A stretch of 63,978 nt of DNA, the filler included, from Craspedostauros australis (lineage: Eukaryota): the NCBI GenBank assembly GCA_030167865.1. It is 6 parts of 6 records of this genome, joined end to end, with 100 filler letters (N's around TTAATTAATTAA, not from the genome) between each part and the next. Parts side by side here need not be neighbours in the genome. Positions count along the whole stretch, not along the records: positions 1 to 22,899 come from JALAGF010004580.1; 5 more parts are not named here. The stretch is one strand, 5' to 3'. The notes below the pieces were generated by a model that was given only the letters and a program-made list of their open reading frames with translations, did no database searches and was not told the DNA's origin. Position numbers and translations under genes: made by a program. Each line of letters starts with the position of its first letter. Within the stretch, counting starts at the first letter, position 1. This document shows positions 1 to 63,978 of the stretch, one piece after another.

Positions 1-768
1 AGAACGTTCCTGAAGATGCATCCCGTTTGCTCTTGGCGTTTGCCTTCCCCAAAATTCCAGAGGCAGATCAGCAATCATCCAAGACGCTCGATACAGAGTT
101 TCTCAAGCTGAACCCAAAGACGAATAAGTTCTGCAGGGCAAGCAAGAACCTACGGACCACCACAGGGGATGGTGTATTCCGTCACAAGAAGACTTGACAA
201 ACCCACCACAACATTCTTGCTTTCCCAGTACCTCCAGTGAAGACGTTCCTCCCCTGAACTGTGCTGTATGGAANNNNNNNNNNNNNNNNNNNNNNNNNNN
301 NNNNNNNNNNNNNNNNNNNNNNNNNNNNNNNNNNNNNNNNNNNNNNNNNNNNNNNNNNNNNNNNNNNNNNNNNNNNNNNNNNNNNNNNNNNNNNNNNNNN
401 NNNNNNNNNCACTACGCAACAGAGGCACACTCCGATCATGAAATTGAAGCAGGCCACACTGGCACCATCGAACATTATCCCAGCAGAGTAAATCACGAGT
501 GAAGCCTGAACAACTTGATGGGATGAATCATTGCTCGGTTGCGCAAGTTGCTCGCAGTCATGGCTGCAGACGAAAGAAAGGGCAAGAAACAAAAGGGAGG
601 CACGGAGACAGCGACCCACAACACTGATATCATTCCAGCAGGCGGGTCAGCCGTCGAAGATGGCGAGATGCAGCCACAGGGATGCCCCGAGGACCGCCAA
701 AGTAAAAAGGAATGATTGCCAGCCTATCCACGATGGATCCGAAGGAGGAGATCAAAATGACCAAATGA

Positions 769-1056
769 TTGCGGCAGGGTGAGCATGCAGCAAGGTACTG
801 TCCAGACATGAGGGGAACCTGTGTTGCCTGTTCAGTGTGTAGACACTGGATCTGTCCAGGATGCAACTTGTATGCTTGCTCATACATCGAAGCTGACAAA
901 CAGGAGTGGCTCACGGCATGTGGCATTGCCCTAACCATGGCATTAAGAAACATCACAAAAGGAGCGGACGCAATCATTGTTCACAACTTATGTCATCGAA
1001 TTGTGCACAAGGAGCCTGTCGAATGGGTAGAGAAGGTGAAGGCCCAGCATCAATGA
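769..1056 (+). mobile_element. Degenerate DNA-transposon relic; Cys-rich tail resembling the piggyBac-type transposase C-terminal CRD (relic probably spans ~1-1830)
   Basis: Translation H..RYCPDMRGTCVACSVCRHWICPGCNLYAC...NLCHRIVH fits the CxxC..CxxCxxxxC..CxxxxH pattern of piggyBac-like CRDs. Upstream frames are broken by stops and N gaps, and the region is visibly CpG-poor. No DDD core recognised. Confidence 0.35.
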
Positions 1057-1731
1057 GAGAAGCTACCACAATGAACGCCTCTATCAGCGCAAACACAGAT
1101 GAGACAACCACCACAGCTACAGGTGCAGTAACAGACATAGCAAGAGAGATGAGCAACGAAAGCAATGACAACGCCGACGGTGAAGCCACCAATGCCAAGG
1201 CAAATCAAACAAACACAGCCACAAGAATTAGCTCAAGGGTGCCTGTCCTGAATCTGGAAGCAGTAATACAAGCGGCGCACAAGGCAGCCACCAAAGCCAG
1301 GATCCAGAGCAGAGATACAGAGGTCATAACTCACGGTCTGCATGGAAGGAAGCGGAAACGATGATATGCAATACGAATTATGTACACCAACGTATTCCAC
1401 GCACAAGAGGCTCGCAAGGATGACTGTAGCATAACAGTAGCACAACAGTATCATAACAGTAGAGAAAGGCAATATAATGCAGAGTAGAGTCAGTGTTGAT
1501 TGCTGTTATTGTGGGGATGGAGAGAGTATTTGTGTAAGGAAAGAACGGAGGAGGTGCGTCTCAATGCAAAATCGCTGTGTGCACAAGTTTACACGCAACA
1601 ACACGAAGAATCCAAAAAATGTGACAGGGNNNNNNNNNNNNNNNNNNNNNNNNNNNNNNNNNNNNNNNNNNNNNNNNNNNNNNNNNNNNNNNNNNNNNNN
1701 NNNNNNNNNNNNNNNNNNNNNNNNNNNNNNN

Positions 1732-1805
1732 AGTCCACTTACGAAACAACAAAAATGGTAAGTGGACTGAGGAATCCACTTAGCCGTAAGTGGACTCCTC
1801 AGTCC
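1732..1805. repeat. Nested inverted repeats / hairpin, probable transposon subterminal structure
   Basis: GGACTGAGGA-A-TCCACTTA-gccg-TAAGTGGA-C-TCCTCAGTCC (1764-1805) is an 18-bp stem with one mismatch and a 4-nt loop. AGTCCACTTAC (1732-1742) is the reverse complement of GTAAGTGGACT (1758-1768). Confidence 0.75.
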
Positions 1806-4800
1806 CGAAAAATTCCTTACGGATATACAAATGTACCTACTATATTGATATCATGACCGCTCGTACTCATAGCTCGTGCGATGGTATGCGTGGCCTGGTG
1901 CATACCAATACGAGTAGAACCCACCTACTGGCTGATGATAGAGGACAGCAGGCGGGCAAGTGGAAACAAATCTTGATGATCGTTCCAAGAACATGCACCT
2001 CTACTCGTATCTGCACTCCGCCCGTGTTTGCACGCCATCAAACATTGCCTATGGTTGACCAGGAGACCGATCAGTCATCCCAAGCGAACTCGCCATCCAT
2101 CCGCCAGTCTCTGTCTCTTCATGGGAGTAAGAGTAGGGAGAGACATTCATTGTATGTGCCCATGTCACTAAACGAGCACGATCATGAACATGAGCATGGG
2201 CACGATCATAAGTAAGTGCCTTGACTCTACAAGTGCATGTGACCATGGCCATCTCTCTCTCTCCGAAGAGTGGCACATGTCTGCAGTAGAAATGCCAAAG
2301 TCCAAGGCACCAAACTCCGAACTCCACACAGCATCAGCATCAGCACCGGCGACAACGCCAGGGGCAGCGGCGGCTTCGACACTGGAGTGCTCTGCCCAGG
2401 AATCGATGGCAACCACCAAAGACGACGACAATGTTCAAAAGATCCAGTGGTCGCGACACGCACGCAGGTGTTTTTCCAATACTGAAGGACGTCACGTATC
2501 AGAGTCGGGTTGGTATACGTTTGCCCCTTGGATGTAGGAATTCGGATTCTGCACTGGCACCAGCCTTTGTTCGCGTAAGGTTGGGTGGGATTTGCTCCAG
2601 TCTCATTTTCATCCATCCAGAGGGAACAACGTCGTGGATGAATCGCACGATGGGAGGTCATTTGGCGACATCCTTTTCGATTGGGACCAGAGTTGCTGTT
2701 CCTCTTTCGCCAATCATGGTCGTCATTTGAGATGGGCAATTCAGCATCGGAGACGCCACACATCGCACAGTACGGTCTGCCAAACCAATGCTCTCCTCCT
2801 GTCATTCTCTGTATTCACAAGGTTTAAGAGCCCGTTTCTACCTCCGACGCCAAAGATCCCTTTGCAGAATCGCGGAATGGAACGGAATGGAATGCAATGA
2901 GGGAGATGATTCGGACGAGGAATGTGTTCACAAGTCCACTCGAGCAAGAACATGATGTCATGGCCACAACCTGTGAACGAGCGTCTGCCAGAGTACCATC
3001 CTTTACACGAGGATGAATGCCCTCAACCTTGCCTCCCATCATAGGTCGTACACTCTCTGTCTGCTCTCGCCACCGAAGAAGCAATCCTTTCAGATCGTCT
3101 ATCGTCTATCGCTCATCGCGCATCCCATCAACAACGGGAATAATAGAGGAGCACTCTTCCATAATACGAGTAGCATGGGTCAACAACTGTCGCTCGGGCC
3201 TTGCGTCACTACCAGCGCGACTGCACTTTGTGCTACATTGTCGCAATGGCTAACAACACTGGGACACGTACCGGTATGGACACCGACATTGACATCCCCT
3301 CCTTCGCTTCGTGCAGATGGGCCCACTTCTCGCCTGGTCATCACATCGACATTAATCTTAGTGTGTGCGAAGTATGTACGAGTATGTAACCGAGCCCACT
3401 CTACTCTACTCTGTCAGAGAGTACGTATTTCTTCGGTGAATCTCGGAGCGACAACACCAATTCGTATTTCCGCAGCAGCATTGTGTAGGGGTGACGTTGC
3501 AAGATTTGTTGAGCTCGGACATGTCTGTGTACTCGCCCGCGAAACAATGGAACAACGTCACAGCGAAACAGAAGCCTGTCATCCACATCACCGATGTGGT
3601 CATGATGTCATGAGACACATTCGGCAGTGAACAGTACGGTACACTGCCACCTCAACGCACTTTCAACATCTCTGCACAAGCACTCCAGCGTGCACTCGGG
3701 GAGAGCGAAGTGGAAGCTTCTCCTTGGCTCGTCACACCTGCGCCCACGAGTTGGTATGTATGGTACGGGTATGACGTGATGTAAAGCGAAGAACAAAAGA
3801 TGGAGCGTGGGCAAAACAATCTCCGCAGCAGAAGGCTAGAGAAGTTCACCACTCTGGAGCCCAGTTGAGCAGTGGATGTATCACAGCTCACAGGTATGAT
3901 ACGTTGTTCTGGTGCCACATCGTCAGTCATCTTGGGCTCCCACTCCCGCCCACTTTCGAGGACAAGTCCAGAGATGTACGAGCTCATCAATCGCAAATCT
4001 CTATACTCTACGATCTTGTTCGTCCTCGGACGTCGGTACCTCCTCCTCTCTCTTTCCTCCAGAGTGTGCAAGGTTGAGCATTCCGCGCAATTCCGATCAC
4101 CAACACCAACACCAACCCTGCCCCACTCGCCCCTCAAAACTTCTGTGCTCTTGGCTTCGCATTGCGTTGCACCACAACACATCGGATCGAGACCGCCCGT
4201 TTGACGAGACCGTTTCTTTTGCCGAACTTGTTGTGTGGATGAGAACTGTGTTCGATGACGTAGGGCCGAGATGGATTGCGTATTCCCTGTAGTACGTACA
4301 TGTCCGCGCTGATGCGAACCGATTCCTGTTTGGCGCTGATTGACGAAGCGGCGAAGGTATCAGGTCTGAGTGGGCTGACGTCGCGATCTGCACTAGCTAC
4401 ACGAACTACGAGTACTCTGGCATGGAGGCAGCTCATGTGGTTGATGCCTTTCAGCGTGAGTGGGTTTCGTTAGCCAGGTATTCCCACCATACGAGCTGCC
4501 TATACGTACGGGCACTCCAAGTATGGCGGCAACCTGGCCAACGTCAGAATCAATTCATATCATTTCATCCATCGCCCGTTATCCACACAACGAATGAATG
4601 AATGAATGAGTTCACCAAACATTTGAAAAAGGCCGCGCAATCGCACACAACCCCGTTCTACCATGCGTACGCGCGGCACAAGCAGAGTACCAGCGTACGA
4701 ACACATCAGATTGTACTATGGATTCCATTGGAGCACATTGAGGCATAGCGCAGTATTGATAGAATGAAATGCCGATAGAGCAAGACAGCACGGCACAGAA

Positions 4801-6267
4801 CAAGTGTTGAGTCCCAATCTCTGCCGCCGTCTTCATGCGCAGGCAAGGCGGACGGAAGGGCACCATTAGACCGAGTATGGAATGTAGAGCGCATGGCTGG
4901 AGTCGCTGTTCCACGTCCAAGTCGCGTTATCTCCCTCTCTCTCTCTCTCTTACTCCCACTCGCTTACTTCTTCATCAAGTGGAACATTTCGTCTGTTTGG
5001 TTGCGGGAGGATCGACTCATCGACATGGAGTAACGCAGCCCACGGATGGAAATACCAATCCTGATGTTCGCGACATCGACACACATGTCATCGCCACAAT
5101 CGAGATGACCGCAGATTCAACTCCACAAGGAACTGTTCCGCGCAGAGAGTATGCTCTGTCGAAGTCGCCGTCCTCCCAAGCAACCTCGCCGACCATCGGG
5201 CAGATTGCGGAGGTACCAGGACACAATCATCTCTTCTGCGCAAAAGATCCCAAGGGTACATTTTCCATCTGCAGCAGGTATAATACTTGGCACATACCGC
5301 TCTTACAACTACTCGTATCAAGGCGACTAGTCACCCATCCACATCCTTCGGCTCGTTCAACCATCTCTCCGCAGCACCGTGCGAGCCATCAATCGCAGAA
5401 GAGAATGTGGATTTGGTTGCGTGTGCCATTCGATGCTCGGACTGAAGCCCCATTCACGGTACCCAGCTTCAGGCAAAACACGACCACTGCCGCTGGTTGC
5501 AAGCACACATGGTACTCCACGCTATCTATTCCACAACCACTCGGACGTGTTCATACTCGTGCCGCGGCACCAGCACCATGCGATAATCGCGGTGCGTCAA
5601 AACAGCCGAGCCATGCAAAAGACTCGCATTGTCCACAGTGAAACAGAGTAAATGCTTGAGCGATGGTCACGGTCATCATGGCTCGCACCTTGCCCGCAAG
5701 AGAGAGAACATCGCCAAGTGCGAACGTATGAATTGATGGATGGAAGAAGAGACCTCGAGACGTTGGTAAGCACAACAGGTGCCTCTGGAGGAAGGAACGC
5801 CGTGTGCAACCACGGTCGACGATGCACTCCAATCGCGATCAAGCCGCAAACCTGTTCGAAGTGGATCGACTAACTACATCGTGAACATAGATACAAATGG
5901 TTGAATGACAGACGCAATATTGATGGTGCAGTGAGCGCGCCATCCACGACACGAATCCGCAATGTTCAGCAACATGATACGACTACTCAGACCCAAGCAG
6001 CGGCATCAAGCTCTTCCGTCCACCCAAGCGAAAGGCTACGCTCATACCGGCTGCACTCTGCGACCATCTTTGGCTGGACTCCAGGAAAGACCGCCCGAGG
6101 CCAAAGAACCATGCTGTTGCACTCCACATAGCTCGTACTTGTCCATCAAAAGAGTAGCGCACTTTATTTTATCAATGTATTGCTCTTCGTCCACTTTGCA
6201 TGACACACGTTGACACGCAGATACATATGATATATATGCCATAATAGCCATGATCCTATCCCTGCGA

Positions 6268-7914
6268 CTATGCCATGGAATCGTCGTCATTCATCAGCAA
6301 GGTGACGTTCGATTGCACAAAGTAGTTCTGCACGAAGCTCCCACGGAACACCTCGGATGCCACGGACGCGCCTACTTGATCATCGTCTTCGTCGCTGCTC
6401 TTGTGCTTGTCTGCGGCAGCCTGCCCGTCTGCCTCGTCGTCATTGGTCGCATGCTTGCGGGAGAATGTTCCCAATCCGTGCATTTCTCCTTTGACGAATT
6501 CCCCCAGATAATGGTCGCCGTTCGTGAACCACAGCGAACCGATCCCGCTGGGTTTGTCGTCGATCAATGGCCCCGAGTAGAATGCCTCGCACGTGATGAT
6601 GGTCGCACCGTCATCGACATTTGGCCCGCTATGGATCTCGACCTGCATGCTGCGCCGTCGTGTGCGATAGATCTTGTTGCCGTGCTCGTCCGTGGATGTC
6701 TGCGTTCCAGTCGAATCCATCGACGAGCTGAGACGTATCGACAGATCCGCTTCCTGGTGCTGCTCGATTGCGGAAGCCGATGACATTGTTCCCGCGGCTG
6801 CTGCTGCGGCTGGGACAAAATCGACCTTCGGTTTGTGAAGGAGGAGGTTGGACAAGTGGTCCAGCGTGTACTCCTCGTCCTCGCTGGCAAGCAGCTGCAG
6901 TGAGCTGGATATCTGGTTCGAGCCCGACAGCCAGTCATCGGTCGGCGCCTTCATCTTCCATTGCAGGCGCAGCGGCTGCAGGTGGGCCAGGGTGTCGCTG
7001 GATGCCGGCGATGGTGGCTGTCGCTGCGATGTCTTGTTCGACGATCGCTGGCGTCTTCTGGAGCTGTGGCTGCCCTTGTCCTTGCTGCTGGGGCTGCCGT
7101 CGGCGATGGGCTTGGACGAGGAGGGCCGTTTGGAGGTGCGGTGCTTGATCTCCTTGGACAGCCTCGTCTGGAGGATGGACTTGTGCATGACGACCTTGCA
7201 CAGATCGTCCGTGGTCGTCTTCAGATCCGCTTCCATCGTCTTGACGGTCTGCGACGACCGCTCCACCTGACGCTGGTAATCGGCATTCTGCTGCAGCAGC
7301 GTTCGCAGCTGATGTCGATGCTGCCGTTTCCCCTGGGTCTGCTTGATCTGATCGTTGGAGGACTGCAGAGTGGCCGTCGACACTCGCAGCCCCTGCACCT
7401 GCAGCTGGTACGCCCCCACCTGATTCTCGAAGTCCTCCTGGAGCTGGTCGTGACGCGATGCGAGTTTCTGCATCTCTTTGGACATCCCGAGCAGCGTCTT
7501 GCTGCCCATGGCGTCTTTCAGCGCCTTGTCGGAGGGAGATGCTTTCGCCGCCGGCGCTGGTGGCGTTGTCCCGTCAGAGCGCTTGCGTGCCGGAGTCGCG
7601 GCGTTGTCCTCACGGCGATCGACGAAGATGGACGCCTTCTGATCGCTGCCCACCTGACCCGTGATGATGCTGGAGGCGAACGAAAGGCCACCGTTGGTAT
7701 GGCCGTTCTGTGCCGATTTGGCGCCATTTTGCCCTTCCCTCGCCGAATTCGTGTCCACTGCGGCAGGCACTTGCGAATGTCCCAACCCATCGCCGCTTCC
7801 GCCGCCGCCCATGATGTATCCCGATTCTGGCACCTTGTGATGCAGCTCCAGCGGCAACGGCTTCGTCATGGTCATCGCCGTCTCCATGTCAACCTGGTGA
7901 GCGCTGACTCTCAT
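6268..7914 (-). CDS. Coiled-coil protein with C-terminal MORN repeats (~548 aa if started at MRVSAHQ)
   Basis: Long intronless ORF with a heptad-rich central segment (EMQKLASRHDQLQEDFENQ...). C-terminal YSGPLIDDKPSGIGSLWFTNGDHYLGEFVKGEMHGLGTF matches the MORN consensus YxGxxxxGxxHGxG. Start codon choice is uncertain. Confidence 0.75.
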   Translation of the reverse strand: MRVSAHQVDMETAMTMTKPLPLELHHKVPESGYIMGGGGSGDGLGHSQVPAAVDTNSAREGQNGAKSAQNGHTNGGLSFASSIITGQVGSDQKASIFVDRREDNAATPARKRSDGTTPPAPAAKASPSDKALKDAMGSKTLLGMSKEMQKLASRHDQLQEDFENQVGAYQLQVQGLRVSTATLQSSNDQIKQTQGKRQHRHQLRTLLQQNADYQRQVERSSQTVKTMEADLKTTTDDLCKVVMHKSILQTRLSKEIKHRTSKRPSSSKPIADGSPSSKDKGSHSSRRRQRSSNKTSQRQPPSPASSDTLAHLQPLRLQWKMKAPTDDWLSGSNQISSSLQLLASEDEEYTLDHLSNLLLHKPKVDFVPAAAAAAGTMSSASAIEQHQEADLSIRLSSSMDSTGTQTSTDEHGNKIYRTRRRSMQVEIHSGPNVDDGATIITCEAFYSGPLIDDKPSGIGSLWFTNGDHYLGEFVKGEMHGLGTFSRKHATNDDEADGQAAADKHKSSDEDDDQVGASVASEVFRGSFVQNYFVQSNVTLLMNDDDSMA

Positions 7915-8994
7915 GGTCGCTGTTCGCACCTGCTTGCTTGTGTGGTGTGGTGTCGTGTAATGTTGATGTTGATGTTGATGTTGATGTGCTCTGGCGTTCG
8001 TTTTTTGTGTGCATCTCCTCTGTTTTCGTCGAGGGCGGTTGTGCCCCTCTGTGTCCGATACTACCCAAGTCTCGTTAAGATCCATCCAGAGTCATCCACG
8101 CGCCTTTTCGGAGATGGCATCTTTCGTGTCGTATTTTTGAGAAAGTGATTGCGCGGGCCTTTGTTGCCGTGTCTGTGAGTGTGGCGAGATTCGGGTGCGT
8201 CATCACCGATCCAATCCTCGTCTCTACTGTACTGTGCCTTTGTTTGTTTCTCCACCACGATCGAAAGAAATGTCATTGTGTTTTAATTCGTCGATGGTCG
8301 CATTAGTCTAAATGATCGTAGTAGTCGATTTCAGAAACCGATTGCATGACGTCACAAGAGGAACAAAGACAAAATACCGAGCACGCGCCTCTGGAAAAAC
8401 ACGGTCACACAACATCAAACACGACACAACAAGAACACATCCATGATCTTGAAAAGTGATGTTCGTTCGTGGCATGTTGTGATGCCGCGGCAGCAATGAG
8501 AGGATGAGAGAAGTCGGTCAAACAGAGACAAGAGAGCACGTCCAGGAGGGGGTCACAGGCGGCGCGGCACAGTTGTGTGATCCCATTGGATTTGTTTGTG
8601 AGGTTGGTACTCTCACAAATTGAAGTGGAAGTTACAGTGCATACGGGTACAAGTGGTCGCAGCATTGCAGCGCCAACGAACAGCACGAAGGAAAGAACCC
8701 AGGAACGATGGGAAGACAGCTGAGAGGAAAGATCGGTGTGAATCTGCGCCATCATGAGCAGCCATACCGTGAGTGGAATAATATCTGGTTTGGTTGTTCC
8801 TTCATGCCTCGGTCTACTTGCTTACTGTGATGCTCCGTTCTATTCCGTTCTTGTGTTCGGCTTTGCCATTCCCGTGGAAGTCAAATACCGCGCCCTCCAC
8901 CCAAGAGCAAGCAACTATTATATCTTTGCCACAGGATCGAACTCATTCATCGCTCCGCTCCATTATTTTGCCATGCACAGTGTTCCTGAATTCC

Positions 8995-10256
8995 ATGTCG
9001 GGCACCGCCGACCTTCGCAGCGATGCCCCTGCCATCTTGGCCGGCAACCAACTGCGGGGATGGGTTGACATCACCTTCTCGGGCAAGCACAGCGAAGTGT
9101 TCGATTCGGACGCATCGGTGCAGGCCGTCGTCACGGTGGAAGGCTTGGAACGCAGACTGAATGGTGCCAGCGGCAACGCGATTCGCACGGCCGGTGTGTC
9201 GTCGCATCCCAAAACGGCCGACAAATTGGAAGACGAGACCACGAGACAGCAGATTGGACGAGGCATCGTGCTGTTGTGGAAGCGACACAAGACGTACGAT
9301 ATCTCGCACGGCGACGACCCGCAGATCCATTTTGAGGTGGATATTCCCGAAGATACTCCAGATTCCTTCGAGGCCTTGACATTGAAAAGATACTATCTTT
9401 CCGATACGAAAGGGCTTCACGGTGATGTTGTGGTAAGTGAATCCATGAATGACTGCCGCTTGTTGGTTTTTGGGTTGCGCGTGGTTTCCCTCGTTGTCGC
9501 AAACATAAACTGCGTCGCGCCTGAATTGAGACTGACACTTCTCCATCCACACGTACGCCATACCACGCGGAACAGTACTTCGTCCAAGTCGCCGTGTACC
9601 TCGACAAGAAACTGGCATTCCGCACATCGCATGCCCAGCGCTTCTTGGTGATGCAACGACCGCCATCGCCAGCCACACCCATCCCCTACCACCCCGACAT
9701 CGCGACGAAATCCGTGCGCCACATGACGAAGGTGGGCAATTTGCTGATCGCCGTGCGCATGTCAAATCACCGCCTCTCGAAAGGAAACGTGGGTCACGTC
9801 GCCATCGCCTGTCGCAACGTATCGCCGACTCCAATTTATAGCGTGACGGCGCGGTTGATGGAGGTCGTTATCGACAATGGATCGAATGTCGTGGTGGAGT
9901 CTAAGAAGATCGGTCAGATCGATGATGTGGCGGTGCCTGGATTGCAGACGTCGGTGTTGAAGGATGTGGCGCAGCAGGAGCTGCACGATGCGCTGTCGCA
10001 AGAAGTGCTGCTGCCCGAGAACGTGTTGTCATTTCAGATTCCGACGCGCGTGATCCGTTGCTCGTTGGATGGCGAGTACACCAAGGTGGCGCATAGCTTG
10101 CAGCTGACGTTCTGCATGAAAGGCATCGTGTATCAGGACGTGAAAGTGGATGTTCCTCTGATCATTGTGTCATCGCAGAATGTGGTCGACGTGGAAGATC
10201 CAGGCACGGACATCGAATCGGATGATGAGGATGACGATGATGACGCGTCCCAGTGA
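8995..10256 (+). CDS. Arrestin-fold (alpha-arrestin/Vps26-like) protein, 2 exons (8995-9432, 9576-10256), ~372 aa
   Basis: GTAAGT donor at 9433 and AACAG acceptor ending 9575 join in frame. Spliced product has AGNQLRGWVDI, FEVDIPEDTPDSF...HGDVVYFVQV and QIP...SLDGEYTKVAHSLQL...VDVPLII, typical arrestin_N/arrestin_C strands, followed by an acidic tail. Confidence 0.7.
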
Positions 10257-11176
10257 GATGGTACGTCATACACGGTACTCATACTCGCGCTTGTGCTTGC
10301 ATAGTATGGTGGTGCACTCGGAGCAGTAGCGTGATTGATGGCCGTGCCAAGAGGACTCATGATGGCACCATTGGGAAGGGAACCTGCGGGATCCACAATG
10401 CCACGCGATGTAACACTGTAAACGCTGTAAAGTATTATAGAACGCTGATGTGGATGTATTGATGACTTGCGCAACCCTCAACTACTCCCAAGAGGAACCG
10501 ATACCCCACCGCCACCACCAGCATGATCCGCCTCATTCGTCGTGGACCCACTCCAGAACGCAGCACCGGCGGATTGTCGATTTCGAAGACGCCGCTGACG
10601 ATTGGAAGATGGCCTATTGCAGACGGAGAGGCACACCCAGGTCGTAAGCCACAGACAGAGCTTGCAGAACATCTCGTTCCATGTCTTCTTGGTTGTTGCT
10701 CTTTGTGATGGCACTTGCGTGAGTGTGATCTTGTCGTTGGATCTAAGCGGATGTCATGTTCGAACACGACCACGAGTTCACGCATCGCGCTGAATCTTCT
10801 TGATGCTTCGTGTTGTTTCTGCAATGGCGTCATTGTGTCCGTTGGCACGAAATTCGAGGAAGAAACCACGCAGTTAGTCCGAGTAGTCCAATTGCGCCCG
10901 TCCGTCCGCCAACGCGGTTGAAGTCGTCACCATGACCAACAAGGTCGTTCTCCACGTTTTTCGTGTTCGTGCTTGGCAGGAGCGTGTTTTGCGCAAATGG
11001 TGCTGTTCCAAGAAACGGGTGATGAATCTGGACATTGTCGTCCATCATCATTGTTCATTGTAAGAGTTGTTCATTGTAAGAGTTGTCCATTGTGCATAGA
11101 CAATACATATATAATAGTAAACGTACCCCAAACAACCTAATCCATAGATAGCCAGCGCAACGGGAAGCAGGGAGCC

Positions 11177-12994
11177 ATGCCGCAAAACAAGTCGGGCAGC
11201 AGCTCGAAGAACTCCAACAGAGACAGCAAGAACAGAGACGGCAAGAACAACAATGACGCGAAGGCCAAGACAGCGGCTGGTGCGGAGACCATCTCCATCG
11301 CCGTCGGCCTGGACCTGGGCACCTGGAACGCGCGCGTCTCCACCTTCAACAAGGCCGAGGAGAGCCTGAACGGCCCGAGCAACCACAGCACGTCGGGCAG
11401 CAGCAACGCCAAGGTGGGCCCCGCGCTGATCCACAACCACGACGGAGCGCGTGCGACGCGTGCGGCCATCACCATCCAACCCAAGCCGTTCGATGACAGC
11501 GACCCGGACTACGTTCCGCCGCCGCCGGGTCCGCCCAAGGGCATCGTCGGCATCCTCAAGGACGCGGACGAGGCCAAGGAGGACAGGGAGCACACCGCCG
11601 ACTATCTCAAGGGCGTCGTGCTCCAGCTGGCGTGCAATGCGGCGCACGTTCCGTTCGGGCAGCTCGGCGTTGTGGCCAGCATTCCGGCGTTGGCGACCGG
11701 CATGGCCGCTGCGGACGATCAGCACAACGCGGACGAGGACCTGCGTCAGTACATCGCCAAGCTCAGGAGCATCCTGGACAAGAATCTCATCGGCTGCCTG
11801 CTGGAACCTGTCGCTGTCTGCCTGGCGTACTCCTACGCGTTGCCCAAGTCGCAATGCAAGCACGTGCTCGTGGTGGACCTGGGCGCGTCCGGTCTCAAGG
11901 TCTCCCTCCTGCAGCAGTTGCACTTTGGGGCCAACAAGGAGGGTGATGGCAGCAACACCAATGGCAATGGCAGCAGCAATGGCGGTTCCAACAATGCAAC
12001 CAACGGCGACGCAAACAGCACCAGCACCAGCACCAACAATAACGTCACCACCAGCAACAACGGCAGCAGCAGCGCACCTGCCATGTGGTCGCTGCGGTAC
12101 CACGCAACCAACACCAGCGTCTCCGGCCCGCTCCTCATCGAATGCCTCGGCAAGCACGTCGCGCAGCAGTTCGAAACAAAATGCCGCTTCCCGCGCGGCG
12201 AGGTCTGGTCCTCCAAAAAGGCGCGCAGAAAGCTGCAGCGCACGGGAGAGTCCGCCCTCACCACTCTCCTGCAACGCTCCGCCACCACCACGACCATCCA
12301 CATCGACGGTCTATACGAGGGCATGGACTGCCAGGTCTCCGTCAGCAAACCGCGGTGGGAGATGCTATCCTCCTCCTTGGCCAACCAGGTCAAGGCCACC
12401 ATCCAGAAGACCCTGCAGGAGGTCCTCTCCTCCACCGCTGACAACGCCCACCAATGCGACCGCATCGACCAGATCTGGCTCAGCGGACCGCTGCATGCCT
12501 GGATCCAGCCCCTCATCAAATCCGCCTGTCCCAAGGACACCGAGATCGTAGGCTTTTCCTCCACCATCGACCCCTCCGAAGCCGTCGCGCTCGGCACCGC
12601 CATCCACGCCCAGGCCCTTCTCGACAACGACAAGGCCAACAACAGCAGCGATGATACTTTCAGCACCGCCATCCCGGTATCGCCCGTCGCCATCGACATC
12701 GTCCAATCCGCGCAGGCCGAATTCAACGCCGCCTCGCGCCTCATCGACATCGGCACGCCTTTGCCGGCCTTGGCCACGTACCGTCCCACCACCGTCCTGC
12801 AGGAGGAGGAAAAGAAGTCAGACGCCTCCGGGGCCGCGCCGCCGCTCGTCGTGTGGCAGACATCGCCCACGCAAAAGAAGCTCGCCACGCTCAATGTCGC
12901 GGCCTGCACGGGATCCTCCCTCGTGCAGCTGCATCTGTCTGACAAGGGACAGCTCAGCATTCGCATGGGTGGCGACAGCGTCGTGATTGGGTGA
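11177..12994 (+). CDS. Atypical Hsp70-family protein, Ssz1/HSPA14-like (605 aa)
   Basis: VGLDLGT, NHDGARAT, LEPVAVCLAY, VLVVDLGASG, IDGLYEGMD and DPSEAVALGTAIHA correspond to degenerate Hsp70 NBD motifs. The C-terminus is a short beta-rich region with no helical lid or EEVD. Confidence 0.8.
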   Translation: MPQNKSGSSSKNSNRDSKNRDGKNNNDAKAKTAAGAETISIAVGLDLGTWNARVSTFNKAEESLNGPSNHSTSGSSNAKVGPALIHNHDGARATRAAITIQPKPFDDSDPDYVPPPPGPPKGIVGILKDADEAKEDREHTADYLKGVVLQLACNAAHVPFGQLGVVASIPALATGMAAADDQHNADEDLRQYIAKLRSILDKNLIGCLLEPVAVCLAYSYALPKSQCKHVLVVDLGASGLKVSLLQQLHFGANKEGDGSNTNGNGSSNGGSNNATNGDANSTSTSTNNNVTTSNNGSSSAPAMWSLRYHATNTSVSGPLLIECLGKHVAQQFETKCRFPRGEVWSSKKARRKLQRTGESALTTLLQRSATTTTIHIDGLYEGMDCQVSVSKPRWEMLSSSLANQVKATIQKTLQEVLSSTADNAHQCDRIDQIWLSGPLHAWIQPLIKSACPKDTEIVGFSSTIDPSEAVALGTAIHAQALLDNDKANNSSDDTFSTAIPVSPVAIDIVQSAQAEFNAASRLIDIGTPLPALATYRPTTVLQEEEKKSDASGAAPPLVVWQTSPTQKKLATLNVAACTGSSLVQLHLSDKGQLSIRMGGDSVVIG

Positions 12995-13244
12995 AGCGCG
13001 TGATAGCATACGTGCGGTATGCGAGCGAGCGAGACATACGAAAAGTAAAGTAGTACAATAAGCAAAATAGCGGTCGTTGTGGGAGCAGTGTCTGGGTGGA
13101 GGCAACAGATGCTTGCACAATGGATCAAGAGTTGTGGACTCTTATTTTTGTAGGATACAGTATAGTAGCGCATGAACATACACATGGACGTATTACATTT
13201 AACGTGTGTGGAGCTCATCGATCGACTCGTTGCCATGCGAGTAC

Positions 13245-16200
13245 TCAAGACGACGCCGGAATGGGCTGTGGCATTTTACCGCCTGCCGCGTTCTTGCCGC
13301 GTTTCCGATTGCCCTTGCGGCCCTTCTTCTTCTTTGTCGCCTTGCGCTTGGCGTCCTCAACCTCGTTGCGGATTTGGGCCTCGATCTCGTACTGCTCCTG
13401 GATCATCAGCTCCTTCGTCTGGATGGCGCGGAAAGATCCGGCGCGTTCACGCCGTCCGATATACCAGCTGCCTGCCCCCTTGCCGAACGTCTCGTCCTGG
13501 CGGGCCTTGAAGTCGGTCTCCTCCTGCTGGATGTCGCGCAGGCTCTTCGAGGTTGGGGTGGATTTGGTCTTGGGGGTGGCGGGTGGGTGTTCGGGGAATG
13601 GCGACGATGTCTTGATTGGTGGGGGTTGTCGCTTTGCCTTGGGCGTGGACCACGGGGACTTGGATGGTTTGGGCGTCGGTGTCTTGGTGGGGGTCAAGAA
13701 GGCAGCCAAGGAATACGGATCGTCACCGCCACCCGCCTTGGTGGACGGTGATGGTGCAAGCAGATTTGCTGGAACACAGCGTGTGCTCAATGGCTCCGCT
13801 GTGGCTGCTCCTGCTGTCGTTGTGGTTGCCAACGTTCGCGAGGTGCTTGGTGATTTGCGTGATGCTGACATCATCGCGTTCCAACTCCCATGTTGTCCTG
13901 CTTGCAGCTTCGATTGGTGCAAGTGCGGTTGTGATGATGATGATGCCTTCTTCTTGGATGACCTGGGTTGCTTCAACGAGGGGACTGCCATGGTTTTCGC
14001 ACCTCCTTTTCCTTTTCCTGTTGATGCTTTTGCTGTTGCAGCCGTTGTCATCGTTTTGACTGATGGCGACGCCCCTGGCGAGACAACCTTCGATGCCGAT
14101 CGTTGCTCACCGGCCATGATGTCACGCAAGCTCACCTTCGTCCTTATGGTTTTCGGGGTTGGCAGAGTTCCTTTCTTCGTCTTCTTTGACTTGCGGTCCT
14201 GCTCTTGCATGATCGATCGTAGATCACTGGACTTGGTGATGGGGCTGCCGCAAGCTTGCTTCTTGGGCATGCTTGGAATGACGCCGGGACCCGTGGTATG
14301 TGGCGGAGGTGGGAGCGTGTACTTGGGCTTTGGAGATGTGGCTGCTGCTGCTGCTGCTGGCGTTGTTGTTGTTAGTGTCGGTGTCACTGATTTCGGTGTC
14401 GCGGCACTTGCCCAGGCCAATTTGGTTGGCTTGCGATTGGTTGGTTGGACTTCTTGCGAGGTGGACACCATGAGCTGCTGCTTCTGCTTCTGTGCCAAGA
14501 TCGTTGCTGCAGCGGTTGCCTTTTCTGCTTCTGCGGCCTGCGACACGCGATTGCGATGCTTACGACCATTGTTGTGCAAGACGTAGCTGGTCTCGTCCTG
14601 ACATTTCACGCAGCACACCCCGCAGTAGTAGGACTTGGTATTTGTCGTTGTCGTTGCTGCTGGAGCTGTTGCATGTTCGCCATCTTCGGATTGCTGCGAT
14701 GCTGGGTCGGCTTCCTGCTGACTCTTCGTGCCAAGTGTCTTCAAAAGCGTCTTTCCATTCGCGTCTTGAACCTTCACAGCATCACACCCGATAGTAGTGT
14801 TCGATGGTTGCTTCTTGGATGGAATGACGAAGTCGCCCATGCGCTTCTCGACTACTCTCATCGCCTTCTCCAGATAGTCCAGTTTGGTCTGCAGCAAATT
14901 CTTTCGAGTGATTTTGCCGCGCTGTTCGTGCGTGAGATCATTCGTGTCCGATTGCTCCAGCTTGGCGATCTGATTCAACCGCTTCTTGGTTCCGCGGATC
15001 TCCTTGTTGAGCCATTCGAGCTTGCAGTTCGCCAACGTGCTGCTGGAGAGGTCCATGTTGGTCGTGCTTGCGATGATCTGGTCTAAGCTCTCCTTGTCTT
15101 GATAGCTCACGGAGACGGAATTGCCCCTCTTTCTACCGTCTGCAAAGTTGTTGAAAGAAGCGCCGCGTTGGCGACGGGCGCCCATCGAAGAAAGAGCGAC
15201 TTGTGCATCTCTACGAGCTGCAGCACCGGCGGATAGACGAGCCATGTCCGTCATGGAGAGAGAATGGCATGCCTTCACCCATTCCTCGTGAGAGCAGAAC
15301 CAATCCTTGCCGAAGGTGGGTCGCTTGTTGGTTCCCGCATCAATGATGTCCGTGATGAACGGATGGAAGCTGCCGTCTCGGAAGTCAGTGCGGGAGTGGT
15401 ACAGGCTGTCCGACAGCATGTCATCGAGGTACTGGTTCATCACGCTCCTCTGAGCCAAGTTCAGTACTCCATCCAGATTCAAACGGATGAACTCCATGCA
15501 ATGCTTGATCAACGCATGCGACTGTCACGCACGACATGGTATATGTAGAGTAGAGTCCGAGCAGCGTATTGTAACGGAATGTGAGATGTTGTGAGGCGTT
15601 GGGACATGCACATACTCGTACGCACCATACTCTAAACAAGGTCATCGCGTATTGAAACGCGCCATCGCCCTGGTGCCTCCATCCTTACATATTTCCAATC
15701 CCAAGATTCATCCAATCATCTCAATAACCACTCATCAATCTGCACTCACCTCCGTACGTTCCGCAAGTATCAAAATCGGCAGGACGTTGAACAAGTCGAC
15801 ATGCTCAACGATCCGTCTGGTTGCCAAGTGCTCCAATGTATCCATCTCATGGAGCAATGACGGGAACGATGCACCAACCAATACAACGGTGTGCTCCTTC
15901 GCCACCGCCACACTGACGGCGCGATGGATGCCCGGCACTTGCTTGGGGGATGGCAACCACCGTTGGCCTTCATGTCCCAGCACATTCTTGCCATCGGCGG
16001 CGCCCCACGTGTACAACGCACCCGTGTCCGTCACGACGGCCGTATGATGCTCCGATGCGGACAACGCAACGGCGAGGCCACCACCATTCTCGGGCAAAAG
16101 ATCGGTCACCAGCTGCGGCGATGATGGTGACTTGCGTTGTTGGTGCATAGAAGTCGAAGAGGATGACGACTTGTTGGCGTCGCTGTTGGTACGACCGAGG

Positions 16201-18371
16201 CTCTCGGCATGGAATCCCCATGTATAGACATGGCCGTCGCTCGTGATGGCCGCGTTGTGGAACTTGGCGCAGGCGATTGATACTGGATTGCGCACATGCT
16301 TCGTCGACAATCGGTCAGTTGCAAAGTCTTGCTGTTTGGAATCATCGTCGAAATGAACCTTGATGGGGACGTGGTTGCCATGCCCCCAGGAGTAAATCGT
16401 GTTGACATGCATGCCCCTTGAGGCACCGCATAGGACGAGCGTGGATTGGGCCGACGCCGCAATTTGGATCGTTACCTTTTCCGTGTTCCACAAGGACTCG
16501 ACGCGTTGGACCCTTTGAATTCCGGTCTTGCGACTCACACCGAGCTGCCCCGATGAATTGTCTCCCCACACGTAAACCTCTCCACGTCGCGACAGCGCAA
16601 TGGAATGGCGTTCGCCAGCCGCCACAGCAACGCATGGTGCCTGCTTCAAATCTTCGACTCGGCGAGGGAGGTATCGGCAGTTAGCATTCATGTCCGATGA
16701 TGATGATGATGTCGACTTGTTTGTGCTGGTGCCGTTGCTCATTCCGAGTTGCCCGAATCGATTGGATCCCCAGGAATATACTTGACCCTCGGATGTCACG
16801 CACAGAGAGTGATTCTCGGCAGCTGCGACGGCAACCACACGGCGGCGCGACAACGGCCCCGACACCCGCATCGGCAAGGGACAGTGATTTTGGTCGTTGC
16901 CCACTCCCAGCCGACCGCCCTTGCCCAGACCGAATGCATACAGTGCACCATCGCGTTGCACGACGAGGGTGTGATGCGCTGCCGCCGCAACGGCAACCGC
17001 GGACGATAGCCTGCCCACAGTGTCCTGCGCAAACTCCTTGACACGCTGAGGTCGGAAGGAGGCGCTTGCTGCCATGGCCATACCTCCTGAAGTGCTCGTC
17101 AGCTTGGAATCTGCCATTCCACCACCGTGGGATGTACCGGAATGCACGCCCAGCGCACAGTGCTGCGGGCGACCGAATGTGATGACTTCGCACGCGTATG
17201 CGTTGCGGCGCTTTGTTTGCGCATCGCCATCATCATTGTCGCTATCGTCGTTGAGCACATTGATGTTGTCGTTGAGGAAATGGAAGTCATCTTCATTCTC
17301 ATCCTCGCTGTCAGGATGGATCGTGGCATCGAAGCTGGTGCGCCTGTTGCTGCTGAAGGCCGCAGCTGATCTACTGTTGCTACTGCAATAATGGACGGTC
17401 GGCCGGGCGATGGATGCTCTGCAGGCACGCAGTTCCGTTGTCTGCAGCTTCCCCAACAGCTGCAACGGTGTCAAGCCCTCACGATCTTCTTGCGTCATGA
17501 TGGAGCGAATGAGGCATTCTCGCGGATTGTTGACCGACTTCATCGCTCTCGAATCGTTGTTGCCATTGTTAGGTTGTGACATGCTGTCCGTGCGTGATCG
17601 TTGACGTCTGCGTCCATTGCTGGTGTTACTACTGCCATCCCCGTTGCTGAGGGATAAGATCGAAGCGCCGGTATCTTCGGATGTCTGCAAGATATTCATG
17701 GGCCGTTGCACAAAGCGCTCTTGCTCTGTGGAGATATGCCGTAAGAAGAGAAGGATGCGGGGCAGGTCCGCATGGATGATTGCCGAATGCAGCGGGTTGT
17801 ATCCGCTTTCCCATTCCTGATGCAACAAAAAGTCTCGTTGGAATGAGGCCGAAGACATCGACAGCGACAACGATGGTGACGATGACATGGCCATGCTCGA
17901 CGATGGCTTGTTGTCAGCAGATACAGATGCAGCAGATGATGAGGCGGCAATGTTGCTGTGACTGTTCGTTCGCCGACGGTTTGAGGCATTCCCAGACATA
18001 GTCACGGCAACGGACGATGAATGGACTCCAGCATCATCCAACCACCTGGCTCTGTCCAGCAATGATTTCGCGAGAGTGAGATTGGCATGACGATGATGAA
18101 GGAAGGTCATGCCTGAACCACCATCGGTGAGATGGTTGACAATCTGCAGCATGGCCGCCGATGACTGCTGGGCCTGCTTCATTGTCACGCTTGGCGTGCG
18201 AGCTTCATCCTTGTTCCCATTTGCGTTGACAACAGAGTTGGCACCCATGCTAGTACGGGCATTGATGCTATCATTGGTGTTGACCATCGTGGCTGTGGCA
18301 TCGAAGGATTGTGAGTGTCGACGATCTCCGAATGATTCCCCTGACATGGATCTGTACCTCCGGCGCGGCAT
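13245..18371 (-). CDS. IBTK-like ankyrin/RCC1-repeat protein with BACK-like helices, coiled coil and U1/matrin-type zinc finger; 2 exons (18371-15750, 15521-13245), ~1632 aa
   Basis: ESGYNPLHSAI and DREGLTPLQLL are ankyrin-like. Multiple RCC1 repeats (VAAAENHSLCVTSEGQVYSWGSNRFGQLG etc.). GTGAGT donor and CAG acceptor join ERTE|SHALIKHCMEFIRLNLD in frame. Zinc finger YYCGVCCVKCQDETSYVLHNNGRKH and C-terminal SLRDIQQEE-type motifs. Confidence 0.8.
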
Positions 18372-20486
18372 CTTGTTTCTTCTTCGCTTGTCTTGGATGG
18401 TACTGATCCTGCACACGTGATTGGATTTCGAGTGCACGTTTGGAAAGTGACGATCGTGGGGTGCTCCGTGTTGCGTTGTGTTGCTGCTATCTCCCTTCCG
18501 TCTGCTCAACCCGGCTGGTATGGTATGACGCTTGTGCTTCGTGCTCTCTCGAGTACGTGCTGATGCAAGTACTGATACCGAAATATTGGAACAGCACAAC
18601 TTCGTAATCGCAAGCGAAACCACAGTTGAAGTAGTGGCAAAGATGCTCGATTCGGGTTGGCTTCTGTTTTGCCTCGTTTCGTTTGATCACCCTCTCACTG
18701 CGCCTTCCGCAACACCTGGTTTCTGTTCTCGGCGATCTCTCTCTGGAGAGGAGAGTACGTTGCTCCGCTGTGCTATGCTATACTATACTCCAAAGGTCTA
18801 TTCAATCCAATCCAATCCAATCCGAGAGGAGAGCTCAACTGTTGGACGAGCACCGACCAACGTGCAGAACACCAGAGTATGCGTACAGATGGGCGTGGAA
18901 AAGGATGTATGATGCATGATTCATGAATGAATGAGTGATCTGATAGATGGATGCGATGCATCAGTGAATGACTCCATGTAGAGCATAGTAGAGTGGTTGG
19001 ATCTGTCAGCTGATCAATGAGTGGACGAATGGGCGACCAGAGAATTGGACGAAGTAACCAATGAATGACGAAGCAGGCCATCACCAAAGTCATTGAGACT
19101 CTCGCTGGAACTGCCTTCGCCATTGTCATGCTCGTGGATATGCCCATCTTCATCTTCATTGTTATCACCCGTTGTCCATTTCCATCACTCTCCAATCTAA
19201 ACCAAATCAACACGGCACATACCACAAGTGATACTACGGGTATGAGTCCTCTTATGTTGTACTGCTCTGGTCTGCTCTAATCTGCTTTGCTCTTGTTGTG
19301 TCCACAGATGGGGAGGACGTCGACGCCAAATGACAGCACCTCGCGATGACAATACCGACAATGCGTCACCACAACGGCTCCTCGCGAGAGAATCAACTAC
19401 GTTCCGCCATTCCTGTTTGTGTGACGCCAGGATTCTTCCTTTTCGTGTCGGAATCATCGAAATGTCTCATGTGACTCAATCAGGACCTAAGAGGGACTAA
19501 GTATGTTCTTACGCACTTCTCTCCACAGTATCAATTCTACGTGGAACAATTCAGACCTCTTGGTGTCAGTGTCAGGACCTCGTGCTTTGCGAATCACGAA
19601 TCTGCGAATCCGAGATTCCCTCCACAAATTTGAATTTGGGAAAGTCGAAAGATCCAAAGATCAAGTCAAGACGAACACAAACGAAAACGCACAAACGAAA
19701 ACACACAAACACGCACCCACAGTGACAAAGACACCAACATCAACGGCGAAAGGAATCTTGGGCAACACACAAACGGTAACAAGGGAGAGAGAAGAGATCG
19801 TTGGTTGGGATGACATCCCCACTGCAGATGCGGCCGCGCCATTCATGCAGTTGAAAGGATTCGTTCTTTTGGCTGCGTGCGTTGTCGCTGCCGTCGCCAG
19901 CCCAGTTGCAGATGGAGTTGAGGAGACAAGATATCCATGGGCGATACTGTGTCAGTTGATGTCGTTGGAGTTGGCAGTGGCAGTGGCAGTGGCACTGATA
20001 GCTCGAAGTGACACTGTTGGTACGGTAGATCAGGAGGCATTCGATAGGTCCGACTTCAATTAGACGATCTACTTTGGCGCTTCAAGTGTAGCTTCCAACG
20101 AGTCCGACCAACCACATTACAAGGCAGCTCGCAACGACAGAAACGAAGGCATGAGTGAAGGCTGCCGACACTTCCGGCCAGCTCCATGGACAGTGAGTCA
20201 CAAGGACACTCTTCAATGAGCGTGCGCCGATCCAACACGCACAACAGGGTGATGTCACAAGTTCTGACGATCTTCACGTCCTGGTCGTTTGTTGATGAGA
20301 AGGTATCATGCCATTCACTGCCATTCACCATCATTCGCCGTCATTCGTCACCCATCGTCATCCATTGCCATCATCCTTCCATCATCTTCTTCCACCAAGC
20401 TTCCAATGCTCCATGGGCAGCGACCATTCCCGTATACAAGATTGCAGAGGCTGCATTCACTGGATGGCCGGCTGGTACGACGGAAA

Positions 20487-20511
20487 GATGGATGGATGGA
20501 TGGATGGATGG
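20487..20511. repeat. (GATG)n microsatellite
   Basis: gatggatggatggatggatggatgg read directly. Confidence 0.85.
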
Positions 20512-21460
20512 ATAGATGTGACTGTGTCATGCATACGAGAGTGGAGAAAGGTGAGAGACAAGAGAAAAGAGAAACGGGGGACCTGGACTTCTGTGCGTCT
20601 CTGTGTTCATGTGTCTGTGTGTCCTTGTTTCTGTCTTTCTGTGCTCCCATCTTTCTTCTCCCGTTCCGTGCGGATCTCAATCTTTGCGGTGTTCCTGTGA
20701 TACCGGCTCAGCTGTCGCTCATCAATGACATCATCAATGACATCATCGCCGGAACTAACTCCGCCATCACTCGTCGCATCGGCTCCACTCTGCAGCCATC
20801 GCCACTCCGCGGATCATCAACATCCAACCCCCCAAGATCACACAGGCATCCGCAAACGACTTGGGAGTGATGTGATAGAAGTATCATCACGAATGGCCAA
20901 CATGTCATGACTTTCACAAGTGACACACGCTCTCCCAACAAGCGATGAGTGCCTGGCGACCACATTTTCTTTGCATCCGACAGCCATCACCAAACAACCA
21001 ACTCAGACAGCTCAAACCTTTCCGACAATGTACACATCAGCAGAACCGTATTGGTCTTGATTGTGCGGGAGATCATGCATTGGGTCTTCGCCATCAGGCT
21101 CCTTGCGCTTGCACGTACACCTGTGCCTGTGCTTGCATCTATGCCTGCAACTTGCGCTTGTGCTTGCGATTTGCCGACCACACACCGCCGCAGTCACAGC
21201 CACGGTTGCGGTCACAAACGCAACCACAAGCGCAACCAAGCAGTCTTACAAGATCACGATCATAGCGGACGCGCATGATTGGCACAGGTCTTGCACATGT
21301 GTAAGTATGCGTGAATGTGCGTACGTTTGTTTGGATTTTTATGTATCTATTCCGTTTTATGTACTGGTGCTGTATTGTGTATTGTTGAAGGTGGAGGAAA
21401 CAGACCGAGAAACGCTTCCTTCATGGATGCCGATGACCGACGATGCTACCCGGAATGCGC

Positions 21461-22189
21461 TCAGTCCATCTTGAAGTCAACCACGTGACAGGCAGCCTCC
21501 TCGGCATCTCCCAGACAGTCCGGGTAGCTGGTCACGAGTTCCTTGTACGCCTTGGTGCAGGTCTCCGCCATCCTCTGGGTGTAGTCGGCGATGTGGGCCA
21601 CTGGGGCTGCGCTTTCGTCGTTCTCCTTATCTTCATCCTCGTCCTGCAATCTGCGGCGGGTTCCTGGGTAGTTGACGCAATAGTTGCAATCGGAGTAATA
21701 GACGCAGCAGGTGAACTGCATGACCGCGTCGGTGGTGTGGCACATCTGCGGCACCCATGGCTCGCAGATCTGCAGACGGCGGCGGTTTCTGTGCTCCTGT
21801 GGAGCAACCTCATCGATGGCGGCACCACCGCGCAGGTTGGATGCGTGATGATTGTGCACAGCGGCGCGGACGTCACTGGCGTGGTCTGCTGCTTCGTCGA
21901 GGTTGCGGCGATCTCCTGGATGGCTGCTTCCCATGTATTGTGGACCACCTGCGAGGATGGTGTCATCGAAGAGATGGTCGGAACCTTCGCCGGCGCAGGT
22001 CTTGATCATCGACTTGATGAGGCCGCGGATGGCTTCCATGCGGTACACAGTGCACTTCTCGTTGGGGAGGCTTGATGGTGGGCAAGTGACGATGAGTTCG
22101 TTGGCGGCAGACACCATGGTGGTGGTTGCTGTCATGTTGAGAATGAATGCAGCGGCGAGGGCGAATCGGGACATGGTGAGGAAAGTCAT
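21461..22189 (-). CDS. Secreted cysteine-rich proprotein with three RxL-type processing sites (242 aa)
   Basis: Hydrophobic N-terminus (MSRFALAAAFIL...VSA), sites DRRNL, RNRRRL and TRRRL, an NLRG motif and 12 Cys arranged 3/6/3. Strong C/G-ending codon usage like other genuine genes here. Confidence 0.8.
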   Translation of the reverse strand: MTFLTMSRFALAAAFILNMTATTTMVSAANELIVTCPPSSLPNEKCTVYRMEAIRGLIKSMIKTCAGEGSDHLFDDTILAGGPQYMGSSHPGDRRNLDEAADHASDVRAAVHNHHASNLRGGAAIDEVAPQEHRNRRRLQICEPWVPQMCHTTDAVMQFTCCVYYSDCNYCVNYPGTRRRLQDEDEDKENDESAAPVAHIADYTQRMAETCTKAYKELVTSYPDCLGDAEEAACHVVDFKMD

Positions 22190-22416
22190 GTTTGCTTACT
22201 TTGCTTGTTTGTGTTTGGGTGGTGAGTTGTTGTTGTTGTGTGCTTGTGGTTTGTTGTTGCTCGGCGTTTGCGAATTATGAGAATAAGGAAGTGATCGAAG
22301 TCGATTCAACACATGCTGATCTAACGCTGAGTTGAATGTGATGATGGTGCTGCGCATTAAACAACACACTATCCGATGTGATTCTGTACTATGGCTCGTA
22401 CGAGTACGACTCGGCA

Positions 22417-22452
22417 TGGGTTGGTACGTGGGTTGGTACGTGGGTTGGTATG
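22417..22452. repeat. Short tandem repeat, 12-bp unit TGGGTTGGTACG (~3 copies)
   Basis: tgggttggtacg tgggttggtacg tgggttggtatg, upstream of the secreted proprotein gene. Confidence 0.8.
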
Positions 22453-22943
22453 TGAGTTGCAGTGAGTCGACATGAGATGGCACCAACGCGAATCCACCTA
22501 CCTCCTTTACTCCGATACAACCGCCGGCCGAATCCAAACCAAGATGGACGCTGTCCGCGACACTCAACCAAGAACACAAAGTGAGCATGCAGCGGTGGAG
22601 CCACAAGAGAGTGCAGGAGAGGTAGTCGAAGTACCGATGGATGGAGTACCTGAACATCCCCTCCGTCCAAGATGATACCACACCATACTAATACAACAGT
22701 GTAGAGTGGAGTATTTGACTCCTACTTGACTCGCACATGACCAAGACCAAGACCTCACTTTCATCATGTCTTTTCCTGCTTCGTTCTCGTTTGTGGCCTT
22801 GGTCCATCGGCGCCTCGGCAGGTGCGGACGGGTGGCGCCTGCGCGTCCCTTGTCGCTCGCCCCTCCGCTGCCATTCACTACCATTCACTACCATTCACTN
22901 NNNNNNNNNNNNNNNNNNNNNNNNNNNNNNNNNNNNNNNNNNN

Positions 22944-22955
22944 TTAATTAATTAA
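22944..22955. other. Artificial scaffold linker TTAATTAATTAA within N gap (also 50584-50595, 58309-58320, 60320-60331, 62572-62583)
   Basis: Identical palindromic 12-mer with stops in all six frames, always flanked by ~44 N on each side. Confidence 0.95.
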
Positions 22956-24189
22956 NNNNNNNNNNNNNNNNNNNNNNNNNNNNNNNNNNNNNNNNNNNNA
23001 CCTCAGCTCAAGCATCTTCCATCATCAAGCATTATCTTTCAGGTCTTTGATTTGAGAGTATGGTGACTCCATGGAGTTCTACGACTTCATTGGGCTTACC
23101 AGGCCATCGTTCGATCGATTGGCATAACTGCTATAGCCTGGCATTGAAGCGTTGCCCGTTGATCCATGAGCTGCGGCGCCACCACGACCATCATATATTC
23201 TCTGTTGTAAGTTTGACTACATCGATGTCACTGCCATTGCAATGGAGTATCTGGCTTCCAAGACAGAATTGTAGAACCATTTCTGGTAGGATCTACCTTT
23301 GTTGGAAGGTCGGAAGAGATCTTGGAGGACGTAGGGAGCAATAGAATGGCAGAGGCTGAAGTTGAGGCAACGGAAGAGCACTCTCGCGAAACAGGGACTA
23401 TGGATGACAATTGTAACCTGACATACGAAGCGATGGCTCTTGAGAAGAAAGCAAAGGAAGATGTGGAATACATCAATGATACCCAGAAGCAAAGAAGGTG
23501 TGAGTGGGAAGCTACAATGGCCATTTGTATCATCAAAGCATCAACAATGAGACAATAAGCAAGCAAACAATTGCGCTGAATGCTGCGATGGTTGGGATAG
23601 GTACGTGGAGCGTTCAATGAATGAAGGAGTGGACACCAGCAGCACAGCCAATGGAGAAAGGAAGACAGAGGGAAGCAGGAAAGCGACGACGCTTGGAGAG
23701 TAGTATGGAGATGAACTGCGGATGGCACGGAGCGACACATACGTATATACAAACACATTCATCTGGTATATGGCAGTTGAAAACTGCACTTAGGCAAGAC
23801 ACATGTATTTGTGAATGTGTGAAGCAGCAAGAGATGTGCGACACTGAAGCTGTGAATGTGTCAACATACGACCCCATTCAGCGAGGTCGAGCATAATCCT
23901 GTCAATGTTGTCCAGTAGGGTTAGATATATTTAGATAGCTCTTACAACACTAATACATGGCTTGTCCTCACTGTGGACGAGAATGATGCCGTCAATGTTG
24001 GTCGATATCAGACTGCGATGGTATCCAACAGAGTGGGTAGCGATGTTGTGACAGCTTCAGTGTCGTGTTGATTCCTCATGTTGTGGACGATTGGGCTCTG
24101 TTGTGCGTTTCCTCCCTTGTGCGTGTTGTGTCAAGTAGCACAGGGTTGTTTTTGGCATCCCTACACGTTCACGTCTACATTCACGGCAA

Positions 24190-25000
24190 CAACAGCAGCA
24201 GCTTCGCCAGATCGGCTGGCGTACATACAAGACGGCGCGACAGTTCAAGATGAACCGTGGGTCCACGTGTTTCATCTCCAAGTGGGCCTCGGGCTTTCTG
24301 GGCGTCAACCACAAACTTCATCAGACAGGCCAGCTGCAGTCGCCAAAATGCAAGTTCTGTGCCAGCAACGAGACCACTCAACACGTTCTCCGTTGCCCGG
24401 AGCATCAGGAAGCATGGGATGGGGCCACTTCTGGCCTAATCGATCGCATGGTTCAGATCGGGACCGCCCCAAGGCTGGTTCAACGCATGCGGGTCGGTCT
24501 TGTGAGATGGAGAAGGAATGCACGATCCAACGATGTGCAAAGCAACATCGGGTGGTACCCCCTCACAATGGGGTTTATCCACGAGGACTGGGCTCTCCAT
24601 CAGGCCCACTGGATGATGACGCATGAGTGTCGTTACCCAGATGCCAATGCTTGGGCCCGAGAGATTGCACGATGGATTTGGAGAACCCCGTGGGAGGTAT
24701 GGCTGGTGCGGAATGCCAAAGTGCATGACAAAGAGATGCACCCCTCGGTCCAGGACCTGCGACGCAAGGTCCGCCGAATGATCCAGGGTGCGAGTCAGGA
24801 TATGACCGAAGCGGAGATGCGTTTGTTCTGGGAGGGCTGACATATCGATCACGGCACCAAGGTTCAAATGCAACAGTGGGTGAACTCTATGATCGCCGTT
24901 CACGCGGCGGTGAGAGCGCGGCGACGATCGCGGTCGATGCATGCCGAGAGGCGGGCGTTGGCGGCTTGGTTGGGGCTTTCACAGCAGACGACACATGCCA
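24190..25000 (+). mobile_element. 5'-truncated non-LTR retrotransposon, ORF2 C-terminal CCHC region (resembles diatom Ambal-type elements), pseudogenised
   Basis: IGWRTYKTA...FISKWASGFLG...SPKCKFCASNETTQHVLRCP is the CxxC...ETxxHxxxC knuckle of LINE ORF2, followed by WEVWLVRNAKVH (W..RN..H motif). In-frame TGA at 24838-24840, with the frame continuing to ALAAWLG. No RT domain upstream. Confidence 0.75.
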
Positions 25001-25954
25001 GCTCGCTCAAAGCACGGCCCTACGGGGCTTGCGGCGGCGAGGGTAAAGCCTTATGGCACATTTCTATTGTAATCCTTGAGTTATTATTATTCATGGCAAC
25101 AGCAACACTTGCGAATACTCCACAGCATAATATAATACAATGGAGCACAGTGACTCATCCTATGGTATAAACATATTCTATACTCTCCACAACATAATAG
25201 GATGAACTTGATGCTTATCTTAGCAATCCGCAAGTGATGACAAGATAACCCTGAATGGGGTCACACAAGGAAAGTGGTCATGGAGAGAAATGCTGATGCA
25301 TGGAAGGAATCAATGGATTGACGGGCACTGATTTAGTCTTGGGGGCAGATTTGGATACGGGACTGGTGGTCGTGACTTGAAATCGGGGTGAACGAGGCTG
25401 GCGGGTTATGAAATTATGACCCTTACAACCACCTCCACTGTCACATGTAATTTGTGCTCTGTGTTGGACGAAAAAACGCCAATCTACCCGAAAACGCCAA
25501 ACACAAGGGTAGGCAAGTTCGCTGAGTTTAGTCCGATGTTGGCACGAAAGGAGAGGTTGCGGACAACAAGAAGTATCCACAGAGATTGCGTTGGATGCTT
25601 CGAGATGAACCGAACCGATGTAGGGTGTGTCCGTATTTCATGAGTATGAGTACGACCATGAGTAAGTACGTGAGATACTGGAGTAGTATGGTGGGCCACA
25701 TCGCATTAGCAGGATAGCACTGTATCCGTAGGTACATAGCACGTCGGCATCTACACTCTTTCTCTCTCTCTCTCTCTCTATGTATGTAGGGAGGTAGCAG
25801 TAGAGAGGTGGAAGAGAAAATGCATCTGCAGCAATAGCAAACGCATCATTCTTTAGCAATCCCTGATTCCAAAGCTTCAATCACTCGACTGCGCATGTAT
25901 CATACTCTGTATGCAATTGCTTCACTGCACTCCCACGCAAGCCCTTGCTGTGCT

Positions 25955-26950
25955 TCACAGAGAATCCATGTCCGCCAAGATCGCAAGCAGATCATCATCA
26001 TTCAGATCTTCTTCCACCGCCACAGCTGTTTGATCGTCGGTCGCAGTTGAGCTCGCAGCATCCGCACCACCTCCCTGCGTTGCCTGCCCTTCGAATGCCG
26101 TCGCCACAGCTTCGGGATCCACCCGATTGGACTCGTCGTCACGTGGATGCGGTGGGTTCAACCAGAACGATCCAGGTGTCGCGATATCATCCATGCAGAT
26201 CGATGACCAATCGATGTCCACGATACCATCCGCAAAGTCATTGTCCTGCAAGCACAGCACGCGCGTTCCGACAAACCGTGCCGCGCGGCACTGATCAGTT
26301 GTGGAGCATAGCACGACGGTGTGCTTTGGCTCAGGTGGACGTTCCGGATCCGCTGCCTTTGTGCCGAATCCAGATGAACCGCCAAACCCTTTGGGTTGCA
26401 CCGTGATGGAAGACAACGCCTCCAGCAGGTCGCGCGGATTCGGTGCGGGTTGTTCTGCGATCCGGATTGTCATGCCGGCATCGGATATCATCGTTCTTTG
26501 CTCGTTGTACAAGTCGTTGTCGTCGTCTTCGTTGCTGCTGTTGTCTTGGATATGATCCGTGATGAAGATGATCTTGGTGGCATCTCGTTGGCATTCATCC
26601 ACGAGGTACTCCACACCGTCCAGGAACTCTGCTTGCGACGACGACACGAAGATGCTATCTTCACCATAAAACACGAGCGCTTCGACCAAGTCGATGTTGC
26701 GGACCATGCGAAGTTGTGTAGATCGTGTGCATGGTGAATGGAGCTGCCGATGACGCTGCCCTGCGTGAATGAGAGCCGTGCCGGCAGTATCCAAGCCGCA
26801 TGTCTGTGATCGAGTGAATGGCGACCTGGCAGTCGCTGTGCTTGTTGATGCCGTTATCCGTCTGGTCACGTCATTGTGCGCGACATGAAACGCACGGACT
26901 GCGCAGAGATGCAATGCCGAAGTGACCGTCACGTAGTTGACAAGCTTCAT
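25955..26950 (-). CDS. Plastid-targeted HAD-like fold protein, apparently lacking catalytic Asp (~331 aa)
   Basis: Signal peptide ending VRA|F followed by an S/T/R-rich transit peptide. EALVFYGEDS, EFLDGVEYLV, KIIFIT, PAPNP, PKHTVVL and CRAARFVGTRVL follow HAD motif order. Confidence 0.6.
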   Translation of the reverse strand: MKLVNYVTVTSALHLCAVRAFHVAHNDVTRRITASTSTATARSPFTRSQTCGLDTAGTALIHAGQRHRQLHSPCTRSTQLRMVRNIDLVEALVFYGEDSIFVSSSQAEFLDGVEYLVDECQRDATKIIFITDHIQDNSSNEDDDNDLYNEQRTMISDAGMTIRIAEQPAPNPRDLLEALSSITVQPKGFGGSSGFGTKAADPERPPEPKHTVVLCSTTDQCRAARFVGTRVLCLQDNDFADGIVDIDWSSICMDDIATPGSFWLNPPHPRDDESNRVDPEAVATAFEGQATQGGGADAASSTATDDQTAVAVEEDLNDDDLLAILADMDSL

Positions 26951-27501
26951 GGCTGCTGGCAATGCATGGGATGGGCAATGATGTGGAGTTGTGGTTTGTC
27001 GGTGCAATGGAGCCGGCGGCGAAAAGATTGAGTTGCGGTGCGCGTTCATTTTGTGCGAGGGATCTGTTTGTTGATCTCAGAGATACGTAGAATGCCATGC
27101 CAAGCTAGAGAAGGAGAGCCGACGGTTTCGACACATGTCTGCGTGCTTGTGACATCCACTCTGAAGGGTAAGGGCGCAGCCGGCATGAAGGCCACCACCA
27201 AGGAAAGGCAGAGAGTCTGAATAACAGCTGGCTGCTACAAATGTCTAACTCCCTCAATTATTGCAGACGTGAGATGGGCGATCCATAGCATCAGCTGAGC
27301 ACTGCCAAGTTAGCATAAAGTAGAATACTCTAGTACAAGTAGAATACCTGTGTGTGCCTTTGAGGGTGCTTGTGAGACTGCGTGTGCCTGTGCGTGTTGC
27401 TAAGTGAAAGGTGTGGCGTGATGTGATGCGCCTTCCATGAACTTCTGACCATTGCGTCGTAAAAGCGCAAACGATAGGACCACGCAGAGAAGTCATGGGG
27501 G

Positions 27502-30101
27502 CTAGTCATCGATGCAGATGGCATCGTCGGCAGATCCTGAACCTCGTGGTTCTGGCTCGGCTTGCATCATAGCTGGAGGGTAGCGCTGCGTGCGGAAGGC
27601 GAAGTGCTGAATGGCATTACCGGATCGACCGTGATTCCGGCTTCTGCCACTGCCGTTGTTGGCGTTGCCGTGGACATAACCACGTCCTCTTGTGCCCATG
27701 GCGGCGGTTGTTGTAGTGGAGGCACCAGTGGCGAACAGAGAGTTCCTTTCGCTAATCTCGTGCAGCATGGCGGTTGTCGTTGTTGTCTGTGCCACGGGTT
27801 GGCTTAGATCGATGGTGGCGGCTTGCGGTCCTGCTGCTGCGCCAGCGCTGTGCAGGATGGCATTCATTGGGACGCTAGCCACGGTTGCCGTTGTCGTAAC
27901 AGGAGTGAACGGCATGCCCTGGGAGGGGAAAGGAAGTGCAGCGTTCATGATTTCATGGAACTCTCGAAGGGGGTCCAGACCAGCTCCGAACCTTGATCGT
28001 AACCCGTACACTTGACGGGTAGGCTGCGAGGTGCTGTGATGTGGCGGCTTCGACGCCATCTTCTTTCTTCGTTTGTGTTGTCGTTCTCTCTGATGGATCG
28101 TAGCAAGGTGGCAGATAGAGGAAGTTGATGATGATGGGCAAGTGACAAAAACGGAACGAGGGGAGTTTGAAGATGGACGATGGAAAAGAATGTGAGCACG
28201 AGTGTGATTGTGTGTTGAAAGTCGTGGTTGGGATCTTGCTGCACACATGCAAAACACACACAGCGCAACACAACGCAGTTCAATCCAACACGCGAAGATG
28301 GAGCAGGATAATACGCCTCCACAATCTGTATGGTACGTACCGATCTTGCAAGCTCCCGCAAACGAGATTCGTAATGCTTGACATCTGCCGAGTCCAGCAA
28401 ACCGGGAATCTCCGCCAGTATTCCAATCAGATTTTCAGAACGTCGATCATGGATCTTGTTGCTGATGGCCTGCCTGCAATTTGGGCATTCCTGGAGCTGC
28501 AGCGCGCACTTTTCGCAGAAGGAGTGACCGCAAGGAATCAAGGTTGTGGAGTTGCATTGGATTTCGAGACACACGCTGCACTGCACGCTGTCAGCGAGCT
28601 TCTTGATGATGTCGGGCTGCAGCAAGATGGGCTTTCCGTCTTCACCTGCTTGCTTGCTTGCGTTGGCTGCGGCAGCGACGGCGGCGGCTGTCGGTGATAG
28701 CTTCTTTGGCCTTCGTCCCTGCGCAGGTTTCTTCTCATCATCAACTTCTACCTTGACCATGTTCATAACACGCTTGCGACCCTTTCCTGCCTTCGGCGGT
28801 GCAACAGCGGCGACGGTGTCGACATCATCAGCATCGGCATCCGCATCAGAAGCTGAAGGTGGGTCACGTCTCGTTGGCGGCTGCTTCACTTTCCTTGACG
28901 AAGGTCCTCCTGGGGACTTTCCTTCGTCGCGTGCGAGCTGAGCCTTTTTGGCGCGCCGTTCCCTCTGCCTCTTACTTCTGCGAGAAGGATCAGCGGCTGG
29001 CTTGGAGTCTGCCTTGGTTGACCTCGACTTGGATGCGGAGTCGGCTGGGGCGCTTTTCAGTGAAGCCGTTGGGGGTTTCTTGCGCTCCTTGGACGGTTTC
29101 ACGACGATGTGTGTGGTTGGCGCTGACGATGTTGATGGGCGTGATGAAGGGAGGGAGGCCACGCCTGTAGGCGTTGCTTGAGAGTCAGTGCAGCTGCCGG
29201 AGTCGGAGGTGACTCGGGCTGCCGCAGCACTTTCGTCAGCAGTGCGTGCGCGATCAACGTCTTCACCATCGTTGGGGAAATCCTGTTCGATCTCCACTCC
29301 GTAGCCGTAGAAGTGATCTTGACCAAAGGAGAAGGTGTCGCCAGAGTCGAGGACTTTTGTTTGGCCTCGATAAGCGTTCCAGAATTGACCGTTGATGAAG
29401 ACTCTGCATGGTCTGTACGAATCGTCCTCATCTTCATCCTCTGGCTCTGTTTCTTCGTCGCTGTCGGCGACGGCACCACTTCGCGCACCAGCCCAACTGT
29501 TTTTGGAGGCATCGGCCTTTCGCTTGCGTTGTTTGTGGTCGATGGAATCGATCATGAGCGTGAGGGTGACCTTGTTCGGAGGGCATTGGTGGAGTGCAAG
29601 TTCCTCGTTGTCTTGCTGATCTCGCACTATCTCCACCCTCGCGACCTGTTTGGGGATGGTGATGTCGTCTATGCCGCTGATCACGTTGCTTCCCAACACC
29701 ACACTGTTCTGCCTCGTCCGCACAAACTCTGTCTCGTCGTCATCAGTATCAGCATCCGTATCAGCATCGGCAGCACCGTCCGGCTGTGCTCTCGTTTGTG
29801 ATTGAGGAAAGGGTTTGTTCGAGATAGTGCTCGATGCTTGTTTCGATGGCGCTCCGCTTGCGGAAGGTCTGGTGCTCCTGATCTCGAACGTGGGTCTTTT
29901 GGTGAGAGAAGGGCGGAGACTTTCTTCGAAGAAGCCATCCTGAGTCGGGATGAGACGAAGGAGACCAACGGCTTGGGTCGCAGAGTCCGTGTGTGCAGCA
30001 TCCCTGGTCGATGCTGATGCCGCAGCGCTGGCTGCCAAAGCCTGAGCTCGCTCTCGCTTCACCTTGGCGCTTGCGCGTTTTGAATTCTTCCCGCTGCCCA
30101 T
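27502..30101 (-). CDS. FHA-like + C3HC4 RING E3 ubiquitin ligase (CHFR/RNF8-like architecture), 2 exons (30101-28341, 28089-27502), ~782 aa
   Basis: RING CSVCLE...PCGHSFCEKC...ECPNCR. FHA-like VVLGSN...VARVEI...VFINGQ...KVLDSGDTFSFG. GTACGT donor and CAG acceptor join ELARS|RERQHK in frame. Confidence 0.75.
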
Positions 30102-31077
30102 TGTGGAGCGTGTCTGCGAGTGTCACACGAGGTTAGTCGGCGTGAGCCTGCTCTTCACGGGAACTCTCAGCTTCGTTTCTTGGTGCGTTGAGATGGAGAG
30201 CAGCAGCACGAGGACGCAACAGTGATATGGATGCCTATGTGAAACTCGTTTGGTCCTGGCAATCGCAGTCTTTTGGGGCAGGTTGCTGATTCCTTCTTGA
30301 CGATGCTCTGTCTTTTGGACTCTACAAGTACACTGTTCTGCACGCTCTTGTGGCTGTTTGGTGATCTACGAGCTGTTGGAGTGGAGAAGCGCAGTCGCTG
30401 CCTTGGTTCTTTGCGTTGATATGTTATCGAATTTGTGACGACGATCGGGAGTATGTGGACTTGGGCCACAAAGTTGTTGTGCTGCCTCCTCTTGGGCTCT
30501 CTCTTGACCTTTCGAGCTCCGACTCCATGCGAACTTGGGCGTGTTCCGTCGTTTGCAGACCACCGCGAAGTCCTCTCCCAGGAGCGCAACCGCGGTTGGT
30601 TTGTCTGTGTGTCGTCTCAGCAAGAGTTCCCACACACTTGCACATGGTAAGACTTCCTCTGTTCACACAGAGAACAAGAGACGACGAGGCATGGCGGTGC
30701 TCGCGCACTTCGTGCGTACAACTGCAGCGAAGTGGCAAAAGAACCGGAAAGAGTTTTTTGGGCGTTTCAAAACTCCTGGCGACGGACAGGCATCGGCCTT
30801 CCCGAATGCTGTCAACGCGGCTCCCGAAAACAATGGAGTTCGATGAAACTTCTCGCCACACGAACGCGCGGTGGTTTGGGTACGACGAGGAGATGATGGT
30901 TGGAAGTTTTGTTGAGCAACCCCAAGGCCCATGGTCACAGCGAAAGTGCGCATCGTGATGGTAATCGTGTGGCCACGACAATTCATCGAAATTCCAATCT
31001 GCGAAGATCTGAGATCATCTTGGAGTTGGGACTGGAGTTGGAACTGGGGTTGGTGAAAACAGATCGCCCACGCTGCC

Positions 31078-31105
<28 letters not shown>
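31078..31105. repeat. (AG)n microsatellite
   Basis: agagagag... run read directly; a shorter (CT)n run lies at ~25760-25779. Confidence 0.9.
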
Positions 31106-31109
<4 letters not shown>

Positions 31110-31151
31110 CTATAATAGCTTAGATTATATTATAGTATTACAGTCTGCTCT

Positions 31152-32870
31152 CTAGTCGTATTCACGCCGGAAGTTGGACTTGACTTTGCCGAACTCTTCC
31201 GTCCCACGGGTGAGGCTGCCGTCCACGTTCACTTTGTACATGGTCACCTCGCAGCCAAGATCTCTCAGGGCGGCGTACGATTCCTCGACGCTGCCTTGGT
31301 GACGTCCGCAGATGTTGCGCAGAACGTTCTCGACGCTGGAATTGTCGAGGATCGCCGTCTTTTCTGCTTCGGACAGACGACTCACGATGTTGCGCACGGC
31401 CAGTGCGCATTGCCGCTGCAGGGAGACCTTGCCGGGGAAGCGCTCCATCATCTGCACCAGCACGGTCATGCCGTTGGCATTCAGTATCGATCGGGCATTG
31501 TTGGGTTCGCGCAAGGCCATGGCCGTGAGAATCCCGCAGCCGTTCTCTTGGACGGAAGCATGGGCGCCGTGCTCCTGCAGGACATGGAGGATCTCGCCCA
31601 GGGAGGATCTGCAGACGGTCGTCTTGATCTCGTCGTTGGCGCAGAGGTTGCGCAGCAGACCGAGGGTGCTGGCCACGACCGCCGGATGATCTGGGAAGTT
31701 CCGCAGGCTGGCATGGATGGTGTCCAGGATTCCCAACGCCACCATGTTCTGGACCATGTCGTTATCAATCGCGATCACGCGCAGCGCCGACATGAAGGCA
31801 GATAGAAGATCGGCTGAATCGTTTGCGCTTTCATCATCAGTAGCAGCGGTGGTAGCATTTGCCGCAGCACCATCATCGCCGTCATTCTTTGCGGCGCTGC
31901 CGGACGATGCGACCGTCATCGACAGTCGGTGCAAAGGCGGCAACACGTTGTGCTTGTGCAGTTCCAGCATGGTGGCGTGCGCGCTCGATACGATCGGTTC
32001 CTCGCCATCTTGTGGAGCGGGTTCCGCAGAGGATTGGAACGTGCCCAGCACCCGCAGCAGAAGGCACAATTCCTTGGCGCGCTGCAAACCACTTACGACA
32101 GAAGCTGCAAGTGGCTCGTTCTCCTTCGTTTCGATATCTGCTTTGCAGTTGGTGCGCAGCACGTTGACGATCATGTCCATTCCGTCGCTGCCTTCCTCGC
32201 GATAGTCGAGCAATGCTTGCACGATTGCTTTCTTGTTTGGTTCGCAGAAATTGCAGATCGAACGTGCCAATTGGAACAGCATGACTTGCATTTCGTTGTG
32301 CTCCTGTTGTTCCCCCTGCTGCTGGTCTTGAGAGGATGATGAATCTGCTGCTGCGATGGATGCTGCCAATCGCCCGCACCATGAATGCTGGATGATGGGC
32401 ATCAGTTGCTGTCGCAGCTGCCGGGTGAGCGGGTGCTGATCGGATGGCAGCATCTGCAAAATGAAGTCAATTGCGTGCTGCAGTTTGCCATGCTGATTTT
32501 GGTAGTCCTCATCGTTGAACGCCCTGTGAATGATGGTCTCCGATGACTGCAGAAACAGAAGGAGGATGTGCTGCGCCGCACGCCGTCTCTGCAACGTGAG
32601 CTCTCCATCCCGCAGCCCACCGAGCAACGCAGATGCGTCGGAGCTGCCATTGGCAGCCATCGACGACTTGACCACCGTCTGCCATTGACGCTCCGCCTTG
32701 CCAATGTCCGAGTTGGGATGCGTGAGGGTGAGATGCTCCAACGAAATGAGACCTGCAGATGCCGACTGCCGCAGTTCCTTCGCGGTTTCCTCCACCGCCT
32801 GGTCGTCATCGTACTCAAACAGCTCCTGGCTTTCCAGCAGCGTCTCGTCGAAGTACTCCTGGGAGATCAT
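31152..32870 (-). CDS. ARMC6: Armadillo repeat-containing protein 6 homolog (~572 aa)
   Basis: N-terminal MISQEYFDETLLESQELFEYDDDQAVEETAKEL matches the ARMC6 ISQxxFDxxVxENxxxF motif. ARM repeats LRNLCANDEIK, MALREPNN, LAVRNIVSR and AYAALRDLGC-like C-terminus. Confidence 0.85.
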   Translation of the reverse strand: MISQEYFDETLLESQELFEYDDDQAVEETAKELRQSASAGLISLEHLTLTHPNSDIGKAERQWQTVVKSSMAANGSSDASALLGGLRDGELTLQRRRAAQHILLLFLQSSETIIHRAFNDEDYQNQHGKLQHAIDFILQMLPSDQHPLTRQLRQQLMPIIQHSWCGRLAASIAAADSSSSQDQQQGEQQEHNEMQVMLFQLARSICNFCEPNKKAIVQALLDYREEGSDGMDMIVNVLRTNCKADIETKENEPLAASVVSGLQRAKELCLLLRVLGTFQSSAEPAPQDGEEPIVSSAHATMLELHKHNVLPPLHRLSMTVASSGSAAKNDGDDGAAANATTAATDDESANDSADLLSAFMSALRVIAIDNDMVQNMVALGILDTIHASLRNFPDHPAVVASTLGLLRNLCANDEIKTTVCRSSLGEILHVLQEHGAHASVQENGCGILTAMALREPNNARSILNANGMTVLVQMMERFPGKVSLQRQCALAVRNIVSRLSEAEKTAILDNSSVENVLRNICGRHQGSVEESYAALRDLGCEVTMYKVNVDGSLTRGTEEFGKVKSNFRREYD

Positions 32871-35063
32871 GGCTTGTCGTTCTTGTTTGTTTCTCTTTGC
32901 TGTTGTGTTTGTTGCTGCGATTGCTACTCTACGAGTGCGACTATGATGAATGCTGTTGTGGCTACCGTTGCTCTTTGTTCCGAGAGGCACGTTTCGATTG
33001 TGATGCTCTCTTTTGTGGCCTCGCGACATTGGATGATCCACTTCCCCGTATCATCGGCGTGTTGGGAGGCACACGAACCGCGGTGCACAGTGCGGTGCGC
33101 GGTGTCGTGTCTTCGTGCACATGTGCTCATTGTTTGGCGAACAATCCGCCTATTCTAGTCGCTTTAGTCTAGATGTTGGAAACTTGGTCGTGGTGGAACA
33201 AGTCGAAACGTGTCCACCAGGCTATGATCGAGAGCAGACGCCAAATACGATTGCGTGATGGACAACAACCCAGGCGGCATGTAACCACGAGCAACTCGCG
33301 TTCTTCATCGCACTTTGTTCCTTCATGAAGCTGCCACACGGATACGACTACACGTAGCTCGCAGTCTGGCATCCTCTCTGCCCCGACCGTCTTCACAGAT
33401 CACTTTCAACGTTTCATCATGCGATAGCCAATCTGCTCCTTTTGACAAAGAGCAGAGCACGGCGCAGCATGGAGGAGTAGGAGAGGACAGTGCTGCATAA
33501 CTCTGAGCTGTCGGACTCTTAGACAAGGGTCTCAGTGCCCCATTTCGCCGACTGCCTTCGAGGTGAAGTCTGGATGGTGCGATTCTGCTCTGGTTTGATG
33601 CGGTCAGACTCTTGGGCTGACTCCTCGGTTTGCGCAAGAGCGTGACGAGCCCATCTCGCGTTTGCGTCTCGAGATCCAACTGGAAACGACTCGGAGCAAA
33701 AAGGAAACCGATCACCACCGAACTGCTTTCGTCGTGCTTTGCGCATGACGTGGATGGTGGAACGGAAAATAACAGCTGGACAGCCACAACGCGCGGAATC
33801 CGCAGCTGGTGTTCTCGGTACATTTTTCCACTTTCGACTAGATCGACTTGCTGCTGGACTCTCTCTTCATGACGTGTCATCCGATTGTAGGCAGTGTATT
33901 TGCGCTTTCAGCTCACAACAATTCTCCGGCGTTGGTATGCCCCTCCCGAGCGATCGGAATTTGGTCAATATGCATAAACACCACCCTCCACTTTGTACCA
34001 TAACTATCAATCACTGGTGAGGATCCAATCAGCCAACGACTTGTTTCCATTCACGTGGCGATGATTCTCTGTTGTAGGCTGCCTACTCAGCACAAAAAAT
34101 GATGTAGCGACGAAATCAGCCAAGATAGAGCACCACATCTGACAAACCCACCACCGCCACCTCGCCAGCGAGCCACGGAGAATGGCCAATGAGTTGGTCG
34201 ACAAGAACATGGCGGCTGGTGTTTTCCTTTCCTCTCATCCGTCCCCCGTAGCTTCCATGCCTTTGGCCATCTTGGGAGAAGGTCTCTCGGGCGATTGACC
34301 GCTGACGACATAGAGGCACATCATACAGACGAGTAGAGTGCTTGTAGAGAAGGCGTTGTTGGTGCTACAGCTGTCGATCGTTGACCAACACAACCGACTG
34401 AATCACAAGGACAAGACGGAAGAGGGACGTGGAAGCAGACAGCCGGTTTGCCACCACATCAAGAGACCACAGATCAGTGTTGCCGGTCGTGGAGTTGGCC
34501 TCGGACCTCCGTCTGCATCGTCGCTATTCTTCATCGCAGCAGCACGGCAAACATCAAACAGCTCATCGTCGCTTTCGTTGTAGGAGCTGCAGACAGTGGA
34601 AGACGTGTCACCAGCATCGCCTACATCATCAGCCATAGCAACAGCAGCAGTCGAAGCATCAGCCATAGCAACAGCAACAGCAACAACATAAGACGCAGAG
34701 CACATCGCCCCATCCCACAAAGACAATAAGGCAACCGTCAGCTCCTTCGCCACCTTTCGCAAAGCAGAGTCACTGCCCGGCTTCCACTCGAACCACAAGC
34801 ACCGTCAGCTACGAATACACGTTCGAGAAGAGTCCATCAGTTGGATTGCCCTTTGGCGCTTTCGCTCAGCTTGGATTCAACGTTCGTTCCATCCGACTCA
34901 GCACACAGTATACTCTGGACTCATCTCGTATTGGATCGGAGACAGCGAGGGAAGCTTCGACGTGGCTATCATAACTTCGGTCGGTACAGAACATCGAACC
35001 AGTTTCAGCATCAGCGGTTGGATACAGTTGTCGGCGTAGTTGCAACAGACAGAGGATAGGTAG

Positions 35064-36113
35064 ATGAATAAACGAGGACTTGACGGCATCAGCAGCAAAA
35101 GCAGCATGACGAGCATCCAGAAACCAGAAGACAAGCCGGTGGTCCTTGGGAATCATGATCGGCAACAACAACATGGGGAGGCGCAATTTGGACACCAGAC
35201 GCAGAAGCAGCAGCTATCTGTCCTGAGTGGGCACACCGTAACCACCCACGACGAGTCTGATGAGGCAGGGAATGATGACGACACAGACTCCACCACCAGC
35301 TCCAAAGACAGCGAACCCACGCCGAAGAGGGTCAGATCGAACACGGACCTGACCCTCCAAGACATCAACGGTTCGGGGCATGGAAAGGGACAGGGCCAGC
35401 CACAGTCAAAAGGCAAAGAAGCGGCCATCGACATCAAGTGGCAACGCACCGTCGTGCCATCCAAGGACAACAGCGGCGTGCTGGAAATCCTCGTGCAGGA
35501 TCCGGAAGATGGTCTCCCGCTCCCCAATCCCGCCGACGACGACATGAACCCGACGGACTTCCTGGTCCGTCTGGTCGAGCTCAAGTGGGACACCACCCTC
35601 GAAACGAAGAAGTCCTTCGATCTGGAAGGCTTCTTCGTCCAGTCCACCGACGAGCAGGTGGCCGCCTACACGACGGAGATCGTCACCGCCGTGCGCACCA
35701 ACAACCTGGAGGATCTCAAGAAGCTCTACGCCAGCGGAAAGCGCGTCGACTGCTTCAACCGATTCGGCGAGTCCCTCCTCAACATGGCATGCCGACGAGG
35801 CTTCAACGACATCGTGCAGTTCCTGCTCAAGGATGCCCTCGTGGCGCTGCGCGTGCGCGATGACTGCGGCAGAACGCCGCTGCACGACGCATGCTGGAAT
35901 CCTTCGCCGCTCCTGGACATCTGCAAATGGATCATCCAAAGAGAACCGGCCCTGTTCCTCATCGCGGACAAACGGGGATTCACGCCATTCATGTACGCGC
36001 GTCCGGAGCACTACGGGATCTGGAGACAGTTCCTCTTCGACAACCGCCATTACCTCAAGGTCCTGTCCTACGAGGAGATGAAGTCCACGCTGGCGGCGGC
36101 GCCAGCGCAATGA
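35064..36113 (+). CDS. Ankyrin-repeat protein (349 aa)
   Basis: NRFGESLLNMACRRG, DDCGRTPLHDACW and DKRGFTPFMY ankyrin motifs after a low-complexity N-terminus. Confidence 0.85.
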   Translation: MNKRGLDGISSKSSMTSIQKPEDKPVVLGNHDRQQQHGEAQFGHQTQKQQLSVLSGHTVTTHDESDEAGNDDDTDSTTSSKDSEPTPKRVRSNTDLTLQDINGSGHGKGQGQPQSKGKEAAIDIKWQRTVVPSKDNSGVLEILVQDPEDGLPLPNPADDDMNPTDFLVRLVELKWDTTLETKKSFDLEGFFVQSTDEQVAAYTTEIVTAVRTNNLEDLKKLYASGKRVDCFNRFGESLLNMACRRGFNDIVQFLLKDALVALRVRDDCGRTPLHDACWNPSPLLDICKWIIQREPALFLIADKRGFTPFMYARPEHYGIWRQFLFDNRHYLKVLSYEEMKSTLAAAPAQ

Positions 36114-37059
36114 ATGGCAAGGGAACAACGATGCGAATCCAACAGATCCTCGAGATCTCGCATCCGCCATGCATCGCCAGCACTACAATGAGGAGGATAC
36201 CATGACGCGTACATAGCACAGTAATATAACAGGTAGCACTCTGTTTGATATAATACATCCAGACATGGGTAGAGTGCACATTCAAGGCAAGCAGATGAAC
36301 CTGGAACGCTCCCACGAAACCTAATTTGCGTAGCACAACACCTGACGAGAGTAATACATCCCGCGGCAACAAAGTATAGCACTCCTCCAACAGAGGGGAA
36401 TTCGAGATGCAAGCCTGAGTCCGTGCGCCAGAGGAACATCAGCAACTTTCTCCTCTTCTCAACACTATTGAGTCATCCGGTGCCATCGCAACGAAGGATC
36501 TTCGTCGCCAATCCACCTAACACCGCCATGGAGGTTACCAAACGAAGTCACGCTATCCTTCCCTTTCGTGGAGGAGAAGATTGTGGAGCCAAATCGTGTT
36601 CTCCGAGTCAGTTCATTCCACGTTTCATGCAGTCGGTCTAATCATACTTGTTGTGCACCGAGGGTGAAGGACAGACCGCGGCCACAAAATCAACCAAAGA
36701 AAAAATGGAGAAAGACAAATGCACAAACGAGAAAACAAACGACCGATGTCCATCCCCAACCAACGAAGTCTCCATGAACAAGGCATCGACCATGAACATC
36801 GACGTCCACAAGCGGAGCCATCATCTTTGACAGCTTTCACACGATACCCAAAAGGAAGAGAGATTGACAGAGCGACAGAGCGACAGAGCGTTAGATCCAC
36901 GGAGTACCGAATAGAACCAGCAACGCCGTTGGTACTACCGTCAACAAGTAGCAGCGAACCTCAGGCCACAGCCAACTCCGCTGAGATACAAAAGATACGT
37001 CGCGATCACAAGACTTCATCGAACAAGCATCCATCAATCAAAAGGAGATACTCGACATC

Positions 37060-38704
37060 ATGACGAGCTCCACCGACATGTCATCCCTCGCGGCGCTCTC
37101 CGCGAGAAATTCGCTGAAGAGAACGCGTCTGTTGTTTGACGTGAACCCAGTGTCGGTGTTCCTGCCATCGTCCGATCCCCTCATCGATCAGGCATCGATC
37201 AATCGCAGGAAACGACGTCCCGTGATTAAGCCATCGGCAAATGCGCTCTCGATGGATGACACCACCTTGTCCAAGGACCCCATGAGCCTCGCGCTCATCA
37301 CCAACGGAGAGACTTCCGCGACAGATGCTGGCGGATCGTCCGAAAAGACGGATCTCAACAACGTCCTCGCCTTGAAGACTGATGATGACGATCAGAACAA
37401 GCCAAAGGGCATCCTCAATGTACGTGCAAGCCTTTCTGTCGTTGCTGTCATCATGTTGTCCTGTGTGCATACTGCTGTTCTCGATACTGGCAATCGCGGT
37501 TCCTTGAGCACGACCCAGCGCAATAGAAAAGAGGCAACGGAGAGAACAGTGCTCTGCTCTACCGCATGCGTGAAACTGGTACGCACAAGGACAACATTCT
37601 CACTCGATTTTGCCATCACTGATCCCCTTCTCCTTTCCGTACCAACAGAGCTCAAATAAACGCAAGGGCGGGACCAAAATCCCAACACCCAGCTGGCACG
37701 CACCGTGGAAGCTGTCCACAGTGCTTTCGTCGCACTTGGGATGGGTCCGCAGCATCGCCATCGATCCCACCAACAGCATGTTTGCCACCGGTTCCGCGGA
37801 CAGGACGATCAAGATTTGGGATCTGGCGAAGGCCTCCGTGGGTGCCGCCGATGCGCTTCAGCTCACCCTCACAGGTCACATCAGTCCAGTTCGTGGTTTG
37901 GCCTTTTCGGAGCGTCATCCGTACCTCTTCAGTGTGGGAGAAGACAAGATGGTGAAGTGCTGGGATTTGGAGACCAACCAGGTCATCCGTCATTACCACG
38001 GTCACTTGAGTGGAGTCTTCTCCGTCGCATTGCACCCAACTCTGGACATCCTCGTGACGGGTGGTCGTGATGCCGTGGCTCGTGTTTGGGACATGCGTAG
38101 TAAGACGCAGGTCCACGTGATGGCAGGGCATGAGAACACCGTGGCCTCCATCTTGACCAAGCCCACGGATCCGCAAATCATCACTGGTTCGCATGACACC
38201 ACCGTCAAGTTGTGGGATCTGGCCGCTGGTAAGTGCATGTCGACGCTGACGCACCATCAGAAGAGCATCCGCGCCTTGGCGCAGCCAACCTTCGAAAACA
38301 CGTTTGTCAGCGGTGCCGCAGACTGCCTCAAGTACTGGCAGGGCAAGGACGGGCGTTTCCTCAAGTCCTACAACGGCCACAACGCCGTGATCAACGCCAT
38401 GGCAGTGAACGACGACGGTGTCCTGGTGAGCGGAGGTGACGACGGATCCATGCATTTCTGGGACTACAAGACGGGTCACAACTACCAATCCACCACCAGC
38501 GTGGTGCAACCGGGTTCGTTGGATGCGGAAAACTCCATCATGGCAACCCAATTTGATCTCACCGGAACGCGTCTCATTACAGGCGAAGCCGACAAGACCA
38601 TCAAGATCTGGAAGCAGGACGATGAGGCGTCCGAGATCAGCGACCCGATTGACATGGTGGCATGGAGGAAGAAGTGCCTCAAGGAGGCCAAGCAAAGATA
38701 TTAA
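37060..38704 (+). CDS. PRL1: Pleiotropic regulator 1 / Prp46, WD40 NTC spliceosome subunit; 2 exons (37060-37419, 37649-38704), ~471 aa
   Basis: PxWHAPWKL...[38 protein letters not shown] and QPGSLDAE...[10 protein letters not shown] are diagnostic of PLRG1/PRL1. The GT-AG intron is in frame. Confidence 0.95.
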
Positions 38705-39555
38705 GCCTGTGATGGTGAAGATGTGGATGCGTGCATCCTTGCATGCCTTGTCGATCTCATTCGGGTTCGGACTCGTATGGCAGAGGGCAACGAAACCAGT
38801 TGAAAATTCCCGCAAATCTCAATTGCGCGGAGTCGGCATGACGCAGTGGCGTAATAGCACATCGTAGAGAGTGCTTTGCAAATAGAATGGTGCTTTACAT
38901 ATTCTGCTCTCTTGCCGTCTTCAAGTGCACCTGCTGATCGTTGCTTCGTTTGTAAGGTGCACGCTTGGAGGGATGGCCGCAGCACTACCACTCGAAGGTG
39001 CAAGAAGACAGCACTGTCTACATGGTAAACCATGCAGCCCCTTTTCTTCTCTTTCCTCCTGACGAGGTCGTAGAGTAGAGCTTGCAAATTGGCGGCTTCC
39101 TGAAGTCAAGAGAATTTCACGAGACCCAATCCATCATAAGTACGACTATGATCGTACTCTGCTATCCTCGTCCAATCTCGTCGGGGTGCGTGCTGGGCAC
39201 AAATCGACGAGCTATGTTCCGCCAAAGGTTGTATAGTCTAGTCGAACTAGTCAAACTCACGATGACATCACTGAAAGGATTCTCATGACTCGAAGCCGGC
39301 GAAAGATCCAATCAACGCCGATCGATCTCGAACTCACAAGAAGAAAATCGTTCGGCAGATTGCCACGAAGAAGACTGCCGCCGCGATGGACGACATCACC
39401 ACCACCATCATCGCCACCTCCACAACAACCACAACGAGGCAGACACAACGCAACCACATCCCAAGAGACGGTTGACCGATCATAGAACAAGAAAAGATCA
39501 GAAGAACAATACCGAACCGCAATACCAAATCGCAATAGCAATAGCAACAGCAATC

Positions 39556-41079
39556 ATGAAGACATTCAGTGCCCTGAGCTTGTTGGCAGTCGTTGCCCTG
39601 CCCTTCACGTCGGCCTTCGCGCCAAGGCTTTCTTCCTCCTCAGCCGCATCAGCCTTGAAGGTGAGTCTCAGAGGATGATGATGGATTCGGCGAATTGGGT
39701 ATGGGATAGATGGCGAAGAGGATGCGCAACGCATCATGGAGCACAGACTTTGGTGACGTTGGACGAAGGATCACCATCGCCCATTGCATCGGCGATGCAC
39801 TGATTGGATGCAGAATCATACGTGCAACTCTGTCCGACTGCATTGTGTGCGCAGAGAGCGCTTGCACACCATACCATCGAGTGTCTCACATCAAACACTT
39901 CTTGATACATTACTTTTCTTCGCTGCGATGTCGTCTGTTGCCTTGCTTCTGGGAATGACGCACTGGATACATGCTATCCACCCATCGAACAATTGTGCCA
40001 ATTGCATAATTGCAGGCAGCCGAGAGCGAAGTTTCGTTCGGTGACTTGGACGGCTCCAACGTCCGCATCGGCATCATCCGAACACGATGGAACGACGAGC
40101 ACGTGAGCAGTCTGGTGGAAGGCTGCCGCAAGGCGTTGAAGGAATGCAACGTGAAGGATGATTTCATCTTTGAGACCGAGGTCCCAGGCAGCTTCGAATT
40201 GCCCATGGCCGCACGATTCTTGGCGCTGAGCCAGACTGTCGATGCCATCGTGACTGCAGGAGTTTTGATCAAGGGAGAGGTGCGTTGTAAATTGTATTCT
40301 GCTGTATTGGAATTGGTTGCATTGAACGAGGAGGAGTGTCTCATGTGGATTGTGCCACGCTCCATGTGCATTGCACTGCACTGTGTTATTGGGGGATGCT
40401 GTTCAAGTCGTTGACACAGAAGAAGATCATTTCCCTTGGTCTCAAGTGACAGTGGACGAAAACGGTAGGCATCTCAGTTTGCGGGTGAAAGATGGGGTGC
40501 ATCACAATCAAAGCTCTCTGGTGGTGCCGTCATCGTCACCACCACCACCGCCGCCGTCGTCGTCGTCGACAATCGCGTCGTAGTATTTGTCTGTCGAAAT
40601 GATTGCTCGTTCGACGTGCAAAAGTCCTCCGCTTGTACTCACTCACACAATGGCTGACCATTCTATGCTCTCCCCAACGCGCCGATCTCAATGACGCAAA
40701 CATTGGCACCACAATACTCGTTATCCCGTCCGCACGTACGTACGTATGCATGGCACGAACAAAACAGACCATGCACTTCGAGTACATCTCCGAGGCAACC
40801 GCGAGCGGGCTGATGAGCGTCGGACTGCAAACCTCCACCCCGATCGTGTACGGCGTGCTGAACTGCCTGAACGAGGAGCAGGTGAAGGCCCGATCCAGCG
40901 GCGACAGCAACCACGGATACGACTGGGGCAAGACAGCCGTCGAGATGGCGTTGTTGCGAACGGAAGCGCTGGACATGAAGGGCGGAAGCGACGAGGCCAA
41001 GGAGAAGCTGGCGAAGATGGGCTTCGGAGACAAGGAGGTGAAGGACGAGCACGGAGAGAAGAAGTCCACCTACTTTTAG
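39556..41079 (+). CDS. ribH: 6,7-dimethyl-8-ribityllumazine synthase, plastid-targeted; 3 exons (39556-39660, 40016-40279, 40768-41079), ~226 aa
   Basis: [39 protein letters not shown] and [13 protein letters not shown] are lumazine synthase motifs. Signal peptide ends TSA|FAP. Both introns are GT-AG and in phase 0. Confidence 0.93.
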
Positions 41080-42224
41080 ACTTTCGAGTTTTTCACTAAT
41101 GCTGGAGCTACAAGTACAAGCACGTATGGCGCAAATGATGTCTCTCTCCATCCGCTTAGTTATTGCTTTAGAGTGCCACTCGAGAGAGTAACCCTTTGTC
41201 GAGCATAACATTCGTAGAATTAATATTCCCAACAAGCCGACAGCTTCAATCATAGTCGTACGCGTATTAGTACGAGCGCGAGTGTAGCAACCAACCGAGA
41301 ACGAAAAAGGAACCCGGATGAATGTCCAAGTTTGGTCGAATGACTCGCGAAGGAAGCACGTGGGTGGCTGCAAAATTTCAACGCGCAGCCACGAGAGGCC
41401 CCCGCTCATTTCCACCTGTCTCGTTCAGATTTCCACACCAACATCATTGTGGTGCGCACACGATCGTGCTTTGGTGTGGTGGACACACGCGCTGAGAGGC
41501 ATTGCCGAATCACATCACATCACATCGCTGAAGAGCGTCATTTGCACTGTGGCCGTCCTCCGTCGATGCGCAGCTTCGAGTTGTGGATCATCCGTAGCTG
41601 AAAGGAAGAAGGACAGAACGACCAAGTGGGAAGCTCAACGAAGCTGCGAGGAGAGAAGGAGGAGAGACGAGCAAGTCTCAAAGCAAGAGGTAGCAAGCAA
41701 GACGAAGCAAGCAAGACAGCAGCTTCTCACATTGCACACTGCAGCAGCCTCTCGACCAACACATCACTGCACGACGAGCGCTGCATCCGCAAGCGCAAGT
41801 GCAAGTAAGCTTGCTTGCGGAGAGGACAGCACCATCCAACAGTCCCAGAGTGGCGACGGATCTGTCGCAGCACCCGCTGTTGATCATCATCTCTTATCAA
41901 TCATCAATCATCGATCAGCGATCAGCGCACAAGAGCTGGAAGGCAATCCGCACCGAATCAAACCACGTCACAGTCGATTTGGCCAAACGAAGCAGAGGCT
42001 GCTGGTGCTCTGATCATCGCAACCCATCCCTAGACGCAACAGCGACGTGTCTTGCCTTCAAACGACGACGGTCGCAATACAATATAGCAGAACAGTTAAG
42101 AGGCTGTCACCATCCCACAAACGGTGGCGACTTTGGAGCAAGTCGGATTGAACAGACGCTCGATCTCAAGGAGGCGGATTGGATCTTTTTCAAAGGGACG
42201 TTGGTGGTCCAAGTCAGCAGCAAG

Positions 42225-45200
42225 ATGAGGAGACAAGGCGGTGGCAAGTCCAGGAGCGCGAGTGCTACGGCGGAACGACTCAGAAAGAAGCAGCAGCAAC
42301 AGCAGAAGCTAAAACTGCAGGAGCAACAGCAGCAGCAACAACAGCAACAATTGCAGCAGCAGCAACTCCACGAACACCATGACCAGCCCTACTCCAACGG
42401 CTACAGATATGTCGCAGCGCCAACTTCTGATGCTCGTGCAGCCACACCCAGCGCATCAGTGCCAATCTCGATGCCAGCATCCGCGTCAATGCCAATGTCA
42501 GCATCCGCATCGGCATCATCAGCGTCGATACCGACACATACACCTTCGCAGTTCGATGTATGGCAGAAGCTTTCTTCCAAAACACCATCGATGTCCCCAT
42601 TATCGTCCCTGCCCTCAATGCAAATGCAGAACCAAAGGACGAACACTGCATCGAATCCAACGTCAGTGTCCATGGCGGCACTCAATGGAACCACCTCCGC
42701 GCCGCCAACAACCAGAATACAGCGCGGTCATCACCACGATGATGACACCTTTCACAACATACAATCACCCACCTGCATCCCGCTCATGTGGGCGACACGC
42801 GATGTCTTCCCGGAGTTGCAATCCGAGGTCCCGTTGCAGCAACGACGACCTGTATCGTTGTTTGGTAAACTTGTGCGCAAGTCCATGTTGGAACGCCGTG
42901 CCAAAAGTGCGGATCATGAGGTCCAGTACACGGATTTCTCGGCTGCGTTCGCGAATCGACCGTTGCCGGAGAAGTCACGGCTGGCTTTGGCCCGAATGGC
43001 TGGTCAGGATGCGACAGATAACGCATCAGCGGCGGCGGCATCCGTCACAGAACCAACGTCAGAAACCACATCCACGACGCCCACCGCATCCAACGCCAAA
43101 CGCAAGAAGCGGAGGAAACGAAAGAAGAAAAAGAATGCCGGTGCCACGAATGATGCCACCAACGGTGAACAGCAAGTCAGTGTTCAAGACGGCGTCAACG
43201 AAGGTCAGCAGCCGCAGACGGAGCTTCTGCAATCGCAACAAGCACAGATTGATACTGATGCTAGCAACGGGGATCACAACGGCGTGCCCATGATTGTGGA
43301 CAGCACATCTGGAGATGCAGAACCCGATCACATCGACATTCCGCTCCATGGCGCTGTCGGTGAGAGTGACAAGGCCATCTCCCAAGCCGCAGGCGGTATG
43401 GTCGTGCTGACTGGCACGGAGGGAATCACCAGCACATCGAGTTCGGACGATGCCTTGAATGACAATACTTCTCATTCCATCGATGAATGGTTGGATATGG
43501 TGCACAAAGGTGACGGCGACAAGGTTCCGCCGCCGCCTGATGTCGATGATAATCACCAAGATGAAGCATTCTGGCAGTTACCGCCGGAGGTGGTTCAACT
43601 GGGCAACGATGGCGGAGACGGTGCGTCCAACCTGGTCGTGGATGATGTCGTCGAACTGGATCAATCGGTGCATTACCACACGGAGCGTCTCAAGGTGGAA
43701 GCGACCATATTGCCACCGCCGTCGTTGGACCGCCTTCCATCTCAAGATACCCTCACAGATCTGGTCGGCGGCCCTGACACCGAACCCTTGTCGACATCGG
43801 AACACGGAGGTACGAACATCGTTCTCGGCGGTGGTGGCGGAGGAGGAGGAGATGATGCCAGTTGGGCACAGCACAGTTTCGCGACGCTGTCGGCAGGTAC
43901 GACCAATGTCAGCAGCCTTGCCGGGCCACCACGAAGTCCAGCCGTCTCGCGACGATCCACGGGCCATGCAGCTGCACACTCCATGCTTCCACCGCAAAGT
44001 CCATCGACCATCGAAATGATCCCCGACGAATCAGCAGCAGCGTATGTCGCAACATCGCCAGTCCCACCATCGTCCACCATCGACAAAGATTCCTCATCCA
44101 ACACAGACGAGGCGAAGGATGACGCAGTCGGCATCCTGTTTCGAAATCCATTGGAAATCGAATATCTCACCAAACTCGAACATTACAGCACCGCAAAGAG
44201 CAGATCATCATCGATCACGCAAGCAACTGCAAATGGCGCGAATGGTCAAAGCGCTCCTGCCTCGGCCGGAACAACGGACGACAAAGAAACTACGGCCGCT
44301 GGGACGTCGCATGCGTCATCATCGTCGTCAGTGACAGCGACAGCAGCTGCAACGGCAAACACGACGGCAAACACGACAACCAATGCGAAATCAGCCGAAT
44401 CAACGACCGCGTCAACTGATGCGCGGTTGCTGAGACCATTGGCACCGAAATTGACCACGACGATCGAGGGATATCATGTGCCGTCGCTTCACCCAGTCGA
44501 AGAGACGGTGCACGACGATGCGGGGATCAAGCCAATGCCGCTCGTGCGATCCGAGTCCAATTTCTCTGCATCTTCATCACACAAAGTCTCCCTCTTCGAT
44601 GAATGGTTGGGCCAAATCGTGGAAAGCAAGACTGATCCATCCTACGTGAAGAAATCTCACGCAGATGGCAAGAACGCAAACGCCACCCCCAGCTCGGAAA
44701 AGAGCGAGGACACCGCGCGCCAGGAAGCGATGCGACGACGCAAAGAGCTGGAGCACAAATGGACCGACGAAAACCTCTCTGAACCACCGGCCAACCGCGA
44801 TCTGTCACGATTCCTGGAGTACATCAAGCCACAACTGGAGTGCGGGACGCCAATAGTATCATTGCAAGAGATCAAGGACGCGTGCTTCCGAGTTCATTGC
44901 GTCGGGTGTCAGAAGGATTCCTTGAAGTATCTGCAGATACTGGAGGAATGCATGTTTGGACCACGTGCGAATGGGTGCACCTTGCCATCCGGCATGGAAA
45001 GCGCGCAGCAAGGAGGCGCAGCATCCGCAGAGCAGCAAATGCAGCAGCAAGAACAGCGACGCGACGCATACAGGCTCGTGCTCAATCCAAACACGCTGCA
45101 GGAATCGATGAATGACATTGGGTCGGGACAAGAGGTGACGATGGAGGGTGCATTCGATTACGTGGCGCTGGAGGAGGGGAATCATCCATGGTTCGGTAGC

Positions 45201-47309
45201 AAGCTCGACCAACTGCGTGACATTGTGGTGGACACTGCGCAGTTCAGCGGCAGCAGCAACAACAACAACAACAATTTGATCGACCACAACGATCCCATAT
45301 TCGGCAACGAATACAAAAGGGCAGATCATCCAAATGAGTCCAACATCGAATCCTTCATTGCATTCTCCAAGCATACTAACACTTCAGCAAGCACAGAGAC
45401 GCCAGGTTCGTCAAAGCAATCGAAACGAAGGGATGCTACCAGCTCTTCGGCGAATGGCGGAGGTGGCGAGCGCCACAGCACAAAGAACGGCGAGAATGGC
45501 CAATCCATTCCGCAGGAATTGAAGCTTGCGCTGCGACCGATGTCGATGGAGAACCTCAAGTCATTGATGGAAGACTTCCTGCCCTGCGGCGTCGAAGAGG
45601 ATGTCATGGTCTCCATCGCACCCACGCGAGACACGCGCCCGCTTCATATTCAGAAGCAGGAAACGCAGGCCATCTACATGAACGTGGCACATAACGAGAG
45701 CGTGGTGATCGACTTGCTGCACGAGATGCAAACATGGGGATGGGACATGAACCGCGATTTGATGGGAATTCGAGACACCGTCGCGGAAAGCATGAACAAT
45801 CCAGAGGGTGTTCAGCAGAACATCGAGTACACAACGATGCCCACCCTGAACCGCATCGAACTGACGTGCAACAACTACATGCTCAAGGTCTTTCAGGTGT
45901 TGAATTCGGTGACTTCAGAACGCACGCACGCCATGCAGGAGCTGCAGATGAAGCTGTGGATTGATTTCCTGGATGCCATCCACGGGAGCTTGCGGTCGCT
46001 CGATGCGCACTACAAGAACATCGAAGAGAACCTAGCTGATCAGATGGGAACGCTGCCAAAACCCTTCATCAACGCGCCGATGCGCAATTCCCTCCAAAAG
46101 GTCGCCGAGAAGAAGACCGACCTTTGGACTGTGCTCGGCAACTCGTACGGCATGATCCTGACCGAAAGTCTACTGAAGGAATGGTTCACACGCCTGGACT
46201 GGCAGGATATGCGAGTTCCAGAGAACTCCATGAAAACTGCCGCCTCGAAACGGCTGGACGAAGCATGCCGCGACCTGGCCGGGCGGCTCATCGAATGGAC
46301 GCACACGATCATGGCAGCCAACATCCGCGGGATCGGCATGAAACGGATCAAGCGCACTTCGGAGGCGTTGGAGGTCATGCAAGGCGTCGTGGAACCGCTG
46401 GCGGCTGAATACGCAACGGTGGAGCGCTACTTTTCACCGGAACGCAACAAGTATTTCGCCTCCCTTCGGTCCAACGTGGTGCTGGCACACGGAGTCAAGC
46501 AGCGCATGCGCTTGATGGATGAAGGCGAAGTTGAGTCCATGATGGTCGGCGTCATCTTGATGTGGAGACACGTTCGGTTGATGCAGGCGAGGACGATCTT
46601 CGCCGTGAGGTGTCCTCCACTGCCGCTGCATCTGAAGAGCTGGATGTACCTGGACACGAAGCCCTGGGGATACATGACACCGCCGTCGCAGATTCGGAAC
46701 CTGTGTCTCTCCAACGGCGGAGGCGGGAAGCGACGTATTCTGTGCATCGTGGCTGGGTTGCTGTACCGCTGGTTGTCAGTACGATGCCTGGAATGGAATG
46801 CCAAGATGGCGGAAGAAGAATTGTTGGATTTGGATTTCAACGAGCAGAATGGCAGTGGCGTCAGCAGCATCCCAAATCCTGGCAAATCCGGCAAACGCAA
46901 CAAGAAGAAAAAGAAGAAAGTCGGTGCTACTGCGGCACAACAGGCAAATCAAGATGAACATGCTGCGGTGGCGACAACACCATCAACAGCAGCAGCAGGA
47001 GAAGCAGAAGCAGAAGCACCGCCATCATCATCCACAGCAGCAACATTGCCGGCTACTCCGGTGACGCCATCCGAAGCAGCCACTCAGCAGGAGCAAAAGT
47101 CGCAAACCGCACACGAAGGCGATCATAATGACGTTGAAACTTCTTGTGCTCTGGGAGAGCCGGAGACCACGCAAGACTTGGAAGTTGATCATCCACCGAC
47201 GGTCTTTGTCGATGACAGGCAAAAGCTAATGCCGGGCAAAGAGTATCTGGTGCAACGGATGGATGCCATCATGCTGGATCCAAACGTCTTCCATGTCAAG
47301 TTAACGTGA
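42225..47309 (+). CDS. Large hypothetical protein (~1694 aa), polyQ N-terminus, low-complexity middle, helical C-terminal half
   Basis: Over 5 kb of stop-free frame. Probable start MRRQGGG. Two K-rich NLS-like runs and a CFRVHCVGC motif. No family recognised. Confidence 0.8.
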   Translation: MRRQGGGKSRSASATAERLRKKQQQQQKLKLQEQQQQQQQQQLQQQQLHEHHDQPYSNGYRYVAAPTSDARAATPSASVPISMPASASMPMSASASASSASIPTHTPSQFDVWQKLSSKTPSMSPLSSLPSMQMQNQRTNTASNPTSVSMAALNGTTSAPPTTRIQRGHHHDDDTFHNIQSPTCIPLMWATRDVFPELQSEVPLQQRRPVSLFGKLVRKSMLERRAKSADHEVQYTDFSAAFANRPLPEKSRLALARMAGQDATDNASAAAASVTEPTSETTSTTPTASNAKRKKRRKRKKKKNAGATNDATNGEQQVSVQDGVNEGQQPQTELLQSQQAQIDTDASNGDHNGVPMIVDSTSGDAEPDHIDIPLHGAVGESDKAISQAAGGMVVLTGTEGITSTSSSDDALNDNTSHSIDEWLDMVHKGDGDKVPPPPDVDDNHQDEAFWQLPPEVVQLGNDGGDGASNLVVDDVVELDQSVHYHTERLKVEATILPPPSLDRLPSQDTLTDLVGGPDTEPLSTSEHGGTNIVLGGGGGGGGDDASWAQHSFATLSAGTTNVSSLAGPPRSPAVSRRSTGHAAAHSMLPPQSPSTIEMIPDESAAAYVATSPVPPSSTIDKDSSSNTDEAKDDAVGILFRNPLEIEYLTKLEHYSTAKSRSSSITQATANGANGQSAPASAGTTDDKETTAAGTSHASSSSSVTATAAATANTTANTTTNAKSAESTTASTDARLLRPLAPKLTTTIEGYHVPSLHPVEETVHDDAGIKPMPLVRSESNFSASSSHKVSLFDEWLGQIVESKTDPSYVKKSHADGKNANATPSSEKSEDTARQEAMRRRKELEHKWTDENLSEPPANRDLSRFLEYIKPQLECGTPIVSLQEIKDACFRVHCVGCQKDSLKYLQILEECMFGPRANGCTLPSGMESAQQGGAASAEQQMQQQEQRRDAYRLVLNPNTLQESMNDIGSGQEVTMEGAFDYVALEEGNHPWFGSKLDQLRDIVVDTAQFSGSSNNNNNNLIDHNDPIFGNEYKRADHPNESNIESFIAFSKHTNTSASTETPGSSKQSKRRDATSSSANGGGGERHSTKNGENGQSIPQELKLALRPMSMENLKSLMEDFLPCGVEEDVMVSIAPTRDTRPLHIQKQETQAIYMNVAHNESVVIDLLHEMQTWGWDMNRDLMGIRDTVAESMNNPEGVQQNIEYTTMPTLNRIELTCNNYMLKVFQVLNSVTSERTHAMQELQMKLWIDFLDAIHGSLRSLDAHYKNIEENLADQMGTLPKPFINAPMRNSLQKVAEKKTDLWTVLGNSYGMILTESLLKEWFTRLDWQDMRVPENSMKTAASKRLDEACRDLAGRLIEWTHTIMAANIRGIGMKRIKRTSEALEVMQGVVEPLAAEYATVERYFSPERNKYFASLRSNVVLAHGVKQRMRLMDEGEVESMMVGVILMWRHVRLMQARTIFAVRCPPLPLHLKSWMYLDTKPWGYMTPPSQIRNLCLSNGGGGKRRILCIVAGLLYRWLSVRCLEWNAKMAEEELLDLDFNEQNGSGVSSIPNPGKSGKRNKKKKKKVGATAAQQANQDEHAAVATTPSTAAAGEAEAEAPPSSSTAATLPATPVTPSEAATQQEQKSQTAHEGDHNDVETSCALGEPETTQDLEVDHPPTVFVDDRQKLMPGKEYLVQRMDAIMLDPNVFHVKLT

Positions 47310-47568
47310 AGTCACACTGTTGAAGATGTTGTTATTCTCGTAGCGTACTAATATGATGCTGTGTGATGATGCATGAGATGGGATGGCATGTGTTCATGGC
47401 GCCCTAAGTTCCTTCTAGACCACGATTTCCGATGGCGGTATGGATTGGACCGGGTGCAAGTGCCGTGCTCACAGCATGCTCCTTGTGTGGCACACGCACC
47501 ATACCACGTAGTACATGGGACATGGAATACCGTGCATCCTCGTGCGCGTTCATCCACGTACTGGGGCG

Positions 47569-48348
47569 TTATCGCCTCGAATTCATCTGCTGTCTGAGAA
47601 CCTCCAGCTCGGCCTCCGTCGGCGATCCATCCTCGTAGTAGCCCTGATCGGCTTCGTCATCGAGGACTCGGGTGAGCGTGACATCGTAGATGAGATTCCC
47701 GCCTCTTTGCTCCACCATCTGGTCCAGCTTTTTGTTGAGCTTGGAACGATCCCACGGGTACGAGGGCATGGGACCGAGGCCGATATCGACGAATCCCAGC
47801 TTGGGCGGGATGATGAGGCGGCGCGTGCTGCCCTTCTTCATGGTGTGCAGCCCTTCATCGAGGCCCCCAATCATCTTGCCGTTGCCGTGCTTGATGAGGA
47901 AGCTGGTGGCCTCGTCGAATTTCTGCTTTTCCTTGTCGTTGGGGAGCTTGATGTAGGCTGTGTAGTCGACGATGCAGAGCTGACCGTAACGCGGCGTGAC
48001 GGCATCTGGATCCGTGGATGGCTTCAGCTCGATGTACTTCAACCCGGAAGCCAGCTTGTACATGGTCACGCCCTCATTCTCCGCTTGAGCCTCTTGCGAG
48101 GATTGCAACATGGTTCCCGCAGCCAGGATCCCGGAGGTCAGAACGCTGCGGCGCTGCACGGAGGCCGGCCTCTCATGATTCTCTTCCACCGATGGAGTGG
48201 CCTCATGGGCGGGTTGTCTGTTGGCATTGTGCGCCTCCAACGAGGAAGCCGCTGTCGCCACGGGCAACTGTGGGCGCGGCGTGAATGCTGAAACATTCTG
48301 CAGCATGCAAGCCGCCCAGACGATCGCGAGTCTCGTGGATGTCACCAT
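47569..48348 (-). CDS. FKBP-type peptidyl-prolyl isomerase, predicted thylakoid lumen (259 aa)
   Basis: SGLKYIEL, VDYTAY, FD...F..G.GKMIGGLDEGLHTMKKGSTRRLIIPPKLGF is the FKBP core. Tripartite presequence: signal peptide VSA|F, twin-Arg QRRSVL, hydrophobic stretch and AQA site. Confidence 0.9.
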   Translation of the reverse strand: MVTSTRLAIVWAACMLQNVSAFTPRPQLPVATAASSLEAHNANRQPAHEATPSVEENHERPASVQRRSVLTSGILAAGTMLQSSQEAQAENEGVTMYKLASGLKYIELKPSTDPDAVTPRYGQLCIVDYTAYIKLPNDKEKQKFDEATSFLIKHGNGKMIGGLDEGLHTMKKGSTRRLIIPPKLGFVDIGLGPMPSYPWDRSKLNKKLDQMVEQRGGNLIYDVTLTRVLDDEADQGYYEDGSPTEAELEVLRQQMNSRR

Positions 48349-49019
48349 TTCCCCCGCTGCACTATCGCTTCTACCTTCTTGTCGAAGCTTCTGTTGCTAC
48401 TGTTGCTACTGTTGCTGCTGCGATGTTGTGTGTTGTGTGATTTGAGGTTGCTCTACTCCCGCGATCTTTCATCCAAAACAAGTTGGTGGTTTGCGGATCT
48501 CTTCTGTGTGGTGTGTGCGTCACAATCAAACTCGTGATTCACTCAACCACTTCAATCATCTTTCTTTGGAAGCTGGGTGTGAAATAAGTATTTATCTTAT
48601 ACTTCATCCAACAAGCGTTTCAATTCACGAACACACCAATCACTTGACGAAGAATAGATCGGGACTGACAAAGAGTCTATCAATGTACCCAAAAGGGGGA
48701 ACATACGTTTGCTGTTGTGACATGTTTGTTGCGCGCATGCCAGTATTCGCGCTTCCATCCCTCCGCGCACCCCGACTTTTTGCTGCCAGAAGCCAATCAA
48801 CCCGTGTCCACATGGATGGACACAAATGGAGGCCGCTGGTGGAGGCCAGACGTTCGTTGAGCGAAAATTCAATGCTTCGCGACCATCGAACCCAACCTCC
48901 ATCTTTTTCGGCAACCGACACGTCAGCTTCAGAAGTCAACTACGCCCTTCGTTCACGATTAGACAAGACACTTGCCTCTTCATGGATGCCCAAAAAAGGC
49001 TTGCGCTGTTTGGTCTGTG

Positions 49020-49462
49020 CGAATCTGGAATGAATCTTCAACGCATCCAAGACTGTGACATGACAGGTCAGTTCCGCCGACCGGCGAAATTCGCAACAGA
49101 CAGACCTGACACAAAGCGCGTTTCTCTTGTCACAACACATGGCAGAGTCGCTCGGCTCGCACCGAAGTGCACACTCGAGTTCGGTCGCATCTGTTCAGCC
49201 CTGCGCGGAAGATTGCTTCCAGCTTGCTCACCACCACTGGTGTTGCCTGCTGCCATTAACAACTTCTTCCTTTCTTCCGTCATGACACCAAGTGCTTCCA
49301 TCTCTTTGTCCCCATGTACCAATTCCAGTACGCTCTCGTACTCCACAGCCGTGGCTTTGCTGGCGCCGAAGATGTACGGTACTCTGCGAATGATTGCCTC
49401 TCTGTCTCGCCATTCCCCAGCTCCCCTCTTCGTCTGGCTGAGGCGAATCTTTGATGAATCAC
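49020..49462 (+). promoter_or_regulatory. Two copies of CGAATCTnnnATGAATC (49020-49036, 49444-49460); candidate phosphate-starvation (PSR1-type Myb) sites
   Basis: cgaatct-gga-atgaatc and cgaatct-ttg-atgaatc, each with two GAATC cores 11 bp apart and one YGAATCTH match, ~800 and ~380 bp upstream of the Na+/Pi transporter ATG. Confidence 0.55.
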
Positions 49463-49822
49463 TCCGGATCATCCGATACAGTACCAACCGACACCAGCTT
49501 CTTCCTTCGTCGTCTTTTCCCACCAGGCCAGAACTTGTGACTGTCGTGTCAATTCTGCATCGGTGAGCTTCGTTCTGAGTCCTCATCTGACTTCCGTCTC
49601 ATCTTTCTTCGCGTCTCACATCAATCATCACGTCGTGGGTTTGTTCCTTCGCGTCTCAGTCACCGCCATACTCGTGACGGCCATCAGCAACAGCACGAGT
49701 TCGTTTTGTCCCGACTTCCTCCTCGATCTTCTTCTCCTCACAAAAACTGAATTTGCACAAAGCAAACGCAACAACAACAAACACAAACAAATACCCCGTT
49801 TGAAAGCAAATCAATTGTCAAC

Positions 49823-50539
49823 ATGGTACGTCCCAACAGCAGCATCCGGTTGTGTTGATGATGACATGGCATGGCATCATCTGCAGGCATGTAAACGTAA
49901 CTGAAAGGCATTCGAGCGTTGTGCTGCACATCGTCGTCTTCATTCTCCAAGCCGCCGGCTCAACTCATTCATACACTCACTCACCCATCCAACTCTCCAC
50001 GTCACCCACAACTACGACGACCACGTCCACGTCCAACAACAATAACTCCAATACCTTCGCAGGCTGATCAGGACCCAGAACTCGTCAAGGATGAGGCCAA
50101 GAGCCGCAAGGACCGCCCAACCGGCTCCATGCACGTCGGAGATGTCGACTTCGAGGTCGAGGACCCAGCCGATATCGGAAACGCCTCCTGGGAGGAGGTC
50201 ATCCAGACCTGCTGCGTTCACAGCGCCGAGGAGTGGGTCATGATCTTCCTCGGATTCTCCACCGTCGTCTTCTTCCTCTACTTCTTCCTCTTCGGACTCG
50301 ACCTTCTCGGATCCGGAGCCAAGGTCATGGGAGGCTGCACTGCCGGACAGCTCTTCGGAGATGAGACCAACCCAATCGCCGGACTCATGGTTGGCATCCT
50401 CGCCACCGTCCTCCTCCAGTCTTCTTCCACCACCACCTCCATCGTCGTCGCCCTTGTCGGTGCTGATGCCGTCTCCGTCAAGCAGGGAATCTTCATGATC
50501 ATGGGTGCCAACATCGGAACCTCCGTCACCAACACCATC
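49823..50539 (+). CDS. SLC34/NptA-family Na+/phosphate cotransporter, 5' part (exon 1 coding = ATG only at 49823-49825; exon 2 from 50063); cut by assembly gap
   Basis: LYFFLFGLDLLG, NPIAGLMVGILATVLLQSSSTTTSIVV and IMGANIGTSVTNTI are the SLC34 QSSS repeat signature. ATG|GTACGT...TCGCAG|GCT splice is in frame. Confidence 0.9.
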
Positions 50540-50639
50540 NNNNNNNNNNNNNNNNNNNNNNNNNNNNNNNNNNNNNNNNNNNNTTAATTAATTAANNNNN
50601 NNNNNNNNNNNNNNNNNNNNNNNNNNNNNNNNNNNNNNN

Positions 50640-52100
50640 CTGGTAGTTCAGACATCCTTGGTCGGAGTTCTTCGTGTTGAATACTTGTCCAAGTGCTTTG
50701 GTCACCCATTGTGCTTTACCTGTATTGGCGTGCAAGTGCAGTGCCACCCACAGCATGTTGGTCCAAGTGCCTCCGCTCTTCCTGTGTTGGTCTCTTGTTT
50801 TGTCTGAGACTGCTCCCATGAATTTGACTCTTCCGCCACCTTTACCTTGGCATCCATATCGTCAAGGAGTCCGTTGATGATTGCCAGTGTCTGCTTAGCT
50901 TTCATGAAGTTCCCTGAGTATGCAAGATACCCCAATCTCTGAGATGTTCTCTGCTTCTTGGAGGTCCCAAATGTAGGAATATTCACTTTCAGCATACACT
51001 CCTTCCATCTCCATGCACCTGCTTGTGAAGGCCTCCATGTTGACGTTGGATCCCATGCTCAATTGCATGTACACATTTGGGTCTTTGGCAGTTGGCTTGG
51101 CCCAACACGCAAATTTCTTGAACCGGTTCCAGTCTTGGGGGAGGGGGGATGCCATCTGTCATTTTGATGGTTCCTGTTTCCTTATGCCTCTTGTACCATG
51201 GGTAGATGACTAGCTTTGGGCCTTGTGCGAGTTCCTTGTCAGACCGTAGCTCAAACCTTGCCTGGAAGTCTTTTCTAGGCATACTGGATCCCTTGTTGAT
51301 GCTGGGCTGCATGTTAAATCTCTTTTGTACCAGTGTTGAGGTGTTGCCATTTGTGCTTCTGTTCTGGCCTCTGCTGTCGTCCATCCTTGCACTTTGTCCT
51401 GGCTTCTCTCTTCCTCTGTTGCTGTGGATTTTCCNATGTTGTTGGCAAAACAGGCTTTTCCTTTTGCATTGGGATTGACTGAGTGGGCAGTGATGGATGT
51501 TTGGCACAGAGTTTAGGTTTTGACAAGTGTGATGAGGTCGTAGTGGATGGTGTGTTGGAAGCATCGTCTGGGATCAGTTTGTGACGAGTTCGCTAGCAGT
51601 TGCTTGATCTGAACTCTTTGTAGATTGTCCAATGCCACTTTGGCCACTCCAACATTGATTTTTCTGTCATGCATCACTCGTTGGGAAAGCTTTGCCAACT
51701 CCAGCACATTCGGCACTCCTGCTGACACTGTACTGACTTTGCCACCTTCTCACTGCACTTTGTTGGACAGCGTGCTCTTCAACTGGTCGTGCCTGTGGTG
51801 CCGTTGTTCTCCAAAGACCTCATATTCCTTGAACNCCTTCAACTTTTCAGCNATCGTCTTGTCCAGATTTTTCCAACNGTTGGTTTTGGGCTCTCTCACC
51901 TTGGTGGATACTTTTCCTTGTAGTGTGATTGTTTNGTACTCGTTGAGCTTCGGATCCGGCTCTGGAGGAGGCTTGGGCTTTCCTGTGTCTGTCGCTGTTG
52001 CCTCCTTGTCCTGGGAATTCCTCTCATCGCCATTGAGAGATCTTGAAGTTGGGTCATTGTTGGTCACCATTGTCAATCTTTCGTTTTCTCTTCCTACTGG
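50640..52100 (-). mobile_element. Degenerate TE-derived ORF, possibly ORF1 of a non-LTR (Ambal-like) retrotransposon
   Basis: Fragmented minus-strand frames (KPPPEPDP; PKLVIYPWY; LPQDWNRFKKF..KP...VYMQL; LQ...LGYLAYS) with stops and frameshifts, strong CpG depletion, scattered single Ns and location at a contig end. The family call is from recalled motif resemblance only. Confidence 0.4.
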
Positions 52101-53636
52101 TTGAGCGTGTAGAATTCGTACTGGAGGATTGTTGATTGGTGTTCTCTTTTTGAATTACTAGTGTTTTCGTTTGTTTGCTGTGTTGGGGTTGCTGTCATTA
52201 TGAGAGAGGATGAAAGTAGACCCACACTATATCACCTATTACTGTTGGTAGTGGTTGGTGAAGTCCCACGGGATAAGCATATGCCAGCGATGCGATGGGC
52301 CTCAACACGTCGCGAAAGGGAAGCAGGGAGGAAGAAAAGAATGCAAACATGATACNGGAGACTGGCCCCGTACAGCACTCCGTCACAATACGACTGCACG
52401 CCGTATAGAACCACATCGCTGTCGTCTGATAGCAAGCCAAATACTAATAGCAATGCAATCTCCGAAGGAACAAACGATCACATCTTGCGCATAGGGTCCC
52501 CCAAAACATTGGAAACCCCACCAACGCGACGGCAACACGCAAACCTCACGGTCGGAACCCTAGGAAAACTATCCGTCTGCGCGTGCGTACGCCTCTACCC
52601 CGTAGATGCCATCCGAGGTTTAAGCATCCATATCTTTGCAACCACCCCGATCTGGAAGCCCAGACTGACACCATAGTTAGTTTCTCACTTTATTCTATAG
52701 GGGTGGGTGGTTTATACGCTAAAACGTGATTTAACGTCTTTAACGGCTCTCGATGGCTACTTATGGGTTTATCTGCATCAGGGTCATAATACTCCACAGG
52801 TGTCACACGTATTCTGTCGTCACGGTGTGGACAGGAACTGGATCAAAGATCCATCCAACGCGAAGGAACCCTGCTCGTTGCAGCCGTGTCCCACCCGCGC
52901 AGTTGATGTTGCGTCTTCTCGCTCGCACAAAAGTTGAAGAATCACCACCATCCATGGTGACGACATCTATTGCCACATCACCGTCAACACCAACATCGGA
53001 AGAAGACCCCCGACACATACTCCAGTAACTACTGGTAGATACACCACGACACATACACACAGCACAGAACAGAACGGCATATGGGTAACTCAACGGAGTA
53101 ATGCTACGTCGGCATGATTGCTCTCTCCTTTCACCACAAACCCGCAGGTTCTCCACATCCTCTCACTCTTGCAACTGCTGAGTCGCAAACTATCAGCCCT
53201 CTGCACCCAACGCACGCAAATGCTCACGTACAAACATGCAGAACGATGAATCGTGACATAGGCCACAGTCACGGCACAAACGACGATACTTCAAACGATG
53301 AAGACGATGATGGACTGCTCGTAGACACAGATTTCCAAATATCTATCCCGACACGCCCGCCATCATGTCTCCTCCGACGCCGGCGCCTATCTGGAATCTC
53401 CGTCAGGCAAAACACGCTCCACGCCGCTTCCGCCTCGGACATCGTTCTGGTCTTCTACTGTACTTCTGATCCGTCCGACACGGTGACGGCGGATGTTGCC
53501 ACCACGACGTTGACCGTTTCATCGTCGAGAAGGGAGGTAAACTGCCGGTGCTTCAGCGAGTGCGCCTGAGAGGGACAAACGAAGCTAAACCAAATGCAAA
53601 GATCCTGAATCCAAGCCTCTTTTGCTCAGAGTTTGC

Positions 53637-55214
53637 TCATCGCGGAAATCCAGCCCGTTTCTTGTTCTTGCTTTGTGCACGACGAGCGGCGCCGGGATTT
53701 GATGCCTTGCGCGCCACTTTGCAGCCTACGGTTCCATCCGGTGCCGCATTGGACCGCTGCGCCTTGTTTGCCGGCGACCGAGGTCGTCTTTTGACGGCTC
53801 TTGGCTTGCTGTCACTGGCACTTGTTTTGGCCTTCGTATTATGTTTGCGCATTTGCCTGTGCCAACGTTTGTGCTTCTTTGAGTGGTTGCTGCCCTCTAC
53901 TGGCGGAGAACTAGTGACGGCTATATCAGCGGTACCACTGTGCTCTGATTCATCTTGTTGATGCACAGTCAAGGGCGATGTCGACGCGGCGTAGAAGAGC
54001 TCAGCAATTTGCGGGAACGTGATGGAGATGAATGGCATGAGGACATGCGGATTGTTGCGAACGAACGATTGCGAAAGAAGGAACGCGAGCGACTGCGTGT
54101 CCCATCTCTCCGCGATGTGTTTCGCCGCTTTCACTATCGATGTTCGATATCGGTTGGCATCCAGCAAGGGCTCGATCTCATCGCAGAGGAAGTCGGTCCT
54201 GATGAAGCCGACCTCCAATTCCAGCTTGGTGAGGGTGAGGTTCTTCCTCAATGCGTCCAGCATCTTTTGTCGATGAGCTTCGCGCACGTCCACTGCGATC
54301 GGCCAGTCTTCGTCATAAGGCTTAATCGCGTAGCTCAATTGGCGGAGCTTGTCATTGGCGACCAAAGCTACGAACCCATCGACGCACACGGTGATTGGAG
54401 CTATGCCTCTTAACTCAATGGTGTGAAGACTGTGGCTCCTCGCAATCTTTGGGAGGAGGATGCTCCAATCAGTACCTCCGTCGCCGCTGCGGATGAAGAG
54501 CTTACGAACGCTCTGGCAGTGTTCGATGCCATCGGCCAGATATGTCGCGTCGATGTTGCAAAAGTATAGTGTGATGGATTCGAGGATGCAGGCGGAAGAC
54601 TTGAGGCGCCTGCACAAGCGCTCTCCGCGGTCATCAAACACGCAAACCTCCATGTGGATCCTGTTGTGCTGGACCATCCAATCGGACAGATCTTCGCTGA
54701 TGTTGTAACAACGGTACATCTCGAAAAGATGAAGCGACGATCGAGGCTGGGTGACTACCAGCGACCCAGGTAGGCCTGAGATGAGATAACCCGGGGTGCA
54801 AGCCTTGGGGTTTGGTGGTGAGTTGCCTAGCAGCAGCAACAGCCCTTCCATGACAGATCGGTGGCTTCGAGTTAGTCTATCGTGGTGCTCGTACTTGTAA
54901 CTGACAACGAGAGAGTCGTTGAAGCGAATGTGACTACCGTAGGTCGGATCTTCCCCGAGGCCGTCGTATGTCAGGACGATGGGCCCGATCGAGACGCAGT
55001 CGCATTCGTCAACGACGCTCTTGAATTGATTCCACGTGAAGCCACGCTTGTGGAGGAGTTCCCAATCACCATCTCGCACATCCAGCTTGAAGCAGGAGAA
55101 CCTATGGCTATTGGATTTCCTGATCCGTTTCTTGAGATTCAGGCGCTGCCACAGTAATTCGAAGTGAGCATCCTCTTGAAGTTGTGGAGTGACTGTTGCC
55201 ATTGTCGTTGCCAT
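53637..55214 (-). CDS. RNI-like/degenerate leucine-rich-repeat protein (~525 aa from MATTMATV) with basic C-terminal tail
   Basis: LESITLYFCNI, VRKLFI, LHTIELRGI, LRQLSY and LDALRKNLTLTKLEL repeats end in IEPLLDANRYR, like diatom RNI-type proteins. Start codon uncertain. Confidence 0.6.
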   Translation of the reverse strand: MATTMATVTPQLQEDAHFELLWQRLNLKKRIRKSNSHRFSCFKLDVRDGDWELLHKRGFTWNQFKSVVDECDCVSIGPIVLTYDGLGEDPTYGSHIRFNDSLVVSYKYEHHDRLTRSHRSVMEGLLLLLGNSPPNPKACTPGYLISGLPGSLVVTQPRSSLHLFEMYRCYNISEDLSDWMVQHNRIHMEVCVFDDRGERLCRRLKSSACILESITLYFCNIDATYLADGIEHCQSVRKLFIRSGDGGTDWSILLPKIARSHSLHTIELRGIAPITVCVDGFVALVANDKLRQLSYAIKPYDEDWPIAVDVREAHRQKMLDALRKNLTLTKLELEVGFIRTDFLCDEIEPLLDANRYRTSIVKAAKHIAERWDTQSLAFLLSQSFVRNNPHVLMPFISITFPQIAELFYAASTSPLTVHQQDESEHSGTADIAVTSSPPVEGSNHSKKHKRWHRQMRKHNTKAKTSASDSKPRAVKRRPRSPANKAQRSNAAPDGTVGCKVARKASNPGAARRAQSKNKKRAGFPR

Positions 55215-55860
55215 TGTCACTGTCGTTGTCGTTGTCGTTGTCGTTGCATCTGGTGCTGCATCTGATGTTATCGATTCCAACGACAGGGTTCCTTCTGTTC
55301 TCTCTTCCCTCTCTTGATGTCTGAGTCCTCGTACTGTTTGGGACGATAGTTGTCCTGAGGTGGGCATTGCGCGCAATGTGAGAGAATCCTGAGAGAACCC
55401 ATCAAACAAAACGGAGGGAAGCCCCAGAAACGCGCGAAAGCACACAGCAATCGTTGAAGAGCTCCAGTCATGTCGTGGATGTCTATAACGGGACCGATAG
55501 TAGTGGTTGAGTCACGCCATCCTCAACCCATCAACAACAATCCGCACGATTGCGAGAAAGCCATCCTCCGAGATCCCAGGGTGGAGGCAGGTTGCGCGAT
55601 GATGATGTTGGCATCCATAGTAGTAGTCGTACCCTCTCTCTGCAGAGTATGCAAAGTATTAGTACTTGTGCCCACCCACTGTATTCACAGACCCCGTCCC
55701 ATTGCCAAGCACATTGCTCTTTTCGTTAGAAAGCAAGAGTGAAGGTGAAGGTGAAGGTATTGGAGTCGAAGTTAACGGCTTGAATCGCAGGAATTGAGAG
55801 GCACACGATACGTTCCTTCAAAGGCGGACGCTCATTCAGAGAGGCAGAAGAGAGAGAGAG

Positions 55861-58263
55861 ATGTCGAGGCATCGATTTGTGAGGAATCTGGTGGAGGACG
55901 ACTACTATGATGGCTACGATGATGACGACTACTACGATGAGGATGACTACTATGACGATCACGACAACACGAACTACAACAAGAGCAATACAAGCAGCAA
56001 TAAAAGCAGCAACAACAGCAGCAAAGCGTCGGGCTCTACTTCGGGCCCTGGTGTATCATCATCATCGGTGAAGGCATCCGCGACGGCATCCGCGACAGCG
56101 TCATCCACGACGTATGCGCAACCCGTCGGTTATGCTCCCAAGAAAGCACCAAAGCCAGCACCAACGCCAGCGTCCTCTGCCGGAGTATCGAAGCCTCCGC
56201 CAGGATGGGGCAAACCGTCCGCTCCTGCTCCTGCGACGACGAAAGCTGCGAGCAAACCTGGGATCAGCGCGCCGCCGGTGGGTTGGGGGAAACCAGGAGG
56301 TTCCAAAGCTGCAGCAGCGAATGCCGCGAATCAAAAGCCGTCGTCTGCTGGAGTATCGAAGCCACCACCGGGTTGGGGCAAACCTGGCAAGGCCCAATCC
56401 AATCCATCAAACCGGTCCCAAACGAAAGCTGCTCCTGCTGTTGCGAGCGGGGTCATGAAGCCTCCGGCAGGTTGGGGCAAGCCCGGCCAATCCAAATCCA
56501 AGCCGTCCTCGGCGCCGGCAACACCCACAAAGTCGAAACCTGCATCTGCAACCACACCCACGTCCACATCGAAATCTACCAACGCATCGAGCAAGTGGAA
56601 TCGTCCTATCCCGGAAGCGCTCAGAACGAACACCACCAGCCAGCTGTCGATGGTTGTGCTGGGGCATGTGGATGCTGGCAAGTCCACGCTCATGGGGCAG
56701 CTGCTCATCCAGGTCGGCCAAGTATCCAAACGCATTGCAAGCAAGACCAACCTCGCGTGGTTGCTGGACGAAGATGAAAGCGAGCGAGAGCACGGCGTCA
56801 CCATGCAGATCGGGACCAAATCATTCACAACTCCCAAGCACGATATCATCATCTTGGATTCTCCGGGACACGCGGACTACATCCCCATCATGATCACCGG
56901 TGCGGCGCAGGCAGACGTCGCCATCCTGGTCGTTCCAGCGACGCGGGGTGAATTCGAAGCTGGATTTGAGCACGGCCAGACGAAGGAGCATATCCTCTTG
57001 GCACGTGGTTTGGGCGTCACGCAAATCATCGTCGCCATCAACAAGCTCGACGTCATCGGGTGGGATCAAGGGAGATACGAGCAGATCAAGCACGATGTGA
57101 CGAGTTACCTGCTGCAGCAACAGTTCGGCCCAAAGCGCATTCGATTCGTCCCGCTGAGTGGATTGACAGGCGAGAACGTCAAATTTGTGTCATCCACAGC
57201 AGAAATCAACGAGAAGTTGCAATCCTGGTACACGGGCCCCACCTTGCTGGAAGCAATCAACACCTTTCAGCCAGCCAATCGACACCTCGGTACGTCATCT
57301 GGAGTTTGTTTTGCCCCTGCGCCTGTGTTCGGGCATCTTCTGTTGCGCATGTGGAACGAAGACTGACGGAAATTGGACAATCACAAGAAGCATTGCACAA
57401 GTATTGCACCATGCAATGTGTTGCACAATGTGAATATGAATATGAATTCGTTCTCACACCTTTGCCAACTTGCGCAATTCATCTTCAACATCGAAACTAC
57501 GGAATCCTCCAATTGATAACTCCGTCGCACATTCTGTAACGGGTGTCCTGCCATGGTGCACACAACAACAGACAAGCCATTCCGATTCATCATCACAGAC
57601 ATGTCCGCCGAAGGCAAAGGTGTCGCTGTGCGGGGACGTGTCGTGCAGGGGTTCTGCCGAATCGGCGATCGGTGCAACGTGCTGCCAATCGGTGACGCGG
57701 TTACCGTATCGAAGCTGGAGCATTTGCAACCTCCATCGGGGGCGGGACAGAGCGATTCTGTCTCTTTGGATCGTCTTTCCATTGCGCAGGCAGGTGATAC
57801 GGTCGAGTTCCTCGTCACAGGCATTGACGTCCTGCGTTTGTCCGTGGGGAGCTTGTTGGTGCCGTCCGATCTCACCTTCCATCCGAGGATAGCGAAGAAG
57901 GCGCAGGTCAAGGTCGTCGTCCGCGATGCGCTGAAGATACCGATCATCAGCGGCAGTCAGGTGCTGTTTCATATGCACAGCTTGAACATCCCGTGCACTT
58001 TCTCCAAACTGATATCCGTGGATGCAATGTCGTCCAGCGCATCCACAACATCAGCAGCAGCATCCAAATCAAGCGCAGGCAATGGATCTGCGAAGCCCCG
58101 CAAGCCACGTTCACTCCCAAGCGGATGCACCGCCACGGCAGAAATCACGCTGCAGGAGTCCATCTGTTTGGAACAGTTCGCGCATTGCCGCGCGCTGGGT
58201 CGCTTCGTCCTGAGGCGTGGCGGCGACACAATCGCTGTTGGCATCGTCGATTCTGTGCTATGA
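55861..58263 (+). CDS. HBS1: HBS1-like translational GTPase (ribosome rescue); 2 exons (55861-57289, 57572-58263), ~706 aa
   Basis: N-terminal MSRHRFVRN plus DY-rich tract (HBS1 signature). G1 GHVDAGKSTLMG, EREHGVT, DSPGH, NKLD and SGLTGEN are present. Splice gives HL-D-KPFRF. C-terminal LGRFVLRRGGDTIAVGIV. Confidence 0.92.
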
Positions 58264-58364
58264 TNNNNNNNNNNNNNNNNNNNNNNNNNNNNNNNNNNNN
58301 NNNNNNNNTTAATTAATTAANNNNNNNNNNNNNNNNNNNNNNNNNNNNNNNNNNNNNNNNNNNN

Positions 58365-60275
58365 TTTCTTATTCCATTGTCTGGCACTCTGCACGAGTCC
58401 GTAGATGGTTTTCTTGAGCAGCAGACATTCGTCGGTTTCGTGCTTCATACCCTTCGGGCATTGCATGTAGATCTCCTCGTCGAGGTCACCGTGCAGGAAT
58501 GCTGTCTCGAAGTCGATGATGATGCTGTCTAGCTTCAATATCATCTTCATGGTGAGCATGATGCGGTAGGTTGCGTCATGTATCACCGGTGCGTGGTGCG
58601 CTGAGAAGTCGACTCCTGCGATTTGCGAGTATCCGCATGCCACGAGTCTGGCGCGGAATACCCCGTTTCTCTTTTCCTTGAAGACCCATTTGGTCTTCAC
58701 GCACCGCCGATCCCTCGGCATTCGGTCCTTCTTGATCTTCTCCCATACTTTCCTTCTGGCCATATCGTAGAATTCCTTGTTGATGGCCTCTCGCCATTTC
58801 TTTCTCTTACTGGGGTCCGCGTGGTCCCAGCAGTCCTCGAATGTGGTTGGATCTAGCAGCATAGCGATGCTCGCTAGTTCCATCCCATCNTCATTCCGTT
58901 CGTTGTTCAATGCTTGGTCCGCAGTGATGATATCGTCGAGTCTCATCATTCCGTGAGGTGTATCTATCATCATACCTGCGATATCTCTGTTGAATGTTGA
59001 CCCGTCCGCGTGGAAGTCGGGTCCTCCTGTGTCCGATGGGGATGCGATGGTCTCTTGGGGTGTCTCGTACCCTTCGTCTGTATTTGGTTCTGATTCATCG
59101 CTCGATTCGAGGTCTCGCTCCTCCTCTGGAATGGGTTCTTTGTTGTACCCTGCGAGAGCACTCACCATCCTTGGTACGCGTTGCACAGGCTCTGCGATAG
59201 GGGTCTGCTCCGGTCCACGATTGGCCTCTTCATTTGCTCTCCCCTCATCGTCCCTTCCGAATTCGTCGCCGTCATTATCGTTCGACTCATTTTCCCCTTG
59301 GGTGGGGAGCAAGTCATCTTGCCCTCGNNNNNNNNNNNNNNNNNNNNNNNNNNNNNNNNNNNNNNNNNNNNNNNNNNNNNNNNNNNNNNNNNNNNNNNNN
59401 NNNNNNNNNNNNNNNNNNNNNNNNNNNNNNNNNNNNNNNNNNNNNNNNNNNNNNNNNNNNNNNNNNNNNNNNNNNNNNNNNNNNNNNNNNNNNNNNNNNN
59501 NNNNNNNNNNNNNNNNNNNNNNNNNNNNNNNNNNNNNNNNNNNNNNCACGTCTCTCGTGATTAGGATCTTAGTTGTTGCGAGGTTCAGCATTCGATACAC
59601 TCCCTTCGCGTGTGACTGGCCGTATCCAACGAACATGGCTGGTCTAGATCTGTCATCCAGCTTCGCCTTTATCGTGCGACCTCCGATGTACACCATGCCT
59701 ATTTCCCCGAAAACGCGTAACCCATCCACGTAAGTTGGGATCCGGTTGTTGAACAGCACGCATGCTGGTTCTCTCGTTTTCGTCCCGATGATATTCTCNA
59801 GTTGGGTAGCGGTTCTGGCCGCCTCGGCCCANAATTTTCCTNGGNCATTTTTCGGCAGGTGCGTCTGGTTGAGCATGGCTCGGACTTTCCCGTACAACGT
59901 GGAGAATTTTCTTTCCACGCGACCGTTCTGTTGCGGCGTCGATGCCGCAGTGTACTCGAACGTTGGACCGAACCCTGCGACGAGCAGTTGCTTCTCCGCG
60001 GAATAATTTTCTCCTGCGTTGTCACATCTGATAATTTTCACTCGTGTTTGCTGATTGGCGTGGAGCCACTTAAGCAACAGAATCATTTTTGTTCCAACCT
60101 CACTCTTCTCCTTCAAGAAATAGCTCCAGCAGTAGTCACTGTAATCATCGAGGACTAGGAGCCAATATTTTCCTTGTCCGTAGCTGTGTGACTGGACACT
60201 TGATGTGTCAATGAACAGTCGATCACCAACCCCCTTCGCTCGTGATTGGAGTTTCTTCGTCATGGCCTTCTGCCT
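58365..60275 (-). mobile_element. Ty1/copia LTR retrotransposon internal pol fragment (integrase + start of RT)
   Basis: Integrase LFID, LDDYSDYCWSYFLKEKS, IRCDNAGEN and TPQQNGRVER. SH3-like KLDDRSRPAMFVGY. RT KTKWVFKEK..RARLVACGYSQIAGVDF, DFETAFLHGDLDEEIYM and LKKTIYGLVQSARQW. IN precedes RT, the copia order. LTRs are not visible because of gaps. Confidence 0.95.
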
Positions 60276-60377
60276 NNNNNNNNNNNNNNNNNNNNNNNNN
60301 NNNNNNNNNNNNNNNNNNNTTAATTAATTAANNNNNNNNNNNNNNNNNNNNNNNNNNNNNNNNNNNNNNNNNNNNGC

Positions 60378-62527
60378 ATCCAGACCCTCAAAACGAACGC
60401 CACCGTCATCTACCAGAACAAGGGTTTCACCAACTTCGACGATGCCTTGGACAAGTCCATCGACTATTTCATCGAGCGAGAGAACGACCCGACCATCAAC
60501 TTCGACGAATGGACCAACCTCATGGTCTTCCTGTCCGACGGAGTTCCCAACATTCGCGGTGACGGAGACGAAGAGCCATTCTGCGACCACGGCATCAGGA
60601 ACTTGAACTGCAACAGCCGAAGGGCCAGGAACAAGGCTGACACCGATGACACCCTGCCATGGGAGTCTGGCGAGCTCTCCTTCTGCATGTCCGGCGACGG
60701 TGATTGCTGGGACAACAAGTACAAGCCATGTGTGCTCGGATCCACATGCGAGGGTGATCGGTCCGTCAAGATGTTCCAGAGCGAATTCGACAGATTGGAC
60801 AAGTTCGGGCCGGAGGGAGTCAAGCGAATTTCCATCGGCGTGGGCAAGGCCAGCGACAACAGCATCGGAAGCGGTCTGTACTTGATCGATAACAACCCAT
60901 TGAAGAAGACCTTCCCCGACCTACTCCCACCGGTCGTCACCACCACTGATGCCCTGGCCAACCTCCTCAGAAACTTGTGCTACGAAAACACGGCCAATCC
61001 AACCGACCTCCCATCCTCCAGCCCTACGTCGGTCCCATCCAGCACCCCGACCAACTACCCGACGCACATGCCAACCGCCACGCCAATCAGCGGACCGACC
61101 TCCGCGCCCACCAGCATCCCGACTTCCGGACCAACCTCCGCACCAACGAGCAACCCAACCGAAATGCCTTCCGACCAGCCCACTGACGACCTGTGCGAGT
61201 ACACCGTCCTTGACTTTGAGGGTGAGGGTGGCATGGCGCTGCCAGAGACTTGGTCCAACACCTACGGAATGCGCATCATGTCCATGACCTCGGACGGCGC
61301 AGGCAACTTGGCCTATGTCGAAACGGATGACGTCGAGGCTGGAGTCGCCCTCGCGGTGCCGAATCCAAACTCCGTCGTCGATGAGATGAACCCAGACGGT
61401 GGATCCATCATGATCAACCAGGACCTCACCCAGGACAAGCACATGCGCCTCAGCCTGTTTGGTACGGACCAGGAATTCAAGATCATCCGCAGATCCAGAG
61501 AAACTACCGCTTCTGGTGAAGTCATCTCCACNGTTGTGTCAGTCGACGAGTACGACGCGTTCAGTGGCGTGAAGGAGTTCAAGGTTGCCGTGGATGGAAT
61601 TTTCCAGATCGAGATCCAATTCGAAGGACGTGGCAGTCTCTCCAAGCTCCAGATCTGCCGCAACCCCAACAGCACCCCAGCACCATACGGCCTTGCCACC
61701 AATGGTTCCACCGACACGCCAACCACAACCCCAACATCCAGCACAACGGCTCCAACCAGCATGCCAACGTCTGAACCAACTGCCCAAGCGGATGAGCCAA
61801 CCAGCGGACCAACGAGCGGACCAACCAGTGCCCCAACTAGTGCACCGACCGCCCAAGCGGATGAACCAACCAGCGGACCCACTTCAGCGCCAACTACCAA
61901 CTCAGTGGAGGAAACTTCGGAGCCAACCGTCGGCGAGGACGACGGCGAATGCCCATCAGGCGCCACTGTCTACAACAGCAAGGGAAACACTCAGTTCCTG
62001 GAGAACCCGATCGATGTCGTCTCCTACGATGACACCACCGTCACATTCAAGGTGAAGCAGACCTGGACGGAGACAGTCGGATACGTGTACACCGACTACC
62101 AAAAATCCCTCTTCGACAGCGAGTGCGTCTTGTTGGAAGATGTCAACTGGAACGCCGGCGAGATCTTCACAGCCACCTGCATGGAATCAATCAACGCCGC
62201 AGTTGTGGACATCTTCGTCTCCGATCCATCCTTCGACAGCGTCCTCGACGACGCCGAGATTCCTCAGTGCTGCCAGAAGCCGGCTGATGCCAACTACCCC
62301 ACCATCCAGTACACATTCGAGATCAAGTGCAACGACCCATGCCCAGCCGCAGCCCGAAAGCTGGCCACTGACGCCAACAAGGGTGATGAAGTCACTGGCG
62401 GATACGCCAAGAAGACTGTTTCCAAGCACGCGATCGAAGCTAAGACTGACGCCACCAACAACACGGTCAATGATCACTACTGCAAGCCAAGCGAGCACCC
62501 ATGTGGCGACAACCCCAACATGGTCAA
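60378..62527 (+). CDS. Extracellular/cell-surface multidomain protein fragment: vWA domain, PTS(A/G)PT mucin-like repeats, Cys-rich diatom-type module, RKL site; both ends in gaps
   Basis: GFTNFDDALDKS..YF, LMVFLSDGVP and RISIGVG form the C-terminal part of a vWA domain. Two Pro/Thr/Ser repeat blocks. CPSG...IDVVSYDDTTVTFKVKQTW...FTATCM...AVVDIFVSD...IPQCC...YTFEIKC module, then AARKL. Confidence 0.8.
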
Positions 62528-62942
62528 NNNNNNNNNNNNNNNNNNNNNNNNNNNNNNNNNNNNNNNNNNNNTTAATTAATTAANNNNNNNNNNNNNNNNN
62601 NNNNNNNNNNNNNNNNNNNNNNNNNNNCAACACTTTGTGTTGATCTATCGTGGGCGATCATTTGCACGCCGCGAATTCGCATCTTTGCTGTTTCGTAAAT
62701 ACAGTTGTATTCGTATGTTACCGCAACCCCACATGAATATTGTTCTCATCGAATCAAACTAGGACCACCTATTCCGTTGTCGGTGTGAAAGATCTTCCCT
62801 TGGCGTCCAATTCTCGCTTCCTGCTCTCGCGCATCAGCACATCAGCATGTTGGCACATCCACCAAAATCATTCATCGGAAACAACCGCACAAGGCCACCG
62901 AGCACACCAGCGATTGCACCATCATCCGTTTCAAGACCCAGC

Positions 62943-63733
62943 ATGTCAGCTTGGGGCAAGGGCGGAACCGCTCGCTCCTGCGATGCGTTGCTGNGCAAGG
63001 TGGAGCAGGATGACCCTCGATTGCAGGAGTTGGTGATTCTGTCGAGCAAGACGTTCAGCGCCGCCGATGTGGAGCGTCTCTGCAAGGTGATTGGTGCGTC
63101 AGCGTGCTGCTCATGTCTGTTGCTCTGTCGACTGTTCTGCTGTGTGAGCTGTTTTGTTGATCTGATGATTTATTCCATGAGGATTGCCGCCGCGTTCTGC
63201 TACAATGGGATATCGTCTCCATTCTCCACAATCCGCTCCAATCGAGGCCGCTTATTCTTTGTTTTTGTTTTGCAACACCAACAACAAAACCAATCTCATC
63301 ATCTCTTCTCTATTGCCCTGATCCATCATCTTTTTTGCCGAACCTTACTCGTGCACATTTCCCTTTTGGCGCACGTCGCTTGCGTGTCGGTCATGACGCT
63401 GTGCTTGGCTACATCCCGCATACGATGCTGTATGTAATCTCCCGCACTCTCCCGCAACCTGCGTCTGTGACGATACGCAGAAAACGGGACAAACACACAT
63501 CTCATCAGCCTCAGCGCATCTGGCCATACCATCTCGCCTCCAATGCTGCAGCGCCTTGGAACCGCTCTATCCCGGGGGAAGTCNAAGATCACATCACTGG
63601 CGATTGGCGACAAGGACATGGGCGATGATGGCGTCTGCGCGCTGTGTGATGGCCTTGCTGGAAATTGCGGGGAGAGTGCATGTGACGACGGCAAGCATAC
63701 CTTGGAGAACCTGGATCTGAGTTGGAAAGGATT
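62943..63733 (+). CDS. RNI-like leucine-rich-repeat protein, 5' part (exons 62943-63093, 63481-63733; continues past another GTGAGT donor)
   Basis: VEQDDPRLQELVI, NTHLISLSASGH, ITSLAIGDKDMGDDGVCALCDGL and LENLDLSWKG are RI-like LRRs. The G|GTGCGT...GCAG|AA splice keeps frame. Confidence 0.7.
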
Positions 63734-63978
63734 GTGAGTGCTTCTGCGGTAATGTCATTGGGAAAGGTAGAGCGAGTCTGCGCTGAGTCCGTTCCTGCGT
63801 CGTTGCGCCGGCTCTACGTCATAGCAGACGATGTCACAATGTGGTTCGGTGTGATAAGCTGCATTGTGCTACCATTGGAAGTGTGACGCCATCTGTTGAC
63901 TATTTTGACAATTGCCAATGTGCCGCATATACCATTGCTGACGAAGCATTTCAACTGCGGAACTGTCGATGTGCGATT

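Follow-up and report, generated by a model that had tools for sequence, protein, structure and literature searches.

What does the 242-codon open reading frame on the minus strand of this window encode, a secreted protein that acts whole or a precursor from which a small cysteine-rich peptide is set free? The window is the whole stretch of DNA analysed, 63,978 nucleotides from Craspedostauros australis. Translation of 21461-22189 gave a frame without internal stop, a single-ORF gene for a preproprotein, P0001 (Table 1). The host is a diatom, as its genome contained 92 silicon-transporter family matches (lowest E 2.6e-247); many of these were partial or carried stops, and the count was inflated by the redundant assembly, possibly on top of a large expansion. 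All elements named in a preliminary description of the locus were found in place, namely the 3+6+3 cysteines, RRNL, NLRG, RNRRRL, the 38-aa core at 21659-21772 and RRRL. The cysteines are residues 36, 46 and 65 in the N-flank, 142, 150, 161, 162, 168 and 171 in the core, and 211, 225 and 234 in the C-flank, and the four motifs occupy residues 94-97, 118-121, 134-139 and 178-181. The core has a reduced mass of 4415 Da and the spacing C-x7-C-x10-CC-x5-C-x2-C. We consider it probable, at about 0.6, that P0001 is an RXL-processed secreted proprotein, which would be cut and paired in three steps into a two-chain, disulfide-linked shell and a released three-disulfide peptide.

Table 1. Features of P0001 and its locus (positions along the window; 4/4, all four family members)
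Feature	Position	Strand	Basis
P0001, gene for 242-aa preproprotein	21461..22189	-	ORF and homologues
Predicted signal peptide, residues 1-28	22106..22189	-	Hydropathy; cut after Ala28 inferred by eye
N-flank, residues 29-93: strand and helix, Cys36/46/65, conserved CAxEGSxHxFD	21911..22105	-	Conservation and model
Site 1, RRNL; RRxL in 4/4	21899..21910	-	Alignment, shuffle test
Variable spacer, residues 98-133	21791..21898	-	15% mean identity (residues 98-135)
LRG motif within spacer	21827-21835	-	LRG in 4/4, position varies
Site 2, RNRRRL; R-[RK]-L in 4/4	21773..21790	-	Alignment, shuffle test
Core peptide, residues 140-177: six Cys and invariant W145, V146, Q158, Y170; acidic	21659..21772	-	Alignment
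Site 3, RRRL; RRxL in 4/4	21647..21658	-	Alignment, shuffle test
Variable acidic linker, residues 182-195	21605..21646	-	14% mean identity, 0/14 positions invariant
C-flank, residues 196-242: helix, short helix, strand; Cys211/225/234	21464..21604	-	Conservation and model
Block holding P0001 gene, 2,368 bp, identical in 4 contigs	20532..22899	.	Contig comparison

Three relatives of P0001 were found at 38-40% identity: P0002 from the same genome, P0003, an unnamed JGI protein, and P0004, an MMETSP transcriptome protein labelled Stauroneis constricta, a diatom of the Naviculales. A phmmer search over 1.84 billion representatives, with no stated length limit, returned two matches, the query itself and P0003. 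Homologue searches with P0001 and with a two-sequence alignment returned P0001 itself only, and a three-sequence profile gave three matches among 8,000 scored candidates, P0004 being newly added; the word-index searches, three in all, were confined to proteins of about 123-424 aa. The ESM Atlas held no usable match for P0001 or P0003, and none of the pattern matches was confirmed in metagenome contigs (0/70 and 0/341) or viral contigs (0/36). P0001 matched 0 Pfam families at E up to 10, and a PDB sequence search with the core alone returned nothing. The pattern C-C-x6-C-x-Y-C in genome DNA gave 380 matches, mostly simple repeats, versus 398 for a control, and was therefore uninformative. Several weak candidates were set aside: DUF3927, matched by one of the four members (Pfam, E 0.14); leucyl-tRNA synthetase (PDB sequence match, E 0.88); and Erv1/ALR sulfhydryl oxidase, which matched the C-flank weakly (E 0.029), the first Cys of its CxxC having no counterpart. 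The literature searched, mostly open-access papers without the supplements in which gene lists may stand, contained no description of the family, which is thus undescribed there and has no Pfam or PDB assignment. With four sequences found, the family looks rare, which limits its general reach.

In the four-way alignment of P0001-P0004, all 12 cysteines were invariant and the three Arg-x-Leu-type sites lay at the same positions in every member, so that both the secreted-proprotein organization and the persistence of flank cysteines and RxL sites among homologues were borne out. The signal peptide is predicted from hydropathy, with an 11-residue peak of 2.1-2.9 starting at positions 7-11 in 4/4. 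Mean pairwise identity was 45% in the N-flank, 40% in the core and 46% in the C-flank, and it was 15% in the spacer and 14% in the acidic linker; 17/65, 10/38 and 13/47 positions were invariant in the N-flank, core and C-flank, respectively. The inner peptide, which had been expected to be hypervariable, is therefore conserved, and the cores of the four members (38-41 aa) are acidic, with a net charge of -1.6 to -3.2 at pH 7 in 4/4. Cysteine spacing was fixed in the flanks (9/18 and 13/8) and in the core (7/10/0/5-6/2), while the distances between the cysteine modules varied (54-76 and 32-47 residues), as expected for separate modules. When residues were shuffled with the cysteines fixed, any one site appeared in 0.2-0.5% of shuffles and the three jointly in 0/20,000 per protein for the four proteins, a significance that is overstated since the test windows were drawn after the alignment was seen. 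Additional RxL motifs occurred in the N-flank helix of P0001 and in the linker of P0004, one in each. Four known sequences are too few for covariation; the modular anatomy of the family is well supported. Some other traits did not hold across the family: Gln stood first in the core of only 2/4 members, so the suggested pyroGlu N-terminus is not a conserved trait, a Gly before site 3 that could serve amidation occurred in 1/4, and a conserved N-glycosylation site and an ER-retention end were both rejected as family features.

The comparison between core and flanks bears on which product matters. Outside the cysteines, identity was 29% in the core and 42-43% in the flanks, so the shell may be the working part or main product instead of the core. 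In proinsulin and the Kex2-cut fungal killer preprotoxins, excision of an inner piece at basic sites leaves the two outer chains joined. By analogy, the two-chain shell of P0001 could be the active product and the core an internal pro-piece that aids folding or blocks activity until it is excised. The conserved polar stretch in the N-flank also favors this explanation, which we nevertheless regard as unlikely. The core keeps its six Cys and the W, V, Q and Y residues in 4/4; the P0003 and P0004 cores are 68% identical, far above the spacer or linker; and a third site parts the core from the spacer, which would be needless for mere discarding. Unlike the inner pieces of proinsulin and the preprotoxins, that of P0001 has six conserved Cys of its own, and no fold match to proinsulin or killer toxins was present among the Foldseek and VIA-align matches listed.

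Structure prediction addressed whether the flanks of the proprotein belong together. The AlphaFold model from two sequences had a mean pLDDT of 39, with helices at 48-70, 198-221 and 229-241, and that of the mature chain from four sequences had a mean of 46.5, with 66-80 in the flanks and 25-43 everywhere between, in the order strand, helix, insert, helix, short helix, strand. The best fold alignments of the four-sequence model matched both chain ends to a single unbroken segment of about 90 residues, and those of the two-sequence model joined helix 48-70 to helix 198-221. On this basis both models, weak overall, pack the N- and C-flanks into one unit, which fits the earlier idea of the flanks as a two-chain carrier. 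From the order of strands and helices rather than from coordinates, the flank disulfides are probably nested (C36-C234, C46-C225, C65-C211). A complex prediction for the two flanks scored 0.03 with the alignment not used and counts neither way. Foldseek gave 0 matches at E up to 0.001, and the best VIA-align Z scores (6.6 for the four-sequence and 5.1 for the two-sequence model) were too low for fold assignment; the top match, an SPFH / band-7 domain (Z 6.6, rmsd 3.3, 83 aligned, 5% identity), may reflect only a common arrangement, as Z was below 8.

The core had a pLDDT below 50 and appeared as strands in the two-sequence model and as helices in the four-sequence model, which speaks neither for nor against a C1-C4, C2-C5, C3-C6 knot with beta-hairpin, and with models this weak the core may make contacts or disulfides with the flanks. 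It is conceivable that the sites are cut and the pieces stay together, with contacts or disulfide cross-links joining core and shell into one multi-chain protein, perhaps a part of the cell wall or an adhesive matrix. The models do not fix the position of the core, the diatom RXL proteins already known are associated with silica or the wall, as described in PMC4557024, PMC5647440 and PMC5501833, and high GC3 (0.73 in P0001 and 0.83 in its paralog P0002; 0.60 and 0.63 in two neighbouring ORFs) may hint at abundant expression. Against such an assembly, six core Cys and six flank Cys can each pair fully and the linkers on either side of the core vary in length. Moreover, neither silaffin-like Ser/Lys-rich repeats nor Ser/Asp/Glu-rich units were found in the family by sequence and four-way alignment, and no hydrophobic anchor follows the signal peptide in the P0001 sequence. 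This explanation ranks behind the active shell and is likewise improbable.

In the favored reading, processing would proceed in three steps. The signal peptide would direct the proprotein into the ER; the N- and C-flanks would then fold as one small alpha/beta unit, as modelled, with three nested disulfides, and the looped-out core would form three disulfides of its own. A secretory-pathway protease would cut after the three Arg-x-Leu-type sites, a step suggested by their conservation and proposed likewise for silaffins, whereby the LRG spacer would be dropped, a core of 38-42 residues freed, and the acidic linker kept on the C-chain of the two-chain shell. The sites mark off the core, and outside them the adjoining segments show 14-15% identity and variable length. 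According to PMC4557024 mature silaffins are without RRIL/RRNL ends, a precedent for trimming the C-terminus of the core, and RALF23 is cut after RRIL by plant S1P (PMC13082318). In the genome, 42 subtilase matches were found, and a scan of 7 of these loci, yielding 8 whole or partial ORFs, showed the convertase P-domain in 3; these three P-domain subtilases (L026, L030, L031) are candidates for processing at Arg sites. Alternatively, P0001 might be an uncut single-chain secreted protein whose Arg-rich motifs serve as sorting signals or are only partly cut. Diatom RXL motifs have so far been described from silica-associated proteins, and their processing, in the words of PMC5647440, "remains to be proven" in general; in addition, S1P-specific Pfam domains gave no genome match in a search run without a positive control. 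All four members, however, have at their module borders three motifs in exactly the form that silaffins lose, and this alternative is quite improbable. Since three RXL motifs surround a small conserved peptide of predictable mass, the proposed processing is directly testable by mass spectrometry.

The sequence evidence confirmed the P0001 ORF as a real gene, its GC3 above that of the two neighbouring ORFs and the shuffle test both pointing beyond chance. That it is none, or that the core is an intron, is barely credible: the assembly is fragmented and duplicates a 2,368-bp block, but three homologues are in frame, core GC3 is 0.84 and 0.90, a GT[AG]AG donor is absent from both coding sequences, and the core is present in the transcriptome-derived P0004. 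The start of P0002 aligns with Met6 of P0001, so translation of P0001 may begin at Met6. The P0001 gene occurs, identical, in four contigs. The block they share is terminal in the contigs, and its flanks, two upstream and two downstream, are alike at first and then diverge; this arrangement points to a heterozygous locus or a single recent duplication, not to four genes. P0002, 40% identical to P0001 and on another contig, is the one true paralog; when P0002, the core, P0003 and P0004 were used as queries, no other locus turned up in the genome, such counts being lower bounds. Run X1, whose RNA nature is a guess and which may be the source of the assembly, covered 21234-21675, 21853-22740 and 22822-22899 with no joint; its gap at 21676-21852, where most of the core lies, carries no weight. 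Two differences in the acidic linker, at 21628 and 21638, were seen in this run, the first type silent and the other a Lys188-to-Glu change, each on a single contig.

Paired N runs at 22900-22999 (enclosing the TTAATTAATTAA spacer), 50540-50639, 58265-58364, 60276-60375 and 62528-62627 mark contig joins, and DNA past 22899 is thus not a true neighbour of P0001. Downstream of P0001 on the same contig lies an 878-aa ORF with RCC1-like repeats (15735-18371, minus strand). On one of the two alternative flanks (L022, G000:C4403), the gene is followed downstream by the ORF of a secreted-looking 873-aa protein with 53 Cys (4016-6637, minus strand). This protein has stretches rich in Pro/Thr/Ser as well as two repeated Cys-rich blocks, and it matches DUF7640 weakly. 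A SET-domain ORF (L023, G000:C6180; 2529-4034, minus strand) lies about 3.8 kb from P0002, and no tandem cluster of the family was found near P0002 in the stretch examined. Beyond the first join, a 196-aa ORF (24250-24840, plus strand) with a weak zf-RVT match (E 0.031) is probably a retroelement remnant.

If released as proposed, the acidic, aromatic core would use its invariant Trp-Val, Gln and Tyr to bind an extracellular protein partner. Of the single roles, that of a signalling ligand is the likeliest, at a chance well short of even, because an acidic peptide with invariant aromatics suits protein binding over membrane attack and because diatoms use a peptide pheromone. A matrix or wall component and a defence peptide or enzyme inhibitor come next, equally placed, and some other role is less likely still. 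The net charge makes a cationic antimicrobial peptide unlikely. The fuller proposal, a gene-encoded three-disulfide diatom signalling peptide of non-knottin framework, enclosed by a two-chain, disulfide-locked shell from the same precursor and set free by an RXL protease, is tentative. If true, diatoms would have an equivalent of plant RALF or of animal prohormones, and the search for the RXL protease, so far known from silica-wall proteins, would gain a defined substrate. As a ligand, the core would also give diatoms a gene-encoded peptide signal besides SIP+, the only peptide pheromone solved in the group. The pennate diatom Seminavis robusta signals with this all-L, disulfide-containing peptide, which differs from the P0001 core in having 7 residues, one disulfide and a sulfate (PMC12843257).

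Among known systems, the C-C-CC-C-C order of ICK/knottin toxins and mussel MgCRP-I recurs in 4/4 members, and release at basic sites, described for such peptides (PMC4558851), is proposed here too. The cystine-knot framework put forward in the preliminary description thus stands for cysteine order and fails for spacing, since loops 2, 4 and 5 of the five core loops fall outside the ICK consensus CX3-7CX3-8CX0-7CX1-4CX4-13C given in PMC4942781. The mature region of MgCRP-I is C-terminal and hypervariable (PMC4558851), whereas the P0001 core is internal and conserved. PawS1, in which SFTI-1 is buried in a 2S albumin precursor so that one precursor gives a small peptide and a two-subunit protein (PMC11253845), is the nearest precedent we found for a peptide buried in this way; it differs in its asparaginyl endopeptidase, cyclic product and unrelated sequence. 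Plant RALF prepropeptides, processed by S1P/SBT6.1, have RRxL immediately ahead of the mature peptide, which is Cys-rich and about 5 kDa in size (PMC13082318), as here, yet RALF has two disulfides in a C-terminal peptide without an enclosing shell, in contrast to the internal six-Cys core of P0001, and no sequence similarity between the two was found in the Pfam searches. The diatom RXL-processed precursors (silaffin Sil1p, silacidins, cingulins and frustulins; SAPs and SiMat7-like proteins) have in common with the P0001 family a signal peptide and RXL/RRxL at module borders as described in PMC4557024, PMC5647440 and PMC5501833, and RRNL, as found in P0001, is a motif that mature silaffins lack (PMC4557024). 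P0001 differs from these precursors in that a single core, non-repetitive and disulfide-rich, is nested within a folded domain, and in having neither Ser/Lys-rich repeats nor a transmembrane segment. The P0001 family would therefore work like the RXL-processed diatom precursors and plant RALF, while being a member of neither the silaffin nor the RALF family.
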